This document shows, piece by piece, positions 1 to 64,000 of a stretch of DNA of 64,000 bases (position 1 is the first letter of the stretch; each line of letters starts with the position of its first letter). The translations under genes and the position numbers were made by a program. The stretch covers positions 21,102-85,101 of the forward strand of contig SVTK01000013.1 of the NCBI GenBank assembly GCA_015063805.1. Direction: 5' to 3'. Origin of the DNA: Oscillospiraceae bacterium. Its GTDB lineage: Bacteria; Bacillota; Clostridia; Oscillospirales; CAG-272. Under the pieces are notes generated by a model that was not told where the DNA came from, did not search any database, and saw only the letters and a program-made list of their open reading frames with translations.

Positions 1-693
1 AACACCACCGCCGCTACCGGTAAGGGCTTTGCCATCGGTTCCGCTGCACTGACTGCCCTGGCGCTTATGGCATCCTATATTGATAAGGTCAAGTCCATCG
101 AAGGCGGCATGGAGAAGGTTGCTGACCTCAGCATTACCACTCCCACCGTTCTGATCGGTCTGTTTGTGGGCGCCTGCCTCCCCTTCGTATTTGCCGCACT
201 CACCATGAATTCGGTTGGCCGCGCCGCACAGAGCGTGGTGAAGGAAGTCCGCCGTCAGTTTAAGGAGATTGTTGGCCTGATGGATGGCAAGGCAGATGCG
301 GATTATGCATCCTGCGTTGACCTTTGCACCAAGGCAAGCCTCCGCGAGATGGTGCTTCCCACCGTGGTCGCTGTAGCCGTGCCGATTATTGTGGGCCTCG
401 TGCTGGGCTGTGCCGGTGTCGTGGGAATGCTGGCCGGCGCTACTGCTTCCGGCTTCCTCATGGCCATCTATATGTCCAACGCCGGCGGAGCCTGGGATAA
501 CGCCAAGAAGTATATCGAGAGCGGTGTTCACGGCGGCAAGGGCTCGGATTGCCACAAGGCTGCCGTGGTTGGCGATACCGTGGGTGACCCCTTCAAGGAT
601 ACCTCGGGTCCTGCTATCAATATTCTCATCAAGCTGCTGTCCATGGTTTCCATCGTCTTTGCTGCAGTTGTGGTGAAATTCTCCATCCTTTAA
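1..693 (+). CDS. hppA: Membrane-bound H+(or Na+)-translocating pyrophosphatase, C-terminal portion (5' end lies outside the window)
   Basis: Frame 1 is open from nt 1. Translation contains the [22 protein letters not shown] signature and C-terminal TM helices of V-type pyrophosphatases. Confidence 0.9.
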
Positions 694-702
694 TGATAAT
701 CC

Positions 703-738
703 GGAAGGGTCGGCGAATGCCGATCCTTCCTTTGTTTT
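703..738 (+). terminator. Rho-independent terminator after hppA
   Basis: GGAAGGGTCGGC-gaat-GCCGATCCTTCC hairpin followed by TTTGTTTT. Confidence 0.7.
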
Positions 739-784
739 AGATGTGGTTTTTAGTAAAAACGGAATAAAAAATTTGACATCGGAC

Positions 785-813
785 TTGACACCGACTCCGT
801 AAAGGGGTATAAT
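785..813 (+). promoter_or_regulatory. Sigma-A type promoter
   Basis: TTGACA - 17 nt - TATAAT, 45 nt upstream of the 859 start. Confidence 0.6.
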
Positions 814-858
814 TGACTCAGGTTAATCCTGAAAATTACACCGAAAGGAAGAAATGCC

Positions 859-1920
859 ATGAGTCTGTTTACCGTAACCGATTATGACAAGAAAGTCTAC
901 GAAGAACAGCTTCGCGACTATCTGCCCAACAAGATTATTGACATCCATACCCACGTTTGGAAGGGCGCACCCAAGCCCCAAAATCCCAACACCCCCAAGC
1001 GTACCGTGACCTGGCCCTCCCTGGTTGCTGCAGAGAATAAGATCGAGGATATCATGGAGGCATATAAGCTCTATTTCCCGGATAAGGAAGTAACTCCCCT
1101 TATCTTCGCTTCTAAGGTGCGCGATCTGGAGACCTGCTACGAGAGAAATGCCTATATTTCCCACGCGGCCAAAGTTTCGGGCTATCCTGCTCTCTACTAT
1201 TCTCATCCCCTGCAGACCGCAGACGAGGTGGAGCGCGAGATCTTCCGCAACGGCTTCCTGGGCATCAAGTCCTACCTCTCCCTGTCTCCCGCTTACATTC
1301 CCGGCAAGGAGGTTCGCATTCTGGACTTCTTCCCGCCCCACCAGTTGGAGATGATCAACCGCAACGGTCTGATGGTGATGCTTCATATTCCCCGTGATGC
1401 ACGCTTCCGTGACCCCGTAAATATTGCGCAGATCCGCTACATCTGCGAGACCTACCCCAACATCCGCCTGGTGATCGCCCATGTGGGCCGTGCATACTGC
1501 CAGTGTGACGTGGGAGATGCTTTCGAGCAGCTCAAGGACTACACCGATCTGTACTATGACTTCACTGCCAACACCAGCGCCTATGTATTTGAGCGCCTGC
1601 TGGAGAATGTGAGCCCGGACAAGATCCTGTTCGGCAGTGACGAGCCCATTGTGCGCATGAGAATGCGCCGCATTGAGGAGAACAATACCTACATCAATCT
1701 GGTTCCCCCCGGACTCTACGGCGATCCCAGCCAGGATCCCCACCTGCGTGAGGTTTCCGAGGAAGAAGGCAAGAAGCTGACCTTCTTCATGTACGAGGAG
1801 ATCCTCGCCATGAAGGAAGCCACCACTAAGCTCGGCCTCGGCGCCGACGTGGTGGAGAAGCTCTTCTACAGCAACGCAAAGAAGCTGCTGGATGAGCTCC
1901 AGAGCAAGGTCCGCGCATAA
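859..1920 (+). CDS. Amidohydrolase-family metal-dependent hydrolase (TIM barrel)
   Basis: IDIHTHVW (HxH metal motif) near the N-terminus; LVIAHVGRAYCQ and FGSDEP motifs typical of amidohydrolase_2. Confidence 0.7.
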   Translation: MSLFTVTDYDKKVYEEQLRDYLPNKIIDIHTHVWKGAPKPQNPNTPKRTVTWPSLVAAENKIEDIMEAYKLYFPDKEVTPLIFASKVRDLETCYERNAYISHAAKVSGYPALYYSHPLQTADEVEREIFRNGFLGIKSYLSLSPAYIPGKEVRILDFFPPHQLEMINRNGLMVMLHIPRDARFRDPVNIAQIRYICETYPNIRLVIAHVGRAYCQCDVGDAFEQLKDYTDLYYDFTANTSAYVFERLLENVSPDKILFGSDEPIVRMRMRRIEENNTYINLVPPGLYGDPSQDPHLREVSEEEGKKLTFFMYEEILAMKEATTKLGLGADVVEKLFYSNAKKLLDELQSKVRA

Positions 1921-1952
1921 ACGGAAACTGCTTTATCTGACGAAAAACAAAA

Positions 1953-1985
1953 GGAGTACGAGCGTCGCTCGTACTCCTTTTTTCG
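1953..1985. terminator. Bidirectional terminator between convergent genes
   Basis: GGAGTACGAGCG / CGCTCGTACTCC perfect inverted repeat, flanked by A-tract upstream and TTTTTT downstream. Confidence 0.75.
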
Positions 1986-1999
1986 TTCTGTCGAACGGG

Positions 2000-3052
2000 T
2001 TACGGCACCATCAAAGCTTGAAACTCCTCGCTTTCCCGGATCGGATCAAAGCATTGGTTGTTGTTCAGGCAGCGAATGAAATCATCCACATCTGTTGAAT
2101 CGGACTCGGAAATGAGAGGGTCTTCTTCAATGAGAGAAAACAGGGGCGCGGTGAATTTGATGACCTTTTGATGATATACTTTCGTCATTTCTTCCGCGTG
2201 ATATCTTGCTTTTTTCAACTCTTCCAGCACGCGGTCATACTGCTTTGTTTTGCAAAAATGAAAGGCTTTGCTGATACAGTTGTATTGCAGTATGTTGTGG
2301 TAGTATTGGTAATTCCCGTCGGGGAACAGAATAAGCAGAATCTTTTCCACCGCCTCCAAGGCCTCTATTGAGCTTTGCCCGAATTTTAAGTGGAAGAGAA
2401 AACGGTTCAGCTTTTTGTTTGCCAGGTGCTGACAATGCCGTTTCTTTTCCTCGCCCTCCAGGCACCAGCAAAGCAGCTCGTCTCTTTTCTCTTCGTTCTC
2501 TTCCAACAAAGCATACTTCTTCGCTTCCTCTTTTTGCTGATTACAGCTGAGCGCAAGAACAATGCCGAACAATGCCTTGGCATATAATTTTGAACTTCCC
2601 GTATGATCAAGAACGGTTTTATAATGCTTTGCAGAGCTGTCAAGTAAGCGGGAATATTCGTCGTCATCCGATTTCGGGATGGCAACGTAATACTCCGCCG
2701 ATGCCAACCATTCCACATACTCCATGTTCCCGGGGTATTCGGCAACTGCGCGCAGGGCGATTTGATAGTTTTTCTCTTTGTCGTCGTGTTTCCAATACTC
2801 ATGAAAGGCTTCGTCAAATTCCGCTTTGCGCAAGTCCTTTTGATAGGTTTCCATTCCCAGCAGATAATCGGTGGTGACGTTGAACAGGTTGGCAAGGGGC
2901 GGCAGAAGAGAAATATCGGGCATTGCTGCATCGGTTTCCCAACGGCTCACCGCCTGCGGGGAAATTGAGAGAAGATCCGCGAGTTTTTCCTGTGTCATAT
3001 TGGTATTTCGTCGAAGAGTTTTTATGGTTTGTCCAAAAGACATATTAATCAT
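2000..3052 (-). CDS. XRE-family HTH transcriptional regulator with long all-alpha (TPR-like) C-terminal domain
   Basis: N-terminal MSFGQTIKTLRRNTNMTQEKLADLLSISPQAVSRWE is a canonical XRE HTH. About 300 aa helical C-terminus. The gene is AT-rich relative to neighbours. Start chosen at the M preceding the HTH with RBS CAGGAGGA. Confidence 0.6.
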   Translation of the reverse strand: MINMSFGQTIKTLRRNTNMTQEKLADLLSISPQAVSRWETDAAMPDISLLPPLANLFNVTTDYLLGMETYQKDLRKAEFDEAFHEYWKHDDKEKNYQIALRAVAEYPGNMEYVEWLASAEYYVAIPKSDDDEYSRLLDSSAKHYKTVLDHTGSSKLYAKALFGIVLALSCNQQKEEAKKYALLEENEEKRDELLCWCLEGEEKKRHCQHLANKKLNRFLFHLKFGQSSIEALEAVEKILLILFPDGNYQYYHNILQYNCISKAFHFCKTKQYDRVLEELKKARYHAEEMTKVYHQKVIKFTAPLFSLIEEDPLISESDSTDVDDFIRCLNNNQCFDPIRESEEFQALMVP

Positions 3053-3217
3053 CCTCCTGAATAGGTTACTTGACCGGCCGGTGATTCTATTATAACATTT
3101 TTTTGCGATTTGTCCACCTCTCGCTGATTGAGAGAGGGTAAACCGAAAATTGAGTGAGGGAAAGGATTGGCGCACCTGCCCGGGGCAGGTGCGCCAATGT
3201 ATGCTTTTTCGCGAAGA

Positions 3218-5269
3218 TTATGGTGGGGAAATCTGATTTGCCGAGGTGTATGTGCCGGTATTGATCACACCGAACTTGTCTGCATTCGCCCAGCTTTCCT
3301 GGGCGGCGGGATAGAGCAGTACCGTGTCTTCATCGGCGAGCTCCAGCTTATCTCCCCCCACCATGGTGGGGTAAGGCCCGCGGAAGGTCAGACGCTCAAG
3401 GGCAGGACAGCCCGAGAACGCGGTTGCATCAAATTCTTTTAGTGAGGAGGGCAGCATATATTCGGTGATTTGTGGGTTGTCGGCCAAAGCCCCTGCAGGA
3501 AGCGATTGGATGCGATCGGACAGACGAATCGAACGAAGCGCGGGCATACCCGCCAGTGCATTCTCCTCCAGCGTGGTAACGTTGGTCTTCAGCGTCAGAT
3601 TTTGCAAATACACACTGCCGTAAAAGGCGTAAGGCGCAATGGTTGTTGCAGATGAGTAGACAGTGAAGGATGTATTTCCTTTGCCCGCGGGATAGCGGAT
3701 CAGTACAGTCTTATCATGATTGTACAGAGCATCATTGATGGTCCAGAAGCAGGGGTTACCATATGCAGTTTTGATGGAGGTCAGGGACGGGCAGGCCAGG
3801 GCATTTTCTTCAACTTTGGTCAGGGTCACGGGAATAGACAGCATTTGCAGATTGATGCAGCCTGCCAGCGCATAGGGGCGGAGTGTTTCCACAAAGGAAG
3901 AGTAGGAATTGCTGATGGTGAGAAGGTTGCGGCTGGTCATGGCATACTCCCCGATCACGGTAACGGATGAAGGAATCACAAAATCGGAGCCCGGCTTGTT
4001 GTTGGGATATGCAATGAGCAGGGTCATATCTGCCGAATACAGTACGCCGTTGACGGCTTTCAGATAGGGAGAGCTGTTCTCCACTTCGATGATTTTTAAC
4101 TCCTTCAGTGCAGACAGCGTGCGGCCTGAGACGGTTTTCAGAGTGGCGGGAAGAGAGAGCTGCTCGATATAAAGGTCTTTTCCGAATGCATCTTCCGCCA
4201 GCGCGACAACAGGAAGTCCATCAATTTCTGCGGGAATATCCAGTGATGGTTCATCGGTGACGATTTTCTCCAGGATAATGCCATCCTCACCCACCGAATA
4301 GGTGAAGGGGGACACATTTTCCGAAACCGGAGTGGTTTCTGTGGTTTGTGCATCTGCGGCGGGATTGCTCCCATCTGACGGAGGAGGATCTGTGTGTTGA
4401 AGATAGCCAATTCCCAGCATGGTCGTCATCAGTACAAGAAAAATCAACACAAAGGGAATAATGGCGGCGGGGGAGAATTTCAGCAGATACTTGCGCCGCA
4501 GAACCGAGCGCAATCTGTTGCGCTTCGGTGACACCTCATCCTCCTCAGGAACAGCGATAAAGGTGACGGATTCGGGATTAACCGTTTGTCCTATGCTGAG
4601 CGCGCTGAGAATCGTGGTGAAGATTTTTGCCGACTCGGCAGCGGACAGGGTGACCGGGATGCCGGGCAGAGCCATCAGCGCGGCAATCCCCAGGACAGCA
4701 GGCGGCAAGTGGAGCTTGTCCCCGGTGCGGCGCTCCTCTTCTTCGATGGCACGGCGCAGGGTAGTGCGTGCATAGAACAGGCGGCTTTTGATGGTGTTGG
4801 CCGAGCAGTTTTCCAGGGCGGCGGCCTGTCCCACAGACAGCTGATGAAAATATACGTAGTTTACCGCACGCTGCTGTGGTTCGGGCAGGAGAAGCATGAT
4901 TCGCTGAATCACCGACTGAATCGCTTCTTTTTGGTGCCAGAGTTCAATGTCATCTTCTCCCGGCGGTTCCGGGACGGGGGGAGAGCAGGAAGTGTTTTCT
5001 GCATTTACAAGATGGTCGGTACACACATTGTGCGTAATGACAGTCAGCCAGCGGATGAAGGAATGACTGTCACGCAGGGTTGGTAAATAGCGAAAAACGC
5101 GGATATATACCTCGGATACCACATCCTTGGCCTCCTCAGGATTTTTGACGGCGGCACAGGCGATGTTGTATACCATAGAATGTGTTTCTTTGAAAATGAT
5201 TGCAAATGCCTCTTCGTCCCCAAGCTTTGCTTTTTCGATGTAGTCAATGAGATGATCGGGTTGCTGCAA
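3218..5269 (-). CDS. Sigma-70/ECF-family sigma factor fused to a transmembrane helix and an extracytoplasmic BspA-type leucine-rich-repeat domain
   Basis: TTG start with strong RBS (AAAGGAGGGG). N-terminus has sigma region 2 (VYIRVFRYLPTL...FIRWLTVITHNVCTDHL) and region 4 (LSVGQAAALENCSANTIKSRLFYARTTLRRAI). Then a hydrophobic helix AAIIPFVLIFLVLMTTMLGIGYL, a proline-rich linker, and about 330 aa of LRR_5-like repeats (IPSSVTVIGEYAM...C.NL..L.IP.). Confidence 0.75.
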   Translation of the reverse strand: MQQPDHLIDYIEKAKLGDEEAFAIIFKETHSMVYNIACAAVKNPEEAKDVVSEVYIRVFRYLPTLRDSHSFIRWLTVITHNVCTDHLVNAENTSCSPPVPEPPGEDDIELWHQKEAIQSVIQRIMLLLPEPQQRAVNYVYFHQLSVGQAAALENCSANTIKSRLFYARTTLRRAIEEEERRTGDKLHLPPAVLGIAALMALPGIPVTLSAAESAKIFTTILSALSIGQTVNPESVTFIAVPEEDEVSPKRNRLRSVLRRKYLLKFSPAAIIPFVLIFLVLMTTMLGIGYLQHTDPPPSDGSNPAADAQTTETTPVSENVSPFTYSVGEDGIILEKIVTDEPSLDIPAEIDGLPVVALAEDAFGKDLYIEQLSLPATLKTVSGRTLSALKELKIIEVENSSPYLKAVNGVLYSADMTLLIAYPNNKPGSDFVIPSSVTVIGEYAMTSRNLLTISNSYSSFVETLRPYALAGCINLQMLSIPVTLTKVEENALACPSLTSIKTAYGNPCFWTINDALYNHDKTVLIRYPAGKGNTSFTVYSSATTIAPYAFYGSVYLQNLTLKTNVTTLEENALAGMPALRSIRLSDRIQSLPAGALADNPQITEYMLPSSLKEFDATAFSGCPALERLTFRGPYPTMVGGDKLELADEDTVLLYPAAQESWANADKFGVINTGTYTSANQISPP

Positions 5270-5532
5270 TGAAACCCCTCCTTTTGTGAAGTGGACGGAG
5301 TCCGTTGGAATGGGTGTGCAGAATACACAAGTTTATTATAGCACAGACGGTGGAAATATTCAAGAAAACAATTTTTCGGAAAATAAAACCGAATTGTCAA
5401 AAATGGAGTCATACGAACGAATTTGGTAAATTTCCAAGGAATTATGCCATGGGAATTGATTTTTGACGGGAGATATGGTATACTGTCGGTATATGGCCGT
5501 CCCGACGGCTGTTTTGGCGAGGAGATGAACCC

Positions 5533-6645
5533 ATGAAATTTGACTTTGCTTTTCCCACACGCCTGATTTCCGGCGAGAGGTGCCTGGCGGAAAACCGAGC
5601 CCTTCTGGCCCAGGGCCGCCATGCTTTTGTGGTCACCGGACGCACCAGCGCGCGCCGCGCAGGAGTGTTGGATGATCTGCTTCCCCTTTTGGAGGAGCAG
5701 GGAATTACCTATACACTTTTTTCGGAAATTACCGAAAATCCTCCTATCCTGACCTGCCATGCCGGCGGACAGGCGGCCTATGCCGCAGGAGCGGATTTTG
5801 TCATCGGCATCGGCGGCGGTTCTCCGTTGGATGCGGCTAAGGCCATCGCAGCCTATGCGGCCAATCCCGGAATTGCACCCACTGATATCTATGATCCGGC
5901 AAAGCGGGTTAATTCCTCTCTTCCCCTGCTGGCCATTCCCACTACCGCGGGAACCGGCTCCGAGGCCAATGCCTACAGCGTGCTGACTCTGGCCGACGGA
6001 CGGCAGAAGAAAACCTTCACCGCCCCCGATTCCTGGCCTCGTGTCAGCTTCCTGGATCCTCGTTATTTGGCCAGTATGCCTGCGCCCATGATGGTGAGCT
6101 GTGCCCTGGATGCCTTTGCCCATGCCATCGAGTCCTATCTGTCCCCCAAATCCACCGTCTTCTCAGAACAGCTTGCTCTGTGGGCGGCCGGGCAGATCTG
6201 GCCCATTCTTTCTGCCGAGCCGGCCGTATACACCGCCGAACAGCGGGAGGCACTTCTGTACGCTGCCACTGCTGCCGGTATGGCCATCAGCATCACGGGA
6301 ACGGGCTTCCCCCATCCCCTGGGCTACAGCCTGACGCTGCTGGACGGAATCCCGCACGGTCGTGCCTGTGCCGTGTTTGATGGAGACTACATCACCTTCA
6401 ATGCCCGCACCGAAGTGGGGGCAGCGCGGCTGGCGGTCTTTGCCGCCGCGGCGGGAACCGATCCAGATACCCTTGCCCGTGAACTCCCTCGGCTGTCCGG
6501 GGTGTCCTTCAATTTCAGCGAGGAAGAGATCACCGAACGGGTAGAGTTGATCGCGGGAGCAAAGAACTACACCAATTCCCCCTATGTGCTCTCCCGGGAG
6601 GAGATCTACGCTATCTACCGCAACCATTTTGCTGAAATCAAATAA
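5533..6645 (+). CDS. Iron-containing (group III) alcohol dehydrogenase family
   Basis: GIGGGSPLDAAKAIA glycine-rich NAD motif and Fe-ADH fold-typical His positions. Confidence 0.8.
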   Translation: MKFDFAFPTRLISGERCLAENRALLAQGRHAFVVTGRTSARRAGVLDDLLPLLEEQGITYTLFSEITENPPILTCHAGGQAAYAAGADFVIGIGGGSPLDAAKAIAAYAANPGIAPTDIYDPAKRVNSSLPLLAIPTTAGTGSEANAYSVLTLADGRQKKTFTAPDSWPRVSFLDPRYLASMPAPMMVSCALDAFAHAIESYLSPKSTVFSEQLALWAAGQIWPILSAEPAVYTAEQREALLYAATAAGMAISITGTGFPHPLGYSLTLLDGIPHGRACAVFDGDYITFNARTEVGAARLAVFAAAAGTDPDTLARELPRLSGVSFNFSEEEITERVELIAGAKNYTNSPYVLSREEIYAIYRNHFAEIK

Positions 6646-6657
6646 GGAGATAATGTC

Positions 6658-7371
6658 ATGCTGGAGCAACTGAAAAAAGAAGTTTTTGAGGCCAATTTGA
6701 TGCTGGTCAAGTACAATCTTGTTCTCTTTACCTGGGGCAATGTCAGCGGCATTGACCGGGAGAGCGGCCTTGTGGTGATCAAGCCCTCGGGCGTGGAGTA
6801 CGATGCTCTCTCTCCCCTGGATCTGCCCGTCCTGGACCTGGACGGCAACGTGGTGGAAGGAAAGTACAATCCCTCCTCCGACACCCCCACTCACCTGGAG
6901 TTGTATAAAGCTTTCCCGAACATCGGCGGCATCACCCATACCCATTCTACCTTCGCCACCGCTTACGCCCAGGCAGGGCGGGAAATCAAGCCCTACGGTA
7001 CTACCCACGCCGACTATTATGACGGCATCATCCCCTGCACCCGAAAGATGACCCGCGAGGAGATCGAGAGCGAGTACGAAAAGAACACCGGCCTGGTGAT
7101 TGCCGAGACCTTTGCCGACATTGATCCCGATCGGATGCCGGCGGTGCTGGTGCATTCCCATGCTCCCTTCACCTGGGGGAAGAATGCAAAGAAGTCGGTG
7201 GAATCCTCGGTTATTCTGGAGGAGGTAGCACGGATGGCCCAGTATACCGAGCTGCTTCAGTTGGTGGACGGTATTCGGGGCGGCGTGCAGATGCAGAGCG
7301 ATCTGCTCCGCAAGCATTTCGACCGCAAGCACGGCCCCGGCGCCTACTACGGACAGGGTGGGGAACATTGA
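6658..7371 (+). CDS. araD: L-ribulose-5-phosphate 4-epimerase (class II aldolase/adducin family)
   Basis: Near full-length similarity to E. coli AraD: [72 protein letters not shown]. Confidence 0.85.
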
Positions 7372-7375
7372 GAAA

Positions 7376-7417
7376 AACAGGAACCGCAGAATGATTTTCT
7401 GCGGTTCCTGTTTTTCG
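7376..7417. terminator. Bidirectional terminator
   Basis: AACAGGAACCGCAGAA-tgatt-TTCTGCGGTTCCTGTTTTTC. Confidence 0.75.
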
Positions 7418-7497
7418 TGGGGCAGATCTGCCTCACCGTTAGGAATAAAATTTGCGCATGGAGCAAGGAAGATTACAACTTCCGGTGGGAATTTTGC

Positions 7498-8136
7498 TCA
7501 GTTCCCCTGCAGGCAGACTGCAACCTGTTCGCAGATTTGCTTCATGCCCAATACGGTAGGATGTCCTTTTTCCTTTTCGATTTCTTTCAGCACCAAGCAC
7601 TCGACATCAATTTTTTCGCAGGCTTCAATGAATCCGCTTGCGATTTCCGGTTTCAGGTCAGTGTTTACTATGCAGATCACCCTTCCGGCCAATGCCTTGG
7701 CGCGGCTTACCAGGTAGCAGAAGGCGGGCAACACGCATTTGAGATCGTCCTCAGTCCAATCGGCGTACTTAGTCTCTCCTACCGGAGCATTGATCCAGGA
7801 ATCATTGGTACCCCCAAAGATGAACAAGGTGTCAATCCTGTTCTCGGTGAAGAAGTTTTCGGCAATATAGCGGTCAATTCTGCGGATGAACGAGGTTTCA
7901 ACCGAAAAATTCTCTCTTACCGTGTTGCAGATGGTGGAGCCCGAATAACTGTCGTTGAGGATGAGGCTGAGGTCGTTTTCGGCCATCAACCGATGCCACC
8001 ATGTTTTTTCTACGCCTTTCACAATGGGGGCGTCCTCTCTTGCATCACTATAGTAGGCGTAATAGCCTTCAGGGATGTATCCGCCATATGTGGAATAACT
8101 GTCACCAATGATCATGACATTGTTTTTCTTTTCCAT
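7498..8136 (-). CDS. SGNH/GDSL-family hydrolase
   Basis: N-terminal IIGDSYS block and GGTND block. Confidence 0.7.
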   Translation of the reverse strand: MEKKNNVMIIGDSYSTYGGYIPEGYYAYYSDAREDAPIVKGVEKTWWHRLMAENDLSLILNDSYSGSTICNTVRENFSVETSFIRRIDRYIAENFFTENRIDTLFIFGGTNDSWINAPVGETKYADWTEDDLKCVLPAFCYLVSRAKALAGRVICIVNTDLKPEIASGFIEACEKIDVECLVLKEIEKEKGHPTVLGMKQICEQVAVCLQGN

Positions 8137-8165
8137 GTTTGATTTAACCTTCCTGTATTTTGGAT

Positions 8166-9203
8166 CTACAAAATAATGCCCCCGCCCACGACATAGTCCC
8201 CGTCGTAGAGGACCACCGACTGCCCCGGGGCAATGGCGCGCTGTGCCTCGTCGAAGGTGACGCGGATGCGATCCTCCCCGATCTGCTCCACCGTGGCTGG
8301 CTGCGCTGCCTGGGCGTAACGCACCTTGGCGGTGACCCGCAGGGGCTGTTCGAGGTGATCAAAGGGGATAAAGTTGATCCCATCCGCGGTGAGGGTTCGG
8401 GTGAAGAGTGCGGCGTTGTCGGATAGAATCACGCTGTTTTCGGCGACATTTTTCTCGCAAACATAAAGGGGCGCGGGGAGAGCAAGACCAAGCCCCTTCC
8501 GCTGACCCACGGTGTAGTGAATCAGTCCCCGATGGCGGCCCAGCACCTGCCCGTCGATGGTACGGAAATCCCCCGCGGGATATGCGCCGCCGTGGGCGCG
8601 CTCAAGGAATCCGCCGTAGTCCCCGTCGGGAATGAAGCAGATATCCTGGCTGTCCCGCTTGCGGGCGTTGGTAAAGCCGGCTTCGGCTGCCAGTTCCCGT
8701 ACCTCCGTCTTAGAAAACTCGCCCAGGGGGAAACGGCTGCGGGAGAGCTGCGCCTGGGAGAGGGAATAGAGCATATAGCTTTGATCCTTGGTCAGATCGG
8801 CGGCACGGCGAAGCAGATATCGCCCACCGGGGGAGCGCTCCAACCGGGCGTAGTGGCCGGTTGCCACGCCATCCAGCCCCAGGTCGGCGGTGCAATCAAG
8901 GAGCAGACCGAATTTTACCGTGCGGTTGCAGAGGACACAGGGATTGGGCGTCTTTCCGGCCTCGTAAGCTTCGATGAAGGGGCAGATAACCAGGCGGTGG
9001 AACTCCTCACGCAGATCAAAGGTGTGGTGGGGAATGCCCAGGCGATCAGCTACAGCGCGGGCCTCCTCAGCTTCACTTTCGCCGCCTTCGCGCAAAACCA
9101 GGGTTCCGCCTTCCACGGTGTATCCGTTCCGCTCAAGCAGAAGGGCTGTCACCGCGCTGTCCACGCCGCCGCTCATGGCCGCGAGAAGCTTTTGTTTTTC
9201 CAT
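8166..9203 (-). CDS. mnmA: tRNA-specific 2-thiouridylase
   Basis: AAMSGGVDSAVTA PP-loop motif and overall MnmA architecture (345 aa). Confidence 0.9.
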   Translation of the reverse strand: MEKQKLLAAMSGGVDSAVTALLLERNGYTVEGGTLVLREGGESEAEEARAVADRLGIPHHTFDLREEFHRLVICPFIEAYEAGKTPNPCVLCNRTVKFGLLLDCTADLGLDGVATGHYARLERSPGGRYLLRRAADLTKDQSYMLYSLSQAQLSRSRFPLGEFSKTEVRELAAEAGFTNARKRDSQDICFIPDGDYGGFLERAHGGAYPAGDFRTIDGQVLGRHRGLIHYTVGQRKGLGLALPAPLYVCEKNVAENSVILSDNAALFTRTLTADGINFIPFDHLEQPLRVTAKVRYAQAAQPATVEQIGEDRIRVTFDEAQRAIAPGQSVVLYDGDYVVGGGIIL

Positions 9204-9323
9204 CGTAGATCCTCCTTTCCCGCAAAATGCCGGGGAATGGCGGCAGAGAATGGGGATTGCCCTTGCAATTCACTGCCGAAAGAGATATAATATAAGCAGA
9301 TATTCCACACAATCGGAGGATTT

Positions 9324-9875
9324 ATGCTGCAGCTTCAAATGTATACCGCACAAACACCCATGCCCGATGCAGAGTTTGATGCGTTTTTTGATTTATTGTC
9401 CACTTCGCTCCCCGCCAATGAGCATCGTTCCTACGCGGCACAGAAGGCCCTGTTTGGCCGTTCAGCCTATGGGGTGCTGACCGGGACGCATGATGGGGCA
9501 CTTTGCGCCCTGATGGCGGTATGGAGCTTTCCGAAGTTCCGTTATCTTGAGCATTTCGCCGTGGATCCCGCCCTGCGGGGGCAGGGAATCGGCGGGGAGA
9601 TGCTGGGGCGATATATTGCCGGGGATCCCCGTCCCCTGGTGCTGGAGGTGGAGCCCCCCGATACCGATATCGCCCGTCGGCGCATCGGTTTCTACACCCG
9701 GTGCGGGCTTTATCTGTCGGATTTCCCCTATGCCCAGCCTCCCCTCAATGCAGGGGACGGGATGCTTCCCCTGATGCTGATGCGCAGCGGGAAGATGTGG
9801 TCCGATGCAGAGGCGAAACAGGTGCGGGATACGCTCTACCGTGAGGTCTACTGCTGCCCCATTCCCCGGGATTAA
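9324..9875 (+). CDS. GNAT-family N-acetyltransferase
   Basis: RGQGIGGEML acetyl-CoA binding motif. 183 aa. Confidence 0.7.
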   Translation: MLQLQMYTAQTPMPDAEFDAFFDLLSTSLPANEHRSYAAQKALFGRSAYGVLTGTHDGALCALMAVWSFPKFRYLEHFAVDPALRGQGIGGEMLGRYIAGDPRPLVLEVEPPDTDIARRRIGFYTRCGLYLSDFPYAQPPLNAGDGMLPLMLMRSGKMWSDAEAKQVRDTLYREVYCCPIPRD

Positions 9876-10381
9876 TCCTCCCAGGACAGACGGTGAAGCT
9901 CGCCTTTATCGCAAAGGCCGGTAAAGTCCTGCTGGCGCAGGATCTCATATACCGCAATGGCGGCGCTGTTGGAGAGATTCAGCGAGCGCAGGCCGTTCCG
10001 CATGGGGATGCGGACGCAGTTTTCGCGATTGGCCAGGAGAAGCTCCTCGGGGAGCCCTGCCGTTTCCTTGCCGAACATGATGTAGCTGACGGCGGGGTAG
10101 GCAATATCGGTGTAACGATGCCGTGCCTTGGTGGAAAAAAACCAGCAGTTGGTGCGAGCATCGGGATTCCTCGCGTAAAAGTCTTCGAGATCCCGATAAT
10201 AAGTGATGTCCAGGGCGTGCCAGTAATCAAGGCCAGCCCGCTTGAGCTTGGCATCGTCGATACGGAAACCCATAGGTTCGATGATGTGCAGAGCGGCCCC
10301 CGTGGCGGCACAGGTGCGGGCAATGTTGCCCGTGTTCTGCGGGATCTGGGGCTCGTGCAGAACGATGTTGATGGCCTTCAT
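9872..10381 (-). CDS. trmL: tRNA (cytidine/uridine-2'-O)-methyltransferase, SpoU/TrmL family
   Basis: MKAINIVLHEPQIPQNTGNIARTCAATGAALHIIEPMGF is TrmL-like. Start placed at MKAIN rather than the longer upstream ORF. Confidence 0.85.
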   Translation of the reverse strand: MKAINIVLHEPQIPQNTGNIARTCAATGAALHIIEPMGFRIDDAKLKRAGLDYWHALDITYYRDLEDFYARNPDARTNCWFFSTKARHRYTDIAYPAVSYIMFGKETAGLPEELLLANRENCVRIPMRNGLRSLNLSNSAAIAVYEILRQQDFTGLCDKGELHRLSWED

Positions 10382-10474
10382 GGAAAAATGTCCTTTCTTT
10401 GGGCGTACATTGGTTACAGTATAAAACAATTTCGCAAAAAAAGCAAGTATTGTGAGAAAATTTACAAATCCCAC

Positions 10475-10503
10475 TTGGAATGTCCGCAGTTTTGCGGTAT
10501 AAT
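10475..10503 (+). promoter_or_regulatory. Sigma-A promoter upstream of secA
   Basis: TTGGAA - 17 nt - TATAAT. Confidence 0.6.
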
Positions 10504-10542
10504 AAATAGAATGATTATTTGAAATTCGGAGGAGTTTGTCCC

Positions 10543-13341
10543 ATGAGTTTACTGGATAAATTGATCGGTACCTACAGCGAGCGTCAGCTGAAGAAGCTGA
10601 ACAAAACTGTGGATGCCATCGAAGCCCTGGCAGACCGCTACGCCGCGCTGTCGGATGCCGAGTTGGCCGCCACCACCGATGCCCTCAAGGCCCGTCTCGC
10701 CGCAGGGGAGACCCTGGATGATATCCTGCCCGATGCCTTCGCCGCCGTGCGCGAGGCCGACTGGCGCGTACTGGGTAAGCGTCCCTTCCGCGTGCAGCTC
10801 ATCGGCGGCATTCTGCTCCACCAGGGGCGAATCGCCGAGATGAAGACAGGTGAAGGTAAGACCCTGGTGGCCACCATGCCCGCCTACCTCAACGCCCTGG
10901 AAGGGAAGGGCGTGCACATCGTTACCGTCAATGACTACCTTGCCCGCCGCGACAGCGAGGAAATGGGCCGCGTATACGGTTTTATGGGACTGACCACCGG
11001 CCTTGTGGTCCACGGGCAGTTCCCCCCTGAGAAACAGGCTGCCTATGCTGCCGATATCACCTACGGTACCAACAATGAGTTCGGTTTCGACTACCTTCGC
11101 GATAACATGGTGATCTACCGCGACCGCATGGTACAGCGGGGCCACCGCTTTGCCATCGTGGACGAGGTGGACTCCATCCTCATCGACGAAGCCCGCACGC
11201 CTCTGATTATTTCGGGTGAGGGGGACAAGTCCACCGACCTCTATGACCGCGCCGATACCTTTGTCCGCAAGCTGCGCAAGTTTGTCATCAAGGAACTGGA
11301 CGATAAGCAGGAGCAGGACAGCTATGACGGCGATTACATTGTGGACGAAAAGGCCAAGACCGCAACCCTGACCCCCTCGGGCGTACAGAAGGCTGAGGCC
11401 TTCTTCGGGGTGGAGAACCTGGCGGATGGAGAAAACACCCTCATCTCCCACCACATCAATCAGGCTCTGAAGGCCCACGGCACCATGAAGCTGGACGTGG
11501 ACTATGTGGTTAAGGATGACAGCGTCATTATCGTCGATGCCTTCACCGGTCGACTGATGCCCGGCCGCCGCTACTCTGACGGTCTGCACCAGGCCATCGA
11601 AGCCAAGGAAAAGGTGAAGATCGAGAAGGAGAACAAGACCCTCGCCACCATCACCTTCCAGAACTACTTCCGCCTCTATCACAAGCTCTCGGGTATGACG
11701 GGTACCGCCCTCACCGAGGAGACCGAGTTTCGTGAAATCTACTCCCTCGACGTGGTGGAGGTGCCCACCAACAAGCCCATGATCCGCCATGATCATCCCG
11801 ATGCGGTTTACCGCACGGTGAAGGGCAAATATCAGGCCATTGTGGAGCAGGTCAAGGCCTGCCACGCTAAGGGGCAGCCGGTGCTGGTGGGTACGGTGTC
11901 CATTGATAAATCCGAGCTGCTGTCCAGAATGCTCAAGCTCAACGGTATCCCTCACACGGTGCTCAACGCCAAGTACCACGAAAAAGAGGCCGAGATCGTG
12001 GCCCAGGCCGGCAAGCTGGGGGCCGTCACCATTTCCACCAACATGGCGGGACGCGGTACCGACATTATGCTGGGCGGCAACGCTGAGTTTATGGCCAAGG
12101 ATGCCATGCGCCGCCAGGGCGTGGAGGAGGAGCTGATCGCCCAGGCAACCGGCTCTGCCGTCACTGAGGATGAAGCCGTTCTCGCCGCCCGCGCCACCTT
12201 TGCCGAGCTTTACGCCAAATTTAAGGAAGAGATTGCCCCCGAAGCTGATCAGGTTCGGGCGGCAGGCGGTCTGTTCATCCTCGGTACCGAGCGGCACGAA
12301 AGCCGACGGATCGATAACCAGCTCCGCGGCCGTTCCGGCCGTCAGGGCGACCCCGGTGAATCCCGCTTCTTCCTGTCCCTGGAGGACGATCTCATGCGCC
12401 TCTTCGGCAGTGAGCGGATCAGCGGTATGGTAGAGCGCCTGGGGCTTCCCGAAGATATGCCCATCGATGCCAAGATTCTCTCGGGCTCCATCGAGTCGGC
12501 ACAGAAGCGCATTGAGGACCAGAACTTCAAGCGCCGTAAGTATGTGCTGACCTATGACGATGTGATGAATCAACAGCGTTCCATCATTTACAAGCAGCGC
12601 CAGAGCGTGCTGGATGGGGATAACATCACCGACAGCATCCAGGCGATGATCAATCAGACCATTGCCGAGGCGGTGAACGAAGCCTGTGCCGCCGAGGATC
12701 ACACCACCTGGGAACTGGAGGCACTGCGGGACCGCTATGTAGGGCTGCTCTGCAACAAGGATGAGTTCAACTATTCTCCCGAGGAGCTGCAGAAGCTCAA
12801 GGCCGAGGACATCACCGAGTTGCTTCAGACCCGGGCCATCACCCTCTACCACGACAAGGAAAAGCTGTTTGGCGAAGAAACCTTCCGTGAGATCGAGCGT
12901 GCTGTCCTGCTCCGCAATGTGGACACCAAGTGGATGGATCACATCGACGAGATGGATGACCTCAAGGGCAGCATTGGCCTGCAGGCCTACGCCCAGCGCG
13001 ATCCTGTCAATGAGTACCGCCTCATCGGCGCCGATATGTTCGATGCCATGGTAGCCGAGATTCGCGAGAACACCGTGCGCACTCTGCTGAGCATTTTCCC
13101 GCGGGTACAGCCTGTGACCCGTGTGGAGGTGGCCAAGCCCCTGGTTGAAGGCTTTGCCGGCGGACGGATGCCCGGTCAGCCCCAGCGCCCGGTGGCCCCC
13201 AGAGCAGGTGCTCCCATCGGTGCACCCCAAAAGGCCGCTCCCAAGGTGGGACGGAACGATCCCTGCCCCTGCGGCAGCGGTAAGAAGTACAAGAAGTGCT
13301 GCGGCCTTGGCGCCGAGGATGATTCTGCACCCAAGGCATAA
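10543..13341 (+). CDS. secA: Preprotein translocase ATPase SecA
   Basis: MSLLDKLIG...[22 protein letters not shown]-like motifs, and C-terminal zinc finger [17 protein letters not shown] at 10543 with RBS CGGAGGAG. Confidence 0.95.
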
Positions 13342-13368
13342 CGACATTCCCGAAAGGAGGACGCTGAT

Positions 13369-14088
13369 ATGGGCTTCGGACTTTTGTTCTTAGGCTATCT
13401 CATCGCCTTTCTGCTCTATCTCAATCCCTATGCCGCCGTCACCCGTCTCATCGGGTACTGCGTGATCTTCGCGGCACTGACCAAACTTCGCCGTCATAAT
13501 CGCTGGTTTGCCTTCTCCCAAACCGCGGCTATCCCTCTGATGGTTCTGGCCTTGGTAGATTCGGTTATCGATATTACCACCCGGATCATGGGGGAGGGCA
13601 CGCCTGCCGCCATGACCGCCGCCACCGGCGGCATCGAAACGGCGATGACTCTGCTTCTGCTGGTTTTTCACGTTTGTCTGCTCATGGCGGTCTACACCAT
13701 TGCCCAGGACACCGATCTGCCTTCTCTTGCCGCGGCGGCGCGGCGCAACATTGTGCTGATTGCTGCCTACGCGGTGCTCCACGGCATTTGGTCGCTCCCG
13801 GTCAAATTGGGGGACAGCTATACTGTAACCTTGAGCCTGATGGTTTTCGTTCTCCAGCTCATTTGGACGGTGGCCGACCTCATCCTCATCTTCCGCTGTT
13901 ATATGTGGATTTGCCTGGAAGGGGACGAGGACATGGCGCAGAAGCCTTCACGCTTTGCCTTTGTGAACCGATTCCGGGAGAAGTTTGAGCGCCACAACCA
14001 AAAAGCCGCCGCCGAGGCCGAGGCATACGCCGCAGAACGGCGAGCCGCCCGGGGCGGAACGAAAAAGAAACGCAAACACAAAAAATGA
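13369..14088 (+). CDS. Uncharacterised polytopic membrane protein with basic C-terminal tail
   Basis: Several predicted TM helices. N-terminus GFGLLFLGYLIAFLLYLNPYAAV...IGY is paralogous to the next gene. C-terminal KKKRKHKK tail. Confidence 0.55.
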   Translation: MGFGLLFLGYLIAFLLYLNPYAAVTRLIGYCVIFAALTKLRRHNRWFAFSQTAAIPLMVLALVDSVIDITTRIMGEGTPAAMTAATGGIETAMTLLLLVFHVCLLMAVYTIAQDTDLPSLAAAARRNIVLIAAYAVLHGIWSLPVKLGDSYTVTLSLMVFVLQLIWTVADLILIFRCYMWICLEGDEDMAQKPSRFAFVNRFREKFERHNQKAAAEAEAYAAERRAARGGTKKKRKHKK

Positions 14089-14116
14089 TGCCGCAAACAG
14101 GAAAGGAGCTTGCCCT

Positions 14117-15532
14117 ATGGGATGTGCCCCTGCTTCAGTGAAGAAGATCGGGTTCGGTTTGCTGATTCCCGCTGTGATCTTCTTCTTCAATCCCCTTGTT
14201 GCTGTCCTCGATTTTCTGCCTGACTTCATCGGATATCTCTTGCTGTGGGCCGCGCTCTGCCGTGCGGCGGATCTTTCCTCCCAGCTGGATGAGGCCAAGC
14301 GCGGCTTTGCGCGTATGGCCGTGATCGATGCCCTGAAGTTTGGCAGCAATCTGTGGATGATCTTCATGGTGGCTCCCCATGAGCTGCCCAATACCCGCCT
14401 GCTCCTGACCTTTGTCTTTGCAGTGCTGGAGTTCATCTATGCCATTCCCGCGTGGTGTGCCTTCTTCAATGGGATCTATGCGCTGATCATCTCGGACGGA
14501 GATCCTGCCGGGTACGGATCAACAGCGAGACGGAAGCGGGCAATCCGCACGCTCCCCGAGCAGATGAAGACCGCCACCATTGCCTTCTTCATCTGCCGCA
14601 ATGTGCTGGCTCTTTTGCCCGAGCTTTCCTCCCTGGCGTACGCTGCCTTCGATAATTCGGGCTACGTCACCAACTTCGACCGCAATCTTTATGATTTCTA
14701 CGGCCTGTTCCTCTTCTTCGCCCTGATCATTATGCTGGTGGTGGGCATTGTATGGCTGGTGCGGATGCTTCGGTTTGCCATCCGACTTTATGCCGACCGT
14801 CCCTTCGCTGCCCGTTTGCTGGAGCGCTATGTGATCGAGGTTCTGCCTTGCGAGAAGCTTTTTACCCGCCGAACATTGCGTTTTGCTCTGACTCTGCTGG
14901 GAATCGGAAGTTTTCTTACCCTTGACTTTTACTTTGACGATATCAATATTCTTCCCGATGTGATTCCCGCCCTGACGGTGATTTTTGTCCTGCTTCGTCT
15001 GCGCCGCTGTATGAGTGGGTGGCAGCTTCCCCTGGCCCTGTCCGTTCTGTGGGGCGCGGCTTCGGTGGGGACGGCCGTGTTGGGGTGGAATTTCTTCCAA
15101 ACCTACTACATCGAGCTGATCCTCCGTAAGCCCGAGGCCTACGCCGCCTATCAGCTGCTCACCGGCAGTACGGTGCTGACCCAGGCCGCTTTCCTTGTTA
15201 CGGTGATCGCACTCTGCGTCTACCTCTACCGCCTGTGCCGGCATTACCTGGCCGATGAGCGAGAGAATGATGCGCGGGAATTCCTGCGCGAACAGAAGAA
15301 ACAGTTCATTTTTCTCGGCGTATTGGCCCTGCTCTCGGCTCTTGGCGGGATTGGGTATGTGACCCTCCGTCTGCAGGTAGAGTTCATGTGGCTGCTGGAA
15401 TTTGCCGCCACCTTGATTTTTGCCATCTACGCTTGGAAGGTGATGGGTGAGCTGTCCGAGAACCTGTGTCTGATCATCGGCGAGGATCACACCGAAGCAC
15501 CCAGAGAAAAATCGTGGTCATTTCTTGAATGA
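14117..15532 (+). CDS. Uncharacterised polytopic membrane protein (paralog of 13369..14088, internally duplicated)
   Basis: RBS GAAAGGAG before the ATG at 14117. GFGLLIPAVIFFFNPLVAVLDFLPDFIGYLLLWAAL recurs internally as LDFYFDDINILPDVIPALTVIFVLLRL. Confidence 0.55.
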   Translation: MGCAPASVKKIGFGLLIPAVIFFFNPLVAVLDFLPDFIGYLLLWAALCRAADLSSQLDEAKRGFARMAVIDALKFGSNLWMIFMVAPHELPNTRLLLTFVFAVLEFIYAIPAWCAFFNGIYALIISDGDPAGYGSTARRKRAIRTLPEQMKTATIAFFICRNVLALLPELSSLAYAAFDNSGYVTNFDRNLYDFYGLFLFFALIIMLVVGIVWLVRMLRFAIRLYADRPFAARLLERYVIEVLPCEKLFTRRTLRFALTLLGIGSFLTLDFYFDDINILPDVIPALTVIFVLLRLRRCMSGWQLPLALSVLWGAASVGTAVLGWNFFQTYYIELILRKPEAYAAYQLLTGSTVLTQAAFLVTVIALCVYLYRLCRHYLADERENDAREFLREQKKQFIFLGVLALLSALGGIGYVTLRLQVEFMWLLEFAATLIFAIYAWKVMGELSENLCLIIGEDHTEAPREKSWSFLE

Positions 15533-15559
15533 CCGCTACAAAAGAAAGGAATGATTGTG

Positions 15560-16105
15560 ATGTATCAGGAGATTTCTTCTTCCGCCGCCACGGCGATTCG
15601 TGAGCTGCTTGCAGCCGCCAAACTCCAGCGCGGCGATCTTTTGGTGATTGGCTGTTCCTCCAGCGAAATGGTGGGGGAGCATATCGGTCACGGTTCCAGC
15701 CTTGAGGCCGCACAGGCCGCTTTTCATGCTATCTACCCCATCCTCTGTGAGGCGGGAATTTATCTTGCGGTGCAGTGCTGTGAACACCTCAATCGCGCCC
15801 TGATCCTGGAGCGAGAGGCCGCCCTGCGCTACGGCTATGAGATCGTATCGGTTCGTCCCCAGCCCAAGGCCGGCGGCTCCTTCGCCACCACCGCCTATGA
15901 AAATTTTGCCGATCCCGTTGCGGTGGAGCACATTCGCGCTTCTGCCGGTCTCGACATCGGCGGGACGCTGATCGGTATGCACCTGCGTGACGTGGCCGTT
16001 CCCGTGCGGCTTTCCATCGACCACATCGGCCAAGCTCACATTCTCTGCGCTCGCACCCGCCCGAAATACATCGGCGGCAGCCGCGCTTGCTATCCGGAAA
16101 ATTGA
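15560..16105 (+). CDS. UPF0340/DUF436-family protein
   Basis: LLVIGCSSSEMVGEHIG and LAVQCCEHLNRAL motifs characteristic of the Firmicutes UPF0340 family. Confidence 0.65.
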   Translation: MYQEISSSAATAIRELLAAAKLQRGDLLVIGCSSSEMVGEHIGHGSSLEAAQAAFHAIYPILCEAGIYLAVQCCEHLNRALILEREAALRYGYEIVSVRPQPKAGGSFATTAYENFADPVAVEHIRASAGLDIGGTLIGMHLRDVAVPVRLSIDHIGQAHILCARTRPKYIGGSRACYPEN

Positions 16106-16107
16106 AT

Positions 16108-16359
16108 ATGAAGGACATGACACCGCAAATTGAGGAGATTACCGATAAAGAATCGCTTTTGCGTTTTATGGCGAAGCTGATTGACGATTATCGAGGTAAT
16201 TCCGGAGCGTGGGAAAATACATCGATTGACGGGTATTTGGCGTCGATTATGTCATGGATTGAAGATTCACCTTCTTCGGAGGAAGGTGGAATCGAATGGA
16301 ATAAAACAGATTGTTCTTTAATCGCAAAACTTTTGTACATGGGAAAGCTATATGAATAG
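16108..16359 (+). CDS. Small hypothetical protein (83 aa), AT-rich orphan gene
   Basis: About 40% GC in a roughly 60% GC neighbourhood. Acidic soluble protein MKDMTPQIEEITDKESLLRFMAKLIDDYRG..., no recognised motif. Followed by a terminator. Confidence 0.4.
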   Translation: MKDMTPQIEEITDKESLLRFMAKLIDDYRGNSGAWENTSIDGYLASIMSWIEDSPSSEEGGIEWNKTDCSLIAKLLYMGKLYE

Positions 16360-16398
16360 CATAGTTCCGTTTTGTGCCGGTCCTGCCGATGCAAAAGG

Positions 16399-16438
16399 AA
16401 ACGCCCATCCCGCGGGATTCGCAGGATGGGCGTTTTCA
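16399..16438. terminator. Bidirectional terminator
   Basis: AACGCCCATCC-loop-GGATGGGCGTT, then TTTCAT. Confidence 0.7.
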
Positions 16439-16446
16439 TATTCAAA

Positions 16447-17589
16447 TCAATACTCCAGCGCCGCGTAGACCAGGTTTCGCAGGCGGGGATGTACGATATC
16501 TTCTTTGTTGTTGAGCATATGCTGAAGGTAGACGATAGTCAGCTCCTTGGCTGGGTCACAGTGAACATAAGCACCCGCCGCACCGCCCCAGCCGAATTCA
16601 CCCACCGAGGAGAGGGTGCCCGACAGGGCGGGATCCTGCAGGACGCGCACGCCGAAGCCGTAGCTGTAGCCACGCATCCGCGGCCAGTTGAAATCGGGGC
16701 GGGAGGACTCGTTCAGGCAATCCCGCCGCATCAGCTCCACCGTGGATTCCGCCAGGATCCGCGTACCGTTGGGGGCAAGCCCCATGTGAGTGAGCATCTC
16801 GGCGAAGCGGATATAGTCATCGGTACAGGAAATGGCACCTGCGCCGCCGCTGGCGTGCTTGGAGCCGAAGACGTATTCGTTGGTCAGTCCCACATCCACG
16901 GCGCGCCCAAGCATCCCGTTGAAACGATACTGGGCAGCCATGCGGGGAGCAAGGCTTTCATCATAGTGCATGAAGGTGCTCTCCATGCCGATGGGGTCAA
17001 AAATATTCGCCTTGGCGTAGTCAGCGAAGGTCTGATCGGCCACTGCTTCTACCAAACGAAGCAGCACGTCATGAGAGAGGCTGTACGCCCAATGGGTTCC
17101 GGGCTGGAAGGAGAGGGGACGGGTGGCAATGGCGCGGACAATATCTGCCGTGGTGGGCTCGCCGTCATGCTCGGCAACGCAGGCCATGATCTCGGGGGAA
17201 CGTGCGGCGTAATCCAGCCCCGAGGTCATGCAGAACAGGTCCCGCACCAGCATGGGCTCGGCGCGGACCAGAGTAATATTGCCCGCCTCATCCTTTTCCT
17301 TGACCTTCATGGAGGTGAATTCGGGCAGATAATCGGAGACAGGATCGTTGAGCAGGAATTTGCCCTTCTCCAACAGCTGCATCCCTGCGGTGACGGTGAG
17401 CAGCTTGGTGGCTGAGTACATGAAGTAGAGGGCATCACGTCGCAGCGGTTCACGGGTCTCCACATCCTGGAATCCGGCGCTGTGACGGTAAATCGGCTCT
17501 CCGTGCAGATACACGACCATATCGGAAGAGGGGATTCCCTCGGTTTCGTACAGGCGGTCAATATATTCGGTCAGGTATTGGAAGTTCAT
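16447..17589 (-). CDS. Serine hydrolase of the beta-lactamase/class-C (AmpC)/DD-peptidase family
   Basis: S-x-x-K motif in YSATKLLTV. 380 aa, soluble. Confidence 0.8.
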   Translation of the reverse strand: MNFQYLTEYIDRLYETEGIPSSDMVVYLHGEPIYRHSAGFQDVETREPLRRDALYFMYSATKLLTVTAGMQLLEKGKFLLNDPVSDYLPEFTSMKVKEKDEAGNITLVRAEPMLVRDLFCMTSGLDYAARSPEIMACVAEHDGEPTTADIVRAIATRPLSFQPGTHWAYSLSHDVLLRLVEAVADQTFADYAKANIFDPIGMESTFMHYDESLAPRMAAQYRFNGMLGRAVDVGLTNEYVFGSKHASGGAGAISCTDDYIRFAEMLTHMGLAPNGTRILAESTVELMRRDCLNESSRPDFNWPRMRGYSYGFGVRVLQDPALSGTLSSVGEFGWGGAAGAYVHCDPAKELTIVYLQHMLNNKEDIVHPRLRNLVYAALEY

Positions 17590-17700
17590 TTTTTTCTCCT
17601 TCGCACATGGGAATTGAGTATATTATAACAGCAGAATTTTCCATTGTCAAGTCGGATAGACGGTGAATGTGAATATTTTGTTAAGGATTGCGCCCCTCTG

Positions 17701-17731
17701 TTGACTCTTACCCAAGGTAAGATGCTATAAT
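17701..17731 (+). promoter_or_regulatory. MerR-type promoter: -35 TTGACT, 19-bp spacer containing dyad CTTACC-caa-GGTAAG, -10 TATAAT
   Basis: Over-long 19-bp spacer with a perfect 6-3-6 palindrome centred in it, the hallmark of MerR-family operator-promoters. It sits 30 nt upstream of the MerR-family gene. Confidence 0.65.
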
Positions 17732-17761
17732 ACAGACAGAAATCCCCCCGACGAAAGGAGA

Positions 17762-18688
17762 ATGACCGTGAAAATGAAGGAGGTTTGCAGCCGCACAGGC
17801 CTTAGTGAGCGTGCGGTGCGCCTGTACTGTGAGGAGGGCTTGCTCATGCCCATCCGCACCGAGGTGCGGGGACGGGTCTACCTGGAATTTGAAGAGACCC
17901 ATATTGCCGAGCTGCAGCAGATCGCCTGCCTGCGAAGCGCGGGGTTCTCGCTTGGTGAGATCAAGGACGTTTTCAATGAGCCCCACTTGATTCCCAATAT
18001 CCTGAAAAGCTTTCAGGCAAGATTGGTGCAGGAGCAGGGGGAGCAGGGGCGCATCCTCGGTGCGCTGGAGGAACTCACCGCACCTCCCGCCAATGCGGAG
18101 GAGCTATGTCGGGCACTTGCTCCCCGAGAAGTGACCCGCGATTATACCAACGGTGCGGTCCCGCGGGAAAAAGAGCCCAGCTTCCGCGAGTTTTGCGAAC
18201 GCGGCGGGTATGCTTCCGCTGATGCCTGCGATCAGCTGGAACAGCTGGATCGAAGCGTTGCCCGCGGACGGGTAATCATGCTGATTTATGCCATCTGGTA
18301 CTGGCTTTCCTTCGGCTATTCACTCCTGTTGGCGGTGAGTTCCACTGGCGGATCCCTGCTGGCACTTTTGATCTGTATTGCCATTGCGGTGGCGGTGTTT
18401 ATTTTCTTCCGTCGGGGTGTAGTGTGGCTTCGTGTGGTGCTTGCCATCCTGCACGCGGGAAATGCTCTGTTCATCGGGGCAGGGATGGCGGATTTGATCC
18501 CGTCCAAGCGGATCATCCACAGCTACGACGAATTCGGCAACACCAGCCAATGGGTGCAGGAAACCGGCTCCTGGTGGCTGTTCTCCCTGGCACTGCTGAT
18601 GGTACTGGTAGAGCTGGCCTGTGTGTATTTTCTCTGTTTCAACCGTTGGGTCAGCGATTATCTCTACGACCGTTCCACCGAATATTGA
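17762..18688 (+). CDS. MerR-family transcriptional regulator with C-terminal multi-helix membrane domain
   Basis: N-terminal MKEVCSRTGLSERAVRLYCEEGLL (MerR HTH). C-terminal third contains about 4 hydrophobic helices (LIYAIWYWLSFGYSLLLAV..., LALLICIAIAVAVFIFF..., VLAILHAGNALFIGAG..., WWLFSLALLMVLVELACVYFL). Confidence 0.7.
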   Translation: MTVKMKEVCSRTGLSERAVRLYCEEGLLMPIRTEVRGRVYLEFEETHIAELQQIACLRSAGFSLGEIKDVFNEPHLIPNILKSFQARLVQEQGEQGRILGALEELTAPPANAEELCRALAPREVTRDYTNGAVPREKEPSFREFCERGGYASADACDQLEQLDRSVARGRVIMLIYAIWYWLSFGYSLLLAVSSTGGSLLALLICIAIAVAVFIFFRRGVVWLRVVLAILHAGNALFIGAGMADLIPSKRIIHSYDEFGNTSQWVQETGSWWLFSLALLMVLVELACVYFLCFNRWVSDYLYDRSTEY

Positions 18689-18691
18689 AAC

Positions 18692-18725
18692 AAGGTGCCG
18701 CGCATTTGCGCGGCACCTTGCTTTG
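18692..18725. terminator. Bidirectional terminator between convergent genes
   Basis: AAGGTGCCGCGC-attt-GCGCGGCACCTT. Confidence 0.75.
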
Positions 18726-18728
18726 CTG

Positions 18729-20012
18729 TTACAGCGTGTGCGTAAAGAATGTGTCTGCTCTGCCGAGGATTCCGGCGACCAGGTCCGCTTCCTTACCCCG
18801 GGCGGCGGGATAAAGGCCGCTGTCCAGCCACGCACCCATCTGGGTACAAAGCAGGCGGCGGAGATAATCCTGCTCGGGGAAACGGAGGTAGGCGGGGGCG
18901 TTCCCCCACAGGCTGCGGCAGTATCCCATGGGATACGCGGCGGCAAATCCGGCGATGCCGCGGCGTATGTCCTCGGGGGCACCGCATCCGGGAGCATAGG
19001 CAGCGGGAAAACTCAGCCCGGCAGGAGGATTTTCGGTAAGAATCAAGGTGCGGGGCAGGGCATCCTCTGCGCTGAGATAATTGAGGAGGGCGGCATATTC
19101 AGCGGTGTTCTCTTCTGTGAGAACCAGCTGCATTCCCCATCCCCGGCGGCGGTATTCCTGTCCGAGGATGCGGTACATTTGGGCGACAAAACAGGTCTGC
19201 TGTTCAGTCGAGACACCTCTGCCATCGGTGCGGAGGGCGGCGAGCAGCGCCTGCTCGGCGTGGTAGGGATCGGGCCGCCGGAAGGTGAATTGTCGGGGCA
19301 GGGTGTGGCGCGCGCAAACACATCCCGCCTCAGCAAAGCGGTCGAGGACAGTGTGCAGAGCCGATTCCAGCGCGGCGAGATCGGTGACGGCGCGGCCGAC
19401 GGTGTTGCTCAAGGCCCGTATGGCGGCCGCAAAGCCGGGGCGGTTGGCGCCAAGAAGACCATCGGGGCAAAAGAGGGGGCGAATGTCGCAGGCAGAGGCC
19501 TCGGCAAGCCCACGGTAGGGCGTCAGATCCCCCTGCGGTTTCTCGGCCAGAAACAGCCGCTTGACCTGCCATGCCGCCAGCACATCCCGAGGACGAAGTG
19601 GAGTCCGGGCCAGTTGCTCGGCGGTGAGGGTCCAGATGGTATCACAGTTCTCCACCGTCAGCGTAAGATTACAGTCGAACAGGCGGTGCAGCAGCATCTG
19701 CTGAAACAAAGGAATGGGATGCCCGATCAGCGCGGGGACGCAGAGGCACCAGGCACGGAATCGTTCGTAATCGGCAGCATCCGGGGCAGTATTGCGCCGA
19801 TCTGCCCCGCATTGCACCATCAGCCGATGTATGTCGGGATGTGGGGGAAGCAGAAGCTGAGCAATGTTGCTGAAGGGGGCGTTGAGAGCCAGTTCTTCCG
19901 CTGAAAGTTCGGCGGCAAGCTCTGCCATGGGCAGAGTCTCAGCGCATCCGTGGTAGAGCCGCCGGGCGGTCTCCCCGGACAGCAGAAGATCTTGTTCGGT
20001 TATCCTGTTCAT
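18729..20012 (-). CDS. Glucuronate (uronate) isomerase-like protein, apparently lacking the conserved metal-binding/catalytic residues
   Basis: Blocks alignable to UxaC: EQDLLLSGETARRLYH, LDRFAEAGCVCARHTL, RRGWGMQ, DYLRRLLCTQMGAWLDSG. The DYHCHL HxH motif is replaced by AELAAEL, the downstream H (HIGA) by LVLT, and GWWFND by SLWGNA. Confidence 0.5.
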   Translation of the reverse strand: MNRITEQDLLLSGETARRLYHGCAETLPMAELAAELSAEELALNAPFSNIAQLLLPPHPDIHRLMVQCGADRRNTAPDAADYERFRAWCLCVPALIGHPIPLFQQMLLHRLFDCNLTLTVENCDTIWTLTAEQLARTPLRPRDVLAAWQVKRLFLAEKPQGDLTPYRGLAEASACDIRPLFCPDGLLGANRPGFAAAIRALSNTVGRAVTDLAALESALHTVLDRFAEAGCVCARHTLPRQFTFRRPDPYHAEQALLAALRTDGRGVSTEQQTCFVAQMYRILGQEYRRRGWGMQLVLTEENTAEYAALLNYLSAEDALPRTLILTENPPAGLSFPAAYAPGCGAPEDIRRGIAGFAAAYPMGYCRSLWGNAPAYLRFPEQDYLRRLLCTQMGAWLDSGLYPAARGKEADLVAGILGRADTFFTHTL

Positions 20013-20030
20013 GTTCTTCCTCCGGAGGAT

Positions 20031-20882
20031 TTATGCGGGATTCATTATGGCGTGCAGTCTGCGCAGGGAAGCGGCCAGCTTCGGCGTGTCGATGCCGTCC
20101 TCCCCCAGTACGGGAGATTCCAGGGTCACCGTGCCGCGGTATCCTGCGGCATGGAGGCGGGCGAAGAGGGCGGAGAAGTCGATTCTTCCCTCGCCGGGAT
20201 GAAGAATGGGGCGCAGACGGGAGAAATCCCGGGGAGCACCGTCCCGCAGGTCGCTAACGTGGATGTGGGCAAGGCAGCCCCCAAGCAGCCAGGGAAGGGA
20301 AAACAGGCTCTCGGACTGCCCGTGAAATGCGGCAAAGCGGGTGTCGAAGACAAAACGCTGTTCCGGAAAAGCGGCATGGATTGCGGCGAGATTTGCCGCA
20401 GGATCGGCGGTGGTGCAGGGGACGTTTTCGATGAGCAGTTCGAGGTCGTGCATTTTCGCAGTTTCCCGCAGAGCCGGCAGATAGCTGAGGTTGACCGCAA
20501 ACGCCCCGTCGGAATCGGTTCCCCCCCAAAGGTGGAGGACGATCTGTGCAGCACCTATCTGCGCTCCCATGGCGCAGTTCTTCTCCCACAGCGCCAATGC
20601 CTGATCGCAGAGGCCGGCATCCCCACGCACCGCACCTGAGCTGAGCAGCGTGCCCACCTCTTTGTCGGCGTGGATCACGGGAAAAGGCAGACCGGCAGCG
20701 GCAAAATCCTCTGCCATTCGGGGAAGCTTGTCCAAATAGGCCGGGAGCATCATCAGCTCCAGCCCGTCCAGCGGAATTTCCCGGCAGAGGTGGGGCATCA
20801 CATGGAGAATGTGTCGATAGTCATATTGATTGAGCCGACCGATGATGGCACCGGTGGAGCAATATAAGGGAAGATGTGTCAT
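20031..20882 (-). CDS. Sugar phosphate isomerase/epimerase (xylose-isomerase-like TIM barrel) family
   Basis: AP-endonuclease-2/xylose-isomerase-like TIM-barrel pattern (HLWGG, ELLIENVP, HVSD). Start set at MTHLPLY (20882) before the AT-rich divergent promoter region. Immediately upstream of and co-directional with the UxaC-like gene. Confidence 0.65.
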   Translation of the reverse strand: MTHLPLYCSTGAIIGRLNQYDYRHILHVMPHLCREIPLDGLELMMLPAYLDKLPRMAEDFAAAGLPFPVIHADKEVGTLLSSGAVRGDAGLCDQALALWEKNCAMGAQIGAAQIVLHLWGGTDSDGAFAVNLSYLPALRETAKMHDLELLIENVPCTTADPAANLAAIHAAFPEQRFVFDTRFAAFHGQSESLFSLPWLLGGCLAHIHVSDLRDGAPRDFSRLRPILHPGEGRIDFSALFARLHAAGYRGTVTLESPVLGEDGIDTPKLAASLRRLHAIMNPA

Positions 20883-21042
20883 GATATAGAACCGGCTTTC
20901 TTTTTTGGTCCGATACGGTGGAATCTCCTTACATTTTATCATATAACCCGAAAAACTGCAAGAAAAATTTTCGTTTTTCTCTTCCATCTGCGCGCAAAAT
21001 ATGATATAATAACTATATATTTTCTTTTTGGGGAGGATGCCC

Positions 21043-21861
21043 ATGTACTGTGCCGATAATCATGTGCATACTTGCTTTTCCTTCGATGGCGCACCCGGTG
21101 CTGCGCCCGATGCGGTTTGCCGTGCTGCCATTGCCTGCGGTCTGCAGGAGATCACCTTTACCGACCATTGCGATATCAACGGTCAGGTGGAGGGAATCTA
21201 TGCCCGCTATACCATGGAAGAAGCCCGGGCGGCTGTACTGACCGCCAAAGAAACCTACCGCGGCTGCCTTCAGGTGAACTGGGGCATTGAGCTGGGACAG
21301 CCCCATCAATATCCCGAAGAAGCACGGAAAATGATTGCAGACGGCGGCTTTGACTTTGTCCTCGGCTCTCTGCACAATCTGACAGGGGTGCCCGATTTCT
21401 CCTTTATGAAGTACGAGATCATGACCGACGAGCATCTGGATCAGCTCTTTTCCCGTAGTCTCGGCGAGATCATGGAGGTGGTCAAATTCCCGGGGATTCA
21501 CGCCCTGGCGCATCTGACCTACCCCTGCCGATACTACACCCTGGCCGGCCGAAGCTTTGACCCCATGCGATATGCACACCGCATTGCGGAGATTTTCGGG
21601 GAGATGAAGCAGCGGGGGCTGGCCCTGGAGATCAACACCTCCACCCTGCGCAAGGGATTGGACTTCACCCTCCCGCACACCCCCATTCTTGCCCTGTGGC
21701 GGGAGTGCGGCGGTGAAATGGTCACCTTCGGTTCGGATGCCCATACTCCGGCGGATGTGGGCGCTGATTTTGCAGACTTTGTCCACATGATGAAGTCCTG
21801 TGGATTTTCGTCATACTTCACCTTCCGCGGCGGTGAGCCGGTGGAACACCCTCTCGGGTAA
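21043..21861 (+). CDS. PHP-domain phosphoesterase (histidinol-phosphatase HisK family)
   Basis: N-terminal MYCADNHVHTCFSFDG PHP motif, further His/Asp motifs (HLTYP, GSDAHT). RBS GGGGAGGA. Confidence 0.75.
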   Translation: MYCADNHVHTCFSFDGAPGAAPDAVCRAAIACGLQEITFTDHCDINGQVEGIYARYTMEEARAAVLTAKETYRGCLQVNWGIELGQPHQYPEEARKMIADGGFDFVLGSLHNLTGVPDFSFMKYEIMTDEHLDQLFSRSLGEIMEVVKFPGIHALAHLTYPCRYYTLAGRSFDPMRYAHRIAEIFGEMKQRGLALEINTSTLRKGLDFTLPHTPILALWRECGGEMVTFGSDAHTPADVGADFADFVHMMKSCGFSSYFTFRGGEPVEHPLG

Positions 21862-21888
21862 CCTCAAGCAAGAAAGGAACGATTACCC

Positions 21889-23505
21889 ATGGATCTGACA
21901 AATTTCAGCCTGCTTTATCCCGATGCGGAGAGTCAGCGGGCCCATTACAGCGGCAAAGACCGCCCCGATATTGATGCTGACGTGGTGGAACAGCTGGGGC
22001 TTGGGGAGATGCTGGACCTCAAGAACAGCGACCTCAGCGATTTCTTCACCACCGATCCCCGGGTCATTACCTACCGTATGGCTACCTTCGGGGACATTTT
22101 GGCCAATGAACCGCTGATCAAAATGCTGGGGGATCTGATCCCGGTGCTCAGCGACGTGATGGAGCTTCGCCGCCTGGAGGCTGACAGCGGGGACACCGAG
22201 TCCTATCTGCTCAGTATTACCGAGATCGAATTGTACATCTCCAGCATTGAGATTCTCCACGGTACCCTTAAAGCGGTGAAGGACAATCTCAAGGGTGATG
22301 CTTTCCGTACTCTGGCCGACCGCATCATTGAGCTGGCGGAGAGCGATTATTACCGCAATCTCAATCAGAAGCTGGCCGAGCTGACCTCCCGTGTGCGGGA
22401 GATCAAGAGCGTGACGGTAGGCGTTAACCTGGATGCCCAGCTTCGCCCCAAAAATGCAGGGGTGCTTTCCATCAACAACGAACCCTTCCGTTCGGGGGAC
22501 GTGATGGAGAAGATCTTGCGCCTGGATTTCCGCAATGACGAATATACCTGCATTGCCAACCTGGTGCCCTTCGGCCGCAAACAGAGCGAGGATCAGAAAA
22601 TGGCCCTCAGCATGGCCTTCAATTCGGCCATTAACGAGGTGTACAAATCCTCCCTGCGTTCCTGGAAGAAGATCGTGCAGAGCTATGTGCTGGAAAATAC
22701 CGATTTCCTCTTGAACCTTATGCCCGAGATCGAGCTTTTGGTGAAGGGAACCCGGTTGGTGCAGAGCCTGCGTGAGCGGGGATGCGCCCTGTGTATGCCC
22801 ACCATCGCTCCCGCGGAGGCCCACACCTTCCGTGCCACGGGGCTCTATAACCCCGCTGTTGCCCTGAAGATCGAGGATGAGGTCGTCACTAACGACCTGA
22901 TTTTCGACGAAAACGCCGCCATCTATATTCTCTCCGGTCCCAACCGAGGCGGTAAATCGGTGATCACCTGCGCCCTGGGCCTGGCCCAGACCATGATGCA
23001 GCTGGGGCTTTACGTCCCCGCCGAATCAGCCGAGATTTCCCCTTGTGACGGGGTGTTTACCCATTTCCCCAGCGTATCCACCGATACCATTGACCATGGC
23101 CGTTTGGGCGAGGAATGTGTGCGGCTGGGGGATATTTTCGACCGCCTCAGTGCCGAGAGCCTTGTCCTGCTTGACGAGTCCCTCTCCTCCACCGGATCCT
23201 TTGAAGGCGCAGCCATCGCTACCGAAGTGCTGGCGGGGCTGAGCCGTGCGGGCTGTCGCTGCCTCTTCTCCACCCACCTGCATGAGTTGGCCGCCGAGAT
23301 CGACTCCATCAACGAAAGAACCGCCGCATTCGGCGGCGGACGGATCGATACCCTGGTGGCAGGAATCGAGGACGGTAAGCGCTCTTTCAAGATCCACCGC
23401 GCCAAGCCCGACGGAAAGAGCTACGCCCGGGACATCGCCGCCAAGTACGGCCTGTCCTATGAGAATATCATGAAGAAAATTGAAGAAAAATCGGAGGACA
23501 AATAA
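21889..23505 (+). CDS. MutS-family ATPase-domain protein (MutS domain V only; no mismatch-binding or Smr domains)
   Basis: Walker A GPNRGGKSV, Walker B LVLLDES, STHLHEL. About 300 aa N-terminal helical region with no recognisable MutS domain I. Confidence 0.7.
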   Translation: MDLTNFSLLYPDAESQRAHYSGKDRPDIDADVVEQLGLGEMLDLKNSDLSDFFTTDPRVITYRMATFGDILANEPLIKMLGDLIPVLSDVMELRRLEADSGDTESYLLSITEIELYISSIEILHGTLKAVKDNLKGDAFRTLADRIIELAESDYYRNLNQKLAELTSRVREIKSVTVGVNLDAQLRPKNAGVLSINNEPFRSGDVMEKILRLDFRNDEYTCIANLVPFGRKQSEDQKMALSMAFNSAINEVYKSSLRSWKKIVQSYVLENTDFLLNLMPEIELLVKGTRLVQSLRERGCALCMPTIAPAEAHTFRATGLYNPAVALKIEDEVVTNDLIFDENAAIYILSGPNRGGKSVITCALGLAQTMMQLGLYVPAESAEISPCDGVFTHFPSVSTDTIDHGRLGEECVRLGDIFDRLSAESLVLLDESLSSTGSFEGAAIATEVLAGLSRAGCRCLFSTHLHELAAEIDSINERTAAFGGGRIDTLVAGIEDGKRSFKIHRAKPDGKSYARDIAAKYGLSYENIMKKIEEKSEDK

Positions 23506-23982
23506 ATGGATCAGATTTTGAAAATGCTGGAAGACGACGCCACCCTTACCCCCGAGCAGATTGCCCTGATGTGCGAGAAGGAAGAGGGCGAGATCCGGGA
23601 CATGATCAAGCAGTACGAGCATGACGGTGTTATCCTAGCCTATAAGACCATCATTGACTGGGATAAAACCGACCGCGAATATGTCAGCGCCCTCATTGAA
23701 CTGAAGGTTACACCTCAGCGGGATCGCGGCTTTGACAAGGTGGCGGAAAAAATCTACAATTACCCCGAGGTACAGAGTGTATACCTGATGTCGGGCAGCT
23801 TTGATCTGGCAGTCTTCATTGAGGGGAAGACCATGCGGGAGGTTGCCTACTTTGTGGCGCAGAAGCTGGCGCCTCTGGAGTACATTCAGGCAACCGCAAC
23901 CCACTTTATTCTGCGAAAGTACAAGGATAAGGGCGTGGTTTACGGCACTGTGGAAGTGGATGAAAGAGGGAATATCATCTGA
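23506..23982 (+). CDS. Lrp/AsnC-family transcriptional regulator
   Basis: N-terminal HTH plus C-terminal RAM domain (VSALIELKV...VYLMSGSFDLAVFIEG). Confidence 0.85.
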   Translation: MDQILKMLEDDATLTPEQIALMCEKEEGEIRDMIKQYEHDGVILAYKTIIDWDKTDREYVSALIELKVTPQRDRGFDKVAEKIYNYPEVQSVYLMSGSFDLAVFIEGKTMREVAYFVAQKLAPLEYIQATATHFILRKYKDKGVVYGTVEVDERGNII

Positions 23983-25148
23983 TGGATTACACGAGCATTC
24001 TCTCCAGTACCGTTCAGGATATCAAGCCCTCCGGTATCCGTAAGTTCTTCGATCTTTTGGAAAATATGGAGGATGTGGTGGCCCTCACGGTCGGCCAGCC
24101 TGACTTTGCCACCCCCTGGCATATCCGCGAGGCGGGCATCGCCAGCCTGGAGCAGGGAAAGACCTACTATACCTCCAACGCAGGTACCATTGACCTTCGC
24201 CGTGCCATCGCTGAGTATCTGGAACGTCGTTTTGACTTGCGTTACAATGCTGAGCACGAGGTGATCGTGACGGTGGGAGGCAGCGAGGCCATCGACCTCG
24301 CCTTCCGCGCCCTGATCAACCCCGGCGATGAGGTGATCGTGCCCACCCCCAGCTTTGTTTGCTACGGGCCCCTGGCTGAGCTTTGCCACGGCAAGCCGGT
24401 TTACATTGAAACCAAGGCTAAGGATAACTTTAAGCTGACGGCCCAGGATCTGCGTGCCGCCATCACCCCAAAAACCAAACTCTTGGTGCTGCCGTTCCCC
24501 AACAATCCCACCGGCGCCATCATGACCCGAGAGGACCTCGAGTCCATTGCCGCTGTTCTCCGGGATACCAATATCATGGTGCTCTCGGACGAGATCTACG
24601 GTGAGCTGACCTACGGTCGCCGCCATATTTCGGTGGCCTCCATCGACGGCATGGCCGAGCGCACCATCATTGCCAGCGGTTTCTCCAAGGCTTATGCCAT
24701 GACGGGCTGGCGCATGGGTTATCTCGCCGCGCCTGCTGAGCTGGCACGCCAAATGCTGAAAATCCACCAGTATGCCGTGATGTGCGCCCCCACCACCAGC
24801 CAGTTTGCCGCCATTGAGGCCATGCGGAACGGGGACGAGGATATCGAATATATGGCGGCCGAGTATAACCGCCGCCGCCGTTATATCGTCAAGGGCCTGC
24901 GGGAAATCGGGCTGCCTTGCTTTGAACCCGAGGGGGCATTCTATGTCTTTCCCGAGATCGGTGCGCTGGGACTTTCCAGTGAGGAGTTCTGCGAGCGCCT
25001 GCTGCAGGAAAGCGGCGTGGCCATTGTGCCGGGTACCGCCTTTGGCGCAGGGGGAGAGGGCTTTGCCCGTATCTCCTATGCCTACTCGGTCAAGCACATT
25101 ACCGAAGCACTTGAACGCATGGGGAAATTCATACAAACGCTTCGCTGA
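23982..25148 (+). CDS. Class I/II pyridoxal-phosphate aminotransferase (aspartate aminotransferase-like)
   Basis: Aminotransferase class I fold. GFSKAYAMTGWRMGY contains the PLP lysine motif. Confidence 0.85.
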   Translation: MDYTSILSSTVQDIKPSGIRKFFDLLENMEDVVALTVGQPDFATPWHIREAGIASLEQGKTYYTSNAGTIDLRRAIAEYLERRFDLRYNAEHEVIVTVGGSEAIDLAFRALINPGDEVIVPTPSFVCYGPLAELCHGKPVYIETKAKDNFKLTAQDLRAAITPKTKLLVLPFPNNPTGAIMTREDLESIAAVLRDTNIMVLSDEIYGELTYGRRHISVASIDGMAERTIIASGFSKAYAMTGWRMGYLAAPAELARQMLKIHQYAVMCAPTTSQFAAIEAMRNGDEDIEYMAAEYNRRRRYIVKGLREIGLPCFEPEGAFYVFPEIGALGLSSEEFCERLLQESGVAIVPGTAFGAGGEGFARISYAYSVKHITEALERMGKFIQTLR

Positions 25149-25168
25149 AAGGATAAGAAGAAACTGTC

Positions 25169-27703
25169 ATGAAGAAGCTTCTTGTTGTTGACGGAAACAG
25201 TATTCTCAACCGTGCCTTTTACGGTGTCCGCATCCTGACCACGCGGGAGGGGCTTTGCACCAATGCGGTGTACGGGATGATCACCATCCTTTTGCGGCAT
25301 CTGGAGATGAGCGCCCCTGACGGCTGTGCCATTGCTTTTGACCGCAAGGCACCCACTTTCCGCCATCAGCGGTACGCCGAATACAAGGCCAACCGTCACG
25401 GGATGCCCGAGGAACTGGCCATGCAGCTGCCCTATGCCAAGGAAGCGGCCGCGCTGCTTGGTTTCCGCGTGCTGGAGCTGGACGGGTACGAGGCCGATGA
25501 TATTCTCGGAACCCTCTCGGTGCAGGCAAACGCCGCCGGGATTGCCTGTGATATTCTTACCGGCGACCGGGATTCGCTGCAGCTGATCACCGACGGAAAT
25601 GCAGAGGTTGGTGCGACCCGTGTCCTGCTCGCCACCAACGCTGACACTCTTATTTTTGATGAAGCGGCCTTTGAGGCCAAGTACGGGGTCAGGCCTTCCC
25701 AGTTCGTGGATGTGAAAGCCTTGATGGGAGATAGCTCGGACAACATTCCCGGTGTGCCGGGGATCGGTGAGAAGACCGCCCTGAAGCTGATTGCTCAGTT
25801 CGGCTCACTTGATGCCGTTTACGCGGCCTTGCCCGAGGCCGATCTGACCAAATCGGTGAAGGCTAAGCTGGAGCAGGGAAGGGAAAGTGCTTTGCTCTCC
25901 CGTGAGTTAGCACAGATCTTCTGCGCGGTTCCGCTGGATGCTGCGCCGGGGGAGATGACCTACACCGGCATGGATCGTGAGGGCTGTCTGGCGCTCTTTG
26001 AAAAGCTGGAATTCCACGCGCTGATCAAGCGGTTTGACCTGGGGACGGAAAGCAAAACCCTGCGTGCTGCCATGACGCCGATTGCCGTGTCGGCAAAGGA
26101 CCTGCTCGCTCTGCCGTCCGACATCCCGCTGGCGGTGAGCTTATCCGATGAAGGGGACACCTTTCTGTTCTGCGGAGAGGGGAAACTTTGGGAGATTCCG
26201 GTGGGCGAAATGCCCACAGAATTCTTCGCGGATCCCGCCCGCTCCTTCATCTGCTATGATTTCAAAACACTCCGCCGCGCATTGGCACGCCATGGCATCG
26301 GATTTGCACGGTGTACGCATGATGTGATGTTGGCAGCTTATGTGCTTAATTCCTCTGATAGCTACGGTCTGCCGAGATTGGTCAACCGCTATCTGGACGA
26401 ATCTTATGATGAAACCATTCCTACCGTGCAGTATGTAGATGCTCTTTACCCCATTTTGGATGCCAAGCTGAAGGAAGCCGACGAAGAGCGGCTGATGTAC
26501 GAGATTGAGCTTCCCACTGCCCGGGTTCTGGCAGATATGGAGACACGGGGCTTCAAGATCGACCGGGAGGGCGTCCGGAAGTTCGGGGAGAAGCTTGCCC
26601 GCTATGAAGCTGAATGTGCTGAGCGGATCTATATGCTGGCCGGCCGCACCTTCAATCTCAATTCTCCCAAACAACTGGGGGAGGTCCTGTTTGAGGATCT
26701 CGGCCTGCCTGCGGGAAAGAAAACGAAGACGGGGTACTCCACCAATGCCGAGGTGCTGGAACGCCTGCGGCCCTTCCATCCCATCGTTGAGGATATTTTG
26801 GACTACCGCCAGGTGGCCAAGCTTCGTGCCACTTATGCCGACGGCCTCCTTCGTGTGGCCGATGAGGCTGGGCGAATCCACACCAGCTTCAACCAGACCG
26901 GAACTGCCACCGGCCGTCTGTCCTCTGCTGAGCCGAACCTGCAGAATATTCCCATCCGTACCGCTTTGGGCCGGGAGCTGCGGCGGTTCTTTGTCCCTGA
27001 GAACAGCGACTATATCCTGCTGGATGCAGACTACTCCCAGATTGAGCTGCGCCTGCTGGCTGATATCTCGGAGGATGAGGCCATGATCCGGGCCTTTGCC
27101 GCAGGGGAGGATATTCATACCGCCACCGCCTGCACTGTGTTCGGTGTGGAGCCTGAGAATGTCACCTTAGAGCTGCGCAAGCGGGCTAAGGCGGTGAATT
27201 TCGGCATTGTTTACGGCATCGGTGATTTTTCCCTGTCCCAGGATTTGGGGATCCCCCGTGCTCAGGCCAAGCGCTATATTGAGGATTATCTTGCTGCTTA
27301 CAGTGGGATTGATGCCTATCTGAAACGCATTGTTGCCGAGGCATACGCAGACGGTTATGTAAAGACCATCTTCGGCCGCCGCCGTTTCATCCCGGAACTT
27401 GCCGGACAGAACAAAAATCTCCGGAGTTTCGGCGAGCGGGTGGCCATGAATAGCCCCATCCAAGGAAGCGCTGCCGATATCATCAAGATTGCCATGGTGC
27501 GTGTGGACGAAACTCTCCGTGCCCGTGGGCTGGATGCCCATTTGATTCTCCAGGTGCACGACGAGCTGATTGTAGAGGCACACCGCAACTGCGCCGAGGA
27601 AGCACTGGCTATCCTTCGTGAAGAGATGGAGAATGCGGTTGCGCTCAAGGTTCCCCTCGATGTGGATGCCAAAATGGGCGAGACCTGGTATGACTGCAAA
27701 TAA
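25169..27703 (+). CDS. polA: DNA polymerase I
   Basis: 5'-3' exonuclease N-terminus (VDGNSILNRAFYG), pol A motifs DYSQIELR, RRxAKxxNFGxxYG, QVHDEL. Confidence 0.95.
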   Translation: MKKLLVVDGNSILNRAFYGVRILTTREGLCTNAVYGMITILLRHLEMSAPDGCAIAFDRKAPTFRHQRYAEYKANRHGMPEELAMQLPYAKEAAALLGFRVLELDGYEADDILGTLSVQANAAGIACDILTGDRDSLQLITDGNAEVGATRVLLATNADTLIFDEAAFEAKYGVRPSQFVDVKALMGDSSDNIPGVPGIGEKTALKLIAQFGSLDAVYAALPEADLTKSVKAKLEQGRESALLSRELAQIFCAVPLDAAPGEMTYTGMDREGCLALFEKLEFHALIKRFDLGTESKTLRAAMTPIAVSAKDLLALPSDIPLAVSLSDEGDTFLFCGEGKLWEIPVGEMPTEFFADPARSFICYDFKTLRRALARHGIGFARCTHDVMLAAYVLNSSDSYGLPRLVNRYLDESYDETIPTVQYVDALYPILDAKLKEADEERLMYEIELPTARVLADMETRGFKIDREGVRKFGEKLARYEAECAERIYMLAGRTFNLNSPKQLGEVLFEDLGLPAGKKTKTGYSTNAEVLERLRPFHPIVEDILDYRQVAKLRATYADGLLRVADEAGRIHTSFNQTGTATGRLSSAEPNLQNIPIRTALGRELRRFFVPENSDYILLDADYSQIELRLLADISEDEAMIRAFAAGEDIHTATACTVFGVEPENVTLELRKRAKAVNFGIVYGIGDFSLSQDLGIPRAQAKRYIEDYLAAYSGIDAYLKRIVAEAYADGYVKTIFGRRRFIPELAGQNKNLRSFGERVAMNSPIQGSAADIIKIAMVRVDETLRARGLDAHLILQVHDELIVEAHRNCAEEALAILREEMENAVALKVPLDVDAKMGETWYDCK

Positions 27704-27723
27704 AAAACAAATTGCATACAAAA

Positions 27724-27755
27724 AGACCTGCCCTTACAGCGTAAGGGCAGGTCTT
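27724..27755. terminator. Bidirectional terminator after polA
   Basis: AGACCTGCCCTTA-cagcg-TAAGGGCAGGTCT. Confidence 0.75.
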
Positions 27756-27758
27756 CAG

Positions 27759-28322
27759 TTATTCTTCGGGGTGCCGGGCGATGGCGCGGCGTGCAATCTC
27801 CAGCAGACGCGCTCTGAGCCAGTTGGGCGAGAGGATTTGCACCTCTCCTTCCGCCAGGAGAATAGCGGCCAGGAAGAGATCCACCTGGGCAAACTCGCAC
27901 AGGAAACGGTCGCTGCCTTTTTCCTCGGCGATGAAGCGGTCGAGGGCCATGCGGGTCAGCTTGTCGGGGATGCGCAGGGTGGCGGTGAAAGGAATTTGCA
28001 GCTGTACGTAGCGAGGATGCCCGTTTTCTTCGTCTGCCTGTCGTTCAAGGGCGCGGGTTTGGGCATCGAGAAATTCGGTATAATCCCCTTCATTGGCGTT
28101 CTTATAATAGATAGGAAGGGAAAAATCTCCGGTGTAGCAGAAACCGCGGCGCTCGGGAGAGTAGTGCAGGGGAGCCCCCAGCTCCTTCCGGAGGAAGTGG
28201 ATATCCCGCTGTCCCTGGCGGCGGGAGATGGAAAAACGCTCGCACAGTCGCTGTGCATTGGGATAGCGCAGGGCGCGGATCTGCTCGTGCAGCCATTGAA
28301 TGCGGTTGTAAGCGTTGGACAT
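27759..28322 (-). CDS. HTH transcriptional regulator (YafY/WYL-like N-terminal HTH)
   Basis: N-terminal RIQWLHEQIRALRYPNAQRLCERFSISRRQGQRDIHFLRKELGAPL resembles the HTH_11 of WYL/YafY regulators. The C-terminal about 110 aa has no firm assignment. Confidence 0.45.
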   Translation of the reverse strand: MSNAYNRIQWLHEQIRALRYPNAQRLCERFSISRRQGQRDIHFLRKELGAPLHYSPERRGFCYTGDFSLPIYYKNANEGDYTEFLDAQTRALERQADEENGHPRYVQLQIPFTATLRIPDKLTRMALDRFIAEEKGSDRFLCEFAQVDLFLAAILLAEGEVQILSPNWLRARLLEIARRAIARHPEE

Positions 28323-28343
28323 GATGGCTCCCTTCTTGGCTGA

Positions 28344-29198
28344 TTAGTCGTTTTTGTCGGTGAGCGGGGCAGCGGGGGTGAGATTGCGGATCACAGTATC
28401 GATCGCGCGGAAAAGAATGTAGAGCCAAAGGGCAGTGAGGATCATCAGCTCGAAGGTGTAGTCAGAGAGCGCTGTCGAGAGTTTTGGCAGAGAGAGAAGA
28501 CAAGCCACGCCGCCGACTCCTCCCAGAAGAAGCCCGGCAAAGGTGCACACCATACCCAACCGTGGCTGTGCTTGTCCCATCAGAATCCGAAGCTCCTGCA
28601 GGAAGAAGAGCATCATTCCGATCAAGGCCAATTGCAGCATGATTTTGATGGGGTTGTTCATGGCGTGGGCGAGATCAAAATAACAGCGGGCGAGGGCCAG
28701 CAGAGCCCAAATGGGGACAAAGAAGCCCAGGAGAATCCGTTTGTTATCGGTGCGGAGGGTAGGTTTGAGGGCGGCGAGGAAATAAAGGCCGGCCAGAAGT
28801 GCGGCGGCACAGATCAAATAGTGGAGGATCCTGTCCCGAAGGGCGGTCTCGATGGAGAAGGAGACGATGCCGCGGTGTACATTGAGGAAGGACAGTGCGG
28901 CGTAAAAGATGAAGACAAAGCCACACAGCGCTGAAGCAAACACCGAAGCCGCAGAAAAATCGGGAAGGGTATCGGAGAGAAGCCCCCGGGGCATGAAGAT
29001 CAGCATGGAGAAAGCCCACAGCAGGGAAAGAATGAGCAGCGCGTTGCCCATAGCGGGGAGGGGCGTGCTCAAGGCGAAATAGCCCGAATCGGACTCGTAC
29101 GCAGTCAAAAGTGCGCACACACGGAGGATTACGGCGATCCCGGTCAAAGCAAATAGGGAATAGGCATAGATCTTGAGCTTGGCGTGAATTGCATTCAT
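28344..29198 (-). CDS. Uncharacterised polytopic membrane protein
   Basis: About 8 predicted TM helices, no recognised motifs. Start placed at MNAIHAKL. Upstream and co-directional with the HTH regulator. Confidence 0.5.
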   Translation of the reverse strand: MNAIHAKLKIYAYSLFALTGIAVILRVCALLTAYESDSGYFALSTPLPAMGNALLILSLLWAFSMLIFMPRGLLSDTLPDFSAASVFASALCGFVFIFYAALSFLNVHRGIVSFSIETALRDRILHYLICAAALLAGLYFLAALKPTLRTDNKRILLGFFVPIWALLALARCYFDLAHAMNNPIKIMLQLALIGMMLFFLQELRILMGQAQPRLGMVCTFAGLLLGGVGGVACLLSLPKLSTALSDYTFELMILTALWLYILFRAIDTVIRNLTPAAPLTDKND

Positions 29199-29443
29199 TG
29201 TATCTTTTCCTTCAATATTTATATTGGTTGTTTGCTCGATATCACTATTATAAAGCATCTTTGTGAACAAATTGTAACGATTAGCGTAAAAAGCGCACAA
29301 AACAGTGAAAAAATTCCTCTTTTAAGCCTGCATCGATGTGAAATCAGGGTGTAACAAGTGGGTTTTGTGCACAATGAACAAAAAACAGCTTGAAATTTCG
29401 TGAAATATTTCTTTCGGTTTGCCCGAAAAAAAGTAAAAAAAGC

Positions 29444-29472
29444 TTGCATTTTCAAGGCGGATATAGTATAAT
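29444..29472 (+). promoter_or_regulatory. S10 operon promoter
   Basis: TTGCAT - 17 nt - TATAAT, preceded by an A/T-rich UP-like tract. Confidence 0.6.
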
Positions 29473-29479
29473 TATAGGG

Positions 29480-29794
29480 CTTGATGTGCGATGAAGCGAG
29501 AGGTTGCCGCGAAAAGTGCCAAATCGGTGCTTGGAACGGGTAATTTTCGTGGAGTATGTCCGTGTCAACCGGGCGATAGCAAACTGTTCGGCGCAAGCCA
29601 ACGGCGTTTTTGCTTTCGTCTTACCCCGGAGCTGTCGGGACTGATGTTTCGGCAAATCCGGTTTTTGTAAGGCGAGGGTTGAAACGCACGGGCGAGTGTT
29701 GAATGGTTTCGCCCCATTTTGAAACGTTACGGCGGACGCGGTACCATGGTTCAGGCATACGCTGTAACGAAATTTTGAAAAGGAGGCAAAACAA
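29480..29794 (+). promoter_or_regulatory. Long (about 315 nt) GC-rich structured 5' leader of the S10 operon
   Basis: No ORF with an RBS. Multiple potential helices and a hairpin followed by TTTTTGCTTT around 29610-29640. Confidence 0.4.
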
Positions 29795-30106
29795 ATGGCA
29801 GTCAAAGAAAAGATTCGTGTGAGACTCAAGAGCTACGACCACACTCTGATCGACACCGCAGCCGAGAAGATCGTGGAAGCAGCCAAGAGAAACGGTGCAA
29901 CCGTTTCGGGTCCTGTCCCGCTGCCGACGGAGAAGGAGATCGTAACGATCCTCCGCGCCGTCCACAAGTACAAGGACAGCCGTGAGCAGTTTGAAATGCG
30001 CACGCACAAGCGTCTGATCGACATCATCAAGCCCTCGGCCAAGACCGCAGAGGCGCTGATGGCAGTCGAGCTCCCCGCCGGCGTTGAGATGGAGATTAAG
30101 CTCTGA
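29795..30106 (+). CDS. rpsJ: 30S ribosomal protein S10
   Basis: [16 protein letters not shown]... S10 consensus. RBS AAAGGAGG. Confidence 0.97.
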
Positions 30107-30226
30107 TCTTTAATGAAGGCAAAACCAACCTTCCGACGATGATGGCAAGTCGGATCCAGGTCATGTTGGCGGATCGCTGTTGATTGCGAAAATTCAAACC
30201 GTCAACCAATAACCAAGGAGGAAAAA

Positions 30227-30859
30227 ATGAAAAAGGGTATTATCGGTAAGAAGATCGGTATGACGCAGATTTTTGACGAAATCGGCAACGTCATCCCGGT
30301 AACGGTTATCGAGGCGGGCCCCTGTGTAGTTGCACAGAAGAAGACCGCCGAAAACGACGGCTACGAGGCCGTACAGCTTGGCTTTATGGATGTGAAGGAA
30401 AAGCACATGACTAAGGCTGAGAAGGGTCATTTCGCCAAGGCAAATGTCGCTCCTAAGAAGCATCTGAAGGAGTTCCGCTTTGACGACTGCTCGGGTATCA
30501 ACGTTGGCGACATCATCTCGGTCGAAACCTTCGCCGCAGGCGACAAGGTCGACGTAACAGGGATTACCAAGGGCCACGGTTACTCCGGTGTCGTAAAGCG
30601 CTGGAACACCGCGATCAAGCGCATGACGCACGGCGGCGGCCCGATTCACCGTAACATCGGTTCGGTGGGCGCAAACTCCACCCCCTCCCGCATCTACAAG
30701 AACAAGAAGATGCCCGGTCATTACGGTAGCGAGCAGGTAACTGTTCTCAATCTCAATGTTGTCAAGATCGACGCAGAGAAGAACCTCATCGCCATCAAGG
30801 GCGCCGTTCCCGGTGCTCGCGGCGGTATCGTGTTCATCCGCGACTCGGTCAAAGCATAA
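30227..30859 (+). CDS. rplC: 50S ribosomal protein L3
   Basis: [18 protein letters not shown]... Confidence 0.97.
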
Positions 30860-30877
30860 ACGGAAGGAGGAATAACA

Positions 30878-31501
30878 ATGCCGAACGTAAAAGTATTGAA
30901 TATGGCCGGTCAGGAGGTTGGCGAGATCGCCCTCTCCGATGCCATCTTTGGCGCAGAAGTGAACGGTCCTGTCCTCCACACCGCGGTTAAGGCTTATCTG
31001 GCCAACCAGAGACAGGGTACTCAGTCTACTCTGACCCGCTCTGAGGTTTCCGGCGGCGGTAAGAAGCCCTGGAGACAGAAGGGTACCGGTCGTGCAAGAC
31101 AGGGTTCCACCCGTTCTCCTCAGTGGACGCACGGCGGTATCGCGCTGGGCCCCAAGCCTCGCAGCTACACCATGTCCCTGAACAAGAAGGTTAAGCGCAT
31201 CGCTCTGCAGAGTGCCTTCTCTTCGAAGGTCGCTGCAGGTGAACTGATCGTGATCGACGAGATCAAGACGGCTGAATACAAGACCAAGACCATGGCTGCT
31301 ATGCTGAGCGCTGTCGGTGCTGACAGAAAGGCTCTCATCGTTCTTCCTGAAATGGATCAGATGGTGATCAAGAGCTGTGCCAACATCCCCGGTGTGCAGA
31401 CCTGCCAGTGGAACACGGTGAATGTCTATGACATTCTCAACAGCGGCAAGCTGGTTATCTCCCGCGCTGCTGTGGAAAAGATCGAGGAGGTGTTCGCATA
31501 A
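30878..31501 (+). CDS. rplD: 50S ribosomal protein L4
   Basis: L4 consensus, 207 aa. Confidence 0.95.
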
Positions 31502-31794
31502 TGAAGACTGTACAGGATATCATCATCAAGCCGGTCATCACTGAGGCCAGCATGGACATGATGGCAGAGAAGAAGTACGTTTTCAAGGTCCTCAAGACCG
31601 CAACCAAGTCCGAGATCGCAGCTGCAGTTGAGGAGATGTTCAAGGTTGAGGTTGCAAGCGTTAATACCATCAACATGAAGAGAAAACCGAAGAGACTCGG
31701 CGTGCACGCAGGCTACACTGCTGCATGGAAGAAAGCTATTGTTACGCTCAAGGCTGATTCCAAGACCATCGAGTTCTTTGACGGCATGAACTAA
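31501..31794 (+). CDS. rplW: 50S ribosomal protein L23
   Basis: [15 protein letters not shown]... Confidence 0.95.
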
Positions 31795-31814
31795 GTTGGG
31801 AGGAATAAGAAAAA

Positions 31815-32645
31815 ATGCCTACCATTAAGTATAAGCCGACAACTCCGGCCAGACGCCACATGAGCGTTCCTTCCTTCGAGGAAGTAACCAAGTTTACTCC
31901 TGAGAAGAGCCTGATTGTCATTAAGAAAAAGAACGCAGGCCGTAACAGCTATGGCCGCATCACCGTTCGCCATCGCGGCGGCGGCAACAAGATCAAGTAC
32001 CGTATCGTTGACTTCAAGCGCGGCTCTGAGGCTCCTGCAAAGGTCATCGGTATCGAGTACGACCCCAACAGAACCGCTTACATTGCTCTCCTTCAGAACG
32101 AGGCAGGCGAAAAGAGCTACATTATCGCTCCCGTAGGCCTCAAGGACGGCGATACCGTTTACACCGGTGCGGATGCGGATATCAAGCCCGGCAACACTCT
32201 GCCGATCGCGAACATCCCTGTTGGTACCTTCATTCACAACATCGAGCTTTATCCCGGCAAGGGCGGTCAGCTGGTTCGCAGCGCAGGCGCTGCTGCTCAG
32301 CTCATCTCCAAGGAGAACGGCATCTCGCAGGTTCGCCTTCCTTCCGGTGAGGTTCGCATCATCCGCCTTGACTGCAAGGCAACGATCGGGCAGGTCGGCA
32401 ACATCGAGCATGAGACTGTTAAGGTCGGTAAGGCCGGTAAGACCCGTCATAAGGGTATCCGTCCCACTGTTCGCGGTTCCGTGATGAACCCCTGCGACCA
32501 CCCCCACGGTGGTGGTGAGGGCCGCTCGCCCATCGGCCGTCCTTCGCCTGTTACCCCCTGGGGTAAGCCTGCTCTGGGTTATAAGACCAGAAATAAGAAG
32601 GCAAGAACGGATAAGTTCATCGTAAAGCGCAGAAATGCTAAGTAA
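31815..32645 (+). CDS. rplB: 50S ribosomal protein L2
   Basis: [14 protein letters not shown]... and [11 protein letters not shown]. Confidence 0.97.
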
Positions 32646-32659
32646 GGAGGGAATATAAG

Positions 32660-32941
32660 ATGAGCAGAAGCCTTAAGAAAGCACCTTATGTAGAAGCAAA
32701 GCTTTTTGCACGTGTTGAGGCCATGAACGCGAAGAACGAAAAGAAAGTTCTCAAGACCTGGTCCCGCGCGTCTACCATATTCCCGGAATTCGTCGGTCAC
32801 ACCATCGCTGTTCATGACGGTAAGAAGCACGTTCCGGTTTATGTAACCGAGGATATGGTCGGACACAAGCTTGGCGAGTTTGCACTCACCAGAACGTTCA
32901 AGGGCCATGCAGGCTCCAAGACGTCTAACAACGGTAAATAA
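32660..32941 (+). CDS. rpsS: 30S ribosomal protein S19
   Basis: [11 protein letters not shown]...[11 protein letters not shown]. Confidence 0.97.
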
Positions 32942-32964
32942 TTGCAAAGGGAGGAATCATACAA

Positions 32965-33300
32965 ATGGAAGCAAAAGCATATCTGAAGTATGCAAGAATT
33001 TCCCCGCGCAAGGTTAAGATCGTTCTCGACCTGATCAGAGGTAAGGATGCTGCAACCGCCATGGCTATTCTGAAGAACACGCCCAAGAGCGCATCGGAAT
33101 ACCTGATCAAACTGCTGGGAAGTGCAATCGCAAATGCAGAAAACAACTTCAGCATGGACGTCTCGAAGCTTTACGTGTCTGAGTGCTTCGTATGCCCCGG
33201 CCCGACTCTGAAGAGAATCATGCCCAGAGCAAAGGGAAGCGCAGACAGAATCCTGAAGAGAACCAGCCATGTGACCATCGCGGTCAAAGAGAGAGACTGA
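32965..33300 (+). CDS. rplV: 50S ribosomal protein L22
   Basis: [18 protein letters not shown]... Confidence 0.95.
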
Positions 33301-33320
33301 GCAAAGGAGGTTAAAGCTAA

Positions 33321-34082
33321 ATGGGTCAGAAGGTTAATCCCCACGGTCTCCGTGTGGGTGTAATCAAGAACTGGGATTCGAGATGGTATGAGAAGGACGA
33401 AACCTTCGGCGATACTCTCGTATCCGACTACAATGTCAGAAAATATCTGAAGAAAGAGCTCCAGGCTGCAGGCGTACCGAAGATCGAGATCGAGCGTGAT
33501 GCAAAGCGCGTACGCGTTTTCATTCACTGCGCGAAGCCCGGTATGGTAATCGGCCGCGGCGGTTCTGAGATCGAAAAGTACAGAACTGCTCTGGAGAAGA
33601 TGGTCGGCAAGCCTGTATCCCTCAACGTTGTTGAGGTTAAGCAGCCCGACATGAACGCTCAGCTGGTTGCAGAGAACATCGCATCTCAGCTCGAGCGCAG
33701 AATCGGTTTCCGCCGTGCAATGAAGCAGTCGATCATTCGTACCATGCGTCTCGGCGCAAAGGGTATCAAGATCTCCTGCGGCGGCCGTCTCGGCGGCGCG
33801 GAAATCGCGAGAAACGAGCACTATCATGAAGGCAGCATTCCGCTGCAGACCCTCCGTGCCGACATCGACTACGGCTTCTGGGAGGCTAACACCACCTACG
33901 GTAAGATCGGCGTCAAGGTATGGATTTACAAGGGCGAGGTCCTCTCCGAGGTAAACCGCGTCGCAGCTCAGCGTCCTGAGGTTCGTCAGGATCGCCGCGA
34001 CAACCGCCGCGACAACCGCCGCGGTGACCGCCGCGACAACCGCCGCGACAACCACACCAGAGGGGAAGGGGGCAGACGATAA
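33321..34082 (+). CDS. rpsC: 30S ribosomal protein S3 with C-terminal Arg/Asp-rich repeat extension
   Basis: [13 protein letters not shown]... KH domain. C-terminal [32 protein letters not shown] encoded by tandem CGCCGCGACAACCGC units. Confidence 0.95.
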
Positions 34083-34516
34083 TGTTAATGCCGAAGAGAG
34101 TAAAGTACCGTCGCGTACAGCGCGGTCGCATGAAGGGTATCGCAACTCGCGGTAACACCATCAGCAACGGTGAGTACGGTCTCGTCGCTCTTGAGCCCGC
34201 TTGGATCACCAGTAACCAGATCGAGGCTGCCCGTATCGCAATGACGCGTTACATTCGCCGTGGCGGTCACGTTTGGATCAAGATCTTCCCCGACAAGCCC
34301 ATCACTGAGAAGCCTGCTGAGACCCGAATGGGTTCCGGTAAGGGTTCGCCCGAGTACTGGGTGGCTGTTGTTAAGCCCGGCCGCGTTATGTTCGAGATGG
34401 ACGGCGTTGCTGAGAATGTCGCAAAGGAAGCAATGCGCCTTGCATCCCACAAGCTGCCCATCAAGTGCAAGTTTGTGACCAAGGAATCGCAGAAGAAAGA
34501 AGCTGGGGAGGTATAA
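34082..34516 (+). CDS. rplP: 50S ribosomal protein L16
   Basis: [19 protein letters not shown]... The start may be the second ATG, 6 nt downstream. Confidence 0.95.
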
Positions 34517-34519
34517 GCT

Positions 34520-34708
34520 GTGAAGGCAAAGGAAATCAGAGAAATGACTCCCGAAGAGCTGAATGCAAAGCTGAAGGAGCTGAAGACTGAGCTCTTCAAT
34601 CTCCGCTTTCAGCACGCGATCAACCAGCTTGATAACCCGCACAAGATCGTGGACGTTAAGCGCGATATCGCTCGCGTGATGACCGTTCTCCACGAAAAGA
34701 ATGCATAA
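34520..34708 (+). CDS. rpmC: 50S ribosomal protein L29
   Basis: GTG start. [31 protein letters not shown]. Confidence 0.93.
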
Positions 34709-34721
34709 GGGGGACTGAGTC

Positions 34722-34982
34722 ATGACCGAAGAACGTAACCTGAGAAAAACCCGCGTGGGTCTCGTCGTCAGCAACAAGATGGACAAAACCGTCGTCGTTG
34801 CCATTGAGGACAATGTCGCTCACCCCGTATACGGGAAGATCATTAAGCGCACCACCAAGATCCATGTGCACGACGAGAACAACGAGTGCACCATCGGCGA
34901 TAAGGTGAGCGTAATGGAAACCAGACCGCTCTCGAAGACCAAGAGATGGAGACTCGTCTCGATCATCGAGAAGGCAAAGTAA
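34722..34982 (+). CDS. rpsQ: 30S ribosomal protein S17
   Basis: [19 protein letters not shown]... Confidence 0.95.
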
Positions 34983-35053
34983 TTAAAACCAACACTTGTA
35001 AAGCGATACAGTAAATACGTCAAAATACGTATTGAAAAGGAGGAAACGCAACA

Positions 35054-35422
35054 GTGATTCAGCAACAGTCGTTAATGAAGGTTGCCGACAACACCGGCGC
35101 GAAGGAACTGATGTGCATTCGCGTACTCGGCGGCACCGGCCGTCGCTACGCAAACATCGGTGATGTCGTAGTCGCGTGTGTCAAGAAGGCTGCGCCCGGT
35201 GGTCAGGTTAAGAAGGGCGAGGTCGTCAAGGCTGTCATCGTAAGAAGCGTCAAGGGCCTGAAGCGCGCCGACGGTTCTTACATTAAGTTTGATGAGAACG
35301 CTGCCGTTATCATCAAGGAAGATAAGAATCCCAGAGGTACCCGTATTTTTGGGCCTGTGGCAAGAGAGCTCCGTGAGAAGGATTATCTGAAGATCCTCTC
35401 CCTCGCTCCCGAAGTTCTGTAA
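35054..35422 (+). CDS. rplN: 50S ribosomal protein L14
   Basis: GTG start. [18 protein letters not shown]... Confidence 0.95.
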
Positions 35423-35436
35423 GGAGGTAACTTGGA

Positions 35437-35766
35437 ATGAAGATTAAGACAGGTGATACTGTAATCCTTCTTACAGGTAAGTATGAGGAGAAGAAGGACG
35501 AGAAGGGCGCACTGAAGACCCATAAGGTAATCGCTGTCTCCCCCAAGGAAGACAAGGTTATCGTTGAGGGTGTGAACGTTGCCCACAAGCATGTCAAGCC
35601 CCGCAAGCAGGGCGAGACCGGCGGTATCGTCGATACTCCCGCAGCAATTTACGCATCCAAGGTCCAGCTGTACTGCGAAAAGTGCGGCAAGGGCGTTCGC
35701 ACCAAGGCTAAGATCGACGGTGACAAGAAGATCCGCGTCTGCGCTAAGTGCGGACAGGAAATTTGA
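35437..35766 (+). CDS. rplX: 50S ribosomal protein L24 with C-terminal CxxC...CxxC zinc-ribbon extension
   Basis: MKIKTGDTVILLTGKY... KOW domain. C-terminus CEKCGKGVRTKAKIDGDKKIRVCAKCGQEI. Confidence 0.93.
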   Translation: MKIKTGDTVILLTGKYEEKKDEKGALKTHKVIAVSPKEDKVIVEGVNVAHKHVKPRKQGETGGIVDTPAAIYASKVQLYCEKCGKGVRTKAKIDGDKKIRVCAKCGQEI

Positions 35767-35782
35767 GTGGAGGTAACGAGAA

Positions 35783-36325
35783 ATGGCACCTAGACTGAAA
35801 GAAATGTATGTCAATGACGTTGCTCCCGCTTTGATGAAGAAGTTCGCGTACAAGAGCCCCATGCAGATCCCCAAGATGGACAAGATCGTCATCAACGTGG
35901 GCGCAGGCGACGCGAAGGAGAACGCAAAGGTAATCGACACCATCATCGCGGATCTGTCCCTGATCTCCGGTCAGAAGGCAGTTCCCACCTATGCAAAGAA
36001 GTCGATTGCAAACTTCAAGCTCCGTGAGGGCATGAAGATCGGCGCGAAGGTTACCCTCCGCGGCGAAAAGATGTATGAGTTCATGGACAGATTCTTCAAC
36101 TTCGCACTTCCTCGTGTCCGTGACTTCAAGGGAATCAATCCCAACGCCTTCGACGGCCGCGGTAACTACTCCGTCGGTCTGAAGGAACAGCTGATCTTCC
36201 CCGAGATCGAGTACGATAAGGTTGAGAAGATCCGCGGTATGGACATCGTGTTCGTCACCACGGCCAACACCGATGAAGAAGCAAGAGAGCTGCTTACCCT
36301 GATGGGCGCTCCCTTTGCGAAATAA
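35783..36325 (+). CDS. rplE: 50S ribosomal protein L5
   Basis: [21 protein letters not shown]... Confidence 0.95.
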
Positions 36326-36340
36326 GGAGGGGAAAGAGAA

Positions 36341-36526
36341 ATGGCAAAGACTTCTATGATCCTGAAGCAGCAGAAAAAGCAGAAGTACTCCACCCGTGAG
36401 TACAACCGCTGCAAGATCTGCGGCCGCCCCCATGCCTATATGCGCAAGTACGGCATCTGCCGTATCTGCTTCCGTAATCTTGCCTACAAGGGCGAGATTC
36501 CCGGCGTGAAGAAGGCAAGCTGGTAA
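36341..36526 (+). CDS. rpsZ: 30S ribosomal protein S14 type Z (zinc-binding, 61 aa)
   Basis: [22 protein letters not shown] (C4 zinc motif). Confidence 0.95.
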
Positions 36527-36688
36527 AACACATTCTCCGGGGCAACCCGGGTTGTGATACTCCGTCCGGTATGGACGGCTCCAAACTATCGGCAGGAAAA
36601 CAGAGTCTACGCTCTGTTTTAACCGCCGATCAGCCGTCGGGGAGACCCGGCAGCAAGAATATTTACTTGCATAAGGAGGATAAAAACT

Positions 36689-37087
36689 ATGCAAATGTCA
36701 GATGTAATCGCGGATATGCTCACCAGAATCAGAAATGCGAACGATGCAAAGCACGCAACTGTTGACGTTCCCGCATCCAAAATGAAGAAGGCGATCGCCG
36801 ACATCCTTGTCGCTGAGGGCTATGTCAAGAGCTACACCGTCATCGAGGACGGTAAGCAGGGCGTTATTCGCATCACCCTGAAGTACGCTCCCGGTAAGCA
36901 GAAGATCATTCGCGGCCTGCGCCGCGTGTCCAAGCCCGGTCTGCGTATCTATGCAGGCTGCGAGGATATGCCTCGTGTAATGAACGGTCTGGGGATCGCG
37001 ATTGTCTCCACGTCCAAGGGTATCATGACAGACAAGAAGGCTCGTGCGCTGAACGTCGGCGGCGAAGTCCTTGCTTTCGTCTGGTAA
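36689..37087 (+). CDS. rpsH: 30S ribosomal protein S8
   Basis: [25 protein letters not shown]... Confidence 0.96.
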
Positions 37088-37102
37088 TGGGAGGTAGAGA
37101 AG

Positions 37103-37642
37103 ATGTCTAGAATCGGTAAGAAACCCATCGCAGTTGCAGCAGGTGTTACTGTCACCATTGCTGACAATAACCTCGTTACCGTCAAGGGCCCCAAGGGCAC
37201 CCTGACCCAGCAGCTCGCTCCCAACATGACCATCAAGCAGGAAGGCGCAGTGATCACCGTCGAGCGTCCCTCTGACGAGAAGAACGACCGCGCACTCCAT
37301 GGCCTGACCCGCACCCTTCTGGCAAACATGGTTGAGGGCGTAACCAACGGTTACTCCAAGACCCTGGATATCGTCGGTGTCGGTTACAAGGCAGCCAAAC
37401 AGGGCAAGACCCTGGTTCTCAACCTCGGCCACTCTCACCCCATCCACTTTGAGGAGAATGAGACCATCAGCTTTGATGTTCCCAACCCCAACCAGATTAT
37501 CGTTCGCGGTATCGACAAGCAGATCGTTGGTGAGATTGCAGCGCAGATCAGAAGCAAGAGACCCCCTGAACCCTACCTGGGCAAGGGTGTTAAGTACTCC
37601 GACGAGCGCATTCGCCGTAAGGCCGGTAAGACCGGTAAATAA
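37103..37642 (+). CDS. rplF: 50S ribosomal protein L6
   Basis: [15 protein letters not shown]... Confidence 0.96.
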
Positions 37643-37660
37643 TGAAAGGAGGGGACAAGA

Positions 37661-38020
37661 ATGGTTTCCAGAATTGATAGCAATAAGCAGCGTCTTAAGA
37701 GACATAAGAGAGTTAGAGCGAAGATTTCGGGTACTGCTGCGAAGCCGCGCCTGGCTGTTTACCGCTCCAACGCTAATATCAGCGCTCAGATCATCGATGA
37801 TGTGAAGGGCGTAACCCTTGTATCCGCCTCCACCCTCGAGAAGGATTTCGAGGGAATCGGCAGCAACAAGGCTGCAGCTCGCCAGGTCGGCCAGACCATC
37901 GCAGAGCGCGCAGCAGCAAAGGGCATCACCGAGATCGTGTTCGACCGCGGCGGTTACCTTTATCATGGACGTGTATCGGAACTGGCTGACGGCGCTCGCG
38001 AGGGCGGCCTGAAGTTCTGA
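37661..38020 (+). CDS. rplR: 50S ribosomal protein L18
   Basis: [25 protein letters not shown]... Confidence 0.96.
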
Positions 38021-38079
38021 GTCCGGTTTGTACACTGTTCGAGAAAACACTTTTCCGAACAAATTTCAGGAGGAATAAC

Positions 38080-38586
38080 ATGGCAAAGAATTTTGACCCT
38101 GCTACCCTCGACCTCAAGCAGGCCAAGCAGGTAGCGATCAACCGTGTTTCCAAGACCGTTAAGGGCGGCCGCGTAGCCCGCTTTGCTGCTATCATGGTTA
38201 TTGGTGACGAGAACGGTCACGTTGGATGCGGCCTCGGCAAGGCAGCCGAAATTCAGGAAGCCTGCCGCAAGGGCGAGGAAGACGCTAAGAAAAACATGAT
38301 TCAGGTTTCCCTTAAGGATACCACCATTCCGCACGAGGTCATCGGTGAGTTCGGCGCAGCCCGCGTGCTGCTCAAGCCCGCAGCTCCCGGTACCGGTATC
38401 ATCGCAGGCGGCACCGTTCGTACCGTCCTCGAGATGGCCGGCATCAAGAACATCCGTGCAAAGAGCCTTCGTTCCAACAACCCCACCAATGTGGCTAAGG
38501 CTACCATTGAGGGTCTGAAGGCACTCCGCAGCGTTGAAGACGTGGCTAAGCTCCGCGACATCAGCGTTGAGCAGGTTAAGGGTTAA
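38080..38586 (+). CDS. rpsE: 30S ribosomal protein S5
   Basis: [32 protein letters not shown]... Confidence 0.96.
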
Positions 38587-38599
38587 GGAGGGCATGACA

Positions 38600-38776
38600 A
38601 TGGAAAAGAAAGTTATCCTTGTTAAGAGCCTGATCGGCGCAAAGCCGAACCAGAAGGCAACCGCCAAGTCCCTTGGTCTGGTAAAGATCGGCGACAGCAT
38701 CATCCACAACGATGACGCAGTTCTCGCCGGCAAAATCAAAGTCATCTCGCACCTCGTTGCGGTTGAAAATGTCTAA
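38600..38776 (+). CDS. rpmD: 50S ribosomal protein L30
   Basis: [27 protein letters not shown]... Start at the third in-frame Met, with RBS GGTTAAGGAGGG. Confidence 0.9.
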
Positions 38777-38790
38777 AAGGAGGAATACGC

Positions 38791-39234
38791 ATGAAGCTCC
38801 ATGAACTTTCACCCGCTCCCGGCTCCAACACGCCGGCGTGGCGCAAAGGCAGAGGCCCCGGTTCCGGCAACGGCAAGACCGCAGGTAAGGGCCACAAGGG
38901 TCAGAACGCTCGCTCCGGCGGCGGTGTAAGACCCGGTTTTGAGGGCGGTCAGCTCCCCCTCTACCGCAAGCACCCCAAGAGAGGTTTCAACAACTACTTC
39001 GCAAAAGAGTATGCAATCATCAACGTTTGCACCCTCAACGAGCGTTTCAATGACGGTGACACCGTTGATCTCGCAACTCTGCTCGAGAAGAAGATCATCC
39101 GTAAGGCTTATGATGGTCTGAAGGTTCTCGGCAACGGTGAGATTACCAAGAAGCTGAACGTCAACGCAGCTGTCTTTTCGGCTAGCGCTAAAGAAAAGAT
39201 CGAAGCAGCAGGTGGAAAGACTGAGGTGGTATAA
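38791..39234 (+). CDS. rplO: 50S ribosomal protein L15
   Basis: [12 protein letters not shown]...[22 protein letters not shown]. Confidence 0.96.
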
Positions 39235-40539
39235 GTGTTTCAGACGTTAAAGAATGCCTGGAAGGTACCGGAACTTAAGTCCAAGCTCCTCTTCACATTG
39301 GTTATCGTCATACTTTACCGCATTGGTTCTGTGCTGCCCGTTCCTTACGTCAGCGCAGACGTCATGAACTCGTTCAACGAAGCAGCTGCTGGATCCATCT
39401 TCCAGTATCTCAACATCCTGTCGGGTGATGCATTTGCCCGTGCAACTCTGTTTGCACTGGGTGTATCCCCCTATATCACTTCTTCCATCGTCATTCAGCT
39501 TCTGACCATTGCCATCCCCGCCCTTGAGCGTCTTGCCAAGGAGGGTGACGAGGGTAAGAAGAAGCTGACTGCACTGACCCGCTTGGTAACCGTTGGTCTT
39601 GCTCTGATTACTGCTATCGGTTACGCGCTGTTCCTCAAGAACGGTATCAACGGTCAGTCGATGCTGGTTCCCGGTACCAACGCATTCCACCTGATCGTTA
39701 TCATCGCCTGCTACTGTGCAGGTGCTGCACTGGTCATGTGGCTTGCTGAGAAGATCAATGAGAACGGCATTGGCAACGGTATCTCCATGATCCTGTTTGC
39801 CGGTATCGTTTCCCGCGGTCCCGCGCTGGTCTCCTCTCTCTGGTATATGATGTTCAAGGACGGCAAGTTCTCGATCATCGGTCTGCTGCTGGTTATCCTT
39901 TCTCTCGTAATCACTCTGGCTGTGGTAGGCTTCGTTGTCTTCATGACCCACAGTGAGCGCAGAATTCCGATCCAGTATGCAAAGAAGGTTGTCGGTCGTA
40001 AGATGTACGGCGGTCAGGCTTCCAATCTCCCGATCAAGCTGAATATGTCCGGCGTTATGCCTATCATCTTCGCAAACTCGATCGTGGCGATTCCCGCGAC
40101 CATTGCTGCATTCTTCCCCAACAGCAAGTTCTGGAGTGGTGTGAACAACTTCTTCAACTACACCTCTCCCGTTTACGCAATCCTGTTCTTCGCTCTTATC
40201 ATCGCTTTCGCTTACTTCTATATTGCGATCTCCTTCAACCCCGTTGAGGTGGCCAATAATCTGAAGAAGAACGGCGGTTCGATCCCCGGCATTCGCCCCG
40301 GTCGTCCCACCACCGAGTATATCACCCGTGTGCTTAATCGCATCACCCTGATCGGTGCAATCTTCCTCGGCGTTATTGCAGTCTTCCCGATGATCATTAA
40401 CATGGTCTCCGGCGGACAGTTCGCAGGTCTTGCCTTCGGCGGCTCTTCGCTGCTGATCGTGGTCGGTGTCGCTCTCGAGACCACCCGCGACCTTGAGGCA
40501 CAGATGAGCCTGCGCCACTATAAGGGCTTCCTTGAATAA
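39235..40539 (+). CDS. secY: Preprotein translocase subunit SecY
   Basis: GTG start. 10 TM helices. FALGVSPYITSSIVIQLLT signature. Confidence 0.96.
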   Translation: MFQTLKNAWKVPELKSKLLFTLVIVILYRIGSVLPVPYVSADVMNSFNEAAAGSIFQYLNILSGDAFARATLFALGVSPYITSSIVIQLLTIAIPALERLAKEGDEGKKKLTALTRLVTVGLALITAIGYALFLKNGINGQSMLVPGTNAFHLIVIIACYCAGAALVMWLAEKINENGIGNGISMILFAGIVSRGPALVSSLWYMMFKDGKFSIIGLLLVILSLVITLAVVGFVVFMTHSERRIPIQYAKKVVGRKMYGGQASNLPIKLNMSGVMPIIFANSIVAIPATIAAFFPNSKFWSGVNNFFNYTSPVYAILFFALIIAFAYFYIAISFNPVEVANNLKKNGGSIPGIRPGRPTTEYITRVLNRITLIGAIFLGVIAVFPMIINMVSGGQFAGLAFGGSSLLIVVGVALETTRDLEAQMSLRHYKGFLE

Positions 40540-40558
40540 GCCTACGGAGGAACTCCCA

Positions 40559-41200
40559 ATGAAATTGATTTTGATGGGTGCTCCCGGTGCCGGCAAAGGC
40601 ACGCAGGCTGAGAAGATCGCAGCGCAGTATCAGATCCCTGCCGTTTCGACGGGTGAGATTCTGCGCGGCGCGATCAGCGCAGGAACAGAGCTCGGCATGA
40701 CCGCGAAGTCCTATATGGACGCCGGTCAGCTGGTGCCCGATGATATCGTGATCGGCATCGTGAAGGAACATCTTGCTTCCGACACCTGCCGGAACGGTTT
40801 CATCCTCGATGGATTCCCCCGTTCGATTCCCCAGGCCGAGGCCCTTGAGACCCTTGGCGTGAAGATCGACGTGGTGCTGAGCATCGAGGTCGATGACAGT
40901 GTCATCGTTGAGCGGATGAGCGGCAGAAGAGTATGCCCCGCTTGCGGCGCATCCTACCACGTCGCCTACAATCCGCCTAAAACCGCAGATGTCTGCGACA
41001 AATGCGGTAAGGAGCTGATCATTCGCAAGGATGATAAGCCCGAAACCGTTCTCAATCGCCTTGAGACCTACCACGCACAGACTGAGCCGCTGAAGGCGTT
41101 CTACGCAGAGCGCGGCCTGCTCCGTACTGTGGTTGGCCAGGAGAAGGTTGAGGATACAACCGCGCTTGTGTTTGCAGCGTTGCAGACCGAGCAGGCTTGA
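40559..41200 (+). CDS. adk: Adenylate kinase (zinc-lid type)
   Basis: MKLILMGAPGAGKGTQAEKIA P-loop. CPACG...CDKCG lid. Confidence 0.96.
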   Translation: MKLILMGAPGAGKGTQAEKIAAQYQIPAVSTGEILRGAISAGTELGMTAKSYMDAGQLVPDDIVIGIVKEHLASDTCRNGFILDGFPRSIPQAEALETLGVKIDVVLSIEVDDSVIVERMSGRRVCPACGASYHVAYNPPKTADVCDKCGKELIIRKDDKPETVLNRLETYHAQTEPLKAFYAERGLLRTVVGQEKVEDTTALVFAALQTEQA

Positions 41201-41211
41201 GGCAGAAATCC

Positions 41212-41964
41212 ATGATTCAAATCAAAAACGCGACTCAGATCCAGGCCATGAAAAAGGCCGGCCGTATTACGGGAGAGGCGCTGCTTACTGCGCGTGAGCA
41301 CGTCAGACCCGGCGTCAGCACCAAATACCTGGACGATGTAATTCGCTCTTACATCGAAAGGGCAGGTGCCAAGCCCTCTTTCCTGGGCTACGCCGGTTTT
41401 CCCGGCAGCGCGTGTATCAGCATCAATGATGAGGTCATCCACGGGATCCCGTCAGCCAAGCGGATCCTCGAAGAGGGCGATATTGTCAAAATTGATGTGG
41501 GTGCGTTCATTGATGGCTTCCACGGCGACAGCGCCCGTACCATTCCGGTAGGGCGGGTCAGCCCCGAGGCCGAACGCCTGATCGCCGCCGCTGAGGAAAG
41601 CTTCCGCCGCGCGGTGGAACAGTTCAAAGATGGCAACCGCATCGGTGATATCGGTGCCGCCGTCGAGGGCTGTGTCCGCCAGGCCGGCTACCATGTGGTC
41701 CGTAAGTATATCGGCCACGGTATCGGCCACGATCTCCATGAGTCGCCCGATGTTCCCAATTTCGGTACCCCCGGCCGCGGACCTCGTATCTGCTGCGGCA
41801 TGACCCTTGCCATCGAGCCGATGATCAACATCGGCACCCACCTCGTCCGCGAGCTGGATGATGGCTGGACGGTCGTGACCGAGGATGGCAGCCTGTCCGC
41901 GCACTACGAGAACACAGTCGCGCTTACGCCTGACGGTGTGATCAACCTGACTCAGGTAGACTGA
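41212..41964 (+). CDS. map: Methionine aminopeptidase type I
   Basis: MIQIKNATQIQAMKKAGRITGEAL..., metal ligands D..D..H..E..E pattern. Confidence 0.93.
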   Translation: MIQIKNATQIQAMKKAGRITGEALLTAREHVRPGVSTKYLDDVIRSYIERAGAKPSFLGYAGFPGSACISINDEVIHGIPSAKRILEEGDIVKIDVGAFIDGFHGDSARTIPVGRVSPEAERLIAAAEESFRRAVEQFKDGNRIGDIGAAVEGCVRQAGYHVVRKYIGHGIGHDLHESPDVPNFGTPGRGPRICCGMTLAIEPMINIGTHLVRELDDGWTVVTEDGSLSAHYENTVALTPDGVINLTQVD

Positions 41965-42284
41965 TGCCTATGCAGGGATCGGGGGCATATGTGGGCTGCA
42001 TCGTGCGTTCCCTTGCCGGACGCGATGCCAAACGTATCTTCGCTGTGGTTGCGGTCGAGGAAGACTCGGGCGAGACCGGCGGCTACGTTTGGATCGCGGA
42101 TGGCAGGCTGCGCCGACTTGCACAGCCCAAACGAAAGAAACTCAGACACCTGCGTGTCCTCTGTCCGCAGGACAGGGAACTGGCGCAGATGCTTGCGGAC
42201 AACAGCCTGCGGGATGCGGTGCTGTTCGCCCGTCTGATGCAATTTGAACGAATTGACAATGCAAATGCAGATGCAAACGCATAG
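41964..42284 (+). CDS. KOW-domain RNA-binding protein (conserved small gene between map and infA)
   Basis: [29 protein letters not shown]-like motif. Position is typical for Clostridia. Confidence 0.6.
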
Positions 42285-42295
42285 GAGGGATTCTT

Positions 42296-42514
42296 CTGCC
42301 TAAGGACGATGTTATCGAATTTGAAGGTGTGGTAGTCGAAGCACTGCCTAACGCAACCTTCAAGGTGAAGCTGCCGAATGAGCATATTGTGACCGCACAT
42401 ATCTCCGGAAAGCTGCGCATGAATTATATCCGAATTTTGCCGGGTGACCGCGTGACCATCGAGGTCTCGGTGTATGATCTGAACAAGGGTCGTATCACCT
42501 GGCGCGCGAAATAA
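42296..42514 (+). CDS. infA: Translation initiation factor IF-1 (start codon non-canonical or uncertain)
   Basis: (L)[80 protein letters not shown] at 42283-42288. No in-frame ATG/GTG/TTG between the upstream stop (42254) and GTG 42329. Confidence 0.85.
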
Positions 42515-42536
42515 GTAAGAAAGGTTTGGTCTAAAC

Positions 42537-42650
42537 ATGAAGGTTAAACCGTCTGTCAAAAAGATTTGCGAGAAGTGCAAGATCATCAAGAGAAAAGGTA
42601 AGATCATGGTGATCTGCGAGAACCCCAAGCACAAGCAGAGACAGGGTTAA
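42537..42650 (+). CDS. rpmJ: 50S ribosomal protein L36
   Basis: [37 protein letters not shown]. Too short for the ORF track, read directly from the sequence. Confidence 0.9.
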
Positions 42651-42720
42651 TGCACGGCTGAGGCCGATGCATCACATGACCGTTAGGGTCACATTAAGAC
42701 ATGAGAGGTGAATATACAGA

Positions 42721-43089
42721 ATGGCACGTATTGCTGGTGTAGATATTCCGAACCAGAAGCGCGTTGAAATCGCCCTTACCTATATTTACGGTATTGGCAG
42801 AACCAGCGCACAGAAGATCCTCGAGAAGACCGGTATCAATCCTGATACCCGCGCAAAGGATCTGACTGAAGAAGAAGTCGCAAAGCTCCGTGACGAGATC
42901 GAGAACGCTTACACTGTTGAGGGTGACCTCCGCCGTGAGGTTGGCATGAACATCAAGCGTCTGGTCGAGATCAACTGCTATCGCGGTATCCGTCACAGAA
43001 AGGGTCTCCCCGTTCGCGGCCAGAGAACCAAGACCAACGCAAGAACCCGCAAGGGTCCCGCAAAGACCATTGCAAACAAGAAGAAGTAA
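42721..43089 (+). CDS. rpsM: 30S ribosomal protein S13
   Basis: [26 protein letters not shown]... Confidence 0.96.
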
Positions 43090-43106
43090 AGGAGTGAACT
43101 GAATCG

Positions 43107-43502
<396 letters not shown>

Positions 43503-43523
43503 TTCATAAGGAGGAGAATAATT

Positions 43524-44123
43524 ATGGCAAAGAATATTGTAAAGCGCTGCAAGACGCTGGGTATTTCTCCTGCAACTATGGGCTATACCGGCAGCTCTAA
43601 GTCGGAAACCATCCGTCATTCTCAGAGTGATGTCCGCAGAAAGCAGAGCGAGTATGCTGTACACCTCAAGGAGAAGCAGAAGGTTAAGTTCATCTACGGT
43701 GTTCAGGAGAAGCAGTTCCGTCTGGCATACGAGAAGGCAGAGAGAATGACCGGTCAGACCGGTGAGATCCTCCTCTCCCTGATGGAGCGCCGTCTTGACA
43801 ACGTGGTCTACCGCCTTGGCTTCGCCATGACCCGTGCAGAGGCTCGTCAGATGGTAACCCACGCACACTTCACTGTGGATGGCCGCAAGGTCAACATCCC
43901 CAGCTTCCTTGTAAAGCCCGGTATGGTAGTTGCTGTTAAGGAGTCCAGCCGTGGCCACGCAAGAATCAAGGCTAACATTGAGACCAATTCGGTTGCTCAG
44001 CCTCCGAAGTGGCTCGCACTCGATGCTGCTAACATGACCGCTAAGGTTGTGGCAATCCCCACCAGAGAAGATATTGACTTTCCTGTTGAAGAGCAGCTTA
44101 TCGTTGAGTTCTATTCCAAGTAA
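43524..44123 (+). CDS. rpsD: 30S ribosomal protein S4
   Basis: S4 domain, RLDNVVYRLGFAMTRAEARQMVTHAHFTVDGRKVNIPSF. Confidence 0.95.
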   Translation: MAKNIVKRCKTLGISPATMGYTGSSKSETIRHSQSDVRRKQSEYAVHLKEKQKVKFIYGVQEKQFRLAYEKAERMTGQTGEILLSLMERRLDNVVYRLGFAMTRAEARQMVTHAHFTVDGRKVNIPSFLVKPGMVVAVKESSRGHARIKANIETNSVAQPPKWLALDAANMTAKVVAIPTREDIDFPVEEQLIVEFYSK

Positions 44124-44274
44124 TTGCCTCCCCGGTGCGCTTGTCCGCGATGCTGTGAGGCAGTACGGGGAATGCGCATGAATATATTGTAACCCGGCGG
44201 CTTTGGCCCCCCGATAGGGAAGGGCATCCGCAGGCCGCAACAAACAAAATTATTCTATAGGAGGGTTATTTGGA

Positions 44275-45249
44275 ATGATTGAGATTGAAAAGCCCAATAT
44301 TGCTACAGTTAATCTGAGCGATGACGGGAAAAGCGGAAAGTTCATCGTCGAGCCTCTCGAGAGAGGATACGGCATTACGCTTGGTAACTCGCTGCGCAGA
44401 GTTCTGCTCAGCTCTCTTCCCGGCGTAGCTGTCACCAGCATCAAGATCGACGGCGTTCTCCATGAATTCTCGACCGTTCCCGGCGTGAAGGAGGATGTCA
44501 CTGAGATCGTGCTGAACGTCAAGGGGATCACGGCAAAGCTTTACGGCGGCGCCCCCAAGACCGTGGTGATCGACATGACCGGTCCCTGCACGGTAACCGC
44601 AGGTGACATCAAGCAGGATGCAGACCTCGAGATCCTGAATCCCGAGCAGCACATCGCGACGCTTGGTGAAAATGCCCGTTTCTTTATGGAGCTGACCTTC
44701 GACGTGGGACGCGGCTACGTTTCCCAGGAGAAGAATAAGCAGATCGCTGCTGCAGCACTGGGCAATACTACTTCCGCACCGATCGGCACGATCTACACCG
44801 ACTCGATTTACACCCCGGTTTACAACGTAAACTACACGGTGGAGAATACTCGTGTCGGTAACATCACCGATTACGATAAGCTTACACTTGAGGTTCTGAC
44901 GAATGGAACCATTTCGGCCAAAGAAGCGATTTCTCTTGGTGCCAAGATTCTCAACGAGCATCTCAACCTGTTTGTGAACTTGTCCGATGAGGCAAAGAAG
45001 GCAGAGATCATGGTTGAGCGTGAAGAGACGATCAAAGAGAAAGTCCTTGAGATGACCATTGAGGAGCTTGACATGTCTGTCCGCAGCTTCAACTGCTTGA
45101 AGCGCGCAGGCATTGATACGGTCGAAGATTTGACCAACCGCACTGAGGAGGACATGATTAAGGTCCGTAACCTCGGTAAGAAGTCGCTTGAAGAAGTCAT
45201 TTTCAAACTGCATTCGCTTGGCCTCGACCTGAAGAAGGAAGAGGAGTAA
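44275..45249 (+). CDS. rpoA: DNA-directed RNA polymerase subunit alpha
   Basis: MIEIEKPNI...[21 protein letters not shown]-terminal domain [14 protein letters not shown]. Confidence 0.96.
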
Positions 45250-45316
45250 GCCCGTTTGCTTACTTGCGATTGCGCAATAATTTGTATTATATCTACAGCA
45301 GAAGGAGGGAATTGCA

Positions 45317-45661
45317 ATGCCCGGAACCAGAAAACTCGGCAGACCCACCGCGCACAGACAGGCGATGTTGAGAGGCATGGTGACCTATTTACTCGAGAAC
45401 GGCTCGATTGAGACCACCCTGACTCGCGCTAAGGAAGTCCGCTCTATCGCAGAGCAGATGATTACCCTTGGCAAGAAGAACACTCTTGCATCTCGCCGTG
45501 CAGCGCTGGCATATATCACCAAGGAAGAAGTTGTGTCCAAGCTGTTCAACGAAATCGCCCCCAAGTACGCAGAGCGCGTTGGTGGCTATACCCAGATCTA
45601 TAAGCTTGGTCCCCGTCGCGGCGATGCAGCCGAGATGGCACTGATTAAGCTGGTTGACTAA
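45317..45661 (+). CDS. rplQ: 50S ribosomal protein L17
   Basis: [34 protein letters not shown]. Confidence 0.95.
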
Positions 45662-45673
45662 TTCAATCATCGG

Positions 45674-45705
45674 CAGACGCCTCCCACGGGAGGCGTCTGT
45701 TTTTG
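45674..45705 (+). terminator. Rho-independent terminator ending the alpha operon
   Basis: CAGACGCCTCCC-acg-GGGAGGCGTCTG, then TTTTTG. Confidence 0.85.
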
Positions 45706-45739
45706 CGTTTGCTTTTGTTCGCTTTTTGGAGTAATTGGC

Positions 45740-45768
45740 TTGACAAAAACAGGGAAATGGGGTATAAT
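45740..45768 (+). promoter_or_regulatory. Consensus sigma-A promoter for the tRNA gene
   Basis: TTGACA - 17 nt - TATAAT, 10 nt upstream of the tRNA 5' end. Confidence 0.75.
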
Positions 45769-45778
45769 AAATAGGTAC

Positions 45779-45855
45779 GGGCCTTTAGCTCAGTTGGTTA
45801 GAGCCACCGGCTCATAACCGGTCGGTCCCGGGTTCGAGTCCCTGAAGGCCCACCA
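45779..45855 (+). tRNA. tRNA with CAU anticodon, sequence-type of tRNA-Ile2 (lysidine-modified) rather than elongator tRNA-Met
   Basis: GGGCCTTTAGCTCAGTTGGTTAGAGC...GGCTCATAACC...GGTTCGAGTCCC..AAGGCCCACCA. 7-bp acceptor GGGCCTT/AAGGCCC, encoded CCA. Very close to Bacillus tRNA-Ile(CAU). Confidence 0.85.
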
Positions 45856-45877
45856 AAACCCCCGCTTTGCGCAGGGA

Positions 45878-45936
45878 AGAGAATAGGATGTGAAGATTGC
45901 CTTGCAGGCAGTGTTTTCTGCCTATTCTCTTTTTGT
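45878..45936 (+). terminator. Long-stem terminator after the tRNA
   Basis: AGAGAATAGG...CCTATTCTCT followed by TTTTGTTTTG. Confidence 0.7.
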
Positions 45937-46019
45937 TTTGCGCAACCTCTATTTAACAAAAAATTAAACATTCGTATACGTCGTGTTCATAAAACGGCGC
46001 TATAATAAACTGTGTAGTT

Positions 46020-46140
46020 GAGGGAGTAATTCGGCGTCGGATTCCCGATGCCTGATAAATCAACATCATGGCGGCGCTGCTGCCTGGTTTATCGTTTGGA
46101 ATGAGACTCATATACAGTTTTGCTGTATATGAGCTTTTTT
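46020..46140 (+). promoter_or_regulatory. Candidate metal-sensing riboswitch (yybP-ykoY/Mn2+-like) with terminator expression platform in the ATPase leader
   Basis: GTTGA..GGGAGTAATTC-[GGCGTCGG attc CCGATGCC]-TGATAAA..TCAAC closed domain with GGGAGUA internal loop. Downstream UUUGGAAUGAGAC overlaps the 5' strand of terminator GACTCATATACAG-tttt-GCTGTATATGAGC TTTTTT, which ends 25 nt before the RBS. Confidence 0.4.
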
Positions 46141-46170
46141 ATTGCAAAAAATATTTTTGGAGGAATTTTC

Positions 46171-48870
46171 ATGAAGGAGTATCTCAAGGAACAAAGCGAA
46201 GTTCTGACAGAGAAACAAACCACCGAGAATGGTCTCAGTGCTGCTGAGGCCGAACGCCGCCTGGCCGAAAACGGCAAGAACAAGCTGGCCGAGGGGAAGA
46301 AGGAGTCTATGCTTCATCGCTTCTTCAAGCAGCTGGCCGAGCCTATGACCATCATCTTGATCGTCGCAGCCGCTGTCTCGGCAGGGCTTGAGATCTACGA
46401 GGGTATTTCTCACGGCGCGTGGGCGTTCCCTACTGATGTTGTGATCATTCTTGCTGTTGTGTTGATCAACGCCATTCTCGGCGTCGTTCAGGAGAGCAAG
46501 GCGGAGCAGGCTATTGAGGCACTGCAGCAGATCGCCGCTGCAACCAGCAAGGTCATTCGTGACGGTAAGCAGTTTACGGTTAAGAGTGAGGACCTGGTGG
46601 TGGGCGATATCATCGTCCTGGAAGCCGGTGACTCGGTACCTGCCGATGCCCGCATCATTGAGTGTGCCTCGATGAAGATCGAGGAAGCCGCTCTGACGGG
46701 CGAGTCGGTGCCTGTGGATAAGAAGGTCGAGAAGCTGACGGCGAACGCAGAGGGGGATGTTCCCCTGGGTGACCGTAAGAACATGGTCTTCATGGGCTCT
46801 ACCGTGGTTTACGGCCGCGGTAAGGCTGTGGTAACCGCTACCGGTATGGATACCGAAATGGGTAAGATCGCCGATGCTCTGGCAAAGGCAGAGGAGGGCA
46901 AGACCCCCCTGCAGATCAAGCTGGCACAGCTGAGCAAGATCCTGACCTATTTGGTTATCTGCATTTGTGTCGTAATTTTTGCCATCGGTATCATCAAGGA
47001 TGGCTTCGGTGCAGCACCTATCCTCAATTCCTTTATGACTGCTATTTCCCTCGCCGTTGCTGCGATTCCCGAGGGCTTGGCCACCGTTGTTACCATCGTT
47101 CTTTCCATCGGTGTGACCAATATGTCCCGCCGCAGCGCCATCATCCGCAAGCTGACCGCAGTGGAGACGCTGGGCTGCACGCAGATTATCTGCTCGGATA
47201 AAACCGGTACACTGACCCAGAATAAAATGACCGTTGTTGAGCATTACGGTGAGGACGAGGTTCTGCTTGCCACCGCCATGTCCATGTGCTCGGATGCTGA
47301 GTTCGACCGCGATGCAGGCGAGGCTGTGGGTGAACCCACCGAGTGCGCACTGGTCAACTATGCAAATGTACTGGGCTACGATAAGAACGTTCAGAAGGGC
47401 GAATATGTCCGTGTGGGCGAGGTTCCCTTCGACTCCATGCGCAAGATGATGACTACGGTTCATCGTACCACCGATGGCTCCCTCCTGCAGTTCACCAAGG
47501 GTGCACCTGACGAGGTTCTCAAGCGCTGCACCCATGCGCTGGTGGGCGGTAATGTCGTGGAAATGACCGACGCGATCCGCGCTGATATCCTTGGTGCAAA
47601 CAAGGGCATGGCTGACCGCGCACTGCGCGTGCTGGCTGCCGCGCAGAAGCCCCTGGATGCCGAGCCCGCCGCATATGAGAGCGATGCGGTAGAGAACGAC
47701 CTCTGCTTTGTGGGCCTTGTGGGCATGATTGACCCCGTTCGCCCCGAGGTTAAGCCTGCCATTGATGAATGCCGCTCTGCCGGTATCCGCCCCATTATGA
47801 TTACGGGTGACCATAAGGATACTGCAGTTGCAATCGCAACCCAGCTTGGCATTATTACCGATCCCTCCCAGGCCATCACCGGTTCGGAGCTGGATAAGAT
47901 TTCGGACGAGGATTTTGACGTAGCGGTAGAGAACTACTCGGTCTATGCCCGTGTTCAGCCTGAGCACAAGACCAGAATCGTCAACGCATGGCGTAAGAAG
48001 GGCAAGGTCACGGCCATGACCGGTGACGGTGTAAACGACGCTCCCTCGATCAAGAACGCTGACATTGGCGTTGGTATGGGTATCACCGGTACCGACGTCA
48101 CCAAGAACGTGGCGGATATGATTCTGACCGACGATAACTTTGCCACTATCGTATCTGCCGCTGCTGAAGGCCGCCGCATTTACGACAACATTCGTAAGGC
48201 AATTCAGTTCCTGCTGGCGTCCAACCTTTCCGAGGTTCTGACCATTCTGCTGGCGACCATTATTCTGCCCTCTGGCGTTTCGATCTTTGCCGCAGTTCAC
48301 CTGCTGTGGATCAACCTCATCACCGACTGCTTCCCGGCGCTGGCACTGGGTATGGAAAAGCCCGAGGCCGATGTCATGACCCGCAAGCCCCGCGATTCCA
48401 AGGAAGGTATCTTTGCCGGCGGACTTGGCGTAGCTGTGGCTTACCAGGGTGTGCTTGTGACTGCCATCACGCTGATCTCCTACTTCATCGGCCGTGATTT
48501 CCTCGCTACGGTGCATCACGCTGAAGCAATCGCAGCAGGCACCTATTCCGCCGAGATGCTGGGCACCTCCATGGCATTCCTGACGCTGTCTATGTGCGAG
48601 ATTTTCCACGCATTCAATATGCGTTCTCTCCGCGGTTCGATCTTTACCCTCAAGACGCAGAATGCATGGCTGTGGGGCGCAGGCGCGCTGTCGTTGCTGC
48701 TGACCACTGCCGTGGTGGAGGTTGATTTCCTGTGCAATGCATTTGGTCTTGCACACCTCGATCTGATGGAGTACGGTATCGCAATTGGCCTTGGCTTCTG
48801 CATCATTCCCATTGTTGAGATCGTTAAGCTCATCCACCGTGCCATTGACCGCGCACGCGCAAAGGCATAA
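46171..48870 (+). CDS. Cation-transporting P-type ATPase (Ca2+-ATPase/PMCA-SERCA-like, type IIA)
   Basis: RBS GGAGG. Cation_ATPase_N (LSAAEAERRLAENGKNKL), TGES, DKTGTLT phosphorylation motif, TGDHKDTAVAIA, GDGVNDAPS, 10 TM segments. Confidence 0.92.
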   Translation: MKEYLKEQSEVLTEKQTTENGLSAAEAERRLAENGKNKLAEGKKESMLHRFFKQLAEPMTIILIVAAAVSAGLEIYEGISHGAWAFPTDVVIILAVVLINAILGVVQESKAEQAIEALQQIAAATSKVIRDGKQFTVKSEDLVVGDIIVLEAGDSVPADARIIECASMKIEEAALTGESVPVDKKVEKLTANAEGDVPLGDRKNMVFMGSTVVYGRGKAVVTATGMDTEMGKIADALAKAEEGKTPLQIKLAQLSKILTYLVICICVVIFAIGIIKDGFGAAPILNSFMTAISLAVAAIPEGLATVVTIVLSIGVTNMSRRSAIIRKLTAVETLGCTQIICSDKTGTLTQNKMTVVEHYGEDEVLLATAMSMCSDAEFDRDAGEAVGEPTECALVNYANVLGYDKNVQKGEYVRVGEVPFDSMRKMMTTVHRTTDGSLLQFTKGAPDEVLKRCTHALVGGNVVEMTDAIRADILGANKGMADRALRVLAAAQKPLDAEPAAYESDAVENDLCFVGLVGMIDPVRPEVKPAIDECRSAGIRPIMITGDHKDTAVAIATQLGIITDPSQAITGSELDKISDEDFDVAVENYSVYARVQPEHKTRIVNAWRKKGKVTAMTGDGVNDAPSIKNADIGVGMGITGTDVTKNVADMILTDDNFATIVSAAAEGRRIYDNIRKAIQFLLASNLSEVLTILLATIILPSGVSIFAAVHLLWINLITDCFPALALGMEKPEADVMTRKPRDSKEGIFAGGLGVAVAYQGVLVTAITLISYFIGRDFLATVHHAEAIAAGTYSAEMLGTSMAFLTLSMCEIFHAFNMRSLRGSIFTLKTQNAWLWGAGALSLLLTTAVVEVDFLCNAFGLAHLDLMEYGIAIGLGFCIIPIVEIVKLIHRAIDRARAKA

Positions 48871-48886
48871 TAATGTTCAACCGAAA

Positions 48887-48915
48887 GGGCTGACGCATTT
48901 GCGTCAGCCCTTGTT
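48887..48915 (+). terminator. Terminator after the ATPase
   Basis: GGGCTGACGC-attt-GCGTCAGCCC, then TTGTTC. Confidence 0.65.
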
Positions 48916-48958
48916 CAAAAAAAGGACTGGGATTTCGTGAGGAGATGGAGCGGCATAT

Positions 48959-49741
48959 ATGGTTGGAATTTATGATTGCTTTGGGTATGGTAAGGGGTAC
49001 GATATATCGTTTGCGCAAAGATATAGACTGATTAAAAATGCAGGTTTTGATTGTGTAATGCTGTGGTGGAGCGATATGTTCGGCCGCGGTGATGGGTATC
49101 AAGATGATGTATGGCTGGCAAAAAATGCAGGTCTGCAGATTGAGAATATCCATGCACCCGTTCACGAACAAAACTGTCTATCCTTGGATAATTTGCAGGG
49201 AGACAGCGTTTTGAGGGCGTATGTGCAATGTGTAAAGGATTGCCATCAGTATGAAATTGCCACAGTGGTAATTCATTTGCCCGGCGATTCTCATCCCATA
49301 AGTGATTTGGGTATGAAGAGACTCGAAGAGATCATTTGTATAGCAGAAGATGAGAATATTCAAATTGCCTTTGAAAATTTGGGGAATATTCAAAATTTGG
49401 CGACGGTGCTCGACTGGTTTTCGTCCCCAAATGTTGGATTTTGCTATGATAGTTGTCACCATGTCAATTACTCACCCGATGTTGATTTGCTTCAGCTGTA
49501 TGGAAACCGTCTGAAGGCGATTCACTTACACGATAACGGCGGAATGCGAAATCAGCACCAGCTTCCCTTTGATGGAGCGATTGACTGGTCAGATGTCATG
49601 GGAAGAATTGCACACACTGGCTACCAAGGTGCTACGACCTTAGAGCCAATGAATTGGGATTATGAGCATCTGACGATACATGAATTTTTGGATTTGGCAT
49701 ACCAACGTTCAAAAAAAGTTGATGAATTGAGAATAACCTGA
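48959..49741 (+). CDS. Sugar phosphate isomerase/epimerase (xylose-isomerase-like TIM barrel), AT-rich foreign-looking gene
   Basis: About 41% GC against about 60% in the flanks. AP-endonuclease-2/xylose-isomerase TIM pattern (IHAP, VVIHLPG, IAFENL, HLHDN). Isolated between two terminators. Confidence 0.6.
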   Translation: MVGIYDCFGYGKGYDISFAQRYRLIKNAGFDCVMLWWSDMFGRGDGYQDDVWLAKNAGLQIENIHAPVHEQNCLSLDNLQGDSVLRAYVQCVKDCHQYEIATVVIHLPGDSHPISDLGMKRLEEIICIAEDENIQIAFENLGNIQNLATVLDWFSSPNVGFCYDSCHHVNYSPDVDLLQLYGNRLKAIHLHDNGGMRNQHQLPFDGAIDWSDVMGRIAHTGYQGATTLEPMNWDYEHLTIHEFLDLAYQRSKKVDELRIT

Positions 49742-49753
49742 ATTTATAAGCAA

Positions 49754-49790
49754 AATGCCAGGGTGCTTTTCAAGCACCCTGGCATTTTGT
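49754..49790. terminator. Bidirectional terminator
   Basis: AATGCCAGGGTGC-ttttcaa-GCACCCTGGCATT, flanked by A- and T-tracts. Confidence 0.8.
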
Positions 49791-49818
49791 CGTGTATATC
49801 GTGCAATATTTTTCTTTA

Positions 49819-51219
49819 TTAGAACGCGATCTTCTCGGCCACATAAGCCTTCAGCTCGCTGATCGGGATGCGGACCTGCTCCATGGTGTCGCGGTCGCGG
49901 ACGGTGACGCAGCCGTCTTCCTTGGAGTCGAAGTCGTAGGTGACGCAGAGGGGAGTACCGATCTCGTCCTCGCGGCGGTAACGCTTACCGATGGAACCAG
50001 TCTCATCAAAGTCGGTCATGAAGTCCTTCGAGAGCATGGTGTAAACCTCCATAGCCTCGGGGGACAGCTTCTTGGAGAGAGGCAGAACGGCAACCTTGTA
50101 GGGTGCGATGGCGGGATGGAAGCGCATAACAACACGGACATCGTTCTTCGCCTCGTCGATGACTTCCTCATCGTATGCCTCAACCAGAAGAGCCAGCGTC
50201 ATACGGTCAGCGCCGAGAGAGGGCTCGACCACATAGGGAACGTAGTGCTCGTTGGTCTCGGGATCGAAGTAGGTGAGATCCTGGCCGGAGTGCTTTGCGT
50301 GCTGGGAGAGGTCGTAGTTGGTACGGTCGGCAACACCCCACAGCTCGCCCCAGCCGAAGGGGAAGAGGTACTCGAAGTCGGTGGTCGCCTTGGAGTAGAA
50401 GGACAGCTCCTCGGGCTCGTGGTCGCGCAGACGGAGGTTCTCCTCCTTGATGTTCAGGGACTTGAGCCACTCGTGGCAGTAGTTGCGCCAGTAAGCGAAC
50501 CACTCCAGATCGGTGTCGGGCTTGCAGAAGAACTCCAGTTCCATCTGCTCGAACTCGCGGATACGGAAGATGAAGTTACCGGGGGTGATCTCGTTACGGA
50601 AGGACTTACCGATCTGGCAAACGCCGAAGGGCAGCTTGCGGCGGGTGGAGCGCTGGATAGCGGGGAAGTTCACAAAGATACCCTGCGCGGTCTCGGGACG
50701 GAGGTAAACCTCATTCTGATTATCCTCGGTAACGCCCTGGTGGGTCTTAAACATCAGATTGAACTTGCGGATGTCGGTGAAATCGGACTTGCCGCAGCCG
50801 GGGCAGGGGATCTTCTGTTCGCGGATGTAGGCCAGCAGAGCTTCGCCGTCCATGGCCTCAACGTTCACATCGGTGATGTTGTTGTCGCGGACATACTCCT
50901 CAACCAGCTTGTCGGCGCGGTGGCGCATCTTGCAGGCCTTGCAGTCGATGAGGGGATCGTTGAAGGTAGCAACGTGGCCCGACGCAACCCAAACCTCGCG
51001 GTTCATCAGGATTGCCGAGTCAAGGCCCACATTGTAGGGGTTCTCCTGCACGAACTTCTTCCACCAGGCGCGCTTGACGTTGTTCTTCAGCTCAACGCCC
51101 AGGGGGCCGTAGTCCCAAGAGTTGGCCAGACCGCCGTAGATCTCGGAGCCGGGGAAGACGATGCCGCGGTTTTTGCACAGCGCGACAATTTTTTCCATTG
51201 TTTTTTCATTCTGGTTCAT
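49819..51219 (-). CDS. glyQS: Glycine--tRNA ligase (dimeric alpha2 type)
   Basis: [41 protein letters not shown]...class II aaRS motifs. RBS AGGAGA. Confidence 0.93.
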
Positions 51220-51251
51220 GATGTTGTCTCCTGTTGTATATTTGAAAAATT

Positions 51252-52451
51252 TTATTCGTAAATTCGTTTGTAGTCGCTGAAGTAATCCAGCGCACCCTCG
51301 AGATTGGGGTTGAAAATGCGGTCTCCCTTGGCATCGGTGACATAGCTGCCGGGGAAGGACAGCTCAAGCAGCTGGAATTCACCGTACTTGAAAATCAGAT
51401 CCAGGTTGGCGGTGAGGTCCTGCAGGGAGAAGTTGGAGATGAACAGACTTCTAATCTGCGCGTACAGCTTGGGCGCCTCGGGCAGATAGGAGAGATCGGT
51501 CATCTTCTGCATCATGACCCGCACGAAGTTGACTGCGGTTTTCACGCGGCTCTGATTGGGCTCGGTGTACTTGTTGAACTGCAGCATATGCAGGGCCGAA
51601 ACACCGTCCAGCTTCTGTGTGCCGGCAGACAGGTTGATGTGCAGATTTCCCTTGTAATCGTCGTACTTCATGTTGCAGGGGACATTGTAGGTAATGCCGC
51701 CCAAAGTGTCAACAATCTCAGGGAACTGCTCTACGTTGACAATGACATGGCGATCGATTATCAGCCCGGTCATTGCGTTGAGTTTGCGGATGAGGAAGTC
51801 AAGGCCGTACTCGGCAAATACATCCCGGAGCATCATGCGTCGGCCTTCGATGGTCAGGATCATTTCGGGAGGGAATGCGGTAAAGGTGAACTGACGGCGT
51901 TCCTTGTCCACCCGAACCAACAGGATCGTATCGGTCTGGACAGCGCGGTATTCCTCCGAGAAAAAGCCGCCTTCAAAGTAGAGGGAGCCGTCGGGCATCA
52001 GCTTGCCTGTATCAATGGCGGAGGTGGTCTCATCTGCTACGGTGATCTCGGCGGGCGGGGCCATGGTCTCGGGGGCCACTGTGATGTCGGCAGGCGGTGC
52101 GACTGTTTGGGGAATATCGGTGGTTTCGCCTTCACCCGTCGTTTCTTCCATGGTCTCAGGGGCGAGAGCGGCCATCATATCGGGGTCATAGTCATAGTAG
52201 CGGTGAGGGGCATAATCCACGCCCAGCAACAGGATGTTGAAGGATGAGCCGTTGAGGGGCTCGGGGGGATCTGTTTCCGGTGGGACGGTGGTGACAGTAG
52301 GATGGTCGGGATTTTCCGGATCGTTTGGCGTTACAAAGAATGAATCGGAGAGACTGTCCATGACGATCTGCACCACGCCGAAGGCAATGAGCGAAAAAAT
52401 GACAGCGGCGATCAGAAAGGTGATCGCGTAATTTTTGAAGGCTGAAAGCAT
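51252..52451 (-). CDS. LytR-CpsA-Psr (LCP) family cell-envelope polymer transferase with low-complexity insertion
   Basis: N-terminal TM anchor, FNILLLGVD ... [12 protein letters not shown] core. About 70-aa Pro/Thr/Glu-rich insert with [28 protein letters not shown] repeats. Confidence 0.85.
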
Positions 52452-52487
52452 AATACCTCCTTACTGTTCGCAGGGAAGCGGGAATTT

Positions 52488-53834
52488 TTATCCAAGATAT
52501 GCGCCGTTCTCCAAGAGGATGCGTTGTACCTCACCACAAGGCACTTCTGCGGCGGGAACATTCGCGGCGGCGGCCAGGGCGGCGGTGACACCGGCGGCCT
52601 CGCCCATGGCAACGCAGGGGGGCATGACCCGAACTGCGGCAAAGGCGTACTTGTCGGCGGAGAGACTCTTGCCTGCGGTGAGCAGGTTGTCGATGTTGTT
52701 GGAGATCAGGCAGGAGAGGGGGATGTAATAGTTTTCGGTCTGGTGCGCGATGTACTTGACCCCATCCTTATGGTGAATATCCACCGAGTTGGCACAAACC
52801 GCAATGCGGTCATCAAACTTGTGGGCATTTTGGATATCCTCCAGGCAGAAGAGAGTCTTGCCCACTATGCGGCGGCTCTCTCTGACCCCGATATCCGATG
52901 CGGTGGCAACCAGGCGGATGTTCTCCAGCCCCGGAATGCGGTTCCGTAGGAAGTCAATCAGCCGCATGATCTGCTGCCGCTGTTCGATCTCTGCCACCGT
53001 GACGGCCTCACCGTCCAGCTCGTTGAGCTGACCGTCCATTTGCGTCATGTTTACCGTCCAGGTGTCGTCGGGATTTTCAAAGATGCGCAGCTTATTCTGC
53101 CCGCAGGGGAAGCTGCCGTCCCGCTTGCCGGCGTCAATCTCATCCATGAAATAGCGCGCACGCATTTCGGTATGGGTGCGCATATGTTCATCCAGAACCG
53201 ACTTGTCCACCCCGTCGATGATGAAGAAGGTGGAAGCGGTTTGCAGAATGCCGTCATCGTTTCCCCGCATGGTTTGAGCACCGGCCTTGTGGGCCAGGGC
53301 GGCGGAGCCGGTGGTGTCGATGAAGGTCTTGGCACGCACCGAAATAATCCGATTGCTGTCGGCGGCGAAAATACGGGAAATACGATTTTCGTTGGTCTCA
53401 CAGCCGATCAGCAGAGTATGGTAGAGCAGGGTTACCCCGGCGTCCAGGCACATCTTCTCGGTGACCCGCTTGAGGGACTCCCGATCAAAGGGCATGACAC
53501 CGATGTGGCCGCCGGTGCGGTAGCCGCTGTAGCCGTCACCGCCGTGACAGTCCGCCGGAGAGACAGCGCCTCCCTCGGCAAGAAGAGCCTGCTTCAATTC
53601 GTCAAACAGACCGCGGATGATCTGCGTTCCCCCAAACGCATCATAGCAGGTCATGAAGGGTCCCACAAGGCCCTTGGTGGCGGTTCCGCCCAAGAACCCG
53701 CCCGATTCAATGAGAACCGTTCTGGCACCTGTTCTGGCTGCCGAGACAGCGGCCGCAAAGCCGCTCATTCCGCCGCCGCAGACCGCGACATCAAAGTCGT
53801 ATTCTTTCTGTACGGGCAAAAGAATGTTTTCCAT
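52488..53834 (-). CDS. FAD-dependent oxidoreductase (FAD_oxidored/HI0933-like family)
   Basis: [30 protein letters not shown] Rossmann dinucleotide motif. Start at MENILLPV (53834). Confidence 0.7.
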   Translation of the reverse strand: MENILLPVQKEYDFDVAVCGGGMSGFAAAVSAARTGARTVLIESGGFLGGTATKGLVGPFMTCYDAFGGTQIIRGLFDELKQALLAEGGAVSPADCHGGDGYSGYRTGGHIGVMPFDRESLKRVTEKMCLDAGVTLLYHTLLIGCETNENRISRIFAADSNRIISVRAKTFIDTTGSAALAHKAGAQTMRGNDDGILQTASTFFIIDGVDKSVLDEHMRTHTEMRARYFMDEIDAGKRDGSFPCGQNKLRIFENPDDTWTVNMTQMDGQLNELDGEAVTVAEIEQRQQIMRLIDFLRNRIPGLENIRLVATASDIGVRESRRIVGKTLFCLEDIQNAHKFDDRIAVCANSVDIHHKDGVKYIAHQTENYYIPLSCLISNNIDNLLTAGKSLSADKYAFAAVRVMPPCVAMGEAAGVTAALAAAANVPAAEVPCGEVQRILLENGAYLG

Positions 53835-53988
53835 ATTTCTCCGTGGGGAAGGGGAGATCTTCCCGTGATCAATGCAATTAATTTGCGCACAGACCAAGCC
53901 ATACACATTCACTCTATTATATAACAAAATCCCGAATTTTGCAAGAGGGGAAAGGCAGGATTTTGGGGCGGAAATGTAAATATTCAAG

Positions 53989-54017
53989 GAAAAAGCGGTG
54001 ACGCATTGCGTCACCGC
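53989..54017 (-). terminator. Terminator after the anti-sigma gene (minus strand)
   Basis: GCGGTGACGC-att-GCGTCACCGC, T-tract on the minus strand. Confidence 0.75.
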
Positions 54018-54023
54018 CGGAAA

Positions 54024-55043
54024 TTATTGCAGGGGGATAGTCTGGCCGTCCAGCGTCAGGCTGACGACCTTGCCCGTGTCAATGGCTTTATCGAGCAGCC
54101 AGTTGAAAACAAATTTGCCATCGGGCATGGTCCCGCAGCCGTTTTTGCCGCCGCAGGGGAGCGTGGTACCATCGGCCAGGGTCAGATAAGCCTCGTCTAA
54201 AAGCGTGCCGACCCAGGGCATTTCTCTGCCGTCAGGGGCATCACAGGTGCCGGAGAGAGTCAGTTCGGTGTTGGTCATGGTGATGTGGTCCATGCTGATG
54301 ACAATGCCGTCACGGTGAATGGTGATGGGGGTGATTTCGCTGTCCAGCGTGTCATTCCGGTAGTTCAGCGAGACGGACATGGGTTTGGCGGGGGTACCGA
54401 AGGGGCGGGTGGTGATGGCACCGTCGGCCATTTGCAAGGTGAGCAGCATTTCGCCCGGTGTCAGCGTGGCCGTCTGACCGATATGGACGAGATCAGCGTT
54501 GTAGAGCAGGGCTGATCCTTCAAGGTGGACACAGCCGGGGGTGCTGTCACCCAGGGGTGAGATGTAGACCTTTCTTTGGGTACCGTCGGCAAAGGTGAGA
54601 GCGGCATTGGGAAAGTCGATGTGAAGAAGCGTTTCGCCGTCTTCTACCGAGACAACATCACTGCCGTCGGTTCGGGTCAGCGACAGCGAGAGATAGAGCT
54701 GATTCCCGCCGCCGGTGACGGCATCACAGCGAAACTCCAGAGGCGAAGCATTGCCGGTATCAACGGTTGCCAGCGCATCGGGCTGTGTGATGACGATATC
54801 GGGATCGTTGACAAAATGCGACTCCGTTTTGCCGCGCAGGCCAAACCATGCGGTGGCCGATCCGATGGCTCCAACCGTCAGCGTTGCGGCTGTGATCACC
54901 GCGGCGGCGATGATGATCCCTGCTGTGCGGCGGGGCAGATGCCGCGTGCGGGATGCTTCTGCGCGGCAGGACGCCATGATCCGCGCCCGTGTTTCATTCG
55001 GAAGACGCTGCTCCCGCAGTTCTCGGAAAAAACGTTCATTCAT
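54024..55043 (-). CDS. Putative anti-sigma factor: single-pass membrane protein with large extracytoplasmic domain
   Basis: Overlaps the sigma gene by ATGA. Cytoplasmic N-terminus (about 50 aa), TM helix IIIAAAVITAATLTVGAIGSATAWF, about 270 aa beta-rich ectodomain. Confidence 0.55.
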   Translation of the reverse strand: MNERFFRELREQRLPNETRARIMASCRAEASRTRHLPRRTAGIIIAAAVITAATLTVGAIGSATAWFGLRGKTESHFVNDPDIVITQPDALATVDTGNASPLEFRCDAVTGGGNQLYLSLSLTRTDGSDVVSVEDGETLLHIDFPNAALTFADGTQRKVYISPLGDSTPGCVHLEGSALLYNADLVHIGQTATLTPGEMLLTLQMADGAITTRPFGTPAKPMSVSLNYRNDTLDSEITPITIHRDGIVISMDHITMTNTELTLSGTCDAPDGREMPWVGTLLDEAYLTLADGTTLPCGGKNGCGTMPDGKFVFNWLLDKAIDTGKVVSLTLDGQTIPLQ

Positions 55044-55528
55044 GATCTTTCTCCTCCTGCATACGCGAATTTGAATTTTTCGCGCCCAGTTTTCAGGCGC
55101 ATTTTGGCAGCCGATTCACTGATGCCAAGCATTCGTGCCGCTTCCTTTACCGGATAACCCTCTACGTAATGCAGCAGCATGATTTGCCGCGATTGAGGGG
55201 GCAGGGCCGCCAGCGTAGCCAGCACCTCGCTGCAGTCCTCGTCCGCAGGCAGCTCTGCCACTGCATCCAGTGCCACGGTACTGCGAATCTTCCGTCGACG
55301 GAGCATATCCCGGCAAAGATTCATTGCAACCGTGATGAGCCAGGCCTTCTCATGCTCGGTGTCACGAAAATGCGGTGCACGGCGAAGGTAGCGAAGCATG
55401 GTTTCCTGCACGGCATCTTCAGCATCAGCGCGGTTGGCCAGCATCCCCAACGCGATGCGGTACAGCGTGTCTCCCCAACGGTGGAGTGCCAACTCGGCAT
55501 TGCTCAGCCGCATGTTTGGGTCATTCAT
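55040..55528 (-). CDS. ECF-type RNA polymerase sigma factor (sigma-70 regions 2 and 4)
   Basis: DAVQETMLRYLRRAPHF..EKAWLITVAMNLCRDMLRRR (region 2). QSRQIMLLHYVEGYPVKEAARMLGISESAAKMRLKTGREK (region 4). Confidence 0.85.
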   Translation of the reverse strand: MNDPNMRLSNAELALHRWGDTLYRIALGMLANRADAEDAVQETMLRYLRRAPHFRDTEHEKAWLITVAMNLCRDMLRRRKIRSTVALDAVAELPADEDCSEVLATLAALPPQSRQIMLLHYVEGYPVKEAARMLGISESAAKMRLKTGREKFKFAYAGGERS

Positions 55529-55612
55529 GTGGATCCCTCCTTTTTTGTGGTTTCATCCATAACACGCACGACGGCGGTGATCGGTCAGCGGTGCGAAAAA
55601 AATGGCAGAAGG

Positions 55613-55643
55613 AAGAGAAAACCTCCGCCGAAGCGGAGGTTTT
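55613..55643 (-). terminator. Terminator after the flotillin gene (minus strand)
   Basis: ACCTCCGC-cgaa-GCGGAGGT with flanking T-tract on the minus strand. Confidence 0.7.
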
Positions 55644-55655
55644 CCCGGGGTTTAC

Positions 55656-57065
55656 TTATTCGGCGGTCGGCTCTTCTGCGGGAGCATCCTCGGCCTTTTT
55701 GCCGAGATACTCAGGCAGCTGCATACCGGCCATGTCGAAGATTTCGTTGAGGGGAGGAACCGACTTCATCAGGCCCGACACAAAGTTGGCAGTCGAGGTC
55801 TTGCCGTCTGCGGAATTTGCGCCGTTGTCCCAAACCGTGATCTTGTCGATCTTGAGGTTCTTGATGGCATCCACCTGGATGCGGGTGAGCTCTTCCATCT
55901 TGTCGGCCAGCATGAGACGGATGGCATCGCTTGCCTCGCCGCCGGCAGAGTTGACGATCTCGGTGAAGCCTTCGGCCTGCTTGGAGAGGATCTCCCGCAT
56001 ACCGGCGGCTTCAGCCTGCATCTTCATCAGGATGGCATCGGCTTCACCGCGAGCCTTGCGGCGCATCTGTTCAGCCTCGGCCTCAGCTTCCAGCTCTTTC
56101 TGCTTCTTGGCGATTTCAGCCTTGACCAGAACATCTGCCTCAAGGCGAGCCTTTTCCAGAGCGGCACGGGCAGTTTCAGCGGCCTGCTGAGCGGCGTAGG
56201 ATTCCTCCAGGGCACGGGCGGCCTGAATATTCTCGGCGGCGGTAGCGCGTTTCAGGGACTCTGCCTCGCGCTCACGGCGGCTAGCCTCGGAATCGGCGAT
56301 CTGAATCTTGGCTTCGTTCTCACCGCGGATTGCCTCGGAGTCGGATTTTGCCACGCTGATACGCTGTTCCTTCTCGGCAATGGATGCACCGATGGCACCG
56401 TTACGGTCAGCCTCGGCAACCGATACCTTAGCATCGTTGATGGCCTTGGCGGCGGCTTCCTTACCCAGGGCGGCGATGTAGCCGCTCTCGTCGTTGATGT
56501 CGGTGACGTTTACGTTGATCAGACGGAGACCAATCTTCTTCAGCTCGGTTTCCACATTGCCCGAAACCGCTTCAAGGAACTTGTCGCGGTCGGTGTTGAT
56601 CTCCTCGATGTCCATGGTGGCGATAACCAAACGCAGCTGACCGAAGATGATATCCTTCGCCAGCTCCTGGATTTCCACCAGCTTCAGGCCCAGCAGACGC
56701 TCGGCCGCATTCTGCATGACGCCAACCTCGGTGGAGATACCGACGGTAAAACGGGAGGGAACATCGATACGGATGTTCTGACGGGAGAGGGCATTGGTCA
56801 GATCCACGCTGATGGACAGGGGCGTCAGATCGAGATACTCATACGCCTGGATGACGGGCCAGATAAAGGCCGCGCCGCCGTGGATACATTTTGCGGAGCG
56901 GGAGGTGCCGTCCTTGTTGGTGCCCACCTTACCGTAAATAACCATGACCTTATCCGAGGGACACTTTTTGTAGCGGGAAAGGACGACGATGAGGGTAGTG
57001 AAGAGGAGAAGGGCGATGACGACCACCAAACCGATGATGGCAGGGTTAATTCCGTTTTGCGGCAT
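55656..57065 (-). CDS. floT: Flotillin (SPFH/band-7 domain, FloT/YuaG-like)
   Basis: N-terminal membrane hairpin, SPFH domain, long EA-rich coiled-coil (AEAEAEQMRRKARGEADA). Confidence 0.85.
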   Translation of the reverse strand: MPQNGINPAIIGLVVVIALLLFTTLIVVLSRYKKCPSDKVMVIYGKVGTNKDGTSRSAKCIHGGAAFIWPVIQAYEYLDLTPLSISVDLTNALSRQNIRIDVPSRFTVGISTEVGVMQNAAERLLGLKLVEIQELAKDIIFGQLRLVIATMDIEEINTDRDKFLEAVSGNVETELKKIGLRLINVNVTDINDESGYIAALGKEAAAKAINDAKVSVAEADRNGAIGASIAEKEQRISVAKSDSEAIRGENEAKIQIADSEASRREREAESLKRATAAENIQAARALEESYAAQQAAETARAALEKARLEADVLVKAEIAKKQKELEAEAEAEQMRRKARGEADAILMKMQAEAAGMREILSKQAEGFTEIVNSAGGEASDAIRLMLADKMEELTRIQVDAIKNLKIDKITVWDNGANSADGKTSTANFVSGLMKSVPPLNEIFDMAGMQLPEYLGKKAEDAPAEEPTAE

Positions 57066-57097
57066 AGCAGTGATTCCTTTCTTTGGTGATTTTGATT

Positions 57098-57676
57098 TTA
57101 TTGGATGGGTTCAACGACAAGGGTACCGTCCTCACCGGCCGAGACCACACGGACGTAGCTGCCCGTGGGGAGAGTTTGGTTGACGGTAGTGATTGCCGTG
57201 ACTTCGATGTACTTCTCCTGCAGAGTCAGCGTAACCTTGCCGCTGGCAGTTCCTGCGGGAGGGATGGGGATATAAACCTGGGCCACATGGCCGATGCTGT
57301 TGCCGTAATCGATGTTGCCCGAGGATTGGAGTTTCATCACCAGCTTCATCAGGTAAGCAAAGCCCACCATGGTGGCAAAGCCCAGTACAATGGAAATGAG
57401 GATCGATACAATATGAGGCAGCGCGGTTTCCAGCAAAGCCACAGCGCTCCATCCCATCACGCAGAGCATAGCCATAATACCGCGAATGGAGAAGAGCGCA
57501 AGACCATCGTCTCCTACGTCGATGTCACCATCGGTGTCAACGTCGGCGTCCATGTCGTTGTCGCCCGCGCCGAAGAGCAGCATCAGGGTCTGAATGACCA
57601 GGATCAAACTTGAGGGGATTGCGATCAGGGCAAAAATTTGCTGTATGAGCATCAGCTCGTTCCACCAGTTAAGCAT
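57098..57676 (-). CDS. NfeD-family membrane protein (YuaF-like partner of flotillin)
   Basis: Three N-terminal TM helices plus C-terminal OB-fold (GKVTLTLQEKYIEVTAIT). Located immediately upstream of the flotillin gene. Confidence 0.75.
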   Translation of the reverse strand: MLNWWNELMLIQQIFALIAIPSSLILVIQTLMLLFGAGDNDMDADVDTDGDIDVGDDGLALFSIRGIMAMLCVMGWSAVALLETALPHIVSILISIVLGFATMVGFAYLMKLVMKLQSSGNIDYGNSIGHVAQVYIPIPPAGTASGKVTLTLQEKYIEVTAITTVNQTLPTGSYVRVVSAGEDGTLVVEPIQ

Positions 57677-57719
57677 AGACAGCTCCTTTCAGTCGGATGG
57701 AAAATGGATAAACTTGAGG

Positions 57720-58289
57720 TCAGCGGGAAAGCAGAGCGGAATAGAGCGCATCTGCCTGCTTTTTCATGGAGGCGGCACAGTAAGCCACGGTGAAAATTTC
57801 CAACACCTTGGTCAGCCGTGATTTTGCGGCGCCAACCCGGTTCGCGTAGGGGGTAATTGCCCCGTCAATGACTGCGGCCATACCGCCGGCGGGAAGGGAA
57901 TCTTCTGCCATGCCGTCAATGATGCGGCACATACAGTCATAGAGCTCGGACTCACGGATAATGGCCGTTTCTTCGTCCTCACCGTTGAGATAGCGGAGTA
58001 GGAAAATAATGTGATCCAGCTGCATACAGTCCCTGAGCATATTGATGATGAGAATACGGGAGAGCTGTTCCATGCTGTACTTTTTCAGCCGGGCGTTGGC
58101 AACCCAGCCGCGCTTGGTCCAGTTCTGCAGGGTAGAGCCGTCGATTCCGGCAATCTCCCGGATTTGAGAGAGCATGATCCCTTGCGAGATGTAGAATATT
58201 TTATGCAGGAATTCGAGTCCTGTTACATTCCCCATCGCACTTTTTTGCAGAATTGTACCGGGAATATTTGTTTGCGGAGAAATATTCAT
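57720..58289 (-). CDS. DUF1836-like HTH-domain protein
   Basis: IFYISQGIMLSQIREIAGIDGSTLQNWTKRGWV HTH-like segment. First gene of the NfeD-flotillin operon. Confidence 0.4.
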   Translation of the reverse strand: MNISPQTNIPGTILQKSAMGNVTGLEFLHKIFYISQGIMLSQIREIAGIDGSTLQNWTKRGWVANARLKKYSMEQLSRILIINMLRDCMQLDHIIFLLRYLNGEDEETAIIRESELYDCMCRIIDGMAEDSLPAGGMAAVIDGAITPYANRVGAAKSRLTKVLEIFTVAYCAASMKKQADALYSALLSR

Positions 58290-58335
58290 GTAGATTGCGC
58301 CTCCTTTCGGGCAGGTGATTCAATCGACTGTAATA

Positions 58336-58364
58336 AGTATATCATGCAGTCACGTGATTGTCAA
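58336..58364 (-). promoter_or_regulatory. Sigma-A promoter for the DUF1836-NfeD-flotillin operon
   Basis: Minus strand: TTGACA - 17 nt - TATACT. Confidence 0.6.
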
Positions 58365-58388
58365 TAGCTGAGAACAAAAAAATTGAAA

Positions 58389-58420
58389 AAGGCACCGTGC
58401 GGCAGCACGGTACCTTTTTC
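58389..58420 (-). terminator. Terminator after the XRE-methyltransferase gene
   Basis: GGCACCGTGC-ggc-AGCACGGTACC with T-tract on the minus strand. Confidence 0.7.
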
Positions 58421-58425
58421 GGTCT

Positions 58426-59241
58426 TCAAACTTTTTCTGCGATCAGGACATCCATGCAGTGCTTGTGTGGGATGCCGCCGCTGCTGCAGTCAAAGATTTT
58501 TTCCTCGGTTCTGTGCAGCAGCCAATCGTGGTAAAAACCAAACAGCTCGCCGGATTTCCAATCACCGGCGATAAGTTCATCGGCTTCCACATCAGGAGGC
58601 GTGGGAATAAACGGCTTTTTGACAAACACATTGATCACATTCAGTCCCCTCGGGTTTGTGTGCGATTTGATATTGTCAATCACTTTCTCCCGCTCATCGG
58701 GCGGAATGTAATGAAACACACCGCTGGAAAAGATAATATCATACGCGATGTCCAGCCTGAAGTCCCGGACATCGGCTTTGAAGAAATCAACCTTCACACC
58801 GCAGTGTTCAGCCAGTGTTCGGGCTTTGGATAAGCCCTTCTCTGCGGCATCAAAGGCAGTTACCCGGTAGCCGTTTCTCGCGAGGAAAACAGAGTCCTTG
58901 CCCTCGCCGCAGCCAATGTCCAGCACACGGTACGGCTTGACCGGCGGTTTCATGCGCATGATCTCGTAGCAAAGATGATTTGGCACCAAGCCCCAGTAAT
59001 AGCCTTCTGCATCATAACGCCGATCATAATCCGTTATTGATCGTGCCGGATAGCCCAGCAAGGCATCGATGGAGAGATTCAAAACGGCTGCAAGCCGTGG
59101 GAGAAGGTCAATATCCGGGCAGGATGTTCCGTTCTCCCATTTTGAAATTGCTTGAAAGGAAATGTTGAGTTTCTCCGCCAATATTTGCTGTGTAAATCCC
59201 AGTGCTCTGCGTCTTTCAGAAATTGTTTTGCCGATATTCAT
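58426..59241 (-). CDS. Fusion protein: XRE-family HTH domain + class I SAM-dependent methyltransferase domain
   Basis: MNIGKTISERRRALGFTQQILAEKLNISFQAISKWENG (HTH_XRE), then VLDIGCGEGKDSVFLARNGYRVTAFD (SAM motif I) and DIIFSSGVFHY. RBS AGGAGG. Confidence 0.75.
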   Translation of the reverse strand: MNIGKTISERRRALGFTQQILAEKLNISFQAISKWENGTSCPDIDLLPRLAAVLNLSIDALLGYPARSITDYDRRYDAEGYYWGLVPNHLCYEIMRMKPPVKPYRVLDIGCGEGKDSVFLARNGYRVTAFDAAEKGLSKARTLAEHCGVKVDFFKADVRDFRLDIAYDIIFSSGVFHYIPPDEREKVIDNIKSHTNPRGLNVINVFVKKPFIPTPPDVEADELIAGDWKSGELFGFYHDWLLHRTEEKIFDCSSGGIPHKHCMDVLIAEKV

Positions 59242-59345
59242 TTGTCCACCCTCCTTTGCTGAATTGATTATACCATTGCAAAGAAGCGATTTCAATAACC
59301 GGTCCGTTGAAGCAAACGCGGATATTCTATCGGCGGTTGAACCGA

Positions 59346-60647
59346 TCACTCCACCACGCTGAAGATGAGGGGGAGCAGGTCGGGGGCTTCGTCGGAGAAG
59401 GTGAGGGCAGCCATGAAGGCAGCTTCCGCGGAAGCAATTTTCTTCTCGTCCGAGGTGTACAGGGTGGCAACGGGATCCCCTGCCGCCAGTTTATCGCCAA
59501 CGGTGGCCGCGAGTCGAATACCGGCCAGCGGATCGATCACATCCTCCTTGGCGGCCCGTCCTGCACCCAGCAGCATGGCGGCCCGACCGATCCGCTCAGC
59601 ATCCATGGCCGACAGATATCCCGCCTTGGGGGCAAGAACGGTTTTGACGCAAGGAGCTGTCCCCAGCGCAGCGGGATCCTTGGCACAGGCAGGGTCGCCC
59701 CCCTGCGCCGCGATCCACTCGGTGAACTTGGACAACGCCCGTCCACTGTCCAGGGCATCCCGGACTTCCTCGGCTGCCCGGTCGGTGGGAATATCATGGG
59801 CCAGGGCGTGCATATTGGCGGCCAGCTCAAGACAGATCTGCCGCAGCTTGGGGCATCCGCCGCCTTGCAGGATCTCAACGGCTTCAGCTACCTCCAGGGC
59901 ATTACCGATAGCGTATCCCAGGGGAAGATCCATATTGGTCACCAGCGCGCGCATCCGCCGGCCACAGCTGCGGCCAATCTCCACCATAGCCCGGGCGAGG
60001 GCTTCGCCCTCTTCACGGGTCTTCATGAAGGCACCGCTGCCCACCTTGACGTCCAATACGATGGAATGGGCTCCTGCGGCCAGCTTTTTGCTCATGACCG
60101 AGGAGGCGATGAGGGGAATGCTGTCCACGGTTGCCGTCACGTCGCGGAGGGCATAGAGCTTTTTGTCGGCGGGGGCAAGGTTGCCTGTCTGCCCCACCAC
60201 AGCTACGCCGATTTCCTCCACCTGCGCAAAAAATTCTTCGGGGGAGAGGGAAGTGCGGAACCCGGGGATGGATTCCAGCTTGTCGATGGTACCGCCGGTG
60301 TGACCAAGGCCGCGCCCCGACATTTTTGCCACCTTCCCGCCCAGGGAAGCCACCAGCGGGGCTAAGATGAGGGTAGTTTTGTCCCCCACGCCGCCGGTGC
60401 TGTGCTTGTCCACCGAAAGCGTACCGAATTTGGAAAGGTCCACTGAATCCCCGGATGCCGCCATGCAGGCGGTGAGATCGGCGGTTTCCCGTGCATCCAT
60501 CCCCCGGAAGCAGACCGCCATCAGCCAGGCAGAGAGCTGATAATCGGGAACAGAGCCGTCGGTGATGCCCTGTACCAGGATTTCCAGCGCCGCGCGGTCA
60601 TGGGACTCCCCCCGACGCTTGGCTTGAATCAGTTCGTACATGGTCAT
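59346..60647 (-). CDS. pdp: Pyrimidine-nucleoside (thymidine) phosphorylase
   Basis: MYELIQAKRRGE...DKHSTGGVGDKTTLILAPLVAS...SGRGLGHTGGTIDKLESIPG. Confidence 0.92.
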   Translation of the reverse strand: MTMYELIQAKRRGESHDRAALEILVQGITDGSVPDYQLSAWLMAVCFRGMDARETADLTACMAASGDSVDLSKFGTLSVDKHSTGGVGDKTTLILAPLVASLGGKVAKMSGRGLGHTGGTIDKLESIPGFRTSLSPEEFFAQVEEIGVAVVGQTGNLAPADKKLYALRDVTATVDSIPLIASSVMSKKLAAGAHSIVLDVKVGSGAFMKTREEGEALARAMVEIGRSCGRRMRALVTNMDLPLGYAIGNALEVAEAVEILQGGGCPKLRQICLELAANMHALAHDIPTDRAAEEVRDALDSGRALSKFTEWIAAQGGDPACAKDPAALGTAPCVKTVLAPKAGYLSAMDAERIGRAAMLLGAGRAAKEDVIDPLAGIRLAATVGDKLAAGDPVATLYTSDEKKIASAEAAFMAALTFSDEAPDLLPLIFSVVE

Positions 60648-61063
60648 ATCTTCTTGTCCTCCATGAGCGAGAAGCTGTAGGGAAGCAGTTCCCCAAGGGT
60701 AAGAGTCTTGAATCCTTCAGCGTGGCCCAGGTAGACCGGCATATCGGGGGCGCAGAATTCAGCAATGGCCTGGCGGCAGATCCCGCAGGGGGTACAGATC
60801 TCGCCCAGGACCCCCTCGTGACCGCCCACCACAGCCAGCGCGGCAAATTCACGAACGCCTGCGCTGACCGCCGCAGAGAGGGCGGCTCGCTCGGCGCAGA
60901 TGGTGACGGGATACGAAGCATTTTCAATGTTGCAGCCGCAGAAAATTCTGCCGTCGGCGGCGAGAAGTGCGGCACCCACCCGGAAATGGGAATAGGGCGC
61001 ATATGCCCGCGCCATTGCGGCGACAGCGGCATCTACCAGAGCTTGCGGTTGGAGATTTGTCAT
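60644..61063 (-). CDS. cdd: Cytidine deaminase
   Basis: CAERAAL and TPCGICRQ zinc-ligand motifs. Confidence 0.92.
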   Translation of the reverse strand: MTNLQPQALVDAAVAAMARAYAPYSHFRVGAALLAADGRIFCGCNIENASYPVTICAERAALSAAVSAGVREFAALAVVGGHEGVLGEICTPCGICRQAIAEFCAPDMPVYLGHAEGFKTLTLGELLPYSFSLMEDKKI

Positions 61064-61075
61064 GGGTGTACTCCT

Positions 61076-62239
61076 TCAAAAAGCATTTTGTTCGATCAGC
61101 GGCTCGCCCCAGCCGTTTTCCAGGCCAAAGGCCTCGGCTAAGGTAGCGGCAATGCGGAAGAATCCGTCCTTGGTGCCGAGGTTGCGCGGGGCAAGGGCAG
61201 GGGAATAGATCAGCAGGGGCACATATTCACGGGAGTGGTCGGTGGAGGGGGTGGAGGGATCACAGCCGTGGTCGGCGGTGATGATGAGAGCGTCCCCCTC
61301 ACGCAGCTGTTCCATGAAACGGCCAAGCCAGGCGTCAAAGCGAGTCAACGCGGCACCGTAGCCCTCCACATCGTTGCGGTGACCGTAGGCAGAATCAAAA
61401 TCCACCAGATTCACAAAGCACAGCCCGTGCCAGTCTTCACCGGCCACAGCCAAGGTCTTTTCCATGCCGTCATCATTGCCCGCAGTAGGCAGCGCACGGC
61501 TGATGCCGCGGCCGGCAAAGATATCGTTGATCTTGCCCACCGCAATGGTGTCAAGCCCCGCCTCTGCCATGCGGTCGAGAACCGTGACTGAGGGCGGCTC
61601 AATGGAGAAATCATGCCGTCCGGAGGTACGGGTGAAGCTGCCGGGCTGACCGATGAAGGGGCGGGCAATGACCCGACCCACGCCGTGATCTCCCACAAGG
61701 ATGCGGCGTGCGATGCGGCAGTAGTCGTAGAGCTGTTCCGGGGGAACGATCTCCTCATGCGCAGCAATTTGGAAGACGCTGTCCGCCGAGGTGTAGACGA
61801 TCAGCGCGCCGGTACGCATATGCTCTGCACCGTATTCCTCAATGACCTGTGTGCCCGACGCCGGGCGGTTGCAGAGCACCCCGCGGCCAGTTTCCCGGGA
61901 GAATGCTTCAATAATTTCGGCGGGAAAGCCATCGGGATAAGTGGGCAGGGGAGCGGGCATCACGACACCGGAAATTTCAAAGTGCCCCGTGGTGGTATCC
62001 TTGCCCGCCGAGCACTCCCGCAGACGGGCATGGGCGGCCAAAGGAGACGGCGTTGGGCCGAGGAAATTCAGCCCGTCGATGTTGCCGATCCCCAAACGGC
62101 GCAGATTGTCAATGCAAAAGCCGGGGGTACGGCAGATAGCCCGCAGGGTGTGGGAGCCGCTGTCCCCGTAGGCGGCAGCATCGGGGGCCTCGCCGGCACC
62201 CAAACTGTCCAGTACGATGAGAAAAATGCGGTTGAGCAT
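61076..62239 (-). CDS. deoB: Phosphopentomutase
   Basis: MLNRIFLIVLDSLGAGEAPDA..., alkaline-phosphatase-superfamily motifs. RBS AGAAGGAGA. Confidence 0.92.
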   Translation of the reverse strand: MLNRIFLIVLDSLGAGEAPDAAAYGDSGSHTLRAICRTPGFCIDNLRRLGIGNIDGLNFLGPTPSPLAAHARLRECSAGKDTTTGHFEISGVVMPAPLPTYPDGFPAEIIEAFSRETGRGVLCNRPASGTQVIEEYGAEHMRTGALIVYTSADSVFQIAAHEEIVPPEQLYDYCRIARRILVGDHGVGRVIARPFIGQPGSFTRTSGRHDFSIEPPSVTVLDRMAEAGLDTIAVGKINDIFAGRGISRALPTAGNDDGMEKTLAVAGEDWHGLCFVNLVDFDSAYGHRNDVEGYGAALTRFDAWLGRFMEQLREGDALIITADHGCDPSTPSTDHSREYVPLLIYSPALAPRNLGTKDGFFRIAATLAEAFGLENGWGEPLIEQNAF

Positions 62240-62338
62240 AATGATCTCCTTCTGTTGCGATTGTATATGGATATCCTTGACATTTGCGCGGATTTTATGT
62301 ATAATAATAGCGAATTCAACATGACACAGGAGGTGCAC

Positions 62339-62782
62339 ATGGAATACAGCGGGAAGAAAAGAAGCAGCCTGATGCTGATCGTGATCATGTGGCTCCTGTT
62401 ATCAGGGTACATATTTCTCAAGGCCACACCCCATCAGATTCCCCTCCGGATGATGATGCCCCTTGAATTTTTCCGTTATTCTTTGGTGTATATCATTTTT
62501 TCCCTTGGTGTCTTGATCCTTGGCTTTGTGCGGGAGGATCGCCCCTTGCTTTTTGCCGTTGCCAGCTGCAGCGTGGCAGTTTTGTGTGTGCTGATGTGTC
62601 GGGACGCCGAGATCGAGCATGAGCTGCTTGCCAAGGTGCGGGATAACGCGGTGGCGTTTTTCGTGCTGCCCCATTGGGGATGGACCCGTGTGCTGAAGGA
62701 AAACACGCAGGGCATAGTCGCCGGGTGGTGTGCCTTCAGCGGCAGTATTGCCTTCTTTGCCGCATGTGCGGTGCGAAAATAA
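62339..62782 (+). CDS. Small hypothetical membrane protein (147 aa)
   Basis: RBS AGGAGG 9 nt upstream, 4 hydrophobic segments, followed by a terminator. Confidence 0.5.
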   Translation: MEYSGKKRSSLMLIVIMWLLLSGYIFLKATPHQIPLRMMMPLEFFRYSLVYIIFSLGVLILGFVREDRPLLFAVASCSVAVLCVLMCRDAEIEHELLAKVRDNAVAFFVLPHWGWTRVLKENTQGIVAGWCAFSGSIAFFAACAVRK

Positions 62783-62798
62783 AACTGTCAGTCAGGTC

Positions 62799-62825
62799 AG
62801 AGGTGCTTCGGCACCTCTTTTTCTT
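62799..62825 (+). terminator. Rho-independent terminator
   Basis: GAGGTGC-ttcg-GCACCTC, then TTTTTC. Confidence 0.8.
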
Positions 62826-62995
62826 TCTTCAGTATACCATAAAAACGGCTCGCTGTCCATAGCGGGCGGGGAAAAAAGATTGCGCACTGGGGATTTTTCC
62901 CTGTGAACAACCGAGGCTTTTCTGAATAAGAGGCGAGAGCCCGCGGCAATACTTTCTTTGCAAGTACACAGGAAAAAGAAAGTGAGCGCGGGAGA

Positions 62996-63769
62996 ATGTA
63001 TCATAACAAAGTCGAGATCTGCGGGGTGAACACTGCAAAGCTGAAGACACTCACCGATGAGGAAAAACGCCGCCTGCTGGCACGGGCCAAGGAAGGGGAC
63101 AGTGAAGCGCGGCAGGAGCTGATCGACGGCAATCTCCGTCTGGTGCTGAGCATTATCCAGCGGTTCACCGGACGGCGGGAAAATCTGGACGATCTCTTTC
63201 AGGTGGGATGCATCGGCCTGATCAAGGCGGTGGATAATTTCAACCTGGATCTGGATGTGAAGTTCTCCACCTATGCCGTTCCCATGATCATCGGCGAGGT
63301 GCGCCGCTACCTGCGGGACAACAACGCCATCCGGGTCAGCCGTTCGGTGCGGGACTTGGCTTACCGTGCCCTGCAGGTACGGGAACAAATGACCAAGGCT
63401 AAGTGGAGCGAGCCTGGCGTGGACGAGATCGCGGCTGAGTTGGGAGAAAAAAAGGAGAACGTGGTGCGGGCGCTGGAGGCCATCGTGGAGCCCATTTCCC
63501 TCTACGAACCGGTATACAGCGACAGCGGGGACTCCATCTATGTGATGGATCAGCTCAGCGACGATAAAAACACCGATGAAGCCTGGCTGGAGGATATTGC
63601 CTTGCGGGAGGCCATGAAGCGGCTCAGCGAACGGGAGCGGAAGATCATCAATCTCCGCTTCTATCGGGGCAAGACACAGATGGAGATCGCCACCGAGATC
63701 GGTATCTCCCAAGCCCAGGTATCCCGCCTGGAGAAGGGGGCCCTGGAACGCATCAAGAAGCAGATCTGA
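62996..63769 (+). CDS. sigG: Sporulation sigma factor SigG (sigma-70 family)
   Basis: YHNKVEICGVNTAKLKTLTDEE...GNLRLVLSIIQRF...DDLFQVGCIGLIKAVDNF...KFSTYAVPMIIGEVRRYLRDNN, near-identical block order to Bacillus SigG. Confidence 0.85.
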   Translation: MYHNKVEICGVNTAKLKTLTDEEKRRLLARAKEGDSEARQELIDGNLRLVLSIIQRFTGRRENLDDLFQVGCIGLIKAVDNFNLDLDVKFSTYAVPMIIGEVRRYLRDNNAIRVSRSVRDLAYRALQVREQMTKAKWSEPGVDEIAAELGEKKENVVRALEAIVEPISLYEPVYSDSGDSIYVMDQLSDDKNTDEAWLEDIALREAMKRLSERERKIINLRFYRGKTQMEIATEIGISQAQVSRLEKGALERIKKQI

Positions 63770-63784
63770 ATTGCGCAAAAGCAC

Positions 63785-63813
63785 TTGCAATTTGCGGGAA
63801 ATTATGATATACT
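63785..63813 (+). promoter_or_regulatory. Sigma-A promoter downstream of sigG
   Basis: TTGCAA - 17 nt - TATACT, followed by hairpin GGGGCGGATGTCCGCCCC. Confidence 0.55.
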
Positions 63814-63873
63814 ATGGGGGCGGATGTCCGCCCCTATCTCTTTGCCTGCATAGTTAAATGGATATAATAGCCC

Positions 63874-63907
63874 CCTCCTAAGCGGCAGCTCGTTCGTTTC
63901 CTGGAGG
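63874..63907 (+). repeat. 34-nt perfect direct repeat, copy 1 (embedded in hairpin CCCCCTCC...GGAGGGG)
   Basis: CCTCCTAAGCGGCAGCTCGTTCGTTTCCTGGAGG is identical to 63967..64000. Confidence 0.9.
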
Positions 63908-63935
63908 GGCGGAAAACTGAATATTTTTTGAATAC

Positions 63936-64000
63936 GTCCCGGTAGCTCAGTAGGATAGAGCGGTCGCCTCCTAAGCGGCAGCTCGTTCGTTTCCTGGAGG
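63936..64000 (+). tRNA. tRNA-like element (canonical acceptor 5' strand, D-arm and CCU anticodon arm; remainder non-canonical and truncated by window edge). Contains copy 2 of the 34-nt repeat (63967..64000)
   Basis: GTCCCGG-TA-GCTC-AGTAGGATA-GAGC-G-GTCGC-CTCCTAA-GCGGC gives a textbook 5' half with anticodon CCT (Arg). The following AGCTCGTTCGTTTCCTGGAGG does not form a standard T-arm within the window. Confidence 0.3.

Follow-up and report, generated by a model that had tools for sequence, protein, structure and literature searches.

ECF sigma factors fused to a membrane-spanning extension are already known (ECF52, ECF48/53, IutY). The ECF52 protein SCO4117 of Streptomyces coelicolor, which has been studied genetically, carries a sigma domain, a zinc finger, a transmembrane helix, a Pro-rich region and a carbohydrate-binding module in one chain, and its proteolytic excision from the membrane has been proposed; ECF52 was reported to be exclusive to Actinobacteria (PMC5826349). 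In Pseudomonas putida, the sigma domain of IutY, a hybrid sigma/anti-sigma protein of ECF243, is freed by Prc and then RseP, and truncation of the extension leads to constitutive activity (PMC8999054). A preliminary description of the locus studied here, which held that fused sigma/membrane proteins had not been characterised, overlooked both the release of IutY and the genetics of SCO4117 (PMC8999054, PMC5826349). What is new in the Clostridial protein that we describe below is the breadth of its family and the type of its linker, not the principle.

This protein, which we call the sigma-LRR protein, resembles ECF52 in its layout: an ECF sigma factor (TIGR02937) forms the N-terminus, and a membrane helix is followed by a Pro-rich spacer outside the cytoplasm and, at the C-terminus, by a domain of a macromolecule-binding type. 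Neither has a separate anti-sigma gene. They differ in what precedes the membrane helix, a zf-HC2/ZAS anti-sigma domain in ECF52 and a zinc-free two-helix module in the sigma-LRR protein, and in the ectodomain, which is a carbohydrate-binding module in ECF52 and LRR_5 in the Clostridial protein. Pfam returns no zf-HC2 match in the sigma-LRR protein, so the zinc finger that marks ECF52 is not seen there. IutY likewise has a sigma domain fused to a membrane-spanning extension, but it is a FecI/FecR-type protein of a diderm, coupled to a TonB-dependent receptor and siderophore sensing, whereas the sigma-LRR protein is Clostridial and has a self-contained LRR ectodomain; Pfam finds no FecR-family domain in it at E<=1.

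Results

The sigma-LRR protein (683 aa plus stop codon) is encoded at 3218..5269 on the minus strand of the window, by which we mean the whole 64-kb stretch of DNA analysed; the preliminary description had these coordinates exactly and left the strand unstated. The identical sequence is deposited at NCBI as MBE6575999.1, under the name 'sigma-70 family RNA polymerase sigma factor', from an uncultured Ruminococcaceae/Oscillospiraceae MAG. The open reading frame is uninterrupted and begins with a TTG start codon at 5269. A ribosome-binding site, AAGGAGG, can be read directly 7 nt 5' of the TTG (5277..5283, minus strand), and comparison of upstream regions shows that AAAGGAGG at this site is kept in orthologues. 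Further upstream, a consensus scan identified a sigma-A-type promoter with an extended -10 element (TTGAAT, 17 nt, TGcTATAAT; 5335..5363, minus strand), whose core, TTGA..TG.TATAA, is invariant across seven orthologous loci. The same upstream region was scanned for an autoregulatory ECF promoter (GAAC..CGTC-type), a candidate that we rejected, as the scan gave only this conserved promoter. Directly 5' of the -35 element lies a conserved AT-rich block (GACTCC..GGTTTT..AAAATT.TTTTC; 5364..5410, minus strand) that is largely kept in the window and at four orthologous loci (L001, L002, L003 and L004), with different neighbouring genes at L002; it may be an UP element or serve as the site of a regulator.

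At the other end of the gene, 20 nt 3' of the stop codon, a sequence scan found a hairpin whose stem is 15 bp long (3166..3198, minus strand) and which is likely a transcription terminator. The downstream HTH_3 gene (3043..2000, minus strand) has a separate promoter at 3116..3089. The sigma-LRR gene is monocistronic, with its own promoter and terminator, and neither an anti-sigma gene nor an operon partner is found among the neighbours of the gene and its orthologues. The order Fe-ADH / sigma-LRR / HTH_3 is kept only among loci at >=83% identity and is lost at 49%.

As the source is an uncultured MAG, the fusion might be an artefact in which adjacent genes, one for a sigma factor and one for a membrane LRR or anti-sigma protein, were joined by a sequencing or assembly error. 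We searched for the fusion in other assemblies and found that it is kept in about 15 proteins with 97-31% identity, from NCBI, Logan, ENA and JGI, and that it is present in six species-level Clostridia/Oscillospiraceae MAGs of a genome collection. A frameshift or an assembly chimera is excluded because these diverged orthologues, from independent assemblies, share the same fusion at similar length. Hundreds of members of the wider superfamily are also fused, including some in complete Clostridium beijerinckii genomes, and we give the artefact a vanishingly small chance. The preliminary description had allowed for two separate genes, which is at odds with the uninterrupted fusion in these orthologues.

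This superfamily came into view through exhaustive HMMER searching; a word-indexed homologue search with the N-terminus alone had returned only nine proteins. Exhaustive HMMER against a 50%-identity representative set gave 411 clusters at E<=1e-30; among the best 150 of these, about 90% have a length of 400-1560 aa, and the match extends beyond sigma region 4. A profile search gave 3262 proteins at E<=1e-10. Members share a common plan: a sigma factor and a conserved two-helix module come first, a flexible linker leads on to a single membrane helix rich in Ala and Gly, and the ectodomain beyond it is swappable; in relatives of the sigma-LRR protein the linker is a long Ala/Gly/Ser/Thr-rich stretch. 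The sigma-LRR protein is itself a member, its match spanning the motif E..E+K.G.KL[HY] and the two helices, with the membrane helix following at about residue 270. The C-terminal domains of the superfamily include LRR_5, C-type lectin, F5/8-like, M23 peptidase, Big_2/3, cohesin and lipase domains, most of them typically extracellular, and complete genomes of cultured C. beijerinckii are among its sources. Our literature searches returned no description of the Clostridial family or of sigma-LRR fusions, and although it may have been catalogued earlier as an ECF group, the superfamily is apparently undescribed.

To judge from profile and structure comparisons, the N-terminus is a complete ECF-type (group 4) sigma-70 factor, made up of region 2 (residues 5-94; 4988..5257, minus strand) and region 4 (residues 106-182; 4724..4954, minus strand), both cytoplasmic and both delimited by Pfam, AF2 and Foldseek. 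Pfam Sigma70_r2 matches residues 26-88 with 41.6 bits (cut-off 24), Sigma70_r4_2 matches residues 121-171 with 32.8 bits (cut-off 25.7), and the NCBIfam model TIGR02937 (sigma70-ECF) scores 57.9 (cut-off 42.9). The PDB sequences that match residues 10-177 are those of the ECF sigma factors AlgU, RpoE and SigW (E ~1e-13). AF2 models region 2 with pLDDT 91-97 and region 4 with pLDDT 86-96, and in Foldseek comparisons the target-normalised TM-score is 0.8-0.87 to sigmaE region 2, with a TM-score of 0.8 to sigmaE region 4. The linker between the two regions is short, with about 11 non-helical residues (95-105) between helices 68-94 and 106-125 in the AF2 model, and Sigma70_r3 and r1 have no Pfam match at E<=1 in the 683-aa protein.

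Could this domain be a sigma factor in form only? It might titrate a partner as a PhyR-like decoy, or serve as the cytoplasmic anchor of a surface LRR adhesin. Three features would suit such a mimic or non-transcriptional domain. The NCBIfam superfamily model alone is passed, and the named ECF equivalogs (such as SigW, SigV, SigM and RpoE) reach at best 62-69 bits against cut-offs of 130-236; the upstream region has no autoregulatory ECF-type promoter; and residue 52, in region 2.2, is Ser in the LRR subfamily where Gln is otherwise near-invariant. Mutants of sigma-70 region 2.2 indicate that a change from Gln to Ser there could weaken core binding. However, Gln is retained in the distant LRR-bearing members P0015 and P0104 and in the remaining superfamily, both sigma regions lie above the Pfam thresholds and are the best-conserved part of the protein, and the recognition-helix residues T159, K161, S162, R163, L164, A167 and R168 are invariant or nearly so superfamily-wide. 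Strong purifying selection on the full sigma-2 and sigma-4 fold fits a working sigma factor, and we regard a mimic as quite improbable.

We then mapped the protein with respect to the membrane. A single transmembrane helix, N-in/C-out, is predicted at residues 267-290 (4400..4471, minus strand) by hydropathy, AF2 and the charge pattern of the family; its Kyte-Doolittle maximum is 2.6 in a 19-residue window, and AF2 draws the helix at 267-289. Residues 250-275, which cover the flank N-terminal to the helix and its first residues, hold seven Lys or Arg, all at 250-264, and no Asp or Glu, and the 31 residues C-terminal to the helix hold five Asp or Glu and no Lys or Arg. The same asymmetry is seen across 173 superfamily members, where mean Lys plus Arg falls from 2.7 on the N-terminal side of the helix to 1.3 on the other and mean Asp plus Glu rises from 0.2 to 2.0; Lys and Arg are in excess on the N side in 125 of them and in deficit there in 20. 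Hydrophobic segments beyond the one helix occur in only 5 of the 173. By hydropathy and the positive-inside rule, the sigma-LRR protein is a type II single-pass protein with a cytoplasmic sigma domain and an external LRR domain. We also considered residues 186-211 as a second membrane helix (Kyte-Doolittle 1.9) and rejected it, as the equivalent helix in relatives contains Arg, Lys, Asp and Glu and the basic cluster directly precedes helix 267-290.

Outside the cell, a Pro/Thr/acidic stalk, recognised by its composition (residues 291-321; 4307..4399, minus strand), has 7 Pro in 31 residues and differs in length and sequence among orthologues. It leads to a BspA-type LRR ectodomain (residues ~322-650; 3320..4306, minus strand), which matches Pfam LRR_5 in two stretches with 99.6 bits (cut-off 27.7; E=1.5e-28) and LRR_8 with 37.5 bits. 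Its nearest relatives without a sigma domain are large Clostridial LRR_5 surface proteins. The same type of LRR_5 array occurs in the BspA-like surface proteins of gut and oral anaerobes, which are adhesin-like or surface proteins and, unlike the sigma-LRR protein, have no cytoplasmic signalling domain. The domain order given in the preliminary description (ECF sigma, one transmembrane helix, Pro-rich stalk, BspA-type LRR) agrees with Pfam and hydropathy, with Sigma70_r2, Sigma70_r4_2 and LRR_5 all above their curated cut-offs, and the orientation it gave agrees with the charge pattern in the protein and family-wide. Its suggestion that the ectodomain senses a host or cell-surface macromolecule is speculation, LRR_5 being one of many interchangeable ectodomains.

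Between sigma region 4 and the membrane lies a conserved module (residues 183-229; 4583..4723, minus strand), defined by alignment and AF2, that consists of the motif GDKLHLP, a helix at 190-200, a loop and an amphipathic helix at 210-223. Nowhere else outside the sigma regions is the protein as well conserved as in residues 186-227 of this module. The LRR subfamily keeps G183, D184, K185, L201, P202, L208, I216 and A223 without exception, and the pattern E..E+K.G.KL[HY] / P.L..LL / LP..A..I runs through the superfamily. An AF2 model built from a 37-sequence alignment gives a pLDDT of ~94 for helix 210-223 and ~50 for helix 190-200; an earlier AlphaFold run on 13 sequences was uninformative, with a linker pLDDT of 36-56. 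The module is followed by a variable acidic linker (residues 230-266 in the alignment; 4472..4582, minus strand) that ends in the basic juxtamembrane motif RNRLRSVLRRKYLLKF. This linker is poorly conserved except for R259 and RRKYLLKF, and its AF2 pLDDT is ~50.

In the preliminary description, the segment LHLPP...SALSIG (residues 186-227) was singled out as a possible in-cis anti-sigma element. Its conservation and the confidently modelled helix (pLDDT ~94) speak for this idea; the comparison with known anti-sigma domains and the residue couplings do not. With Pfam at E<=10, residues 176-265 have only spurious matches and none to a known anti-sigma domain, and a 37-sequence profile of the linker run against the PDB also gives only spurious matches (an inovirus capsid at E=0.45, designed knot proteins). 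Cys is absent from residues 156-470, so the linker has no zinc-finger motif. The modelled arrangement of sigma-2 and sigma-4 has an rmsd of ~12 A to anti-sigma-bound ECFs and ~23-25 A to holoenzyme-bound ones, which makes it more compact than extended; both arrangements match the model poorly (rmsd >=12 A, pTM 0.56). Mean-field DCA, run on 190 sequences with an effective number of 171, gave plausible contacts within domains, and its couplings between linker and sigma were at or below chance, accounting for 4 of the 40 top pairs against ~31% of the possible pairs; linker-to-sigma pairs such as V51-A196, T169-A196 and V58-I195 are no commoner than chance, and we draw no evidence from them. Because the module is conserved and helix 210-223 is modelled with high pLDDT, a role as an in-cis regulatory (anti-sigma-like) element is plausible, and we treat it as a candidate for one. 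A broader claim would be that the module represents a kind of in-cis anti-sigma element that is zinc-free and has so far gone unnoticed, defining a large Clostridial family of modular 'one-component ECF receptors'; these, through interchangeable surface domains (LRR, lectin, M23, cohesin, lipase and others), would release their sigma domain proteolytically upon recognition of an extracellular macromolecule. We put this forward tentatively and lean towards doubting it.

Discussion

Taken as a whole, the design of the sigma-LRR protein appears to be a sigma/anti-sigma regulated-proteolysis pathway in one polypeptide. In the model that we propose, the protein would be made constitutively and its sigma domain kept transcriptionally inactive at the membrane through tethering and probably also by the conserved post-sigma-4 helix, which would fold back onto the sigma domains. 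Ligand binding at the ectodomain, or its shedding or pulling, would license a site-2 protease of the RasP/RseP type to cut the membrane helix, and the freed sigma domain would then bind RNA polymerase and turn on its regulon. We consider this sequence of a membrane-held, inactive sigma, an ectodomain event and release by a site-2 protease somewhat probable, arguing by analogy with IutY and ECF52. Substrates of site-2 proteases tend to have helix-destabilising residues. The membrane helices of the family consist of 48% Gly, Ala, Ser, Thr or Pro, and that of the sigma-LRR protein contains Pro and Gly. A motif scan of the 64-kb window found no site-2 protease gene, a result that is uninformative for a fragment of this size.

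Alternatively, the sigma domain may act while tethered, in a manner akin to ToxR or CadC, such that a ligand-driven change of conformation or oligomeric state detaches it from the post-sigma-4 helix, with recruitment of polymerase to promoters near the membrane and no proteolysis. ToxR-type regulators show that transcription activation from the membrane is feasible. ToxR, CadC and TcpP resemble the sigma-LRR protein in that a cytoplasmic DNA-targeting module at the N-terminus is joined through one membrane helix to an external sensor at the C-terminus, and the preliminary description drew this functional analogy for ToxR. Their module is an OmpR-type winged helix that touches polymerase from the DNA, whereas the sigma-LRR protein, with which they share no homology, is built on a polymerase subunit of the sigma-70 family. 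The ~85 residues between sigma-4 and the membrane, partly flexible (230-266, pLDDT ~50), are consistent with such action, the long Ala/Gly/Ser/Thr-rich linker of relatives would provide reach, and the locus has no linked protease gene. However, a sigma factor has to insert into the holoenzyme, which at the membrane would be far more demanding sterically than for a winged-helix activator to bind. In IutY, the fused sigma that has been characterised, the sigma domain is freed by proteolysis, and the Ala/Gly-rich membrane helices are consistent with a protease substrate. We consider action in the tethered state unlikely and favour proteolytic release.

Work on gut Clostridia is difficult, and little is understood of the ways in which they sense surfaces, polymers or host material. 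If the proposed signalling is true, each protein of the superfamily would be a self-contained wire from sensor to RNA polymerase, with an input domain that can be read from sequence, and the superfamily would serve as a catalogue of the extracellular cues that Clostridia monitor. The same proteins would offer a compact chassis for synthetic receptors, in which the ectodomain is swapped and the orthogonal sigma kept, and a test case for a zinc-free two-helix segment as a built-in anti-sigma. Were the zinc-free anti-sigma reading also true, they would represent a major unstudied route of transmembrane signalling in gut Firmicutes. The question is experimentally tractable because cultivable C. 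beijerinckii has members of the superfamily, among them a 469-aa homologue (WP_105411018 cluster).

The logic of the proposed pathway is that of the RasP-controlled Firmicutes systems SigW-RsiW, SigV-RsiV and SigI-RsgI, where an ectodomain controls a cytoplasmic sigma factor via one helix. RsgI proteins, like the sigma-LRR protein, carry modular sensor domains on a stalk. In these two-gene pairs the sigma factor is split from the membrane part, whereas the sigma-LRR protein joins both covalently, and its juxta-sigma module is not recognisable as a class I/ZAS or RsgI_N anti-sigma domain. Judged by length, the gap of ~30 residues between helix and LRR leaves no room for the SEAL autoproteolytic domain of RsgI. 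A canonical split sigma/anti-sigma pair is encoded elsewhere in the 64-kb window, at 55528..54024.

A single-chain sigma-LRR fusion

The interval 3218-5269 is a single unbroken ORF of 683 codons, which confirms the protein reported in the preliminary description and places it on the minus strand, a point left unstated there. The start codon is a TTG at 5269, with AAGGAGG just upstream at 5283..5277. The product, the sigma-LRR protein, is identical to NCBI entry MBE6575999.1 of a Ruminococcaceae/Oscillospiraceae MAG, annotated as 'sigma-70 family RNA polymerase sigma factor'. Using Pfam, we recovered both proposed sigma regions and the leucine-rich repeats (LRR) above curated cut-offs: Sigma70_r2 at residues 26-88 (41.6 bits), Sigma70_r4_2 at residues 121-171 (32.8 bits), and LRR_5 (99.6 bits, E=1.5e-28). 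The N-terminus also matches the general sigma70-ECF superfamily model of NCBIfam (TIGR02937, 57.9 vs cut-off 42.9), and none of the named NCBIfam equivalogs was assigned to it. The sigma part lacks region 3, and its closest solved structures by sequence, over residues 10-177, are AlgU, RpoE and SigW. Following the membrane helix are ~30 residues rich in Pro, Thr and acidic side chains, and then ~330 residues of LRR.

Is the fusion genuine? Searching 5.8 billion proteins, we found the same architecture in ~15 proteins, from 97% down to 31% identity, all alignable end to end and drawn from NCBI, Logan, ENA and JGI assemblies. Because the fusion recurs in such diverged orthologues from several data sources, we can for practical purposes dismiss a frameshift or an error of assembly as its origin, and the proposal of one chain instead of two genes holds. 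Scanning a single genome for each species, we found close relatives of the sigma-plus-module part in six MAGs, mostly animal-gut, including roe deer and sheep colon.

One residue of the sigma part stands out. Position 52 (window 5114-5116), in the D..QE motif of region 2.2, is Ser in the core LRR subfamily and a near-invariant Gln in the remaining superfamily and in ECF sigmas generally; F26-S52 is the top direct coupling in the family alignment. The substitution may be a compensated change of the core-binding surface. It also hints that the N-terminal part could be a sigma-like domain without a transcriptional role, a reading that we consider very improbable given the strong conservation of both sigma regions.

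A superfamily with interchangeable ectodomains

An exhaustive search of 1.84 billion cluster representatives with a profile of orthologue residues 1-296 yielded 411 clusters at E<=1e-30. Among the best 150 of these, ~90% are 400-1560 residues long, with a match extending well beyond sigma-4. Reading of the sequences reveals a common plan, which starts with an ECF sigma whose last sigma-4 helix ends in the conserved motif E..E(K/R)(K/R).G.KL(H/Y). Two further helices follow, the first hydrophobic (P.L..LL) and the second, beyond a turn, amphipathic (L(S/P)..A..I...V). Then come a variable stretch, often rich in Ala, Gly, Ser or Thr, a single membrane helix near residue 270 and a variable C-terminus. 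Pfam found sigma regions in all 76 superfamily proteins searched and LRR_5 in seven. The other C-terminal domains were C-type lectin, DUF5050, F5/8-type, DUF6273, M23 peptidase, WG repeats, Big_2, Big_3 and cohesin, and many C-termini had no Pfam match; two very long members, P0159 and P0245, carry class 3 lipase domains. Judged from these sequences, the LRR is one plug-in ectodomain among many.

In the annotated collection, a profile search retrieved 3262 proteins at E<=1e-10. They carry only the name 'RNA polymerase sigma factor', and their sources are Ruminococcus, Lachnospiraceae, Oscillospiraceae, Eubacteriaceae and cultured Clostridium beijerinckii. The sigma-LRR gene is an ordinary member of this lineage of Firmicutes fused, membrane-anchored ECF sigma factors, whose members share a conserved juxta-sigma module of their own and carry modular ectodomains. 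We found no description of the Clostridial superfamily or of a sigma-LRR fusion in the literature, though members may have been catalogued among the ECF reclassification groups. The lineage is large and apparently unstudied, and the C. beijerinckii homologues make it tractable.

Membrane topology

A 19-residue hydropathy scan of the sigma-LRR protein gave one strong membrane segment, 267-290 (maximum 2.6). Residues 250-275 contain seven Lys/Arg, all within 250-264, and no acidic residue, while the 31 positions C-terminal of the helix hold five acidic and no basic residues. By the positive-inside rule, this pattern indicates a cytoplasmic sigma and an external LRR, the orientation originally proposed. 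Across the 173 superfamily members with a detectable membrane helix, the flanks average 2.7 Lys+Arg before vs 1.3 after, and 0.2 Asp+Glu before vs 2.0 after; positive charge is in excess on the N side in 125 and on the C side in 20, and only five have a further hydrophobic segment downstream. Because of this charge bias and the rarity of later hydrophobic segments, we predict N-in/C-out single-pass topology as the rule for the whole superfamily. The sigma-LRR membrane helix contains Pro and Gly, and small or helix-breaking residues average 48% in the family.

Many members share a short amphipathic juxtamembrane motif immediately N-terminal to the membrane helix (columns ~301-330 of the superfamily alignment A4), such as GLLAKI.......K or, in the LRR subfamily, RRKYLLKF. 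It may form an interfacial helix or serve as a determinant for a protease or for insertion. The very long relatives P0147, P0159 and P0245 (1043-1560 aa) carry another hydrophobic segment at their very C-terminus, conceivably a sorting signal for the cell wall or an additional membrane anchor, with the ectodomain then tethered at both ends.

A conserved module after sigma region 4

Outside sigma, the best-conserved part of the sigma-LRR protein is segment 186-227, within the post-sigma-4 module (residues 183-229). G183, D184, K185, L201, P202, L208, I216 and A223 are invariant within the LRR subfamily. Neither Pfam nor the PDB sequences gave a match to the module, and its lack of Cys rules out a zinc-binding anti-sigma domain. 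We rejected the segment as a second membrane helix on account of charged residues in the corresponding helix of relatives.

With 13 sequences, AlphaFold modelled segment 186-227 at pLDDT 36-56; with 37 diverse superfamily sequences, mean pLDDT was 79.7 and pTM 0.56, with helix 210-223 at ~94 and helix 190-200 near 50. As short amphipathic helices modelled at such confidence are normally packed on something, helix 210-223 is likely in intramolecular contact with the sigma domains. In whole-sigma Foldseek superpositions, the model lies nearer to anti-sigma-bound ECFs (AlgU-MucA, SigW-RsiW and RpoE-RseA; rmsd ~12 A, TM-score 0.46-0.52) than to holoenzyme-bound ECFs (rmsd 23-25 A, TM-score 0.34-0.43), both fits being poor. 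Direct-coupling analysis of 190 sequences recovered sensible intra-domain contacts; linker-to-sigma couplings were not above chance frequency. The module is plausibly a candidate in-cis regulatory element with a putative anti-sigma role.

Gene organisation and proposed mechanism

All seven orthologous loci examined have a housekeeping-type promoter, TTGA(A/T)(T/A), 17 nt, TG.TATAAT. In the window this sigma-A-type extended -10 promoter, near-identical in the seven loci, lies at 5363..5335 (minus strand). Upstream of it in five of the seven is an AT-rich block of ~47 nt, GACTCC..GGTTTT..AAAATT.TTTTC, kept even where flanking genes differ (promoter and block, 5335-5410, minus strand); the block is a possible UP element or binding site for a regulator. 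A hairpin with a 15-bp stem (3198..3166) lies 3' of the stop codon. The downstream neighbour (2000-3043, minus strand) encodes a protein of 347 aa that starts with an HTH_3 (XRE-type) domain and continues into a long C-terminal part lacking any Pfam match. This gene has a separate promoter at 3116..3089, and only close relatives keep it beside the sigma-LRR gene, as is true of the neighbours generally. From its own promoter, the hairpin, the separately promoted HTH_3 gene and this limited conservation of neighbours, the sigma-LRR gene is a stand-alone, probably constitutively transcribed unit, and control is therefore expected to be post-translational.

Fused sigma factors are not merely catalogued, as had been stated: SCO4117 (ECF52) has been characterised genetically (PMC5826349), and IutY of Pseudomonas putida, the one experimentally dissected case, depends on Prc and RseP for its release, and truncation renders it constitutively active (PMC8999054). 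The earlier interpretation thus stands for architecture and topology and fails on this point. Besides ECF52, fused examples include ECF48, ECF53 and IutY (PMC8999054). Like ECF52, the sigma-LRR protein joins an ECF sigma, a membrane helix, a Pro-rich spacer and a macromolecule-binding ectodomain; unlike ECF52, it lacks a zinc finger and a carbohydrate-binding module, and unlike IutY, it lacks a FecR domain. Its phylum also differs from those of the known fused groups. By analogy, it would work like ECF52, ECF48, ECF53 and IutY but, because their defining features are missing and the phylum is different, belongs to none of them.

The likeliest mechanism, to which we give somewhat better than an even chance, is modelled on IutY and agrees with the model proposed for ECF52. 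The protein would be made constitutively and inserted N-in/C-out, its sigma domain kept inactive by the tether and probably also by the docked post-sigma-4 helix; an event at the ectodomain would permit cleavage of the membrane helix by a RasP/RseP-type protease, and the released sigma would bind RNA polymerase. A ToxR-like mode, in which sigma acts while tethered, seems unlikely to us beside this release model.

A two-gene ECF pair in the same window

The window also holds a classical two-gene ECF pair (54024-55528, minus strand), in contrast to the fused sigma-LRR gene. A 162-aa ECF sigma (55528..55040; Sigma70_r2 60 bits, r4_2 58 bits) is followed by a 339-aa single-pass membrane protein (55043..54024) whose start overlaps the sigma stop. 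The latter is probably an anti-sigma factor: a single membrane helix joins its short cytoplasmic N-terminus to an ectodomain of ~280 aa without a Pfam match. Within 55656-57676 (minus strand), a 192-aa membrane protein lacking a Pfam match precedes a 469-aa SPFH/Band 7 (flotillin-like) protein, an arrangement that we take to resemble NfeD-flotillin pairs.
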